Shown here: in pieces, positions 1-32,000 of the stretch
How positions within the stretch are numbered: position 1 is the stretch's first letter
Layout: each line of letters starts with the position of its first letter
Assembly: GCF_000092105.1 (NCBI RefSeq)
Contig: NC_014148.1
Coordinates: 4,530,001-4,562,000 of the forward strand
Origin: Planctopirus limnophila DSM 3776
GTDB taxonomy: Bacteria; Planctomycetota; Planctomycetia; Planctomycetales; Planctomycetaceae
Direction: 5' to 3'
DNA length: 32,000 nucleotides
Position numbers and translations under genes: made by a program
Notes under the pieces: generated by a model
Told to the model about the DNA's origin: nothing
Seen by the model: only the letters and a program-made list of their open reading frames with translations
Databases searched by the model: none

Positions 1-1
1 G

Positions 2-187
2 CATTCGGTCGCTTGGCCATCAGAGAAAACCATTCCAGTGGCGTCAGATCATGCCGCCGATTATTCTGCGCAAGGATTTATTGATATGTTCTCACGAACA
101 GCGTTCTTAAAGCATACCGACTGGCCCGATCTCCGGGATGATCGAACTGCAGAAAGCCATCGCGACTTTGTCCAGTCCACGGTCTGA
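2..187 (+). CDS. 3' end of an unidentified CDS entering from upstream of the window (61 codons)
   Basis: Frame 2 is open from base 2 to the TGA at 185-187 (...DWPDLRDDRTAESHRDFVQSTV*). It is absent from the ORF track because it has no start in the window. No family recognised. Confidence 0.3.
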   Translation, partial: HSVAWPSEKTIPVASDHAADYSAQGFIDMFSRTAFLKHTDWPDLRDDRTAESHRDFVQSTV

Positions 188-222
188 AGCTGTGGCTGCT
201 TTCGGATTCAAGGATTTTCTCC

Positions 223-1527
223 ATGCGACGTCCATTGATTGATCTGCGGTTTTTTGAGGCGGGACTGTTTTTGAGCCGCGGGCTGCTGGCTTTGTGGGTG
301 CTGGCGATTGGGCTATTGTCCACGAGTCAGGCGCAGCACAACTGGCCCCAGTTTCTCGGGCCGGAAGGAAATGCTTATGCTCAGAGTACGAAACTTCCCG
401 TCACGATCGGCGAGGAGAACATCTTCTGGCAAACCGCCATTCATGGAAAAGGCTGGTCTTCGCCCGTCATCTGGAACAATGACCTGTGGATGACGACGGC
501 GACTCCCGATGGACACAAGCTCTCGGTGATTTGCGTTGATAAGCCCTCGGGAAAGATTGTGCTCGACAAGCTGTTGTTCGAAGTCGAGAAGCCCAGCGAA
601 ATCCACGATTTCAACAGCTACGCCTCACCCACGCCCGTCTTGGAAGACGGGAAGGCGTGGATCAGTTTTGGCAGCTATGGCACGGCCTGCCTGGCGGGCC
701 GCTCGGGTGAAGTGCTCTGGCAAAGGCGTGATCTCCCTTGCGAGCATTTTCGTGGCCCGGGAAGTTCGCCCATCCTTTTCGAGAATTTGTTGATTCTGCA
801 CATGGACGGCTTTGATTTTCAGTATGTGGTAGCTCTCGACAAGGAAACAGGCCAGACCGTCTGGAAAGTCGATCGTCAGGTCGAATATGGCTCTGAAAAT
901 GGCGACTTCAAGAAAGCCTTCTGTACTCCCACCATCATTCAGGTCAACGGGCAACCACAACTGATCAGCCCCACATCCAAGGCGAGTCTGGCCCTGGATC
1001 CGCGGACGGGGAAAGAGCTCTGGCGGATTCGCTTTAAGGAATTCTCAGCCACTGTCAGGCCGGTCTACGGGAATGGTCTGGTCTTTATCAATACCGGCTT
1101 CGGGAAGGCAGCCCTGCATGCTGTCGATCCGACAGGAACAGGCGATGTGACCGAAACCCACGTTCGCTGGAGTGCTGCCAAAGGCATCCCTTCCAAGCCC
1201 ACGCATGTGCTGGTCGACGATCTGCTCTTTATGGTGCACGATGGTGGTGCCGCCACCTGCTTCGAAGCCACCACTGGCAAACAGCTCTGGCAGGAGCGGC
1301 TCGGTGGCAACTATACCGCCACACCACTCTATGCGGATGGAAAACTCTGGTTCTTCAGCCAGGAGGGAAAGATCAAGGTGCTCAAGGCGTCTCGTGAGTT
1401 TGAAGAACTGGGAGAAAGCCAGCTGGGCGACGGCTTTATGGCATCGCCCGCAGTCAGTGATGACCTGATGTATCTCCGCTCGCGAACGAACCTCTATCAG
1501 GTCGGCAGGAAACCCTCGGCCAATTGA
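223..1527 (+). CDS. PQQ-like (BamB-type) beta-propeller repeat protein, secreted or anchored
   Basis: 434-aa ORF. Hydrophobic N-terminus (LLALWVLAIGLLSTSQAQ) followed by the NWPQFLGPEGN motif and repeated W/G-containing blade-like segments, typical of planctomycete PQQ-like propellers. Confidence 0.8.
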   Translation: MRRPLIDLRFFEAGLFLSRGLLALWVLAIGLLSTSQAQHNWPQFLGPEGNAYAQSTKLPVTIGEENIFWQTAIHGKGWSSPVIWNNDLWMTTATPDGHKLSVICVDKPSGKIVLDKLLFEVEKPSEIHDFNSYASPTPVLEDGKAWISFGSYGTACLAGRSGEVLWQRRDLPCEHFRGPGSSPILFENLLILHMDGFDFQYVVALDKETGQTVWKVDRQVEYGSENGDFKKAFCTPTIIQVNGQPQLISPTSKASLALDPRTGKELWRIRFKEFSATVRPVYGNGLVFINTGFGKAALHAVDPTGTGDVTETHVRWSAAKGIPSKPTHVLVDDLLFMVHDGGAATCFEATTGKQLWQERLGGNYTATPLYADGKLWFFSQEGKIKVLKASREFEELGESQLGDGFMASPAVSDDLMYLRSRTNLYQVGRKPSAN

Positions 1528-1621
1528 GAGAGTGCCTTGCAGTGAATCCGTTGAAGAGAGTCAGGGCGAAGGTGAAAAGGGTTGAAGGTCGGAAGGGGAA
1601 GAAGGCCAGAGAGCAGGGCTG

Positions 1622-1755
1622 CCGCAGGAGCGCTGATTGACTCACAGTGGCGAGAGGCCAAGAGTGTACTGCGATGAAGCCGGTTGTGGATTGCTCGCCC
1701 AATACGTTCGAGTTCCCCTCATCCCGGCCTTCTCCCGTCGGAACGGGAGAAGGAG
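1622..1755 (+). repeat. 134-nt interspersed element, family A, copy 1
   Basis: Same length as 17763-17896, with identical ends: 5' ccgcaggagcgctgattgac and 3' aatacgttcgagttcccctcatcccggccttctcccgtcggaacgggagaaggag. An 11-bp stem hairpin lies at 1728-1753 (ccttctcccgt/acgggagaagg). Confidence 0.85.
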
Positions 1756-1806
1756 TAAAAGCCTTTGCTTGCAGCAGAGCTGCTTGCATCTCTGAAGTGG
1801 TGACTT

Positions 1807-3036
1807 TTACGGAATCATGTAGATAAAGCCCACCACGGCTCCGGCCTGCACAGCGGCGGCGTGAGCATTCCAGGGGATTTGATAGGTGAGCCGGGGTGCC
1901 ACTTCGCCAGGTCGGTAATAGCCGAGAGCATACTGCTTGGATGCTGGGGGATGAATGACCGCCTGATAAGGGAAGCCAATCAGCTGAACACCGAATTTCC
2001 CGAGTGACACGGCGGATTGAATACCAGGTGGATAGTGGTGCCCATATCGCTCCAGTGCCACATCTTCAAAGTAAAGTGGCTGGTGATAAAGGTTGGGTGG
2101 TTCCCACAAGGCCAGGAGGTCAGGATAGTTCCGTGGAGGCGCAGGGCTATTATCGATATGCAGACCCACTTTATTCTGCTGCTCAAGGGCATATCGACGA
2201 ATATCTTCATCCGCCACGGGATCACCGAAGGGAACAATCTGATAAATACGGCGAATCCCGAGATTCGGCAGGGCTGGTGCCAGCCGTTCATCAGCAATGA
2301 TGGCCCGCTCCGACTCCTTTTGCAGCGGTGGAACGGGTGGCAAGTTGGCGGCTGATGGCGAAGTGGCTTGTGTTTCGACCTGTGCAGGAGCATTCACACC
2401 GTTAGAAGTATTTGCATTCACTTCAATTGGTGTCGGGCCCGACTGAACGGCATTTGGAACTGGTGCCTGAGAATTCTGGCTCACTGCAGCGACGATCTGC
2501 TCCGCTGAAGGAGCTGGCAAGATCCACTGATGATCACCCTGCACGAGTACCTCGGGTTGATCCAGAAATGGATAGGCCGGAGGAGTAGTGGCGGCTTGTG
2601 GAGGAGTGTTTGATTCAGGGAACGCCACGACAGCTTTGGAGTTTGCTGTGGGAGCCGCATCGATAATCGAGGCTGGCATGTCGGGCGCAGCCGATTTGCC
2701 TTCCTGGATTCGATCGACAGGGAGACGCTCTGGAGCAGTGCCGGAACCTGACGAACCGACGTTCGTAAAGGCTTGTGTCTCGCTGGAGATCACTGTCTGC
2801 CGGGACAATTTCTGCACGGCGTCCTCTTCGCGAACTTTGGTCCAGCGCTGTTCCGGAGAACGTTCGCGCAAGGTATCCAGCGGACTGCGGGAGGCGTCGC
2901 CGGCTGGTGCCTGAGTGATCAGCACACCTGCCAGTGCGACGGCCAGAGCCGGCTGATACCAGTTCTGCTTACGAGCCTTCGCGATGGGCGTGCTCAACGG
3001 TGTAATTCGGAGATTCTTCGACAATCGTAATGTCAT
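1807..3036 (-). CDS. Hypothetical secreted protein with a Pro/Ala/Gln-rich middle and a conserved-looking C-terminal module
   Basis: 409-aa ORF with ATG at 3036. Basic n-region plus hydrophobic [16 protein letters not shown]. The C-terminal [18 protein letters not shown]... segment I recognise only as a recurrent planctomycete hypothetical family. The 5' end overlaps the guaB 3' end by 68 nt. Confidence 0.65.
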
Positions 3037-4465
3037 GGGGATGGTTCTCCCTCACTGTGGCAGCCGAGACTTGAATGAACCGCGTGTTTGTCCGCAGATC
3101 ATCAATCGTGGGCACACCGCAGTATCCCATGCCGGCCCGCAGGCCACCGATCAACTGGTAAACCAGATTGTGGAGCGAGCCTTTATGAGCCACTCGCCCT
3201 TCAACGCCTTCGGGAACGAGCTTCCCTGCTCCACGCCCTGGACTGCTTTCGTCAACTTTCCCTTGCCGGTAGCGTTCGCTGCTCCCTTTGACCATGGCAC
3301 CCATCGAGCCCATGCCCCGGTAGCGTTTGTAGCTGCGGCCCTGGAAAAGAATGACTTCTCCGGGGCTTTCATCCACACCCGCCAGCAAACTTCCCAGCAT
3401 CACGCAATGACCACCAGCAGCCAAAGCCTTGGTGATATCACCGCTATACCTGATGCCACCATCGGCAATGATCGGAACATCAGTCCCGGCCACTGCCAAT
3501 GAGGCATTGTGTATCGCCGTTAACTGAGGAACACCCACACCGGCAATAATTCGCGTCGTGCAGATCGAGCCTGGGCCAATGCCCACCTTGATTGCATCCG
3601 CCCCCGCCATCAGGAGATCTCGGGCTCCTGCCGTTGTGGCAACATTCCCTGCTATCACATCGATCTCTGGCCAGCGTTTCTTCACCTCGCTAACGGTCTG
3701 AATCACGTTTTGGCTATGTCCGTGTGCGCTGTCGACACAAAGCACATCAACCCCCCTGTCGATAAGGGCCGCAGCACGCTCAAAGTCAAACACGCCGACG
3801 GCGGCACCGACGCGCAAACGTCCACGTCGATCTTTACTCGCTTTCGGGAAACGCAGGTTTTTATCGATATCCTTGATCGTGATCAGCCCCTTGAGCTGAA
3901 ACTCGTCATCCACCAGCAGCAGCTTCTCAACCTTGTTTTCGAGGAGAATCCGCTCGGCTTCTTCGAGAGTCGTATTCTCTTTCGCCGTCACGAGATTCTC
4001 TTTGGTCATCACTTCGGAAATCGGCGTATCTTTCGACGCGAGAAACCGCAGGTCGCGACGTGTCAGAATCCCTTTGAGCCGACCGTTTTGAGTGACCGGA
4101 ACACCACCAATGTTCCTTTGCTCCATGATTTCCCAGGCGGCCAGCGCTGTCGCCTCTGGCGGGAGAGTCACGGGATCGACAATGACGCCGTGTTCACTGC
4201 GTTTGACCCGCTCGACATGCAACGCCTGTTGTTCGATCGAGAGGTTTTTATGAATGATCCCCATGCCCCCTTCCTGCGCCATGGCAATGGCCATGTCGCT
4301 TTCCGTCACGGTATCCATGGGGCTGGAAACAATCGGCACATTCAGCCGGATATTGCGGGTGAGTCGAGAAGATGTTTCGACATCGGAAGGTACGAGTTCA
4401 CTATAGCCCGGTTCGAGCAGAACATCGTCGAAGGTGATTCCCTGATAGGCAATTCGATCTTGCAT
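2969..4465 (-). CDS. guaB: Inosine-5'-monophosphate dehydrogenase
   Basis: 498 aa. Contains SSPMDTVTE, a tandem CBS insert, the catalytic loop [11 protein letters not shown], and [11 protein letters not shown]. Full-length colinear resemblance to bacterial IMPDH. Confidence 0.97.
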
Positions 4466-4522
4466 GGTAATGAGATTCTCCGACAGAGCCGGCTGCTGCC
4501 AGAATCTGGCAGGAGGCAGTTT

Positions 4523-5467
4523 TCAGTTCGCAGTTTTCAGTGAATCAAGACCCGCGGCGGGTGTTGATGGATTAGTTTCGTGGTATAGCAGGTTGGCCAA
4601 GGCCACATGAATCTCAGTCGGTAGTTCTTCAGCCCGTGCCTGTGGAGTAATCCCTGCCTGCTGGAGCAATTCATCGATGCGGGGTTTAGCCACCTGGGAA
4701 TAGGTGCTGCACAGGACACCACGCAACAGCTTGCGCCGGTGCATGAAGATCGCTCGCAGATAGTTATGGAAGAATTCCGGATCGGCAATGCGGTCTCGCC
4801 TGGCTGGTGCCGGTGTGACGAGCACTACGGCAGAATCAATCTTGGGCCTGGGCCAGAAGACATCCGGAGGGAGCTTGCGCAGAATTTCGATATCGCATTG
4901 CGACTGTAACCAGATCGACAGCCCGCTGTAATCGCTGCTCCCTGGCGTTGCCTGCATCCGCACGGCCATTTCCCACTGGACAGTCACCACCATCCGCGAC
5001 CAGGGCCACTCGCTTCCCACAATCATGGAAATGACCGGAGTGGCAATGTTGTAAGGCAAATTGGCCACCAGCTTTAAGGTCGAGCCGGGCCGTCTGGCCA
5101 GGGCGGTGTTGACACTTTCGACCAGCAAAGGATGGAGTTGATTTTTGTTCTTGAGAGCGTCGGTATTCACCCACTGCACATTCGACAAGCCGGCATGCTG
5201 TTTTGTCGCAATCGCATGCATGTTCGGGTCGTACTCGATCGAGACGACTTCGCCCGCTTCTGCAGCGAGGAAAATCGTGAGACCGCCTGTCCCGGTCCCC
5301 ACTTCGAGAACCACATCATCTTTGGATAACTGGGCCTCGCGGGCCACCAGTTCCACCAGATTGATATCAATCAGAAAATTCTGACCCAGATCACCGCGCG
5401 GATTAATCCGGAGCTTATGAAACAGCTCCGTCAGATGTGTGCGCGTTTGGCGGTGGTCTTCGCTCAT
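4523..5467 (-). CDS. rsmA: 16S rRNA (adenine1518/1519-N6)-dimethyltransferase
   Basis: GQNFLID motif, SAM-binding VLEVGTGTGGLT, and NLPYNIATP. ATG at 5467 (MSEDH...) is preferred over the TTG at 5518 used by the ORF track. Confidence 0.92.
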   Translation of the reverse strand: MSEDHRQTRTHLTELFHKLRINPRGDLGQNFLIDINLVELVAREAQLSKDDVVLEVGTGTGGLTIFLAAEAGEVVSIEYDPNMHAIATKQHAGLSNVQWVNTDALKNKNQLHPLLVESVNTALARRPGSTLKLVANLPYNIATPVISMIVGSEWPWSRMVVTVQWEMAVRMQATPGSSDYSGLSIWLQSQCDIEILRKLPPDVFWPRPKIDSAVVLVTPAPARRDRIADPEFFHNYLRAIFMHRRKLLRGVLCSTYSQVAKPRIDELLQQAGITPQARAEELPTEIHVALANLLYHETNPSTPAAGLDSLKTAN

Positions 5468-5978
5468 AGGTTCTGGGGCAAGTACTCTGGCCACTCGCAA
5501 AGAGCGGCGAAGGATCAATCAGTCAAGAATACCCGCAGGAATCCTTTTTGGCGAATCGACCACTGGAAAAATTTTCTGTGAATCCCTTCACCCGGCGATC
5601 TGTTGTGGAAATCAACGGGAAAAACCTTCCCCATTACGGATTCCAATAAACGTCCGCGCGGCGGGTGGCTGGGGTTGAGTCTTCGAACCCCCAGCGATCT
5701 TTGGCACTATCTGGGGGTTCCCGAAGACGTGTGGCCCCAGCCATCCCCATACCAAGGAGCCCAGTTGATTATTGGATTCCGTACCCAAGATTTCCTCGAA
5801 CTGCCAATCAGCGGGTAGCGATGGGTGGAAATCGATTGTTAGGATGAAGGACGATTCCTTGATATGGCATTCATCGAGCTGGCACTTTTCGTCAATTTCG
5901 GACGGCAGACATCCCGAGCAGGCACTATCTTTTCAAACTCTCGACAACCGGGTATTGACAACTGGAAAGGGTATTTTC

Positions 5979-7244
5979 ATGAGCAGACAGCAGCTTTCCC
6001 GACGCACCTTCCTGGCGGCTTCCGCCGTATTTGCGGCTCCACTGATTATTCCCGCGCGGGCGTTTGGTGCCAATGAGCGAATTGTTACTGCACACATCGG
6101 GATTGGCGGTCAGGGCTCGGGAAATCTCAAGGCGTTTATGGGTCAGGGTGTCGCCCCGGCCGCGATTGTCGATGTCGATTCCAAGCGGTTGGCCAGCACG
6201 ATCAAGATGGTCAGCGAGAAGGGCTTCAAGGTCGACGGTTACGACGATTACCGCAAGGTGCTCGAACGCAAAGATATCGATGCCATTGTCGTTTCCACTC
6301 CGGATCACTGGCACGCCTTGCCGACCGTGCATGGTTGCCAGGCGGGCAAAGATGTTTATTGCGAAAAGCCACTCACGCTGACGATTCCCGAAGGCCGGGC
6401 CATGGTGGAAGCGGCTCGTGCTCATAACCGCATTGTGCAGACTGGTTCACAGCAACGATCCGATGCCAAGTTCCGTAAGGCGTGTGAGCTGGTGCGTAAT
6501 GGAAAAATTGGCAAGGTGAACAAGGTTCTGGTCGGTCTGGCCAAGTCGAACTTTGGTGGCCCACCTGTTGCTGATTCTGAGCCGCCAGCCGAACTCAACT
6601 ACGACATGTGGCTCGGGCCGGCACCACAACGGCCATATAACCAGAAGCGAGTCCATTACAACTTCCGCTTCTTCTGGGATTACTCGGGCGGGCAGATGAC
6701 CAACTGGGGTGCCCATCACATTGATATTGCTCACTGGGCACTCGGTTTTGACCATACCGGGCCAGTCAGCACAGAAGGGACAGCCGAGTTCCATCCCGAG
6801 AAGTGGTTTGAAGTCTCGACGGCTTGTCGCATCACTCACAAGTATGGCAACGGCGTCGAAATCGTTGTGGGACAGGAACAGAAAGACATTCCTGGCGGCA
6901 CGACATTCATTGGTGAGAAAGGGACGATTTTCGTCAATCGCGGCGTGCTGCGCGGAACTCCAGCCGAGTTGATCGAGCAGGAACTTTCGAGCGGTGACGA
7001 ATCGCTCTATGTTTCGAGCAATCATCACAAGAATTTTCTCGACTGCATCAAGTCGCGCGAACTGCCGATCTGCGATGTCGAGATTGGCCACCGGACTGCC
7101 AGTGCCTGCCACCTGGGGAACATTGCGATTCGTTTGGGCCGCAAGATTGAATGGGATCCCGTCAACGAAAAGATTGTGGGCAATGATCCTGAAGCCATCG
7201 CTCTGGTGAATCGTCCGTATCGGGCACCGTGGTCGCTGAAGTAA
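5979..7244 (+). CDS. Gfo/Idh/MocA-family oxidoreductase with twin-arginine signal
   Basis: Internal ATG at 5979 gives MSRQQLSRRTFLAASAVFAAPLIIPARA (a Tat-type signal). Followed by a Rossmann-type GIGGQG and the VYCEKPLT motif typical of the family. The upstream 69 codons of ORF 5772 look non-coding. Confidence 0.9.
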   Translation: MSRQQLSRRTFLAASAVFAAPLIIPARAFGANERIVTAHIGIGGQGSGNLKAFMGQGVAPAAIVDVDSKRLASTIKMVSEKGFKVDGYDDYRKVLERKDIDAIVVSTPDHWHALPTVHGCQAGKDVYCEKPLTLTIPEGRAMVEAARAHNRIVQTGSQQRSDAKFRKACELVRNGKIGKVNKVLVGLAKSNFGGPPVADSEPPAELNYDMWLGPAPQRPYNQKRVHYNFRFFWDYSGGQMTNWGAHHIDIAHWALGFDHTGPVSTEGTAEFHPEKWFEVSTACRITHKYGNGVEIVVGQEQKDIPGGTTFIGEKGTIFVNRGVLRGTPAELIEQELSSGDESLYVSSNHHKNFLDCIKSRELPICDVEIGHRTASACHLGNIAIRLGRKIEWDPVNEKIVGNDPEAIALVNRPYRAPWSLK

Positions 7245-7253
7245 TTGGATGGA

Positions 7254-7353
7254 TTGGTGTTTGGTGTTGGGTCTTTGGTATTTGTCTGTTGGAAAGATGC
7301 TGTATAAATCGCTGAAATAGCTGGCTCGACAAACACCCAACACCAAACACCCA
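7254..7353. repeat. 100-bp element with 23-bp imperfect terminal inverted repeats (G/T-rich arm versus C/A-rich arm)
   Basis: 7256-7272 ggtgtttggtgttgggt is the exact reverse complement of 7335-7351. Extending to 7254-7276 / 7331-7353 gives 21 of 23 pairs. The right arm also contains a tandem 14-mer, aaacacccaacacc x2, at 7331-7358. Confidence 0.7.
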
Positions 7354-7375
7354 ACACCTCCCTTACAAATGAAAA

Positions 7376-7403
7376 CAGCCCCCGGTCTTGCGATCGGGGG
7401 CTG
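7376..7403. terminator. Bidirectional intrinsic-terminator-like hairpin between convergent genes
   Basis: Perfect 9-bp GC-rich stem cagcccccg (7376-7384) / cgggggctg (7395-7403) with a 10-nt loop. T-containing tail on the + strand (ctgttcgtt) and T-rich tail on the - strand (tttcatttg). It sits between the stop at 7244 (+) and the stop at 7468 (-). Confidence 0.65.
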
Positions 7404-7467
7404 CTGTTCGTTGTAACACCGTCAGAAGTCTATTGCCGTTATCGATTCACTGTTCAGCCGACACAAA

Positions 7468-8787
7468 CTAGTTGTTGAAGCTGAAGAGCTGGCGATATTC
7501 GCTGTTCTTGCGAGCAGCAGGTGGAACTGGAGCTGGGATAGCTTCGGGAGCCATTGGGGCAGGGGCTGGTGCCATTGCTGGAGCAGTGCCTGGGCAGGTG
7601 CCTGGTGCACAGCTTGTCGAGCAGACAGCATCGCAGTTACCTTCAACAACTTCGTAGCCGCAGAGTTCCAGAGCCTGCTTGGCCTGACGAACGACTGGCT
7701 TGTGGCAATCACCCAAAGCGTGTGTCAGAGCAGCGACAACTTCTGGCGAGCAGCAGCAGTGCTTGCGGATCTGGTCACCGATTTCATCGGCAGCCTTCAG
7801 ACGAACTCGTTCATCGGTATCGTTGAGGGCGTAGATGAAGGCGCACATGATTTCTGGGCTGCAGACGCAGTTGTACTTGTCACCCAGCTTGTGGATGGCA
7901 TGACGACGATCCTTGGCGTAGCAAGCTGTCTGCGAGGTGTAGATCAGCTTGGCAACTTCGCAAGGGTCAACGTCACAGCAGGTTGTGGTTGCACAGCTGG
8001 TTGGAGCTGGAGCAGCACAGCCTGGAGCACAGGCAGCGGGAGCAGCACAGCCTGCAGGAGCAGGTGCACATGTTGAACCGCACGATGGCTTGGCGCACTT
8101 AGCCTTCAAGCGAGCGAACAGACCACAGTGCTTGGCAGCTGGAGTGCAGCTGGGAGCACAGGTGGCTGGAGCGCAGGTGCTTGGGGCTGGAGCGGCACAA
8201 GCTGGAGCACAAGCAGCAGGGGCTGGAGCACAGGCTGCAGGAGCAGCACAGGCTGGAGCACAAGCGGCTGGAGCTGGAGCACAGGCTGCAGGAGCGGCAC
8301 AGGCTGGTGCACAAGCAGCTGGGGCTGGAGCACAGGCTGCAGGAGCAGCACAGGCTGGAGCACAAGCGGCTGGAGCTGGAGCACAGGCTGCAGGAGCAGC
8401 ACAAGCTGGAGCACAAGCAGCTGGAGCTGGAGCACAGGCTGCAGGAGCAGCACAGGCTGGAGCACAAGCGGCTGGGGCTGGAGCACAGGCTGCAGGAGCA
8501 GCACAAGCAGGAGCGGCGGCAGCAGGTGCACAGCAAGTCGCTGGAGCACATGTATCGCAGCAGGGGGGCTTAATGTCGGAGCACTTGCGCTGATAAACGT
8601 AAACGTTTGGCGAGCAAGGCTTGACAATAACGGGCTTACAGCAGGCAGGCTGACTGGTCGAAGCACAACCACAAGCCTTTTCGGTACCGCAGCCATGGCC
8701 GCGGAAAAGGCCGGCTTCAGCCAGCGAGGCCATGCTCATCGCAGCAAGCATGGTTCCACAAAACTTGATCCATCGCATGAGTCTCAA
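7468..8787 (-). CDS. Secreted Cys/Ala/Pro-rich tandem-repeat protein with C-terminal HEAT-like repeats
   Basis: 439 aa with signal peptide MRLMRWIKFCGTMLAAMSMASLAEA. About six identical 17-aa repeats (APACAAPAACAPAPAAC). The C-terminal half carries HEAT-like units (RRHAIHKLGD, DERVRLKAADEIGD, KPVVRQAKQALE) studded with CC/CCC. Confidence 0.8.
   Translation of the reverse strand: MRLMRWIKFCGTMLAAMSMASLAEAGLFRGHGCGTEKACGCASTSQPACCKPVIVKPCSPNVYVYQRKCSDIKPPCCDTCAPATCCAPAAAAPACAAPAACAPAPAACAPACAAPAACAPAPAACAPACAAPAACAPAPAACAPACAAPAACAPAPAACAPACAAPAACAPAPAACAPACAAPAACAPAPAACAPACAAPAPSTCAPATCAPSCTPAAKHCGLFARLKAKCAKPSCGSTCAPAPAGCAAPAACAPGCAAPAPTSCATTTCCDVDPCEVAKLIYTSQTACYAKDRRHAIHKLGDKYNCVCSPEIMCAFIYALNDTDERVRLKAADEIGDQIRKHCCCSPEVVAALTHALGDCHKPVVRQAKQALELCGYEVVEGNCDAVCSTSCAPGTCPGTAPAMAPAPAPMAPEAIPAPVPPAARKNSEYRQLFSFNN
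8190..8510 (-). repeat. In-frame 51-bp tandem repeat array (about 6.3 copies) inside the Cys-rich CDS
   Basis: Unit starts on the + strand are at 8225, 8276, 8327, 8378, 8429 and 8480, exactly 51 nt apart. Unit: ggagcacaggctgcaggagcagcacaggctggagcacaagcggctggagct. Copies differ at a few positions only. Confidence 0.9.
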
Positions 8788-9563
8788 TCTCCTTCCCTAG
8801 GGATTCGAAAACAGGGTCTTCCCAACCCGCGAGACAAGTGTCGGTCAGCAGTGGATTGGCAGGCGGTGCTCACCTAAGGCGCCGAGCTGTCAGCCCCGCC
8901 CCGCGACCCGTGTCGCGTCACACCAAACTGAATCCTTCACATGTCCGGCTGACCAGGCCCCGTACCACTTTTCGATCGTTGCGGGCGATCTCGAGTGGCA
9001 AGGTCGCTGTCTTCTTCCGAGCAGTTCCTCGCATCACCACCCGGTGATACGGACTGCTCGGGCGAAGTTGCCTATTCCATCGGCCCCACTGGAACGATCG
9101 CTTGAGTTTCCCAAACCGCTAATTGAGCAAGGATTTGTGTCTTCCGGCCATGTAAATATGCCGGTTGTTCCGGTTCCGTAAAACAAGGGTGACTTTGCGG
9201 GCAATTTTCGTCGTCAAAGCTTACCAACACTCCATTGACCTTAACGATTAACGAGACCGGGGCTCTTGTGTGTGACTGTTGCTGGTGTAGCGAATGCACC
9301 CACAGTGCCGCTTGTAACAGGGGTAAGAAGCGTGCTCGCCGCCCTTCGTCCAGAGTTCCTGTTGTACCTGCTAAGCAGGGTGGAATGACCTTGCCAATCA
9401 AGTGGTTGAAACTCCGGCAGATCCTGCCAAAGCGAATGGAAGTGGCCATGAGCAGTACAGATTGCAGTACCGTTGGCCTCGAATCATTTGAAGACTTTTT
9501 GCTCCGGTGGATCCTGTGGCATCGATCTGACCTCTGCCTCACTTAATATGAATGCGGCTGTTT

Positions 9564-9698
9564 CTCCTTCTCCCGTTCTGACGGGAGAAGGCCGGGATGA
9601 GAGCGAGCTCGCACCTATGGGGGAAACAATTCACCACCGGCCTCGTCGCAGGATGCTTTTCATCTCCGGCGACTGACAGACAATAGGCGCCCCTGCGG
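9564..9698 (-). repeat. Family A interspersed element, copy 2 (inverted orientation, more diverged)
   Basis: The reverse complement begins ccgcaggggcgcc... and ends ...ctcatcccggccttctcccgtcagaacgggagaaggag. Length 135 nt, with the same terminal hairpin as copies 1 and 3. Confidence 0.75.
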
Positions 9699-9730
9699 AA
9701 GTCTTGGCGATTAATCCATGCCCAGCGGCA

Positions 9731-9786
9731 AGACCCTCACCCGGCACTTCGTGCCACCCTCTCCCACGCAGACGCGGGCGAGGGTT
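9731..9786 (+). repeat. Family B double-hairpin palindromic element, copy 1
   Basis: agaccctcacccggcacttcgtgccaccctctcccacgcagacgcgggcgagggtt, with hairpins ggcac/gtgcc and ccctc.ccc/gggcgaggg. Near-identical to 13023-13078. Confidence 0.8.
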
Positions 9787-9913
9787 TTTGAGGGGAACAC
9801 GCCCTTTCGCACTGTTTTCATGTTTGTGGCTCCCGGGGCGTGCCACCCGATACGTGGTGCCAACCTTTGTCGTGCGGACGACTTAAAGAATAGAGAAAGC
9901 CGGGAAGATTATG

Positions 9914-12900
9914 TCAGTGACCCAGCTGGCTGATTTTTTCCAGCCAGAGTTCCCATTCCTCGCGAGTGAGGCTTGAACCCAGGTTGTCGAAGGCACTGTC
10001 TGGAATCTGCTTCTGCCGGAGGATGACCCGCCCCTGTTCGAGCATGCTGCGGGCTTCGGCAGGTTTCCCCATGCGGCGATAAGCTTCGGCCATTTGGAGA
10101 AATGCCGAAAGGACCTGCGGGTTGTTGCGATATCGATTGATCGCTGTGTTGTACGCCATGATGGCGTCTTTATCTCGACGGAGTTCAAAGAGCTGATGCC
10201 CGACATCAAAAGCCGTATTGGCCAGAATCGCTTCGTGCAGCGTATTTAACCCTGTCTGATTGGCCTGCTTATTCAAAGTGTCGCGCAGCTTGACGAGATT
10301 ATCGAGAGATTGCTCATCGAGAATCTTCTGCTGTTCGGCCAGACGGAGCTTGACGGCTTCAGCCAGTGGTGATTTCAAGGCATTGCGGATCAGCCGGGCC
10401 TGCTCCCGCTGGGAACGGGCGAGTTGATACATGGCCTGCACTTCGGAGGGATCATTCGGATAACGTGCCAGGAATTCTGTCAGGCGGGAGGAGGCTTCAA
10501 TTTGAACAGCGCGAATGCTGTCGATCCCGGCATCGGGAATGTAGGTTCCTGGCAAGTCACTGGCATTTGACGAGACGGAAACTGTTTGAGCCGGGGTGGG
10601 TGAATTTCCTTTCGCCCCTTTCTTGTCGGCTTCCTGCCGCAGCAGGATCCCGCGATCCACCAGCAGACAGCCAAGTTTAAGAAGTGCTTCATTCCATTCA
10701 GAAGCCTCAGGTGTCAGAGTTTCTGAGGCCAGAATGGCACGCCATTGAGTCTCAGCACGGAAGAGATCCCCTTTTTCGGTGAAGGCTTTGGCCAGTCGTA
10801 CCTGTGCTTTGTAGCTGGAAGGATCGGAGGGGAATTTCTGCTGGACAGATTCGAGAATGGGGATCGCCTCATCGAGTCGATCCAGATCCATCATCAGGCC
10901 CGCTTTGCGCACGAGTGCCGTCGCCAGCATTTCGCGCGGGAGAGTGGCCAGATATTCATCAACACGCTCGAGTGCCGACTTGTAATCTGCGGCAGCGATG
11001 GAATCCGAAGAGCTTTCCCAGAGGTCCTCGGGATACCTGAAGTTCATTTTGCGAGTTTGTGCCAACTGATACCAGGCGCGAGCGCTGGCTTTCCAACGAC
11101 TTCGCACCTGTGCCAGTTTGGGTGGCTTGAGAGATTCTGGCAGCTGGTCATATTCCTCCTGCTGAGTCATGGCCCAGGCACGGGTGGTATTGGCGACCAG
11201 TTCGGCGGTTTCGACTCGATCAAAAAGTGGCGGTAGCGATTCTGCCAGGGCCAGTGCTTCCGCATATTTGCCACCTTCCACCCAGAGTTTCCACGCATTT
11301 CGCAGACGATCGCGAAAGGCTGTCTGACTCAGCCAGCGGTTGTGATAGTCTTCCAGCCGCACAATGGTGCGAACAGCACCGATATAGAGCTCGATGGCCC
11401 GCTCCGTGTTCCCTTCGAGACGATGGATGTCGGCCATGTCGAGCATTCCGACGACGGCTTCTTCGGTACCGACAAAACGCACCAGTAAATCGCGTAAACG
11501 CTTCATTCCCTGACCACGCAGGGCTAACTGTTCATTGAGAGCACTCTCGGCCGACGATTGTTCAAGCGCACAACGAGCGAGCAGATAGAGAGCGGTACTG
11601 ACATGCCGGAGGTTGGGACGCTTCCCTTCCGTCAGTGGCAATAGATGCTTTTCTGCGTCGGCGAACTTGCGTTTGGCCATCGCGAGGCGGGCTTCCTGAA
11701 TTGCCAGACCATCGGGATCGGTCGAAGAGTTCCGCGCCAGTTGCATGGCGGCTTCGGCTTCGAGAGTCCGTTCGAGTGCGAGCAGGACATCGGCACGTCT
11801 CAGGAGCAGCATTGTGCGATCTTCGGGAGAAAGTTTCTGGCCTTCGAGCAGATTGGCCAGACGCTTCAGATCTCCTTCAAGCATGGGGAGGCTGGCATAA
11901 GGATCGATAAACGGAGGTTCCTCCGGCTCAGCTTCGGCGGCGTCATCCCCGTGTCCTGCACTGTGGCCATGCCCGCCACTGTCACTATGTCCGTCATGTT
12001 TACTGTGGCCATGGCCCTCCGGCTCATTTGGGCTGTGTTTCTCACTATGCCCAGTTCCATGTCCAGTGCCATGATCTGAAGCGGGTTTTGTTTTGGCAGC
12101 AGGAGGATGAGCTTTGCTGTGGCCCGCTGCTGCAGGCTCGTGCGAGTGACTTTTTTCGGAAGCGTGCGAATCGTGTGAGTCGGCATGAGGCTCTTGGGAA
12201 TGGGCATCAGCAGCGTGGGGCTGTGATGAATGAACTTCCGGAGCAGGAGCTGGGGCTGGTGGTGCAACACGATTGATATCGACCAAAGAGAGATCGAGCG
12301 CGCAGAGCGTATCAACAGACTGGGGTTGAAAAGAGTTTTCGATGGTCGAGAGCTGAACCAGCCAGGGGCGGGCTTCTTCGATGGCACCCGTGCGGTAGAG
12401 CGATTGAGCCATGGCATTTTGCCAGGTCGGGTTCTTTCTGATCTCGGGCTCGCGGGATTGAGCATCCCGCAAGAAAGCAATGGCCGATGCCAGTCTGGGT
12501 AACTCCATCTCTTTTTCGGAGTTTCGTGCCTCCTGATATCCCAGCAACCCCTGGGCATAAGCCATCCGACCCGGTGCCTCATCATCCAGAAACTGCGATT
12601 CGATCAGTGGCTGGAGCAGCTCGGTCGCTTCTTCAAAATGACCTTCCTCCAATAACTTGACGGCATTCGCCAGATGGATCGCTTCGGTCGATTCGCCCGG
12701 AAAGAGCCACCAGCAAACGAGTGCCAGCAGAAGAATCCCTCCTGACAAACCAGCTCCCAGAAAGGCTAGCCTTTTGGGAAGACCCAGAATCTTCCCGGCT
12801 GATTTTGCGGACTGCTCATGGCCTTCTTTTTTGCCATGCTGACCATGGGCATCGGCAGTCGAGGAGTGCGTGGCCATGGGAGCCGTTTCGTGGACAGTTA

Positions 12901-12943
12901 AAATGGCAGGGAGAAGGAATTTGAAACTGTTCTTATCATCCAC
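9914..12943 (-). CDS. Large membrane-anchored tetratricopeptide-repeat protein with an internal His-rich tract
   Basis: 1009-aa ORF (GTG at 12943; alternative ATG at 12877, MATHSS...). One N-terminal hydrophobic helix (FLGAGLSGGILLLALVCWWLF). Many TPR-like A/L/Y-rich helical pairs. His-rich low-complexity region at about aa 238-332. Confidence 0.85.
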   Translation of the reverse strand: MDDKNSFKFLLPAILTVHETAPMATHSSTADAHGQHGKKEGHEQSAKSAGKILGLPKRLAFLGAGLSGGILLLALVCWWLFPGESTEAIHLANAVKLLEEGHFEEATELLQPLIESQFLDDEAPGRMAYAQGLLGYQEARNSEKEMELPRLASAIAFLRDAQSREPEIRKNPTWQNAMAQSLYRTGAIEEARPWLVQLSTIENSFQPQSVDTLCALDLSLVDINRVAPPAPAPAPEVHSSQPHAADAHSQEPHADSHDSHASEKSHSHEPAAAGHSKAHPPAAKTKPASDHGTGHGTGHSEKHSPNEPEGHGHSKHDGHSDSGGHGHSAGHGDDAAEAEPEEPPFIDPYASLPMLEGDLKRLANLLEGQKLSPEDRTMLLLRRADVLLALERTLEAEAAMQLARNSSTDPDGLAIQEARLAMAKRKFADAEKHLLPLTEGKRPNLRHVSTALYLLARCALEQSSAESALNEQLALRGQGMKRLRDLLVRFVGTEEAVVGMLDMADIHRLEGNTERAIELYIGAVRTIVRLEDYHNRWLSQTAFRDRLRNAWKLWVEGGKYAEALALAESLPPLFDRVETAELVANTTRAWAMTQQEEYDQLPESLKPPKLAQVRSRWKASARAWYQLAQTRKMNFRYPEDLWESSSDSIAAADYKSALERVDEYLATLPREMLATALVRKAGLMMDLDRLDEAIPILESVQQKFPSDPSSYKAQVRLAKAFTEKGDLFRAETQWRAILASETLTPEASEWNEALLKLGCLLVDRGILLRQEADKKGAKGNSPTPAQTVSVSSNASDLPGTYIPDAGIDSIRAVQIEASSRLTEFLARYPNDPSEVQAMYQLARSQREQARLIRNALKSPLAEAVKLRLAEQQKILDEQSLDNLVKLRDTLNKQANQTGLNTLHEAILANTAFDVGHQLFELRRDKDAIMAYNTAINRYRNNPQVLSAFLQMAEAYRRMGKPAEARSMLEQGRVILRQKQIPDSAFDNLGSSLTREEWELWLEKISQLGH

Positions 12944-13022
12944 CTCGAAAGGTGAGTCAATGCCAGTTCAGCGGGTCGCCACTGGTTCTGAAACTCTTGT
13001 GATCAATTCACATCGATGGGAA

Positions 13023-13078
13023 AGACCCTCATCCGGCACTCCGTGCCACCCTCGCCCACGAAGACGCGGGCGAGGGTT
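13023..13078 (+). repeat. Family B double-hairpin element, copy 2
   Basis: agaccctcatccggcactccgtgccaccctcgcccacgaagacgcgggcgagggtt. A 9-bp stem ccctcgccc/gggcgaggg. Located in the intergenic region between two minus-strand genes. Confidence 0.8.
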
Positions 13079-13118
13079 ACAGGGCCAGCATGACTTGCAG
13101 ACTGCGGCGCCACTCACC

Positions 13119-14957
13119 TCATTTCTCATTCGTGGTCGACGTGATCGCAGGAAGCTCGTACAAACCAGCGATCAGCACACCGCCAATACTCCTCTGCACC
13201 AGTGGGGTGTGCGCAAGCAGCTGTTGCTGCAGTGGGGCCGCAAGATCGGCTTTTCGCCAGAAGATCACGACGAACCTCGGCTGCTCGACGGCTGTGAACT
13301 CTGCACCAGAAACATCCGCCAGAGGGATTAGCTTCCAGTCATTCCTCAGAATGGCAGGAACCTGCGATTTCCAATCCGGGAGTTGAAACTGATGCAGGAC
13401 CGGGGCCACAGCGACTAGAGCTCCGCGTGGAATTTTTCCTTCGCATTCCTTCCAGAAACTGCGCGTGAGACCATCTCCCCAGTAACTGGCTTCCATGCCC
13501 AGGGCGGCACCTCCCGCAGTACTTCCTGCCACGCCGCTATAGGTCGATAACCAGAAGGGGCTGGACGATAACTGGACGATCGCCAGCAGGCCAAACAATG
13601 AGCCCACAATCGCCCTCGGGAATGGCCAATTCTCCAACTTCTTGAAGCGTTCTAGAAGTGTGGTCAGCCCCAGACCTGACAGTAACGCCACCAGTGGAAA
13701 AATCGTCAGGAACAGCCGCTCTCCATCGTAGACGGCCACGCCAGGCAAGCTGAAGACAATCAAAGGCGTCACAAGAAACATCAGCAGCAAACGACCACGG
13801 AGAGTCGCGGTTTGCTTGTCTTGCACCGAGTGTGGCATCTGGCCACGAATCACTTGCCACGAACCATACAAGCACAGGATGAGCACAGGTAAGGAAATCG
13901 TGATGGCGGTGGTCACCCACGGGTAATGCCACGGAGTCAACCGATCCGAAAACTTCTCGTCAAAATACCAGACTGACAACGTCGCCCGTTTCGTTGCGCG
14001 GCCCAGGTATTCCAAAGTCCTGTGGGCAGGATCACTCCACAACCAGGGCCAGCAAAAAAAGACCACACCCGCAGCCAGCCCAGCCACCAGAATCAATCGC
14101 ACCGCCCGCAGCCGATAGATCGCGAACAACCAGAGCAGCATCGGTGGTAACAGCAGGACGGCCTGTATTTTTGTCAGTGACGCTAAACCGTAAATCGCTC
14201 CAGCCGCAGCGACGGGCAGCCAGTCGGGTAATGGCCTGACGGTTTCGCTCTGTTCATCCAGAGGGCTGGAAACTGCTGCTGGTGCACGCAGACACCAGCT
14301 CGCAGCCGCCAGTGCAAAGCCCGTGCAGGCCAGGTTCGTCACCGTTTCCAGAGAAGCCAGATGGGCATGCGCAAAGACTCGTGGCATCGTCATCAGACCC
14401 AACCCTGCCACAATGCCCGTCCATCGACCAGCCCATCTCATGCCCCACCAGGTAACGAGCATGACAGTGAGGCCAAAGGCTGTCGCAGAACCAGCTCTTC
14501 CGAGGGTGTAGTCGATCTCTGACCGCTTCTGCCCGAGGCTCTCGATCCCCACGACATATCTCAGAAAATCATGATGCAGACCCAGCCACAGCCGGCCCAG
14601 AGGGGGATGATCGGCCAGATAAATCTCATCCTGAAAAATCTCCCACAGGCTCAAGGGATTCAGCAGCGCCAGCCCATAAGCTCCTAAAGCTCGACTCAGA
14701 AATACACCCTGCTGAACATTGAACGATTCATCAATCGTCAGGCCAGGGCCTTCGGGCCATGTGGGGTGTAGACCTCCCGCATCAAGCTGGCACAGCACCC
14801 AGAGAGTGGCCACAATTCCTAAAACCCAGGCTGGCCAGAGATCTCTGGCCGTAAGGAGCATCTTTTCACGCGTGGGCAGCACAGAAACCATGGCCCGGCC
14901 TGTGGCAGGCGTCTCCTGGGGAGGTCTCGAAATTGTCTGCGATCGATGCTTGGACAT
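13119..14957 (-). CDS. GT-C fold glycosyltransferase (ArnT/PMT-like, GT39/GT83-type) integral membrane protein
   Basis: 612 aa with at least 10 hydrophobic helices. An early loop carries IDESFN and DHPPLGRLW motifs resembling the DE / (H/K)PPL signatures of ArnT/PMT-family enzymes. Confidence 0.75.
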   Translation of the reverse strand: MSKHRSQTISRPPQETPATGRAMVSVLPTREKMLLTARDLWPAWVLGIVATLWVLCQLDAGGLHPTWPEGPGLTIDESFNVQQGVFLSRALGAYGLALLNPLSLWEIFQDEIYLADHPPLGRLWLGLHHDFLRYVVGIESLGQKRSEIDYTLGRAGSATAFGLTVMLVTWWGMRWAGRWTGIVAGLGLMTMPRVFAHAHLASLETVTNLACTGFALAAASWCLRAPAAVSSPLDEQSETVRPLPDWLPVAAAGAIYGLASLTKIQAVLLLPPMLLWLFAIYRLRAVRLILVAGLAAGVVFFCWPWLWSDPAHRTLEYLGRATKRATLSVWYFDEKFSDRLTPWHYPWVTTAITISLPVLILCLYGSWQVIRGQMPHSVQDKQTATLRGRLLLMFLVTPLIVFSLPGVAVYDGERLFLTIFPLVALLSGLGLTTLLERFKKLENWPFPRAIVGSLFGLLAIVQLSSSPFWLSTYSGVAGSTAGGAALGMEASYWGDGLTRSFWKECEGKIPRGALVAVAPVLHQFQLPDWKSQVPAILRNDWKLIPLADVSGAEFTAVEQPRFVVIFWRKADLAAPLQQQLLAHTPLVQRSIGGVLIAGLYELPAITSTTNEK

Positions 14958-15176
14958 GGCGGCACACTCCTCAGAGATCAGCCCGCAGGTTATCGTATCG
15001 GGCTGTGGAATACCTCTGCGGAATACCTCAGCAGGATCCAGACGACCGGCAGCAGGCGAGTCTGCGAGTGATCAATCCACTGGCAGGAACTCTCTCGGCG
15101 ATCTCCAGTCAGCGAGAATCCGTCGAGCTTCTGCCCGATGGATCATGAATGGGCGAATTTATAGAAGGTTGTTGGT

Positions 15177-15647
15177 ATGACTGGCGATCTGGCGACGTTC
15201 GAAGGACATGGCATCAAGTTCGTTTACCCGGTCAGCTGGCCTGTCAGTGAAGAGGGAAACGACGAAACGGTCACCATCACCGTCAATTCGAAGGGGTGTT
15301 CGTTTTTCTCGGTCGTCGTGATGGATCCCCCTCAGGATCCCGAGGATGTCATCGAGCAGATTGTCGAAACTTACCGCGAAATCTATCCCGAAATGGATGA
15401 GTATCCGCTCTTTACCCCGTCGGCAGCCCCGGGGATGCATGCAGCACGGGAGCTTGATTTTGTCTGCCTCGATCTGGTGACGACTGTTTCTCTGCACGCA
15501 TTCCGCACGGGAGAGCGTACCCTGCTGACTTTAGTGCAGGGGCCCGATAAAGAACTCGAAGAAATCAGTCCACTGCTGGAAGCGATTGCCAAAAGTGTCC
15601 AGGCAGACGATGGCATGACTCAGGAGCCGACGCTCGAAGATGCCTGA
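15177..15647 (+). CDS. Small acidic hypothetical protein
   Basis: 156-aa ORF with an ATG start and coherent acidic composition. No family recognised. Confidence 0.55.
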   Translation: MTGDLATFEGHGIKFVYPVSWPVSEEGNDETVTITVNSKGCSFFSVVVMDPPQDPEDVIEQIVETYREIYPEMDEYPLFTPSAAPGMHAARELDFVCLDLVTTVSLHAFRTGERTLLTLVQGPDKELEEISPLLEAIAKSVQADDGMTQEPTLEDA

Positions 15648-15865
15648 CAGGACACACCTTTAGGGTTCAAAACAGTCAATGGTCACGTGTCCAGACGATC
15701 AGGATTTCGTACGTTCTCCACGAAAAATTTACTTTCTGACCGTAACGTCACATCTCTATCTTACATATTTTGAACGTGTGGATGAAAACTCTGTAGTAAC
15801 ATCCACTCCCCCTCGGTGTTGAGAACCTATCTGCAGTTCAGGACGATTCCTCGGGAGGAAGCTTC

Positions 15866-16828
15866 ATGTCCGCTCCCTCGATTGATGAACTTCTCGATCA
15901 GGCCAGGCAACTCGCCCGCCAGAGAGAATTTGCTGCCGCCACGCAAATCTATCAGGCGGTCATTGCTCAGGATCCGTCCAACACTGCGGCTTACGATGGT
16001 TTGGGAACGATCTACTTCGTGCAAGAATTTTATCAGGAAGCCATCAACTGTTTTCTGGAAGTGGCGGCACTCAAGCCCGTCGATGGTAAGCCGCTCTTCA
16101 ATGCCGGTGCCATCTACAATCGCATGGGTGAATATGCCAAAGCGGTCGAGATCATTCGCAAAGGTTTGAATCGCGATAAACGCTGTGCCGAAGGTTATTA
16201 CAATCTGGGGATCGCGCATCGCAAGCAGTCACAATGGCAGATGGCGATTTCTTCCTATCGGGAAGCGATTCGCCTCGACCCAGCCTTTGCTGAGGCTTAT
16301 CAAAACCTGGGCAACGTCTATCTCGAAATGCAGAACTATCCACTGGCCATTCAGAACTTTAAAAAGTCGCTGGAAGTCAAGCCGGGCTTTGCCAAAGCCC
16401 TCTCGGGTTTAGAAAAAGCAGAAAGTCTGTCGCAGCAACTGAAGAACAAAATCAGCCCTTTCGGCAGACTGGTCGATCCGAAGGAAGCCGCACAAGGCAA
16501 CACTTCCGACAGTTCCGGCGTGATGCGTCAGATGACCAATGCCGAGCGCCTGCATGACCGGCAATCGGTACGAGAGTTAGCCCGGCAGATCGAAGTCAAT
16601 ACGGCCGAGATGCTCGAATACGCACACAATGAGTTTTTTCCCGTGTTTCAAACACTCCATCATCTGGTCGTCCAGGGGAATACCGGGCTGGCTTTGCACC
16701 GGGCGACACAACAATATCGGGATGCCGTCAATCGACTGGCCGAGTACCGCCGTTTACAACGCCGGAAACTGCTAGAACTTCAAGCCTACGAAGAACTCAT
16801 CCAGATGCGGAGTGTGAGTGTCGGTTAG
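15866..16828 (+). CDS. Tetratricopeptide-repeat protein
   Basis: 320 aa. Consecutive 34-aa TPR units (e.g. AEGYYNLGIAHRKQSQWQMAISSYREAIRLDPAF, AEAYQNLGNVYLEMQNYPLAIQNFKKSLEVKPGF). Confidence 0.88.
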   Translation: MSAPSIDELLDQARQLARQREFAAATQIYQAVIAQDPSNTAAYDGLGTIYFVQEFYQEAINCFLEVAALKPVDGKPLFNAGAIYNRMGEYAKAVEIIRKGLNRDKRCAEGYYNLGIAHRKQSQWQMAISSYREAIRLDPAFAEAYQNLGNVYLEMQNYPLAIQNFKKSLEVKPGFAKALSGLEKAESLSQQLKNKISPFGRLVDPKEAAQGNTSDSSGVMRQMTNAERLHDRQSVRELARQIEVNTAEMLEYAHNEFFPVFQTLHHLVVQGNTGLALHRATQQYRDAVNRLAEYRRLQRRKLLELQAYEELIQMRSVSVG

Positions 16829-17009
16829 CCGATGGATAATCTCTCTGATCTTTTGCCACAGCCTCTGAACGACAACAGTTCTGTGGCAAATCTGCTGTGG
16901 CAAATGTTGACAAATCCTGTAGCCAGCTCACATGCTTGAGCGGGATTTTCAACGATCAAATTGCTGCCAGAGACTCACCGCATCCATTGAATACACAGGA
17001 AAGACCAGC

Positions 17010-17645
17010 ATGGCTAAGAAAAAAGCTGTTAAAAAGGCTGCTCCCGCACCTGCGAAAACCACTACAGCTAAAGCCGCCGAAAAGCTCAAAGCGGTTGCGC
17101 CACCAACAAAACCTGCCGCGGTTGATCGCATTGTCATGCGCACTGGCGAAGCACTGGTCGAGGCTGAGCCCGCCTGGTCTGCTGCTGAACCCGAAGTCGT
17201 GATTGGGGAACTCGATGGGCCAGTCGGCTATGCCATGGCCAATCTGTTAGGTGACCAGATCAAAGGCCACTCACGCGTTTTCGCCATTCTCAACTGCGAT
17301 GTTCAAGTCCGTCCTGCCACACTCATGGTCAGTAAGGTCACTGTCAAAAGTGAAGCTTACACAAACATTCTGATGGGGACAGTGCAGGCCGCCATTGCGA
17401 ATGGTGTGCTGGATGCTGTTCGCAAGGGAGATATTCCGAAAGAAAAGGCCAACGATCTGGGGATCATCATCTCGGTCTGGCTCGACCCGTCGGTCACCTC
17501 GGTCGAAATTGACCATAACATTCTGTTCGACACTCACCGTCAGGCCACAGCCAAAGCGATTGCCAAAGCCATGAAGCACGAGCCGTCGATCGACTGGTTA
17601 CTCGAACATCAGCACGAGATCCAGCACTGCTTCAAGCCGGCGTAA
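17010..17645 (+). CDS. Formaldehyde-activating enzyme (Fae) family protein with a Lys/Ala-rich N-terminal extension
   Basis: ATG at 17010 (MAKKKAVKKAAPAPAK...). The core is colinear with Fae as I remember it: GEALV, IG..GP, GH, RPATLM..KVTV, DAV..G.IP...ANDL, the SVW strand, AI.KA, and a C-terminal H.F. Planctomycetes are known to carry H4MPT-linked C1 genes. Confidence 0.75.
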   Translation: MAKKKAVKKAAPAPAKTTTAKAAEKLKAVAPPTKPAAVDRIVMRTGEALVEAEPAWSAAEPEVVIGELDGPVGYAMANLLGDQIKGHSRVFAILNCDVQVRPATLMVSKVTVKSEAYTNILMGTVQAAIANGVLDAVRKGDIPKEKANDLGIIISVWLDPSVTSVEIDHNILFDTHRQATAKAIAKAMKHEPSIDWLLEHQHEIQHCFKPA

Positions 17646-17710
17646 ATCGTCGCCACTCTTATCACTTCGGCTTCGAGCATCGACCTCACTGAGCGTGCCC
17701 TGCGCATACC

Positions 17711-17734
17711 TCCGTGCCGGGTGAGGGTCTTGCC
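17711..17734 (-). repeat. Partial family B element (5' part only), 28 nt upstream of family A copy 3
   Basis: tccgtgccgggtgagggtcttgcc is the reverse complement of the ggcaagaccctcacccggcac portion seen at 9728-9746. Confidence 0.6.
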
Positions 17735-17762
17735 AAGCGATGTGCAACAGTCACCACAGCTT

Positions 17763-17896
17763 CCGCAGGAGCGCTGATTGACGATTGGTAGCCAGAGATG
17801 AAGAGCATGCTGCGTTTAGACCGCTAGTGGATAGTACACCGAATACGTTCGAGTTCCCCTCATCCCGGCCTTCTCCCGTCGGAACGGGAGAAGGAG
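17763..17896 (+). repeat. Family A interspersed element, copy 3
   Basis: 134 nt. The first 20 nt and the last 55 nt are identical to copy 1 (1622-1755); the central part is diverged. Confidence 0.85.
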
Positions 17897-18152
17897 CAAT
17901 ACAGTCTCCCGCATACCCATAGACTGGGTGGCTCAAACATCGCTTTGAAAGCCTGGATGACAACGGTCACTCGAAACACTCTGCAAAACGCAGTGGTGAA
18001 CCTGCATTTCCTCATGTCGGGTGCATGCAGTCCCGACGGAATGCACCAGGCTCGGTAACCCTTTCGTGCCGGGCCTTTAGTTCACGAATATCGACGCTGA
18101 GTTGTATCGAATAGTCAGCCGTCGAATTCCCGGCTTACCGTCTCACGCCGAC

Positions 18153-18677
18153 TTATCTTCTCACCCAGTGCAGACGGACGAGTGTCGCACCATCGCCCGT
18201 TTTGGGGATAAAGTTTTCGGGTCGGTTGTCATCCACTGCTGTTTTTCCGTACGGGGCCAGGCACAACTCCAGTTGCGAACCGTTCAGTCGGTAAATGCCC
18301 TGATAGACATGGTTATTCTGGGCATCGTACAAGTCGAACTGCATCGGCTCATCAAGCAAACGACCCGGCTTGACCCGCAGACCTAAAGTCGCAACGGGCA
18401 GAATCGAATCGGGCCTTTCAATCCGAACTTTGTTTCCATCAATCTTGAGCAGGTAATCTTTGTAAGGGAGGACGGTCGAACGCAGCACATCGGTCGTGGC
18501 CGAATCAACCTGCCATGTCCCCGAGATTCGCGTGAGATTCAAATCGGAAGCCTGCAGGCTCCGCGACCCCAGGATCATCGACCCGAGGACCATCGAGGCC
18601 ACAACCATGGCACCAATCCAGGAGCAGCACCAGGCGCGAAAATCCCCAGGCAAAGTTCGGCAAGCAGACGAAGGCAT
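18153..18677 (-). CDS. TIGR03067-type (planctomycete-specific domain) protein with N-terminal anchor
   Basis: 174 aa. Contains GTWQVDSA, GIYRLNGSQLELCLAPYGK and RPENF, matching my recollection of the TIGR03067 domain signature (GTW..., GIY.L.GD.L.LC, RP..F). Confidence 0.72.
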   Translation of the reverse strand: MPSSACRTLPGDFRAWCCSWIGAMVVASMVLGSMILGSRSLQASDLNLTRISGTWQVDSATTDVLRSTVLPYKDYLLKIDGNKVRIERPDSILPVATLGLRVKPGRLLDEPMQFDLYDAQNNHVYQGIYRLNGSQLELCLAPYGKTAVDDNRPENFIPKTGDGATLVRLHWVRR

Positions 18678-18877
18678 GGCAACATGGCTTTCAGAAAGCA
18701 GTCAAAGATGGGAGTAAGCGACCTGTCGACCATCACGGGGCAATCAACCAGCAAGACAAGATCATAAAGTCCCCGCCCGACCTGTGAACAGCCCCTCATG
18801 CTGATTCTGCACGAGAATCCGCAGGCCATCACCTACGATTCACTTGGGGATTCAGCGTACAATCGATGCATCAGTTC

Positions 18878-18982
18878 CACTCGCCCGACATTTCCGCCAG
18901 TCATCCCAGAAGAAAACTTGACATGACCGATTCTTTGAATCGATTCACCAATCGAGTCGAAAACTACCGTAAGTATCGACCC
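18878..18982 (+). repeat. Left copy of a perfect 105-bp direct repeat
   Basis: Base-for-base identical to 19779-19883 (offset 901). Contains 45 nt of leader plus the first 20 codons (MTDSLNRFTNRVENYRKYRP) of the methyltransferase. Confidence 0.95.
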
Positions 18983-19159
18983 TGCTTAAAGTCGGCGAAC
19001 GATGAATCGACGAGCTGCATGCAATGGATTTTTCCGAGCAAGAAATTTGCAGCTCACTCATGCGGCATAACTCAACACATCCCACTGAACCTGTTGACAT
19101 TGACTGCCAAAGTCCGCCTTGTATTCTCGTCGCAAGTTTTCGGAACAATCACACGTTAG
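18923..19159 (+). pseudogene. Chimeric remnant: 20 duplicated methyltransferase codons fused to 58 insert-derived codons
   Basis: ATG at 18923 reads MTDSLNRFTNRVENYRKYRP, then diverges exactly at the repeat boundary (18983) into CLKSANDESTS...GTITR*. Confidence 0.6.
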
Positions 19160-19178
19160 GTGAATACACCTTATTGAC

Positions 19179-19706
19179 ATGATCGCGGTACAGACAATCT
19201 CAACGTCGTGGACAAAATCGTCGCGTGGCGGTTCACTTGCCATGCTGAGAAATTGCGTACCCAAACGCCTTCCATTAAGTGTGCCAGATGACTTTAGAAA
19301 CGTTGTTTGGCACTCGGTTGCATACTCTGAATGCAACAGATTCGCTGTTCCGACAAGCGTACGCGTTACAGGACACTGCGAAGACAATCGTTTTGGATGC
19401 AAAAACGCAGAGGTTGAACGACACGATGATTATGCAATCCTGATTTACCGATATCAGACAGGGGCACCAGCACGCCAGTTCTTTGATCAATCAGGAACTC
19501 CCGTCGCACCCGAGCACTCGATTAAGATTCCATGGAACCGTTGGGCTTCAGTGGAATACAATGGCCGCTTTCCTTGTATCGACACAGGTAACTGGTGGTA
19601 CGAACGAGTGGTTATCAATGTTGCTTGTGGTGACTCCATTCCCTTCAACTGCTTCACGGGTTCTGAACCTATTGAAAACTATACTCAACTTGCAATTCTT
19701 CGTTGA
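19179..19706 (+). CDS. Orphan hypothetical protein carried by the 796-bp insertion
   Basis: Longest ORF in the insertion (175 aa; alternative start M22 at 19242). Trp/Cys-containing, no family recognised. AT-richer than its surroundings. Confidence 0.4.
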   Translation: MIAVQTISTSWTKSSRGGSLAMLRNCVPKRLPLSVPDDFRNVVWHSVAYSECNRFAVPTSVRVTGHCEDNRFGCKNAEVERHDDYAILIYRYQTGAPARQFFDQSGTPVAPEHSIKIPWNRWASVEYNGRFPCIDTGNWWYERVVINVACGDSIPFNCFTGSEPIENYTQLAILR

Positions 19707-19778
19707 GAACGAGACACACCCACAAACGATACGATGAATCCAGTTAGCAGAATCGTCGTTAATTTTAATGATATCGAT

Positions 19779-19883
19779 CACTCGCCCGACATTTCCGCCA
19801 GTCATCCCAGAAGAAAACTTGACATGACCGATTCTTTGAATCGATTCACCAATCGAGTCGAAAACTACCGTAAGTATCGACCC
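19779..19883 (+). repeat. Right copy of the perfect 105-bp direct repeat
   Basis: Identical to 18878-18982. Here it continues in frame into the intact methyltransferase. Confidence 0.95.
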
Positions 19884-20597
19884 GGGTATCCGCCAGAGGT
19901 GCTATCGGTCCTGCAGCGGGTGACGGGGTTCAACACGCAGTGGGTGGTGGCGGATCTCGGTGCGGGAACGGGGATTTCGTCGCAGCTTTTTCTGGAGCAT
20001 GGGAACGAGGTTTATGCTGTCGAACCGAATCGATCGATGCGTCAGGCCGCCAGGGAGCTTTTCGGTGACCAGGCGCGCCTCCACATCGTCGAAGGAACTG
20101 CGGAAGCGACCACTTTGCCAGATGCTGCCATCGATCTGGTCGTCGCTGCGCAGGCTTTTCACTGGTTCAACATACCGGCCACTCGCCTGGAGGTTCGAAG
20201 AATTCTCAAACCGCAAGGCTGGGTGGCGCTCATTTGGAATCATCGACAAACGCAGGGCTCAAAGTTTCTCGAAGAGTACGAACAACTACTCTGTACCTAC
20301 GGCCGGGATTACGCCGCCATCCGGGATTCTCATCGGGACCAGCGGCGTCTCGAAGAGTTCTTTGGCAATGGACAAAGCGGCAGCAACGGCGGCTACCAAA
20401 CCTTCGAAGTCGCCCACGAAAAGTGGCTCACCTATGAAGATTTGCGAGGGCTGCTGATGTCGGCCTCGTATGTGCCCCTCGAAGCCCAGCCGGGACATGC
20501 CAATATGCTTCTTGACTTACGTTCCATTTTTGCCCGCCATGCCAAAGATGGCGAGGTGCTGATGAAGTACCAGACAGAACTCTTTGTGGGGCGATGA
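19824..20597 (+). CDS. Class I SAM-dependent methyltransferase
   Basis: ATG at 19824 (MTDSLNRF...), 257 aa. Motif I VADLGAGTGISS, AVEPN, and post-II AAQAFHWF. GC-rich like the core genome (39 of 60 GC in the spot check 20041-20100). Confidence 0.9.
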   Translation: MTDSLNRFTNRVENYRKYRPGYPPEVLSVLQRVTGFNTQWVVADLGAGTGISSQLFLEHGNEVYAVEPNRSMRQAARELFGDQARLHIVEGTAEATTLPDAAIDLVVAAQAFHWFNIPATRLEVRRILKPQGWVALIWNHRQTQGSKFLEEYEQLLCTYGRDYAAIRDSHRDQRRLEEFFGNGQSGSNGGYQTFEVAHEKWLTYEDLRGLLMSASYVPLEAQPGHANMLLDLRSIFARHAKDGEVLMKYQTELFVGR

Positions 20598-20650
20598 AAT
20601 AAGTTGTATGGGCAACTTGGGATGGCAAGGCCTTCTGTGACCAAAACAAC

Positions 20651-20672
20651 TCAAGACTGAATTGATATTGTG
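20651..20672 (+). repeat. Left copy of an imperfect direct repeat bounding the Abi module
   Basis: tcaagacTGaattgatattGtg here versus tcaagacaattgatattAtg at 22041-22060. An upstream ccaaaac.aac is also shared (20641-20650 versus 22018-22028). Confidence 0.45.
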
Positions 20673-20699
20673 CACAGAAAAGTATCTGGTAAAATTGAC

Positions 20700-20880
20700 A
20701 ATTGCGCACCAAAATCGCTTAGGTTAGAAGCGTAACCAGATAAGTCACTTTTCCAAACATCCGGTACATCTTCGACGTATACTCTAGACAACGCTTCAAG
20801 AAACCGATAATCTACTATACAGCATACCCTCCGGGCCTCTGCGGCAACGCATGCACACTTCGGAGGGTCTTTTCGTTTTC
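20700..20880 (+). ncRNA. Candidate structured non-coding RNA immediately upstream of the abi gene (boundaries approximate)
   Basis: No ORF here. Extended -10-like TGgTAAAAT at 20687-20695 and TTGACA at 20695-20700. Hairpin cgctt/aagcg at 20716-20732. A GNRA-capped helix tgcg-gcaa-cgca at 20840-20851 is nested inside an 8-bp helix accctccg/cggagggt (20826-20833 / 20861-20868), followed by cttttcgtttt. Confidence 0.4.
20826..20879 (+). terminator. Intrinsic-terminator-like hairpin plus T-tract, 48 nt upstream of the abi ATG
   Basis: Stem accctccg (20826-20833) / cggagggt (20861-20868) with a structured 27-nt loop, followed by the T-tract cttttcgtttt (20869-20879). Confidence 0.55.
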
Positions 20881-20927
20881 AGATGTAATTTTTTACATTG
20901 AATCCTCTCCATTCATCGGGCCTGACA

Positions 20928-21860
20928 ATGGAGTACGAGAAAAAATTTCTCACCTTCTCAGAGCAAGCCGATCTTCTGATTCAACGGGGTTTGAAAGCAG
21001 ATCGTGAAATTCTCATTCAGCATCTTCAGTCAGTAAGTTATTACCGAATAAGTGCTTACGTTCGACCATTTCGTCAGAAAAGCTCCCCGAACGACCCCAT
21101 CCGTGAAGACCTGGTACCCGGAACCACTTTCGATGACATCTGGTCGAGATATGTTTTCGACCGCAGGTTACGACTCCTAGTTATGGATGCGATCGAACGC
21201 ATTGAAGTCGATATTCGGACAAACCTGACATACCTGCATGCTGAAAAGCACGGCCCATTTGGCTACGCAGATGACACTGGTACGCTGCCTAATGTGCAAA
21301 GTGAGGAAGATCGCGAAAGGCTGCTCGAAGCACTGAAAGAGCCGTTGGCCAAAAGCAAGCCTCACGAAGATTTTGTCAAACACTTTAAGACAAAGTACGG
21401 CTCACATCATCGATCACTTCCCATTTGGGCCGCATGCGAAGTTATGACTTTTGGCCACCTGCTGACTTTCTACAGAGCTAGCCACCGGGACATCCAAAAG
21501 ATCGTCGCCAGGCGATACAAGCTTTCTGATATCGTTTTTGAGTCATGGCTTGTGACGCTGAATATGGTTCGCAATGTCTGTGCACACCACGGTCGTCTTT
21601 GGAATCGTGAATTGGGCGTCAAACCCATGGTTCCCAATAAGGATCATCAATGGAGACATGGAGTTGGTGCCAGTGCGCAACCACTACCGGACAATCGTGT
21701 GTTTATAGTACTCACCATGCTTAAGTTCTGCTTGAATCTGATCTCACCCGACAGTCAATGGGGGCAGGGTCTCAAGGGGTTGCTGAACGAGTTCCCCAAG
21801 ATTCCATTACGTTCCATGGGCTTCATCGACCAATGGGAATCTCACGTCCTTTGGAAATAG
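20928..21860 (+). CDS. Abi_2-family (AbiD/AbiF-like) HEPN abortive-infection protein
   Basis: MEYEKKFLTFSEQADLLIQRGL..., YYRISAY, YVFDRRLR, and LPIWAACEVMTFG. HEPN-type R-x4-6-H motifs RTNLTYLH (21216-21239) and RNVCAHHGRLWNR (21570 onward). The ORF track starts at the TTG at 20898; the ATG at 20928 fits family N-termini better. AT-rich (22 of 60 GC in 21001-21060). Confidence 0.88.
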   Translation: MEYEKKFLTFSEQADLLIQRGLKADREILIQHLQSVSYYRISAYVRPFRQKSSPNDPIREDLVPGTTFDDIWSRYVFDRRLRLLVMDAIERIEVDIRTNLTYLHAEKHGPFGYADDTGTLPNVQSEEDRERLLEALKEPLAKSKPHEDFVKHFKTKYGSHHRSLPIWAACEVMTFGHLLTFYRASHRDIQKIVARRYKLSDIVFESWLVTLNMVRNVCAHHGRLWNRELGVKPMVPNKDHQWRHGVGASAQPLPDNRVFIVLTMLKFCLNLISPDSQWGQGLKGLLNEFPKIPLRSMGFIDQWESHVLWK

Positions 21861-22040
21861 TACGTCGATGATCGACGATAACTGGATGATTTCTATCGAC
21901 TGCATTTTCAGAATCGATTGTGTGGCCGTTATCGTTCAATTCTATTTTCCAAGCGATTGGTAAACATCTTCCCACCGCTATGAATCTTTTGGCACAAGAA
22001 AAATCTCCATCTTCTTCCCAAAACGAACACCCACGTAAAG

Positions 22041-22060
22041 TCAAGACAATTGATATTATG
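22041..22060 (+). repeat. Right copy of the imperfect direct repeat bounding the Abi module
   Basis: tcaagacaattgatattatg. See 20651-20672. Confidence 0.45.
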
Positions 22061-22129
22061 TCCCTACCTGCCTGCCGAATGGTTGACACCTGGCGCGCTT
22101 TCGCCCCATGATTTCCTCATCAGGTTTCG

Positions 22130-23470
22130 ATGAGCGAATTCCAAGGGAGAAATGCCGTGCTGCGATCTATTTTCATGGGCTTTGCTGTACTCTCCCTGAG
22201 CACGCTAGGGGCCTTGAGCACGCTGGGGGCTTTGGCCCAGGCTGCGGAATGGAAAGTTCCCATTGCGGGGAACATCTATTCGATTGATCCAGAGAATGAA
22301 GTCCGTATTTCCCGCCGTGGCGGCAACTTCTCCTGGTCGAATGCCAGCGACCGATACTCGATTTACTTTCGCGTCGATCAGCCGGCCGAAGTCCAACTGT
22401 CACTGAATGCACTGATTCCCGAGGGAACGTCAAGCCTGCTGGTCTCTTCGGGTGACCAGAAATGGACCATCACGCTCACCGGCAACGAACTCAAAAATCA
22501 TGTGGTCGGAAAGCTCACAATCACCGAGCCAGGCTATGTCCGCGTCGATCTCCAGGGCGAAGCACGCACAGGCAAAGTCTTTGCCGAAATCGCCAACGTC
22601 GTCGTGACCTCCGAAACACCGGGGCTCAAGGTCGAATATGTCCGCAACAACGAAGGGAACATGTTCTACTGGGGCCGCCGGGGGCCTTCTGTTCATCTTA
22701 CTTATCAGATGCCCAAGGAGATCAAGGTTCAGTACGGCTACAGCGAACTCACCGTCCCCGCAGGCCAGGATACGATGGGTTCGTACTTCATGGCCAATGG
22801 ATTTGGTGAAGGATACTTCGGTATTCAAGTCAACGGGCCCAACGAGCGGCGGGTCCTCTTTTCCATCTGGAGTCCCTTCAGCACCGACAACCCGAAGGAT
22901 ATTCCCGAAGATCAACGGATTGTCAAACTCGCCTCGGGGGCCAACGTCCGCGTGGGTGAGTTTGGCAACGAAGGTTCGGGCGGACAAAGTTTTATGGTCT
23001 ATCCCTGGAAGGCTGACGTCACTTACAGCTTCCTGACCGAAGTGAAACCGGATGGGCCGGACAGTACGCTTTATACCTCGTGGTTTTGTGAAAAAGACAA
23101 GCAGGATTGGAAGCTCATGGCCAGCTTCCGCCGACCGAAAACACAGACGTATCTGAGGCGGTTCCACTCATTTCTGGAGAACTTTAACCCCAGCTATGGG
23201 CATAAAACCCGCGGGGCTCTGTATGGAAACGTGTGGGTCTGCGATGTCGATGGCCAGTGGCACGAATGCACCCAGGCCCGTTTCAGTGTGGATCCCACAG
23301 GCGGCGGCAGACATCGGCTCGATTACAACGGCGGCGCTAAAGGGACACAGTTTTTCATGTCCAACTGCGGCTTCTTTAACGAGACCGGCAAAGTGGGCGA
23401 GATCTTTACACGAGAATCCACCGCAGACCAGAAGCCCGCGATCAAGTTCGACGAACTCCCTCGTTCGTAA
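22130..23470 (+). CDS. Secreted DUF5077/DUF3472-like protein
   Basis: 446 aa with a signal peptide ending ALAQAAEW. N-terminal VPIAGNIY...W segment, and central GYFGIQVNG...RRVLFSIWSPF, which resembles the DUF3472 core as I recall it. Family assignment comes from memory only. Confidence 0.6.
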   Translation: MSEFQGRNAVLRSIFMGFAVLSLSTLGALSTLGALAQAAEWKVPIAGNIYSIDPENEVRISRRGGNFSWSNASDRYSIYFRVDQPAEVQLSLNALIPEGTSSLLVSSGDQKWTITLTGNELKNHVVGKLTITEPGYVRVDLQGEARTGKVFAEIANVVVTSETPGLKVEYVRNNEGNMFYWGRRGPSVHLTYQMPKEIKVQYGYSELTVPAGQDTMGSYFMANGFGEGYFGIQVNGPNERRVLFSIWSPFSTDNPKDIPEDQRIVKLASGANVRVGEFGNEGSGGQSFMVYPWKADVTYSFLTEVKPDGPDSTLYTSWFCEKDKQDWKLMASFRRPKTQTYLRRFHSFLENFNPSYGHKTRGALYGNVWVCDVDGQWHECTQARFSVDPTGGGRHRLDYNGGAKGTQFFMSNCGFFNETGKVGEIFTRESTADQKPAIKFDELPRS

Positions 23471-23546
23471 TCCGTAGCAAGCTGGCAAGCAATCCCCCAA
23501 GCCACCCTCTGGAACCCTCGCCAGCGTTTAGCAAACACCGCTCTGG

Positions 23547-23590
23547 AACCCTCGCCCACGTCTTCGTGGGAGAGGGCAGGGTGAGGGTCT
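23547..23590 (-). repeat. Family B element, copy 3 (inverted, lacks the ggcac/gtgcc hairpin)
   Basis: aaccctcgcccacgtcttcgtgggagagggcagggtgagggtct. The motif ctctggaaccctcgcc also occurs at 23508-23523, upstream of the copy at 23541-23556. Confidence 0.7.
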
Positions 23591-23641
23591 TTTCCGTCTT
23601 GCTACATACAGGATATGACATCGCCGCACAGGGTAAACCCC

Positions 23642-23723
23642 GTAGGGTGGATGAAGGCTCTGCGCAATCCACCAACACTTATCTCATCACCCAAACGTTC
23701 AAAGCCACGCCTGGGCCACCGGG
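23642..23723 (+). repeat. Family C hairpin (gtagggtgg...ccacc) plus family D hairpin (caaagccacgcctgggccaccggg), copy 1
   Basis: 23642-23673 gtagggtggatgaaggctctgcgcaatccacc and 23700-23723. Both motifs recur in the same order and orientation at 25022-25168. Confidence 0.75.
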
Positions 23724-23771
23724 TTTGTCAGGGAGTTACGCCAGAAATAGTCTGCTTGGGGGAGACTCAAG

Positions 23772-24965
23772 TCATTTCCTTTTCATGAGATCGAGCAGCA
23801 TGACAATACTGCCAGCGAAACCGCCAATCCCTATCGCCACCGCAAAAGCCAATACTTCGTTGCCGGGAAGATCTTTGGCCAGACGGGCACCAAAGACGAG
23901 ACCTGCAATCATTCCGAGGATTGGGCCAATCCAAGCCGGATATTTTTTCGTGCTGACCTGCCGGGATATCTCTTCTCTCGTAGCGAGATAGGCAGTCAGC
24001 GGATTTTTCGACTTTCGATCATAACTCACTTCTGGGTTCGGAAGGACATTGAGTAAGTCGAATGACAGTGTCCATAGGGTCAGTGGGCGACCGGGATGCG
24101 GATCCGTGCGAATAAAAGTTAGTTCTGATGTACTTAGGTCAAAGATATTGCCATCACCGGTATCCAAACCAATGAATAGTGTGGCATCCAATCCAAACCC
24201 GAGACCGGCAATAGTTCGGTCTTGATAATCGAATTGACCAGGGTTTCCTATTTGTGCCTTACCCAGACGAAAAACCAGTACAGTTTGCTGACCAACGGCG
24301 ACGGCAAGGTGATTGCCATCAACTGAAATTGCTAAATGATGTATTGGTTGCTGAAACATATCGATGATTTTGTTCGACTTTTGTCCATTGCGACTGATTT
24401 GCCAGATCTCTCCTCCGGCGACCACAACCCAGGATTGGCAATGATCCCAATGGATATATTCGACCGAACAATTCAACTTCAGGTAACCAGCGGGATGCAG
24501 ATTCATCCCTGAGTCCATACGCCATTCAAAAAACCAGAGTTGCCCTGTTTGGTCGCCGATTGCAAGGATGTCTCCAGCATCGTCTACCCAACCGACGGCA
24601 CTGATCGATGAACGATCAATGGACTGCACGATCTTGAGGTCGCGCAGCAAAAACAAGTGATTTGGTGAGAAGACGGCGCAATCTCCTTCCGCACTAACCG
24701 CCATTCCCAAGGGCTGTTCGGGTAGGGAAAGCGATTCATGAATCTCGCCTTTAAGTGCTTCCCATCGATGAATCTGTTTGCTGTTGTCGAGCGCGTAAAC
24801 AAAACCGGCATTAGCGCTTACGCTCTTGATTTCTGTTTGACATTGTTGTCGCCAGATTGGTGACCCATCAATCGCCGAGTAAATCAGGATCTCTTGTAAA
24901 TGCGAGATGACCATCACACGGCCATTCGCACTGCAAGCTACTCGATTCTGTTGGATCTCTCCCAT
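23772..24965 (-). CDS. Hypothetical protein: beta-rich repeat (propeller-like) N-terminal region plus two C-terminal transmembrane helices
   Basis: 397-aa ORF. Repeated segments of about 40 aa with hydrophobic strands and W/G/D turns (weak WD40/PQQ-like impression). C-terminal WIGPILGMIAGLVFGA and VLAFAVAIGIGGFAGSIVMLL. Looks AT-richer than its neighbours. Confidence 0.6.
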   Translation of the reverse strand: MGEIQQNRVACSANGRVMVISHLQEILIYSAIDGSPIWRQQCQTEIKSVSANAGFVYALDNSKQIHRWEALKGEIHESLSLPEQPLGMAVSAEGDCAVFSPNHLFLLRDLKIVQSIDRSSISAVGWVDDAGDILAIGDQTGQLWFFEWRMDSGMNLHPAGYLKLNCSVEYIHWDHCQSWVVVAGGEIWQISRNGQKSNKIIDMFQQPIHHLAISVDGNHLAVAVGQQTVLVFRLGKAQIGNPGQFDYQDRTIAGLGFGLDATLFIGLDTGDGNIFDLSTSELTFIRTDPHPGRPLTLWTLSFDLLNVLPNPEVSYDRKSKNPLTAYLATREEISRQVSTKKYPAWIGPILGMIAGLVFGARLAKDLPGNEVLAFAVAIGIGGFAGSIVMLLDLMKRK

Positions 24966-25021
24966 CTGTCACTCACTCTTCGTCACTGAAAAATAATGTA
25001 TATGATCGTGAGATCAGCCAT

Positions 25022-25168
25022 GTAGGGTGGGTTAAGGCTCTGCGCAACCCACCTGGACTTCGGGAAGGCATATACCATTTACATGACCAAATCCATGCTG
25101 CGTTGTGATAGGTAATTCTTGTGACTGCCGTCACCCAGACGTGCAAAGCCACGTCTGGGCCACCCGGG
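25022..25168 (+). repeat. Family C plus family D hairpins, copy 2
   Basis: 25022-25053 gtagggtgggttaaggctctgcgcaacccacc. 25134-25159 forms a perfect 10-bp stem cccagacgtg/cacgtctggg. 25144-25168 caaagccacgtctgggccacccggg. Confidence 0.75.
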
Positions 25169-25248
25169 CTTCTCCTTTTCTTTTCCCCCTTCTTTCCTTC
25201 CAGCCTTCGCCCCTTCACTCAAGCCAGCAGGCTTTGCGAAACCAACGT

Positions 25249-25680
25249 TTATTCGTTCTCTCTTGTGCTCGACTGGGCTTTGAGCAGGTCGCGGATTTCC
25301 ATCAGCAGTTCCTGATCGCGGGTCGGGACGGGTGGTGCCGCCTCTTCGGCGGCCTGCTTGCGTTTCAGCGTATTGATCCCCTTGAGCACCATAAACAGCA
25401 CCATGGCGATGATCACGAAATCAAACACAGATTGCAGGAACAGCCCATAGCTGATCGGGACATAAGCCACTTCCCCGGCTGCCACTGCAGGAACGGGAAT
25501 GTTGATTGAAAGCTTGCTGAAGTCCGCCCCTTTGAGCAGCGCTCCAATCGGCGGTGTGATAATGTTCTTCACCAGCGAAGTGACAATACTGGTAAAGGCC
25601 GCTCCCGTGACGATCCCCACAGCCATATCGATCACATTGCCACGCATGGCAAACTCTTTGAATTCGTGGATGAGACCCAT
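25249..25680 (-). CDS. mscL: Large-conductance mechanosensitive channel
   Basis: 143 aa. [29 protein letters not shown]...ITPPIG is the canonical MscL N-terminus/TM1, with a second TM helix and a charged C-terminal helix. Confidence 0.95.
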
Positions 25681-26097
25681 CGTTTACCTCGTCATGAATG
25701 CCTGAGAAAAGATTCGCCAGCCGGAATGGCAGCAGCGATGACCCGGGCACTTTACCCGTTACCTGACCTCGATGCATTACAAGATTTGTGCAGGACAAAA
25801 CCCATCTGGTGGTTCCGTGCAAAGCCACACCTCAGGGCGGCTGTATGTGATACGGTGCCCAGGAAACAAAAGCCCGTTTTTGGTTGCGAAAACATGCTTG
25901 CCCAGAACTGCAAGCATGCCACACAGAGCGCCATAGTTTCATGGAAAGGGTATGAGATGTCGTGATCCTCACGTAGATCAACCACCTCCGCCAGCGCTGC
26001 CGCCAGAGGATTTGGCTAGAATTAGATACTGGCAACTTCGATCTCCTGATCGACTTTCGCCACGCCCACCGGTTTCCATCGCTGCTTCGAATTCTGG

Positions 26098-26538
26098 ATG
26101 CCTTGCATGTCGAACAACAAAAAACTGCTGATCGCTTTCGGTGTGGCCATGGCGTCGTTTGCGGTCGTCGTCGCCATCACTCTTTCGGCCGGAACGTTAA
26201 AGCCGATTCTGCCTCAGCCAGAACAATTGATTTTCGAGATCGAAGGGGAAGGAAGTCTCGAAAGCAGCCAGAGTTTTCAGGCACCCGACAACTGGCAGCT
26301 GCGCTGGGATTTTGATGGCCACGATAAGTACGCTACGGTGCTGGACATGATCCGCTGGACGAATTCTGAGGGGAAATCGAACGAAGTCGTCGCCATGCAC
26401 CGCAAGCCGATCCGCACCGGCAGCGGCGTTTATATCGGCCAAGGGGGCGAGTACCGCCTGTCTGTCAAAGGCAAAGGCCCCTGGAGAATTCGGGCCTATC
26501 GCTTCGATCCACTCGACAAAACGGCCTCAGGTCAGTGA
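26098..26538 (+). CDS. Hypothetical membrane-anchored or secreted protein
   Basis: 146-aa ORF with an N-terminal hydrophobic helix (LLIAFGVAMASFAVVVAITL). No family recognised. Confidence 0.55.
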   Translation: MPCMSNNKKLLIAFGVAMASFAVVVAITLSAGTLKPILPQPEQLIFEIEGEGSLESSQSFQAPDNWQLRWDFDGHDKYATVLDMIRWTNSEGKSNEVVAMHRKPIRTGSGVYIGQGGEYRLSVKGKGPWRIRAYRFDPLDKTASGQ

Positions 26539-26627
26539 GAATAGGTTGGCCCTGTGTCTGGAAATCGATCTCTGCCTGTTAGTCTGTGGAATTCAGTGCC
26601 GGTTGGAACTCAGAAAGCAACATTCCC

Positions 26628-27683
26628 ATGAATCAAGCCTCCAACCCCTCTGATCATGTGGAGCCGCCAGAAGTCTGTGCGGTAGAAACCGTTTCCCTTC
26701 AGGTGGCGGATCTCCAGCAATCCATCCTGAAGGTTCTCACCCGGCAAGGGTTGTTCGGGGCCGATTCGCAGCATGTCATCGATTATATCCTCTCGCCCTG
26801 GTTGCCTGCCTGGGGTGGGCTCCATCTCCCCTACCTGTCGTCGATGGTACGGGCCATGGATCTGGGGGAAATTGATCCCCGCGGACGCATTCTGACAGTA
26901 CGCGATCAACCATCGCTGGTGCATCTCGATGGCAGTCGCGCTGCAGGGTCGGTGGCGATGGCCTATGCGACAGAACTGCTCGTTGAAAAGGCAAAGGCCA
27001 CCGGTATCGCAGGCGCCGTCATTCGCAATAGCTCGGCCATTGATCGACCAGAAGCTGTCGTCGCGAATCTCGCACACCGCGGGTTGATCGGCTTCATGGT
27101 CTCAAGTACAGGCCGGGCCGAGTTCAGCCCGGTGGGAGATCGCACGCCGCGAGTGGCAGGGCATCGCAGTGCCTGGTGCTTGCCAGCCGCAAGCAGTCTG
27201 ACTCTCATTTCGACACAGGTGGCGAGTCTCGATTCGCTCATGCTGCTCGACCCGGCACAAACCGAGGGCCAACCAGCGGCTGATCTCGCGTTTGATAAAG
27301 AAGGCCAGCCCGCCCGAAGCTGGAACTCTGCTCGCACATTCGGCTTGTTAACTGGTGAGCATGATCTGCAGTACGGCCTGTTATGTGGCCTGCTGCTGGC
27401 GGCACTGAGCGATGGCCGTTTACCCACCGAACGAGCCAAGAAATCTCCCTTCGGCGATGACTCCGAACATCTTCTGCTGGCAATCGAGCCATCGAGTGAA
27501 ATGGCCGAACGCTTCCCGCCCGAGCGGCTCGCGGCCTTTGTCAGTTCCATGAAACATCCCCGTGCCATTCAGCACCTTGAGAAATCACCCACGTTACCAG
27601 ACACGATTGAAGTCCCCCTGGCCCACCAGCAGATGTGGATTGAACTCCTCGATGAACAGCGGATCGAACATCCCTGGAAATAA
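26628..27683 (+). CDS. Ldh_2 (malate/L-lactate dehydrogenase type 2) family protein, possibly divergent
   Basis: ATG at 26628. Layout resembles the Ldh_2 family (...LDGSRAAGSVAMAYATELLVEKAKATGIAGAVIRNSS...GLIGFMVSSTG), but the usual NS.H.G segment is replaced by NSSAIDRPEA. Confidence 0.6.
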   Translation: MNQASNPSDHVEPPEVCAVETVSLQVADLQQSILKVLTRQGLFGADSQHVIDYILSPWLPAWGGLHLPYLSSMVRAMDLGEIDPRGRILTVRDQPSLVHLDGSRAAGSVAMAYATELLVEKAKATGIAGAVIRNSSAIDRPEAVVANLAHRGLIGFMVSSTGRAEFSPVGDRTPRVAGHRSAWCLPAASSLTLISTQVASLDSLMLLDPAQTEGQPAADLAFDKEGQPARSWNSARTFGLLTGEHDLQYGLLCGLLLAALSDGRLPTERAKKSPFGDDSEHLLLAIEPSSEMAERFPPERLAAFVSSMKHPRAIQHLEKSPTLPDTIEVPLAHQQMWIELLDEQRIEHPWK

Positions 27684-27745
27684 CGCTGCATACTTTGCCT
27701 TCAGTAGATCACCAAGTTTTCCTCATCGCCTCCTGAATTCTGGTG

Positions 27746-28897
27746 ATGAAATCGACACAGGAATTTGAGCCCACAATGAGCGAACAATGGATTTCGGATC
27801 GTTTGCGCAAGATCGATGCTTCGGGAATCCGCAAGGTTTTCGATCTGGCAGCCACGATGAAGAACCCGATCAACCTGAGCATCGGGCAGCCCCATTTCGA
27901 TACCCCAGAGAATGTCAAACTGGCACTCAAGGCGGCAGTCGATGCCGGTAAAAATGTTTACAGCCAGTCGCAAGGGATCAAGCCCTTGCTGGAGACTTTG
28001 AATGCCAGCGTTCAGGCCGAATACCACGATCCTGATCGCGAAGTCTTCGTCACCAGCGGCACAAGTGGCGGCCTCATGCTGACTTTAATGACACTGGTCA
28101 ATCCGGGCGAAGAAGTGATTGTCTTCGACCCTTACTTCGTCATGTACAAGCACATTGTGACGCTCTGTGGCGGTGTGGTGAAGCTGATTGATACCTACCC
28201 TGATTTCCGGATTGATCTGGAGAAGGTCGAAGCAGCCATCACTCCACAGACCAAGGTGATCATCTGCAATTCGCCAGGGAATCCTACCGGTGCTGTTGCT
28301 ACGGCGGCGGAACTGAAAGGTCTGGCTGAACTGGCAGCCCGCCACAATGTCGCTCTCTTGAGTGATGAGATCTATCGCGCGTTTCAATACGACGATGAGT
28401 TCATCAGCCCGGCCAAGTGGAATCGCGAAACGATTGTCATTGATGGCTTCAGCAAATCGCACTCGATGACCGGTTTACGACTCGGCTTTGCCCATGGACC
28501 GCGAGAACTGATTCAGCAGATGATCAAGCTGCAGCAGTTTACCTTTGTCTGCGCCCCCCAGCCTGTGCAGTGGGCCGGTGTGGAAGCCTGGACAACCGAC
28601 ATCACGGACCGCGTCGCCGATTACAAACGCAAGCGGGATTTTATGGTGCGCGAACTCAGCCCGTACTTTGAAATTCATGGCGCTCAGGGAGCCTTCTATC
28701 TCTTCTTGAAAGCCCCCTGGGGAACAGGGAGCACGTTTGTCGCAGAAGCCATTCGAAATGAACTGCTGATCATTCCCGGCAACGTCTTCAGCCAGCGGGA
28801 TACCCACTTCCGCATCTCGTTCGCGACAGAAGATGCCACACTCCAGCGAGGGGTGGAAGTTCTTCAGCGTTTAGCCAAAATGAAACCAGCGGAATAG
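27746..28897 (+). CDS. Pyridoxal-phosphate-dependent aminotransferase, class I/II (aspartate/aromatic-type)
   Basis: ASGIRKVFDLA, NLSIGQPHFDTP, NSPGNPTG, and SKSHSMTGLRLGF carrying the PLP lysine. Start is ambiguous: GTG 27743, ATG 27746 or ATG 27776. Confidence 0.92.
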   Translation: MKSTQEFEPTMSEQWISDRLRKIDASGIRKVFDLAATMKNPINLSIGQPHFDTPENVKLALKAAVDAGKNVYSQSQGIKPLLETLNASVQAEYHDPDREVFVTSGTSGGLMLTLMTLVNPGEEVIVFDPYFVMYKHIVTLCGGVVKLIDTYPDFRIDLEKVEAAITPQTKVIICNSPGNPTGAVATAAELKGLAELAARHNVALLSDEIYRAFQYDDEFISPAKWNRETIVIDGFSKSHSMTGLRLGFAHGPRELIQQMIKLQQFTFVCAPQPVQWAGVEAWTTDITDRVADYKRKRDFMVRELSPYFEIHGAQGAFYLFLKAPWGTGSTFVAEAIRNELLIIPGNVFSQRDTHFRISFATEDATLQRGVEVLQRLAKMKPAE

Positions 28898-28975
28898 CCG
28901 ACTACTTGAACTTCGAATCCTGCGACCGTGAGATTTTTGAGCTACTGGTCATTTTCGTACGATCTGTGAGTCTTC

Positions 28976-29875
28976 ATGTCATTGCCAACCACCAATTCTG
29001 GAGCAATACCGGCAAGCGTAGAGGCTCATGAGCATTCATGGTCTGCCGAATGGCTGGCGCAATGGCGTTTGCGCTGGTTTATTCTGCGGACAAGCATTGA
29101 GGAGCGTCTGGCCTATCGCGGTGATTTTGCCTTTGCGACACTCATTCGCTTTCTGCCGATTATCACGCAGATCTTTTTGTGGAGCGCGATCTTCGATGCG
29201 AAGTCCGCGAGTGATTCCCGGAAGATCAATACCTACACCTATGCCGACATGGTGGCCTATTTTCTGCTGGTGATGCTGGGCCGCGCCTTCAGCAGTATGC
29301 CGGGCCTGACGACAGGAATTGCCCGCGATGTGCGGGATGGCACGATCAAGAAATTCCTCACCCAGCCTGTGGATCTGGTCGAGTTTCTGTTCTGGCACCG
29401 GGCGGCACATAAGCTGGTCTACTACGCCGTCGCCGCTGGGCCCTTTGCACTGGTCTTCTGGCTGTGCCGGGCCTATTTCCCCGGCTGGCCCGATGCTGCC
29501 ACCTGGGCGACGCTCGTGGCTTCGCTCGTGTTGGCCTTTCTGCTGGGGTTTCTCATCGAGACGCTATTGGGCCTCTGTTCCTTCTGGTTTCTGGAAGTGA
29601 GTTCGCTCGTCTTTGTCTACATGCTCCTCAATTACATTTTGAGTGGGCACATGATTCCCCTCGACTGGCTCCCGGGGACATTCGGCCAGATCGTCCAGTG
29701 GTTGCCCTTCAAATACCTGGCCTACTTTCCTGCGGCAGTCGCCTTGCAGCGATATTCCCACGAAGAAATGGCCATGGAACTGCTGGCGGCCTGTGGCTGG
29801 TGTCTCTTTTTGTGGGCTCTGGTTCGCCTGGCGTTTTATTTTGGTGCACGCAGATACAGTGCTTATGGGGCTTAA
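28976..29875 (+). CDS. ABC-2-type transporter permease-like membrane protein
   Basis: 299 aa with about six hydrophobic segments. The N-terminal EERLAYRGDFAF... start resembles ABC-2 family (DUF990-type) permeases from memory. No adjacent ATPase gene. Confidence 0.55.
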   Translation: MSLPTTNSGAIPASVEAHEHSWSAEWLAQWRLRWFILRTSIEERLAYRGDFAFATLIRFLPIITQIFLWSAIFDAKSASDSRKINTYTYADMVAYFLLVMLGRAFSSMPGLTTGIARDVRDGTIKKFLTQPVDLVEFLFWHRAAHKLVYYAVAAGPFALVFWLCRAYFPGWPDAATWATLVASLVLAFLLGFLIETLLGLCSFWFLEVSSLVFVYMLLNYILSGHMIPLDWLPGTFGQIVQWLPFKYLAYFPAAVALQRYSHEEMAMELLAACGWCLFLWALVRLAFYFGARRYSAYGA

Positions 29876-29905
29876 GGCTGCATTTTGCGAGAAATGCGGC
29901 CTTGT

Positions 29906-29929
29906 CAGCCCTGAAATCAGGCTGTTTTT
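29906..29929 (+). terminator. Intrinsic terminator after the permease gene
   Basis: cagcc(c)tg-aaat-caggctg hairpin at 29906-29924, followed by ttttt at 25-29 of the same hundred (29925-29929). It is preceded by a second 10-bp hairpin at 29876-29901. Confidence 0.6.
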
Positions 29930-30228
29930 GAGCCAGAAGCCTGTTTGTTGCGTTGACTAAGCTGTCGCTGCTCTGTTCTGGTGAACACCGAATCCTGTTC
30001 TCCCGGCTTTGCCAGATTCGCAGAGAATCGTCATAATTTGCCAGACAGTCTGCCTGTTCCTCACTGTGCGGACTGGGGCCTCTCCGTTACGATCAAGAAG
30101 ATTACAAACCAGATCACATCAGTCATTCGATATGGGCGGCGATCCCTTCTTCGTTCTAAGGGGATCACTGCTGGAAGTTTGTGGCCGGTTGGCATGGCCT
30201 GTCACAACGACTCGGGAGTACGACACAC

Positions 30229-32000
30229 ATGGCGGGTATGATGACAGATTCGAGCCGTTCCGCAGCTTCTAACGGACATGCTGTTTCCGAGTCTCAAACA
30301 GAGTTAGGCGAACTCCCTGCGGTAGGGCTGGATACCGATGAACTGGCCGAGTGGTACGAATCACTCGATGATGTCTTCCATCGTTATGGGCCAGAAGAAG
30401 TTCGCGCTCTGCTGCTCGAATTGCAGCAGCGGGCTTCGGCCAAAGGTGTCACGGGTACTGCCAGTCTGACGACTCCTTATATTAATACGATTCCCGTCGA
30501 TGCTGAGCCGAGCTATCCGGGTGACCGCAAGATCGAACGCAAGATTCGCTCGATTGTCCGCTGGAATGCGATGGCCATGGTCGTACAGGCTGCGCGCAGT
30601 GGCACCGGTGTTGGTGGTCACATTTCGACATTTGCCTCTTCGGCGTGCCTGGTAGAAACCGGGTTCAACCATTTCTTTCATGCTCCTTCAAAGTCGCACA
30701 CTGGCGACTTTGTTTATTTTCAAGGGCATGCTTCGCCGGGCGTTTATTCACGAGCCTTCGTGGAAGGCCGTCTCGACGAAAGCCATCTGAAAAACTTCCG
30801 TCGCGAGTTACCGCGTGGCCAGGGTCTTTCATCCTATCCGCATCCGTGGCTGATGCCTGACTTCTGGCAATTCCCCACGGTTTCGATGGGTCTGGGGCCA
30901 CTTTGCTCGCTCTATCAGGCCCGGTTCCTTCGTTATCTGCAGCATCGCGGCCTGCTCGATACCAGCCAGTCGCGCGTCTGGTGCTTTATTGGCGATGGGG
31001 AAGTCGATGAGCCCGAAACTCTGGGTGCTATCACTCTGGGGGCTCGCGAACATCTCGACAACGTCACCTGGGTCATCAACTGCAACCTGCAGCGGCTCGA
31101 TGGTCCCGTCCGCGGGAATGGCAAGATCATTCAGGAGCTCGAAGGCCTCTTCCGGGGTGCCGGGTGGAATGTTCTCAAGGTCATCTGGGGTGCCGACTGG
31201 GATCCGATTCTCGCTAATGATGAATCGGGCCAGCTCAAAAAGCGGATGCTCGAAATCGTCGATGGTCAGTTCCAGAAGTACGTTGTCGAATCAGGCAGCT
31301 ACATCCGGCAGGATTTCTTCGGTAAGAACCCCGAACTCCTCAAGCTCGTGGAGCATCTGAGCGACGACCAGATTAAAGATCTCCGTCGTGGTGGTCACGA
31401 TGCCCAGAAGGTCTATACCGCTTACCATGCGGCTGTGAATCACAAGGGTGTCCCCACAGTCATTCTTGCCCATACCATTAAGGGCTACGGCCTGGGTGAA
31501 TCTGCCGAAGGCAAGAACACCACACACCAGCAGAAGAAACTCGAAGAAGACGATCTGCTCAAGTTCCGCACCCGCTTTGAACTGCCACTTTCGGACGAAG
31601 AGGCCAAAGCCGCCAAGTTCTACAAGCCAGATCCTTCGAGCCCCGAAGTCAAATACATGCTCGAACGGCGAAAAGAACTGGGGGGTTTCCTCCCCGTTCG
31701 CAAGCCGACGAGCGAGCGGCTCACCATTCCCTCGTTTGACCAGTTCCAGACTGCACTCAAAGGGAGTGTGGGCAAAGAATGGTCCACGACCATGGTTCTC
31801 GGCAGGATTATGGGCTGGCTTTGCACCGACAAGAATGTCGGCAAACGCATTGTCCCCATCATCCCCGATGAAGCCCAGACGTTCGGGATGCACACCCTCT
31901 TTGCTCAGGTGGGGATCTACAGCAGCAAAGGCCAGCAGTACACACCGGTTGATGCCGGTCAGATGGTCTGGTATCGCGAAGAAACCAACGGCCAGATTCT
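30229..32000 (+). CDS. aceE: Pyruvate dehydrogenase E1 component, homodimeric type (5' part, runs off the window)
   Basis: Frame 1 is open from 30160 to the window end, with ATGs at 30229, 30238 and 30241. The translation is colinear with E. coli AceE: YINTIPV, RWNA, GGHISTF, FFH, YFQGH.SPGVY.RAF.EGRL, SSYPHP.LMP.FWQFPTVSMGLGP, GDGE.DEPE, NCNLQRLDGPV.GNGKII.ELE, ILAHTIKGYG.G, GQQYTP. Not in the ORF track because no stop lies in the window. Confidence 0.96.
   Translation, partial: MAGMMTDSSRSAASNGHAVSESQTELGELPAVGLDTDELAEWYESLDDVFHRYGPEEVRALLLELQQRASAKGVTGTASLTTPYINTIPVDAEPSYPGDRKIERKIRSIVRWNAMAMVVQAARSGTGVGGHISTFASSACLVETGFNHFFHAPSKSHTGDFVYFQGHASPGVYSRAFVEGRLDESHLKNFRRELPRGQGLSSYPHPWLMPDFWQFPTVSMGLGPLCSLYQARFLRYLQHRGLLDTSQSRVWCFIGDGEVDEPETLGAITLGAREHLDNVTWVINCNLQRLDGPVRGNGKIIQELEGLFRGAGWNVLKVIWGADWDPILANDESGQLKKRMLEIVDGQFQKYVVESGSYIRQDFFGKNPELLKLVEHLSDDQIKDLRRGGHDAQKVYTAYHAAVNHKGVPTVILAHTIKGYGLGESAEGKNTTHQQKKLEEDDLLKFRTRFELPLSDEEAKAAKFYKPDPSSPEVKYMLERRKELGGFLPVRKPTSERLTIPSFDQFQTALKGSVGKEWSTTMVLGRIMGWLCTDKNVGKRIVPIIPDEAQTFGMHTLFAQVGIYSSKGQQYTPVDAGQMVWYREETNGQI

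Follow-up and report, generated by a model that had tools for sequence, protein, structure and literature searches.

The window analysed here, a 32-kb stretch of Planctopirus limnophila DSM 3776 DNA (32,000 nucleotides), contains a gene for a class I SAM-dependent methyltransferase of 257 aa (ADG69336.1; 19824..20597, + strand; Methyltransf_11, 4.6e-18), and 257-aa orthologues of this protein are present in P. ephydatiae and P. hydrillae. On the + strand, the 5' end of this gene occurs twice as a direct repeat. A left 105-bp copy at 18878..18982, composed of 45 nt of methyltransferase leader and codons 1–20, is followed by a right copy at 19779..19883 that reads on into the intact methyltransferase, the ATG of which lies 45 nt into the repeat. 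Repeat finder analysis and direct string comparison both showed 18878-18982 and 19779-19883 to be 100% identical at an offset of 901 bp, confirming the perfect repeat of 45 leader nucleotides and 20 codons described in the original prediction, and the 105-nt repeat family was found to have exactly two copies. The chance expectation for such a repeat pair in 32 kb is approximately 3e-55. Identity breaks off abruptly at both ends, where the sequences to the left of the two copies read TCAGTTC versus TATCGAT and those to the right read TGCTTAAA versus GGGTATCC. The left copy is continuous with the upstream flank that is common to all Planctopirus relatives, and a perfect 12-bp palindrome (TGAATCGATTCA) can be read from the sequence within the repeat. 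The methyltransferase is the target gene, which the duplication left intact.

The two copies enclose a 796-bp inserted segment (18983..19778, + strand) that is missing in five related lineages. This segment is richer in AT than its surroundings, its GC content being 46.5%, whereas the window as a whole has 54.5% and the methyltransferase body 57.1%. The local GC counts on which this had first been proposed (29/60 at 19081-19140 and 39/60 at 20041-20100) are exact, and the other factual statements of the original prediction likewise proved right. It comprises a 196-bp 5' spacer (18983-19178), one intact gene, Plim_3522 (ADG69335.1; 19179..19706, + strand), encoding a 175-aa protein of an uncharacterised family whose members are carried by cassettes at other loci, and a 72-bp 3' spacer (19707..19778, + strand) with AAC...GTT boxes that faintly resemble attC ends and with no attC hairpin. 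Upstream of the 175-aa gene, a consensus scan detected a promoter-like TTGACT-16-TATTCT sequence at 19100..19127 (+ strand), which is treated as a candidate only, the count of promoter-like sites in the scan being not above chance. A 46-nt block that contains the candidate (19092-19137) is unchanged between the window and L025, the second full-length carrier of the insertion, whereas the spacer surrounding this block has diverged by 7.7%. Because no terminator-like site was found between the left repeat and the methyltransferase, co-transcription of the 175-aa gene and the methyltransferase appears plausible.

Translation confirmed the predicted reading frames at both copies, as the right copy opens the intact methyltransferase and the left copy runs into the insert to give a chimeric 78-aa ORF (18923..19159, + strand) of 20 methyltransferase codons and 58 insert codons. 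In comparison to L025, this chimeric ORF showed eight nonsynonymous and three synonymous codon changes, its stop codon was lost in L025, and a Pfam search returned no match. The excess of nonsynonymous change and the unconserved stop led to its rejection as a real gene, and the ORF is probably a by-product rather than a conserved protein.

Signs of a dedicated mobility function were sought in the window. Terminal inverted repeats were not detected at the insert ends by the repeat finder. The predicted lack of a transposase or integrase was upheld, as no recombinase or transposase domain was present in the window ORFs scanned, which included most ORFs of ≥150 aa, those left unscanned mainly overlapping scanned ones. 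A reverse transcriptase was likewise not found in the window, and Rfam gave no match across 18400-20200. Rearrangement of local sequence as the source of the insert was rejected since no second copy of it exists elsewhere in the 32-kb window.

All three lineages that carry the insertion have an intact 175-aa gene. Between the window and L025 this gene differs by 21 synonymous and 14 nonsynonymous codon changes, a pattern that suggests purifying selection. Homologue searches identified 27 close homologues of the protein, nearly all of about 175 aa, and a profile search of the family retrieved 856 clusters at 50% identity, including 428 at E ≤ 1e-10; almost all of these clusters represent stand-alone proteins of 165–195 aa. 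None of the 11 family members tested matched Pfam, and the 175-aa protein itself had no match in NCBIfam or PADLOC, no PHROG-like match and no match in a PDB profile (sequence) search. Its AlphaFold (AF2) model is beta-rich and confident (pLDDT 84, pTM 0.78), and Foldseek comparisons of this model to PDB and to BFVD (viral) structures yielded no match at E ≤ 0.001, with TM scores of approximately 0.2. Searches of the gene against plasmids, phages and viral contigs were without a match, and no paralogue was present in the window or among the matches. Nothing suggests that the 175-aa protein is a recombinase.

Homologues of this gene at other loci provided a link to integron cassettes. The L026 homologue, which is 73% identical, is located in a one-direction array of small ORFs that are separated by repeats of about 85–95 nt starting with AAC and ending with GTT. 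Eight of these attC-like sites align to a hairpin, with compensatory changes in 10 of its 14 pairs, and were used to build an attC covariance model. Sites outside the training set were then detected by the model to the left and right of distant homologues in L038 and L039, with E values of 1e-6 to 1e-13, and a single site after the L037 homologue provided weaker support (E = 0.02). The genes and their flanking attC-like sites are located at 2618-3145 with sites 2511-2605 and 3160-3255 in L026, at 1164-1661 with sites 1045-1138 and 1680-1774 in L038, and at 874-1371 with sites 755-848 and 1390-1484 in L039. Because the covariance model finds sites flanking even distant homologues, the 175-aa family is a traveller in attC-flanked cassettes elsewhere.

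At the P. limnophila locus, the same model detected no attC in the insert, including when filters were switched off, and none anywhere in the 32-kb window, where the best match (8.9 bits) lies inside the methyltransferase. DNA folding of the 72-bp 3' spacer gave z-scores of -0.2 to -0.7 on both strands, no better than shuffled sequences, and an attC in the insert was rejected by folding as well as by the purpose-built covariance model. Other homologue loci (L027/L034, behind a sulfatase gene, L035 and L048) showed neither attC sites nor long flanking repeats. As no other homologue locus has them, long flanking repeats were rejected as a trait of the gene family, and the 105-bp repeat belongs to this Planctopirus locus instead. 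The insert looks foreign because of its low GC content, its lack of a paralogue and the integron-type cassettes in which its homologues are found elsewhere, and the 175-aa gene probably came from the integron-cassette gene pool and is now without an attC. The capture of a cassette, one of three mechanisms initially put forward, is therefore supported as far as the family is cassette-borne elsewhere, but not by the local copy, which lacks attC.

Comparison of Planctopirus genomes demonstrated that the insertion is polymorphic, being carried by three lineages and absent from five. The carriers are the window (DSM 3776), L025 and L059/L055, and the insert-free lineages are L001, L002 (P. hydrillae), L052/L053/L058 (P. 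ephydatiae), L054 and L056/L057. In all five of the latter a single 105-bp copy is directly followed by GGGTATCCGCC with nothing inserted, which is the empty site that the original prediction had proposed to look for in relatives, and the window exceeds this site by 901 bp, consisting of 796 unique and 105 duplicated base pairs. L025 (VFQR01007926.1), an independent metagenome assembly, has the same structure with the same junctions and the same 901-bp offset, and the Logan contigs L059 and L055 have a variant arrangement with the same right junction. An assembly artefact, which the original prediction had proposed to check, is excluded because the DSM 3776 genome is finished (5.42 Mb) and the structure recurs in the independent L025 assembly and in the L059/L055 contigs. 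The locus also differs from an ancient and fixed arrangement in which all relatives carry diverged repeats, a case that had been raised against the insertion, as three lineages carry it and five do not.

The insert of the window aligns to that of L025 free of gaps at 92.6% identity (7.4% differences). Taken by part, the 5' spacer is 92.3% identical, the ORF 93.2% and the 3' spacer 88.9%. The flanks of the two genomes are similarly related, at 91.7% identity for the upstream region, 91.7% for the methyltransferase and 93.4% for the downstream DUF5077/DUF3472 gene. Across all three carriers, differences amount to 6.4–8.7% in the 175-aa gene and 4.9–8.5% in the 5' part of the methyltransferase. 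Because the insert has diverged as much as its flanks and the junctions are the same in three lineages, the insertion is an old presence/absence polymorphism in the genus Planctopirus and not a recent event. This outcome contradicts the original reading of the perfect repeat as a mark of youth, since the insert of L025 is 7.4% diverged like its flanks and the repeat copies of L059 differ at 7 of 49 positions. The identity of the copies most likely reflects gene conversion rather than youth, because the same insertion is old and diverged in L025 and in L059/L055.

The repeat copies themselves showed 0/105 differences within the window and 2/105 within L025, in comparison to 7/105 between the two genomes, and a G19A change specific to L025 was present in both of its copies. 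Independent evolution of the copies would give approximately 7–8 differences, for which the Poisson probability of observing none lies between 4e-4 and 9e-4; taken jointly, the counts in the two genomes have a probability of < 3e-5 under independent evolution. As differences within genomes are fewer than between genomes and a lineage-specific substitution is shared by both copies, these data point to concerted evolution of the copies by intrachromosomal gene conversion. Part of the repeat identity, though not the shared lineage-specific changes, could stem from selection that preserves the leader and N-terminal codons (purifying selection).

The variant arrangement in L059 offers a further view of this process. 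The 9-mer TTGACATGA occurs only three times in the window, at 18918, 19174 and 19819, and the first two occurrences, at the methyltransferase start in the left copy (18918..18926, + strand) and at the 175-aa gene start (19174..19182, + strand), correspond to the left and right endpoints of a 256-bp deletion in L059. The deletion between these two 9-mers joins the methyltransferase leader to the ATG of the 175-aa gene and cuts the left repeat copy to 49 nt, which differs from the right copy at 7/49 positions. The pair appears to have diverged after the left copy became too short for conversion. The two L059 copies also belong to different allele classes, GTCATC on the left and GTAAAC on the right, which provides weak evidence that they came from two different molecules; later allele exchange could be another source of this two-class pattern.

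These allele classes and the relationships among the genomes bear on whether the distribution of the insert reflects gain or loss. Flanking genes supported the quartet ((window, L001), (L025, L002)), in which the 0101 site pattern dominates with 29–43 sites per segment. The genome nearest to the window is L056, which lacks the insert and shows 0 differences from the window across the 200 bp around the site. The genome nearest to L025 is insert-free L002, differing by 2% immediately to the left and 0% immediately to the right of the site. Close relatives thus differ in the presence of the insert in at least two independent cases. At repeat positions 23–28, the window and L025 read GTCATC in each of their two copies, as do the left copy of L059 and the insert-free L056, whereas the right copy of L059 and the remaining insert-free genomes read GTAA[A/T]C; the two alleles differ at positions 25–29, and arguments drawn from them rest on one cluster of three substitutions. 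As the inserts differ by 7.4%, matching host divergence, yet the nearest relatives are insert-free, the simplest reading of these sequences is that an ancestral insertion was inherited vertically and was repeatedly and precisely lost by way of the repeats. L056 looks like a recent deletion derivative because the insertion-linked GTCATC allele is also present there. L025 is without the allele of its sister L002, the allele that an independent duplication of the local target would predict. Alternatively, homologous recombination from unsampled donors may have produced gains in place of losses, as the locus is visibly mosaic and only eight lineages were compared.

Taken together, it is likely, and a view we hold with good confidence, that the insertion is old, polymorphic, homogenised and excisable. 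A more complete account can be proposed, to which we assign a probability of roughly 60% as a whole, in which an old acquired segment of homology-based origin is flanked by converted repeats and subject to precise loss. In the ancestral event, DNA carrying the gene together with about 105–107 bp of homology to the methyltransferase 5' end would have recombined with the chromosome, either by a Campbell-type single crossover of a small circle or by a one-ended homologous and illegitimate join. Such recombination would automatically duplicate the homology and let the downstream gene keep its own leader and start, leaving a horizontally acquired segment of 796 bp with one functional gene, Plim_3522. 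Intrachromosomal gene conversion would then have kept the 105-bp copies identical, or nearly so, in each genome. Homologous recombination between the copies would delete the insert precisely to restore a single-copy empty site, and such precise deletion would leave the nearest relatives of the full-repeat carriers (window, L025) without the insert. In one lineage, the 256-bp deletion would have brought the 175-aa gene immediately next to the methyltransferase leader, on its downstream side, with the copies diverging thereafter.

The specific mechanism of origin is the least secure part of this account and is put forward tentatively, at somewhat below even odds. The Campbell-type single crossover is the most plausible of the three mechanisms originally listed, and none of the retrieved loci showed a donor arrangement. 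Because position 105 is followed by GG in both L025 copies, the ancestral repeat probably measured about 107 bp.

The main rival is a duplication of the target de novo, by a replication template switch (FoSTeS/MMBIR-type) or by fill-in of a break staggered by about 105 nt. In either version, the 796 bp would have been copied from an ectopic or foreign template with resumption 105–107 nt upstream, and conversion and losses would have followed later. That the repeat is exactly local sequence is well suited to this origin, as is the lack of a recombinase, terminal inverted repeats or attC, and the GG in L025 may indicate a 2-nt microhomology at the ancestral left junction. No visible microhomology is present at the right junction, however, the donor template was not found, and the two allele classes of the L059 copies are easier to understand if the copies came from different molecules. 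We consider this rival unlikely on balance, though it deserves to be kept in mind as a serious competitor to homologous recombination as the origin.

The homology-based account also has to be weighed against the possibility that the methyltransferase 5' end is an att-like site served by a recombinase encoded elsewhere, for example of an integron or a tyrosine integrase type, with the 901-bp unit integrating and excising in a site-specific manner and being gained independently in several lineages. Such a site would fit the junctions, which are identical in three lineages although none of these is the nearest relative of another, as would the mobility of the gene family in attC-flanked cassettes elsewhere and the 12-bp palindrome TGAATCGATTCA inside the repeat. 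Against this, the insert contains no attC even with filters off, no recombinase was found in the scanned ORFs of the 32 kb, and no other 175-aa homologue is flanked by long direct repeats. Furthermore, L025 has the insertion-linked C25 allele in both copies and not that of its sister L002, and the divergence of the insert equals that of the flanks. Integron and typical tyrosine-recombinase core sites are also far shorter than 105 bp. Several independent gains at an att-like site are therefore very unlikely, and the att-like site with a dedicated recombinase that was among the initial suggestions received no support. Highly improbable, too, is a reading in which the methyltransferase 5' end is a dedicated landing site for a reversible, duplication-coupled gene capture, driven by a mechanism in trans or independent of any recombinase. 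Under that reading, cassette-pool genes would be installed with a target duplication of about 105 bp that preserves the leader and start of the downstream gene, and would be removed by the same mechanism, a process distinct from integron, transposon and phage integration.

A recent insertion or an assembly artefact would be consistent with the 0 differences over 105 bp in the window and with the absence of the insert from the very close relative L056, but it is scarcely credible given a finished genome, a structure that recurs in independent assemblies, 7.4% divergence of the insert between carriers and diverged repeat copies in L059.

The locus illustrates that a 105-bp flanking duplication can make the acquisition of a single gene harmless, as the downstream gene keeps its start, and reversible through scarless loss. 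It also calls for caution in scans that date insertions by repeat identity, since an ancient arrangement may appear newly formed through gene conversion. It further shows how a gene of the integron-cassette pool can settle permanently in the chromosome while lacking attC, and it draws attention to a large protein family with no annotation, whose fold is predicted with confidence yet has no match.

Among known systems, the locus differs from a DNA transposon or IS in that it has no transposase and no terminal inverted repeats and its duplication is 105 bp rather than 2–14 bp. Diversity-generating retroelements have repeats that differ at adenines, with the variable repeat located at the 3' end of the target gene, whereas the repeats here are identical, lie at the 5' end of the gene and occur in a window with no reverse transcriptase. 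An integrase-mediated island is similar in that identical direct repeats of target sequence stand at its two ends and relatives have an empty site with one copy, but neither the insert nor the scanned window ORFs encode a tyrosine or serine recombinase and the element is only 0.8 kb. Integrative elements situated in gene ends carry a replacement end for the interrupted gene, as known for tRNA 3' ends and for SXT in the prfC 5' end, and they encode an integrase and use short core sites of about 17–60 bp. The present locus resembles these elements in its flanking direct repeats of target sequence and in a gene that is functional after a 5'-end insertion.

The history of the repeats can be compared to that of rRNA operons and tuf duplicates, which are established cases of concerted evolution of dispersed repeats by gene conversion. 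As in those cases, identity within a genome is higher than between genomes and lineage-specific substitutions appear in both copies. The Planctopirus repeat differs in being only 105 bp long with its copies 796 bp apart, and in a homogenisation that stops at 49 nt (L059).

The comparison to integron cassettes and CALIN arrays rests on homologues of the 175-aa gene that are single-gene units between attC-like hairpin sites, arranged in one-direction arrays, in L026, L038 and L039, and on a local insert that is cassette-sized with one promoter-proximal ORF. Here, unlike in an integron, no attC, attI or intI was found (32-kb window, scanned ORFs) and there is no array. The 105-bp duplication of a host gene start is not a product of integron recombination, and the 5' spacer measures 196 bp in comparison to the 18-nt cassette leader in L026. 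Cassettes with degenerate attC sites have been suggested to represent a step toward genome stabilisation (PMC4889954, the IntegronFinder paper).

The closest parallel is insertion-duplication, which is related to homology-facilitated illegitimate recombination. In E. coli, circles with short homology that integrated by a single crossover produced duplications of 109–950 bp at their flanks (PMC3240628). Similarly, a piece of the target is directly duplicated around the insert at this locus with no dedicated recombinase, the duplication is of RecA-type length (105 bp, ancestrally about 107) and the empty site is single-copy in five lineages. Insertion-duplication can likewise be reversed by way of the repeats, and a downstream gene whose 5' end is part of the homology is left intact. 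The differences are that the Planctopirus insert is a natural single-gene segment of 796 bp kept over species-level divergence, and that its repeats have long been homogenised rather than freshly made. In summary, the locus works like a homologous insertion-duplication that was later homogenised by gene conversion; no new mechanism is needed to explain it, as the processes are all known and it is the instance that is new.

Analysis of the region immediately 3' of the methyltransferase gene (window 20598–22060) identified a second, independent presence/absence segment of approximately 1.45 kb and 46% GC, which carries an Abi_2/AbiD abortive-infection gene (window 20898–21860; Pfam 1.2e-53; PADLOC AbiD 3.7e-68). 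An imperfect direct repeat of 12 bp, ATTGATATT[G/A]TG, flanks the segment at 20661 and 22049, and these two flanking copies were its only occurrences in the whole window. Among the Planctopirus loci compared, the AbiD-bearing segment was found in the window and in P. hydrillae (L002) and was missing from L001, L025, L052 (P. ephydatiae), L054 and L056, a distribution that disagrees with that of the 796-bp insert. Together, these two segments with their conflicting distributions mark the methyltransferase locus as a small variable hotspot.

An altered form of the 796-bp insertion was observed at L059 355–1105 (Logan SRR12900989) and at L055. In L059, 256 bp between two TTGACATGA 9-mers have been deleted. 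Loss of this stretch took away the chimeric ORF together with the internal promoter candidate and placed the 175-aa gene immediately 3' of the methyltransferase leader, and the gene caller lengthened its ORF to 217 aa. This form is probably no longer able to excise, as only 49 nt of the repeat remain and these are diverged. Each copy of the 105-bp repeat in the window also contains a perfect 12-bp palindrome, TGAATCGATTCA (18934–18945 and 19835–19846), spanning methyltransferase codons 5–8 and unchanged in all eight of the Planctopirus lineages, an invariance that may simply reflect coding constraint.

The 175-aa gene of the insert, Plim_3522 (window 19179–19706), belongs to a large unannotated family of 856 clusters at 50% identity for which there is no Pfam model. 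Family members are stand-alone proteins of 165–195 aa, nearly without exception, with the near-invariant motifs EYNGR and TGNWWYE, and the confident AlphaFold model of Plim_3522 (pLDDT 84) had no significant match in PDB or BFVD. One locus with a homologue, L026 1–8145 (ENA ERZ26165887 ctg132289_1x_c), is a cassette array whose small ORFs, including Imm21 and 23S_rRNA_IVP proteins, run in one direction. The array has eight attC-like sites and contains an IS21-type IstA/IstB pair that breaks it up, and L026 1–8145 showed no integron integrase. Given an exact repeat at both ends of this locus (1–240 and 7906–8145), the 16-kb contig may represent a 7,905-bp circle or a concatemer.

Upstream of the insertion, an 85-bp block (window 18575–18659) within a minus strand gene for a TIGR03067-domain protein (18153–18677) differed by 24–26% between P. 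hydrillae and both the window and L025, in comparison to only 2–5% for the window and L025 against each other, L056 and L001; adjoining blocks differed by 4–11%. The block is a patch of local replacement or hypervariability within the N-terminal portion of this upstream gene. Elsewhere in the window, an intergenic repeat family was found on both strands (1619–1758, 9561–9789, 13019–13078, 17714–17899 and 23547–23576), with copies of approximately 140–230 bp each and a mutual likeness of 75–93%. Several tandem-like copies also occurred in L001 (3425–3649) and L002 (3028–3723), and the family has the appearance of a REP- or MITE-like Planctopirus element.

What the first reader, a model, noticed from the sequence alone, without database searches (positions are those of the whole stretch)
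20662..21860. AbiD/AbiF-type HEPN gene preceded by a terminator-capped structured non-coding segment: candidate RNA-antitoxin/toxin defence module
Seen in the sequence:
- The CDS at 20928-21860 has the Abi_2 layout and two HEPN-type R-x4-6-H motifs (RTNLTYLH, RNVCAHH).
- The roughly 230 nt before it have no credible ORF.
- That stretch contains promoter-like hexamers: an extended -10 TGgTAAAAT at 20687-20695 and TTGACA at 20695-20700.
- Two related 20-mers lie 33 nt apart: ttgatattgtgcacagaaaa at 20662-20681 and ttgacaattgcgcaccaaaa at 20695-20714.
- There is a small hairpin at 20716-20732.
- An 8-bp helix (20826-20833 / 20861-20868) encloses a GNRA-capped helix and is followed by a T-tract ending 48 nt before the ATG.

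A terminator placed directly in front of a toxin-like gene, inside an AT-rich insert, is what an independent small RNA gene would look like.

Established knowledge, from my recollection and needing verification: AbiF-family proteins were recently reported to be stably associated with a conserved upstream ncRNA that acts as an RNA antitoxin, and to be evolutionary relatives of Cas13. Such a module in a planctomycete-like genome would be outside the usual Firmicutes/Proteobacteria context.
Basis: partly seen in the sequence, partly recalled or inferred. Interest (0 to 1): 0.8.

Follow-up and report, generated by a model that had tools for sequence, protein, structure and literature searches.

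The report
AbiF toxin with RNA-antitoxin hairpin
This is an ordinary though previously unflagged copy of a known phage-defence module, in which an AbiF-type RNA-cutting toxin gene sits just behind the short hairpin RNA that keeps it in check; it entered this Planctopirus genome as a 1.4-kb cassette.

Summary
The gene at 20928-21860 is a full-length AbiD/AbiF (Abi_2) HEPN protein. It is homologous end to end to the solved PbAbiF-ncRNA complex (8VZ6) and keeps the catalytic RNxxxH motif.

- A covariance model built only from relatives hits 20821-20876 at 62 bits. It is the only strong hit in the 32 kb.
- The same element lies directly upstream of the abi gene in 79 of 80 homologous loci from many phyla.
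- It shows about 96% pairing and compensatory changes in 11-12 of 14 pairs.
- A conserved sigma-70 promoter (TTGACA-17-TATAAT) ends 6 nt before the RNA. A U-tract always follows it.

The RNA is therefore about 55-60 nt, starting near 20821. Those hexamers, the two 20-mers and the small hairpin are unconserved or at chance level.

A 94%-identical relative lacks the whole module. In the window it is flanked by 13-nt direct repeats.

Verdict: a new member of a known kind (AbiF/AbiFr type-III-like toxin-antitoxin).

The parts
20660..20672 (+). Left direct repeat AATTGATATTGTG at the left edge of the inserted cassette.
   Evidence: It pairs 12/13 with 22048-22060. The relative L083 has a single site, ATTGATCTTATG, and no abi module.
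20673..20784 (+). Cassette leader of unknown role.
   Evidence: Homologous loci show no conservation upstream of the -35 box. The 20-mer similarity is at chance level. No promoter is called here.
20785..20813 (+). Predicted sigma-70-type promoter of the RNA: -35 TAGACA (20785-20790), 17-nt spacer, -10 TAATCT (20808-20813). An alternative -10 is GATAAT (20806-20811) with a 15-nt spacer. The predicted transcription start is near 20820-20821.
   Evidence: It occupies the position homologous to the TTGaca-17-TATAaT-6-cAGCA consensus of 76 distinct loci. The window's -10 is weak (3/6) and the generic scan does not call it. The assignment is inferred, not shown.
20821..20879 (+). abiF-family RNA (candidate antitoxin).
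- 5' AGCAU: 20821-25
- P1: 20826-33 / 20861-68
- P2: 20834-36 / 20853-55 (G.A, G-C, C-G)
- Loop CUCU: 20837-40
- P3: 20841-43 / 20848-50, with GCAA loop 20844-47
- AU: 20851-52
- 3' bulge CACUU: 20856-60
- U-tract CUUUUCGUUUU: 20869-79
   Evidence: Model R2, built without the window, scores 62.1 bits (E 2.7e-16) and this is the only strong hit in 32 kb. R1 scores 66 bits. Rfam RF03085 scores 15.6 bits, below its gathering score of 37. Covariation is shown.
20880..20927 (+). Spacer and 5' UTR of the read-through mRNA. It contains an AT hairpin ATGTAA-TTTT-TTACAT (20883-20898). CUCCAUU (20907-13) can pair with AAUGGAG (20927-33) across the start codon. The Shine-Dalgarno-like GGG (20918-20) is weak.
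   Evidence: Fold of 20821-20940. This is a single-sequence prediction only. The spacer from the end of the model match (20876) to the ATG is 51 nt, against a median of 18.5 nt in relatives.
20928..21860 (+). abi CDS, 310 aa, AbiD/AbiF (Abi_2) HEPN RNase toxin.
   Evidence: Pfam Abi_2 1.1e-53. PADLOC AbiD 3.3e-68. PDB 8VZ6 'Abi family protein' E 1.1e-44 over residues 5-310. 100% identical to Planctopirus limnophila DSM 3776 Abi family protein.
21570..21587 (+). Catalytic HEPN motif R215-N-V-C-A-H220.
   Evidence: It aligns to PbAbiF R210...H215. The R210A+H215A variant of PbAbiF is inactive, and R202/H207 of the C. difficile protein are needed for toxicity (PMC12373285). R215, N216 and H220 are invariant in 57 homologues.
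21861..22047 (+). 3' non-coding part of the cassette. A palindrome CGTCGATGATCGACG (21863-21877) lies right after the stop codon, and no U-tract terminator follows on the + strand.
   Evidence: The segment is absent from relative L083.
22048..22060 (+). Right direct repeat AATTGATATTATG. Homology with the relative lacking the cassette resumes at 22037.

Best explanation
The region is a self-contained AbiF/AbiFr-type RNA-antitoxin/protein-toxin module. It was acquired as a ~1.39-kb cassette.

Proposed mechanism:
1. A promoter at ~20785-20813 starts transcription near 20821.
2. The first ~48 nt fold into the abiF-motif hairpin (P1-P2-P3, with a 5-nt 3' bulge).
3. The GC-rich P1 abuts a U-tract, so most transcripts should stop at ~20875-20879. 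This would give an abundant ~55-60-nt RNA.
4. A minority read through and become the abi mRNA.
5. The AbiF protein, a HEPN RNase that acts as a homodimer, binds one hairpin per monomer, and the RNA blocks the RNxxxH active site.
6. When the labile RNA is no longer replenished, or a phage trigger intervenes, the free RNase arrests growth (abortive infection).

Shown here: protein family and catalytic motif; RNA motif homology and covariation; conserved promoter and U-tract in relatives; insertion status.

Inferred by homology or analogy: RNA-protein binding, toxicity, termination and read-through, and the defence role.
For: Protein:
- Abi_2/AbiD assignment.
- Full-length match to PbAbiF 8VZ6, with R215/H220 aligned to the catalytic R210/H215 (PMC12373285).
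- 30% identity over 95% of its length to phiC2 AbiF, which the paper reports as 99.9% identical to the tested C. difficile toxin.

RNA:
- A covariance model built only from other loci hits 20821-20876 at 62.1 bits, E 2.7e-16. The next hit in the 32 kb scores 15.6 bits.
- The same model family finds a + strand copy directly upstream of abi in 79/80 loci. Nothing else in 484 kb exceeds 21 bits.
- Pairing is 96.4% against 33-41% for slid controls. Compensatory changes occur in 11/14 pairs, and 0/500 shuffles reach the observed values.
- Fixed windows chosen without using complementarity give the same result, 95.9% against 32-42%.
- Family members pass Rfam's RF03085 gathering score: L062 57.4 bits, L025 41.4 bits. 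The window gives a sub-threshold RF03085 hit on exactly this helix.

Transcription signals:
- Consensus TTGaca-17-TATAaT-6-AGCA in 76 loci.
- 7.3 of the 10 nt after P1 are T in 74 loci, against a background of 0.24.
- The median spacer to the start codon is 18.5 nt, which leaves no room for a separate abi promoter.

Precedent:
- RCd22/AbiFCd shows a promoter, motif, terminator and read-through, and the RNA neutralises the toxin in cis and in trans (PMC12373285).
- For PbAbiF, the RNA bulge blocks the RNase (PMC12737573; PMC13064643).

Cassette:
- It is absent from a 94%-identical relative and is flanked by 13-nt direct repeats.
Against: - There are no expression data, so the transcription start, termination and RNA abundance are all predicted.
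- The window's -10 box is weak (TAATCT, 3/6), and the generic promoter scan does not call the promoter.
- The Rfam model scores the window's hairpin at only 15.6 bits, against a gathering score of 37.
- P2 has a G.A mismatch, although 7 other loci share it.
- The motif is single-copy, whereas RCd22 has two copies and classic type III antitoxins are tandem repeats.
- The primary PbAbiF paper (Cell 2025) could not be read, so RNA-contact residues and the inhibitory nucleotides could not be mapped onto this RNA.
- No other defence genes lie nearby.
Confidence: 0.8

Rival explanations
1. Cis-only leader. The hairpin plus U-tract would be a transcriptional attenuator that limits abi expression, with no role as a trans-acting, protein-binding antitoxin.
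For: The element always sits in the same transcription unit directly before the CDS, and a U-tract always follows it. RCd22 does lower abiF expression through premature termination (PMC12373285).
Against: A terminator does not need invariant unpaired nucleotides (GCCUCU) or a conserved bulge, yet these are the most conserved positions. In both studied homologues the RNA binds the protein and neutralises it in trans.
Confidence: 0.08
2. A 150-200-nt independent sRNA would start at the promoter-like hexamers near 20687-20700, contain the 20-mers and the small hairpin, and end at a generic terminator at 20879.
For: The hexamers exist. An extended -10, TGgTAAAAT, could fire on its own. No terminator separates 20700 from 20826, so a 5'-extended isoform cannot be excluded.
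Against: Conservation across 76 loci begins at the -35 box, 35 nt before the RNA; upstream information content is about 0. The 20-mers are at chance level. The -10-like element precedes the -35-like element, and the scan calls no promoter. The 'terminator' is the family's conserved motif.
Confidence: 0.07
3. The hairpin merely terminates read-through from the upstream methyltransferase gene.
For: No other terminator-like site lies between the stop codon at 20597 and 20826, so methyltransferase transcripts probably do end here today.
Against: The hairpin is inside the inserted cassette, which the 94%-identical relative lacks. It is conserved upstream of abi genes whatever the upstream neighbour, in 79/80 loci. 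It has its own conserved promoter.
Confidence: 0.02
4. Decaying relic. The module would no longer be functional, with a weak promoter, a divergent RNA and an inactive or unexpressed toxin.
For: The -10 is weak. The RF03085 score is low. P2 has a G.A mismatch. The spacer of 51 nt from the end of the model match to the ATG is longer than usual. The module is solitary, with no defence neighbours.
Against: The ORF is intact and full length, and it shares every column that is invariant across the 57 aligned homologues, including the catalytic R215/N216/H220. All 8 P1 pairs and all P3 pairs are intact, including the compensated U-A pair at 20830/20864. The clade-specific model scores 62-66 bits, in the middle of the family's range.
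Confidence: 0.07

Closest known systems
PbAbiF-AbiFr (Prevotellaceae AbiF with its ncRNA; PDB 8VZ6; Zilberzwige-Tal et al., Cell 2025, as described in PMC12737573 and PMC13064643)
   Same: The proteins are homologous over their full length (E 1.1e-44, residues 5-310 to 9-300) and the RNxxxH catalytic residues align. Both have a short hairpin ncRNA with a single-stranded bulge encoded directly upstream.
   Different: Sequence identity is only moderate. The window's RNA has an extra GNRA-capped helix (P3) where the Rfam consensus has an 11-nt loop. Binding and inhibition are untested here, and the inhibitory nucleotides (C32, U38 in PbAbiFr) could not be mapped.
C. difficile AbiFCd-RCd22 (PMC12373285)
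   Same: The layout is the same: promoter, abiF-motif RNA, Rho-independent terminator, then abi CDS expressed by read-through. The toxin carries an RNxCAH motif. The proteins are homologous (30% identity over 95%).
   Different: RCd22 has two abiF motifs plus a separate terminator hairpin and is about 100-130 nt. Here there is one motif whose own P1 stem abuts the U-tract, giving about 55-60 nt. RCd22 lies in a prophage lysis module, whereas this is a chromosomal cassette.
Rfam RF03085 abiF RNA motif
   Same: The consensus is the same: CCCGCC-AAGCCUCU-loop-GCUCAAAUC-GGCGGG-U. Members of the clade model pass the gathering score (57.4 and 41.4 bits).
   Different: The window's copy scores 15.6 bits, below the gathering score of 37. 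None of the 20 closest loci was reported at gathering threshold. The causes are the P3 insertion, GG in place of AA, and CACUU in place of CAAAU.
ToxIN/AbiQ-type type III toxin-antitoxin systems
   Same: The antitoxin is an RNA encoded upstream of an endoribonuclease toxin. A terminator between the two sets the RNA-to-mRNA ratio (PMC12373285).
   Different: The toxin fold is unrelated (HEPN versus ToxN). There is no tandem repeat array in the window. No evidence exists for toxin-mediated processing of the RNA.
Cas13 / type VI CRISPR effectors
   Same: Both are HEPN RNases held by a hairpin RNA. The literature proposes AbiF as the ancestor of Cas13 (PMC12737573).
   Different: Here there is one HEPN domain per polypeptide, no CRISPR array, no spacer and no cas genes. 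It is not a member.
Lactococcus AbiD1
   Same: It belongs to the same AbiD/F group and needs its native upstream sequence (PMC13064643).
   Different: AbiD1 is controlled by phage-protein activation of translation. Here a start-codon-burying helix is only a single-sequence prediction.

Membership tests
AbiD/AbiF (Abi_2) HEPN toxins | Abi_2 domain across the protein | tested here: met
   Pfam PF07751 1.1e-53, profile positions 2-184 of 184. PADLOC AbiD 3.3e-68.
AbiD/AbiF (Abi_2) HEPN toxins | HEPN catalytic motif R-phi-x-x-x-H | tested here: met
   R215-N-V-C-A-H220 aligns to PbAbiF R210/H215. It is invariant in 57 homologues.
AbiD/AbiF (Abi_2) HEPN toxins | Homology to a structurally solved AbiF | tested here: met
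   8VZ6 chain A, E 1.1e-44, 156 bits, full length.
AbiD/AbiF (Abi_2) HEPN toxins | Toxicity or RNase activity, and phage defence | not testable with these tools
   Needs expression and phage challenge experiments.
abiF RNA motif (Rfam RF03085) | Scores at or above Rfam's gathering score (37 bits) | tested here: not met
   15.6 bits, E 4.7, at 20827-20868. No hit in the 2-kb scan.
abiF RNA motif (Rfam RF03085) | Homology to bona fide members through a family model, on the correct strand and in the correct position upstream of abi | tested here: met
   R2, built from 81 matches in 79 other loci, scores 62.1 bits at 20821-20876 (+). Members L062 and L025 pass RF03085's gathering score.
abiF RNA motif (Rfam RF03085) | P1/P2 helices supported by covariation; conserved GCCUCU and a 3' bulge | tested here: met
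   96.4% paired, 11/14 pairs compensatory, 0/500 shuffles. The alignment made without using complementarity gives 95.9%. GCCUCU is invariant.
Type III toxin-antitoxin (ToxIN-like definition) | Antitoxin RNA encoded as tandem direct repeats | tested here: not met
   The window has a single copy; the full-model scan of 32 kb finds no second copy. Only L024 has 3 tandem units.
Type III toxin-antitoxin (ToxIN-like definition) | Terminator between the antitoxin RNA and the toxin gene | tested here: met
   At the sequence level only. P1 is followed by CUUUUCGUUUU, and the U-tract is conserved in 74 loci. Actual termination was not measured.
Type III toxin-antitoxin (ToxIN-like definition) | RNA binds and neutralises the toxin protein | not testable with these tools
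   Shown only for homologues (PMC12373285; PMC12737573).
Type VI CRISPR-Cas13 | Two HEPN domains in one protein plus a CRISPR array | tested here: not met
No repeats were found near the gene.

The most novel reading that the evidence does not exclude
In this clade the protein-binding stem of the antitoxin RNA (P1) is also the terminator stem, with the promoter only 6 nt upstream. AbiF binding to the nascent hairpin could therefore set the termination/read-through ratio. The toxin would then autoregulate its own synthesis through its antitoxin, as a protein-dependent attenuator. The start-codon-burying helix at 20907-13/20927-33 could add a second, translational gate like that of AbiD1. Nothing in the papers I could read describes a fused antitoxin/terminator hairpin.
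Probability: 0.2. Interest if true: 0.5.

Novelty: new member of a known kind. Interest (0 to 1): 0.3.

Why it matters
- It places an AbiF/AbiFr RNA-antitoxin module in a cultured planctomycete, Planctopirus limnophila DSM 3776.
- Planctomycetota, Verrucomicrobiota, Lentisphaerota and Kiritimatiellota supply many of this module's closest relatives, alongside spirochaetes, Coriobacteriia, Acidobacteriota and others.
- Rfam's abiF threshold misses the window's copy, and none of the 20 closest loci was reported in a gathering-threshold scan of whole loci. Routine annotation will therefore call such genes lone 'Abi family proteins' and overlook the RNA partner.
- The compact layout of promoter, hairpin, U-tract and CDS, together with the clean empty-site comparison, makes this a tidy minimal cassette for testing how AbiF modules are regulated and how they move.
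- It does not change the current understanding of the family.

Tried and rejected
- A Rfam scan of 2 kb at E <= 10 found no abiF hit. The weak RF03085 hit appeared only in the 343-nt scan with laxer filters.
- Rfam at gathering threshold on the 20 closest loci found only tRNAs. I first read this as 'this clade has no abiF motif'. The direct pattern search and covariance models overturned that reading.
- I looked for a second or tandem motif copy in the window and found none.
- I looked for small ORFs or a protein antitoxin in 20598-20927 and found none credible.
- I looked for neighbouring defence genes and found none.
- NCBIfam has no model matching the protein.
- The inverted repeat 20768-79/21861-72 (11/12) is about what chance gives in 1.6 kb, by my own estimate of about 3 expected, so I did not interpret it.
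- The primary Cell 2025 paper is not held. Weinberg 2017 does not mention abiF in its main text.
- I did not run structure prediction, because the sequence match to 8VZ6 is already full length.
Full report
SOURCE AND OBSERVATION

The window's Abi protein is 100% identical to 'Abi family protein [Planctopirus limnophila DSM 3776]' on a 5.42-Mb contig. The next-closest homologues are only about 55% identical.

THE PROTEIN

- The CDS 20928-21860 (310 aa) matches Pfam Abi_2 across the whole profile (E 1.1e-53) and PADLOC AbiD (3.3e-68).
- It aligns over residues 5-310 with the one solved relative, PDB 8VZ6 'Abi family protein' (PbAbiF), at E 1.1e-44.
- R215-N-V-C-A-H220 (nt 21570-21587) aligns to PbAbiF R210/H215. 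The R210A+H215A variant is inactive, and the equivalent R202/H207 are required for toxicity in the C. difficile protein (PMC12373285).
H104 aligns to glycine in PbAbiF. R97 is invariant and H104 nearly invariant within the close clade.
- AbiF carries one HEPN domain per chain and forms the active site by homodimerisation (PMC12737573). The claim of two HEPN motifs is therefore only half right.
- The protein also matches C. difficile phage phiC2 AbiF (30% identity over 95%). The paper reports that protein as 99.9% identical to the tested toxin AbiFCd.

THE RNA

A 2-kb Rfam scan found nothing relevant. It scored 15.6 bits against a gathering score of 37, and shared GCCUCU and UCGG with the consensus.

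I fetched 80 homologous loci (33-53% protein identity). They come from Planctomycetota, Verrucomicrobiota, Lentisphaerota, Kiritimatiellota, Spirochaetota, Coriobacteriia, Acidobacteriota, Bacteroidota, Proteobacteria and other groups. Rfam at gathering threshold reported no abiF hit in the first 20. However, GCC[TC]CT lies 40-120 nt upstream of the start codon in about 62 of the 80. It is embedded in a shared pattern:

AGCAnACCCGCCnnGCCUCU-[variable, often GNRA/UUCG-capped hairpin]-AUGCnCAnnUn-GGCGGGU-UUUU

Evidence that this is one covarying structure:
- A MAFFT alignment of 54 distinct segments including the window (A2) supports P1 (8 bp), P2 (3 bp) and P3 (3 bp).
- On that alignment 96.4% of cells are paired, against 33-41% when partners are slid by 1-3 columns. 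Compensatory changes occur in 11 of 14 pairs, and 0 of 500 shuffles reach any observed measure.
- RNAalifold predicts essentially the same fold independently.
- I had chosen the segment ends using complementarity. I therefore repeated the test with fixed windows anchored only on GCCYCT. The result was 95.9% paired against 32-42%.
- The window itself carries a compensated pair: U20830-A20864 where most loci have G-C.

Evidence from covariance models:
- Model R1 finds one strong hit in the 32-kb window, 20821-20876 (+), at 66 bits. The next best scores 16.9 bits (filters off).
- R1 finds a + strand hit directly upstream of the abi CDS in 79 of 80 loci, including about 25 loci not used to build it. 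Nothing else in 484 kb exceeds 21 bits. The one locus without a hit, L048, has a truncated protein match.
- Model R2, built only from the other loci, still scores the window at 62.1 bits, E 2.7e-16.
- Two family members pass Rfam's own threshold for RF03085: L062 at 57.4 bits and L025 at 41.4 bits.

The family is therefore the Rfam abiF motif, and the window holds a divergent copy. Its differences are a P3 helix with a GCAA loop replacing part of the 11-nt terminal loop, GG in place of AA before GCC, a G.A at the first P2 pair (shared by 7 other loci), and a CACUU bulge. On its own the window RNA folds into this structure (-21.2 kcal/mol, z -2.8).

TRANSCRIPTION SIGNALS

- I anchored 76 distinct loci on the start of the model match. 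The upstream sequence gives TTGaca, 17 nt, TATAaT, 6 nt, then cAGCA. Information content upstream of the -35 box is about zero.
- This places the transcription start at the A of AGCA, 5 nt before P1.
- In the window the homologous positions read TAGACA (20785-90), 17 nt, TAATCT (20808-13). An alternative -10 is GATAAT (20806-11) with a 15-nt spacer. The predicted start is about 20820-21. The -10 is weak and the generic scan does not call the promoter, so this step is inferred.
- After P1, 7.3 of the next 10 nt are T in 74 loci (minimum 5), against a background T fraction of 0.24. The window has 7.
- The spacer from the end of the motif match to the start codon has a median of 18.5 nt, which is too short for a separate promoter. 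In the window it is 51 nt.
- The conserved layout is thus promoter, hairpin plus U-tract, ribosome-binding site, abi. This implies an abundant short RNA and an abi mRNA made by read-through.
- That is the logic shown experimentally for RCd22/AbiFCd: promoter, motifs, Rho-independent terminator, rare read-through, and neutralisation in cis and in trans (PMC12373285). It is also the logic of type III toxin-antitoxin systems in general.

- The RNA is about 55-60 nt starting near 20821. It is not a 150-200-nt transcript from 20687-20700.
- The 'terminator' is the antitoxin motif itself.
- The two 20-mers are at chance level: score 11 against 10.2 +/- 1.5 in dinucleotide shuffles, with 36 of 100 reaching it.
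- The two hexamers are in the wrong order to form one promoter, and the scan does not call them.
- The hairpin 20716-32 has no support.

THE INSERT

- A Logan contig, L083, is 94% identical to the flanks. In it the methyltransferase gene and the 446-aa DUF3472/DUF5077 gene lie 134 nt apart with no abi gene between them.
- blastn aligns L083 up to window 20597 and again from window 22037. Window 20598-22036 has no counterpart.
- A 13-nt direct repeat, AATTGATATTGTG (20660-72) and AATTGATATTATG (22048-60), brackets 1,388 bp. L083 has a single ATTGATCTTATG at that place.
- GC drops to 0.44-0.48 across the insert.
- No mobility gene and no other defence gene is nearby.
- The module is therefore a recently gained, self-contained cassette. 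The hairpin cannot be an ancestral terminator of the methyltransferase gene, although methyltransferase transcripts probably end there now.

COMPARISON WITH KNOWN SYSTEMS, AND NOVELTY

It works like, and is a member of, the AbiF/AbiFr (AbiD/F group) RNA-antitoxin systems. These were characterised in 2025 for a Prevotellaceae AbiF and for C. difficile AbiFCd-RCd22 (PMC12737573, PMC13064643, PMC12373285).

Differences from those two systems:
- The window has one motif copy rather than two.
- The motif has a P3 extension.
- The motif's own P1 serves as the terminator-like stem.

It does not meet the tandem-repeat criterion of classic ToxIN-type type III systems, and it is not a Cas13 system. A planctomycete host is not exceptional, because PVC-group bacteria supply many of the closest relatives. 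I rate it a new member of a known kind, with interest about 0.3.

The most novel reading still open is AbiF-dependent attenuation at the fused antitoxin/terminator hairpin, possibly with a translational gate at the buried AUG. I give it a probability of about 0.2.

LIMITS

- No expression or biochemical data were available.
- The primary PbAbiF paper could not be read, so the inhibitory nucleotides were not mapped.
- E-values from my models are rough because calibration was shortened.

Noticed in passing
window 18878-19883: There is a second indel relative to the 94%-identical contig L083. About 0.8 kb (18983-19778) is absent from L083. It holds a 175-aa ORF (19179-19706) with no Pfam, NCBIfam or PADLOC hit. 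It is flanked by a ~105-nt duplication of the methyltransferase 5' end (18878-18982 resembles 19779-19883).
   Followed up: partly
L024 48-304 (Kiritimatiellae MAG SKVN01000030.1): Three tandem units of promoter-like sequence, abiF motif and U-tract lie at 48-106, 147-205 and 246-304, with a 99-nt period, before the abi CDS at 322. Their P1 and P3 sequences differ. This was the only array among the 80 loci. It recalls the 'proto-array' idea for the origin of Cas13.
   Followed up: partly
window 20907-20933: In the read-through RNA, CUCCAUU (20907-13) can pair with AAUGGAG (20927-33), which would bury the abi start codon. This is a single-sequence prediction. Relatives mostly have spacers too short for an equivalent helix.
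   Followed up: no
window 20660-20700 and 22048-22088: At the left junction of the insert, AATTGATATTGTG and TTGACA are 35 nt apart. At the right junction, AATTGATATTATG and the TTGACA -35 of the DUF3472 gene promoter (22083) are also 35 nt apart. The 22 nt in between are unrelated. This remains unexplained.
   Followed up: partly
L001-L020 versus L025 and L062: In a whole-locus scan at gathering threshold, Rfam reported no abiF hit in any of the 20 closest loci. Yet the clade model scores all 20 at 55-76 bits. Scans of short stretches gave L025 41.4 bits and L062 57.4 bits for RF03085, above its gathering score of 37. The window itself reached only 15.6 bits. L025 and L062 were not in the whole-locus scan, so it is untested whether scan size or motif divergence causes the misses.
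   Followed up: partly
window 7369-7407 (-): This is the second-best hit of the abiF-clade model (15.6-16.9 bits). It matches only the GC-rich stem plus U-tract and looks like an ordinary intrinsic terminator, not an abiF motif.
   Followed up: no
alignment A2 columns 13-14 and 43-50 (window 20833-34 and 20855-61): The dinucleotide after the first seven P1 pairs (GG, AA, GC, CG...) falls into classes that go with distinct bulge sequences. Examples are GG with CACUUC or CUAUCUCUC, AA with CAAAU/CAAUU, and GC with GAAAUYC. Part of this is the extra P1 pair and the first P2 pair covarying. The rest might reflect cognate RNA-protein specificity.
   Followed up: no
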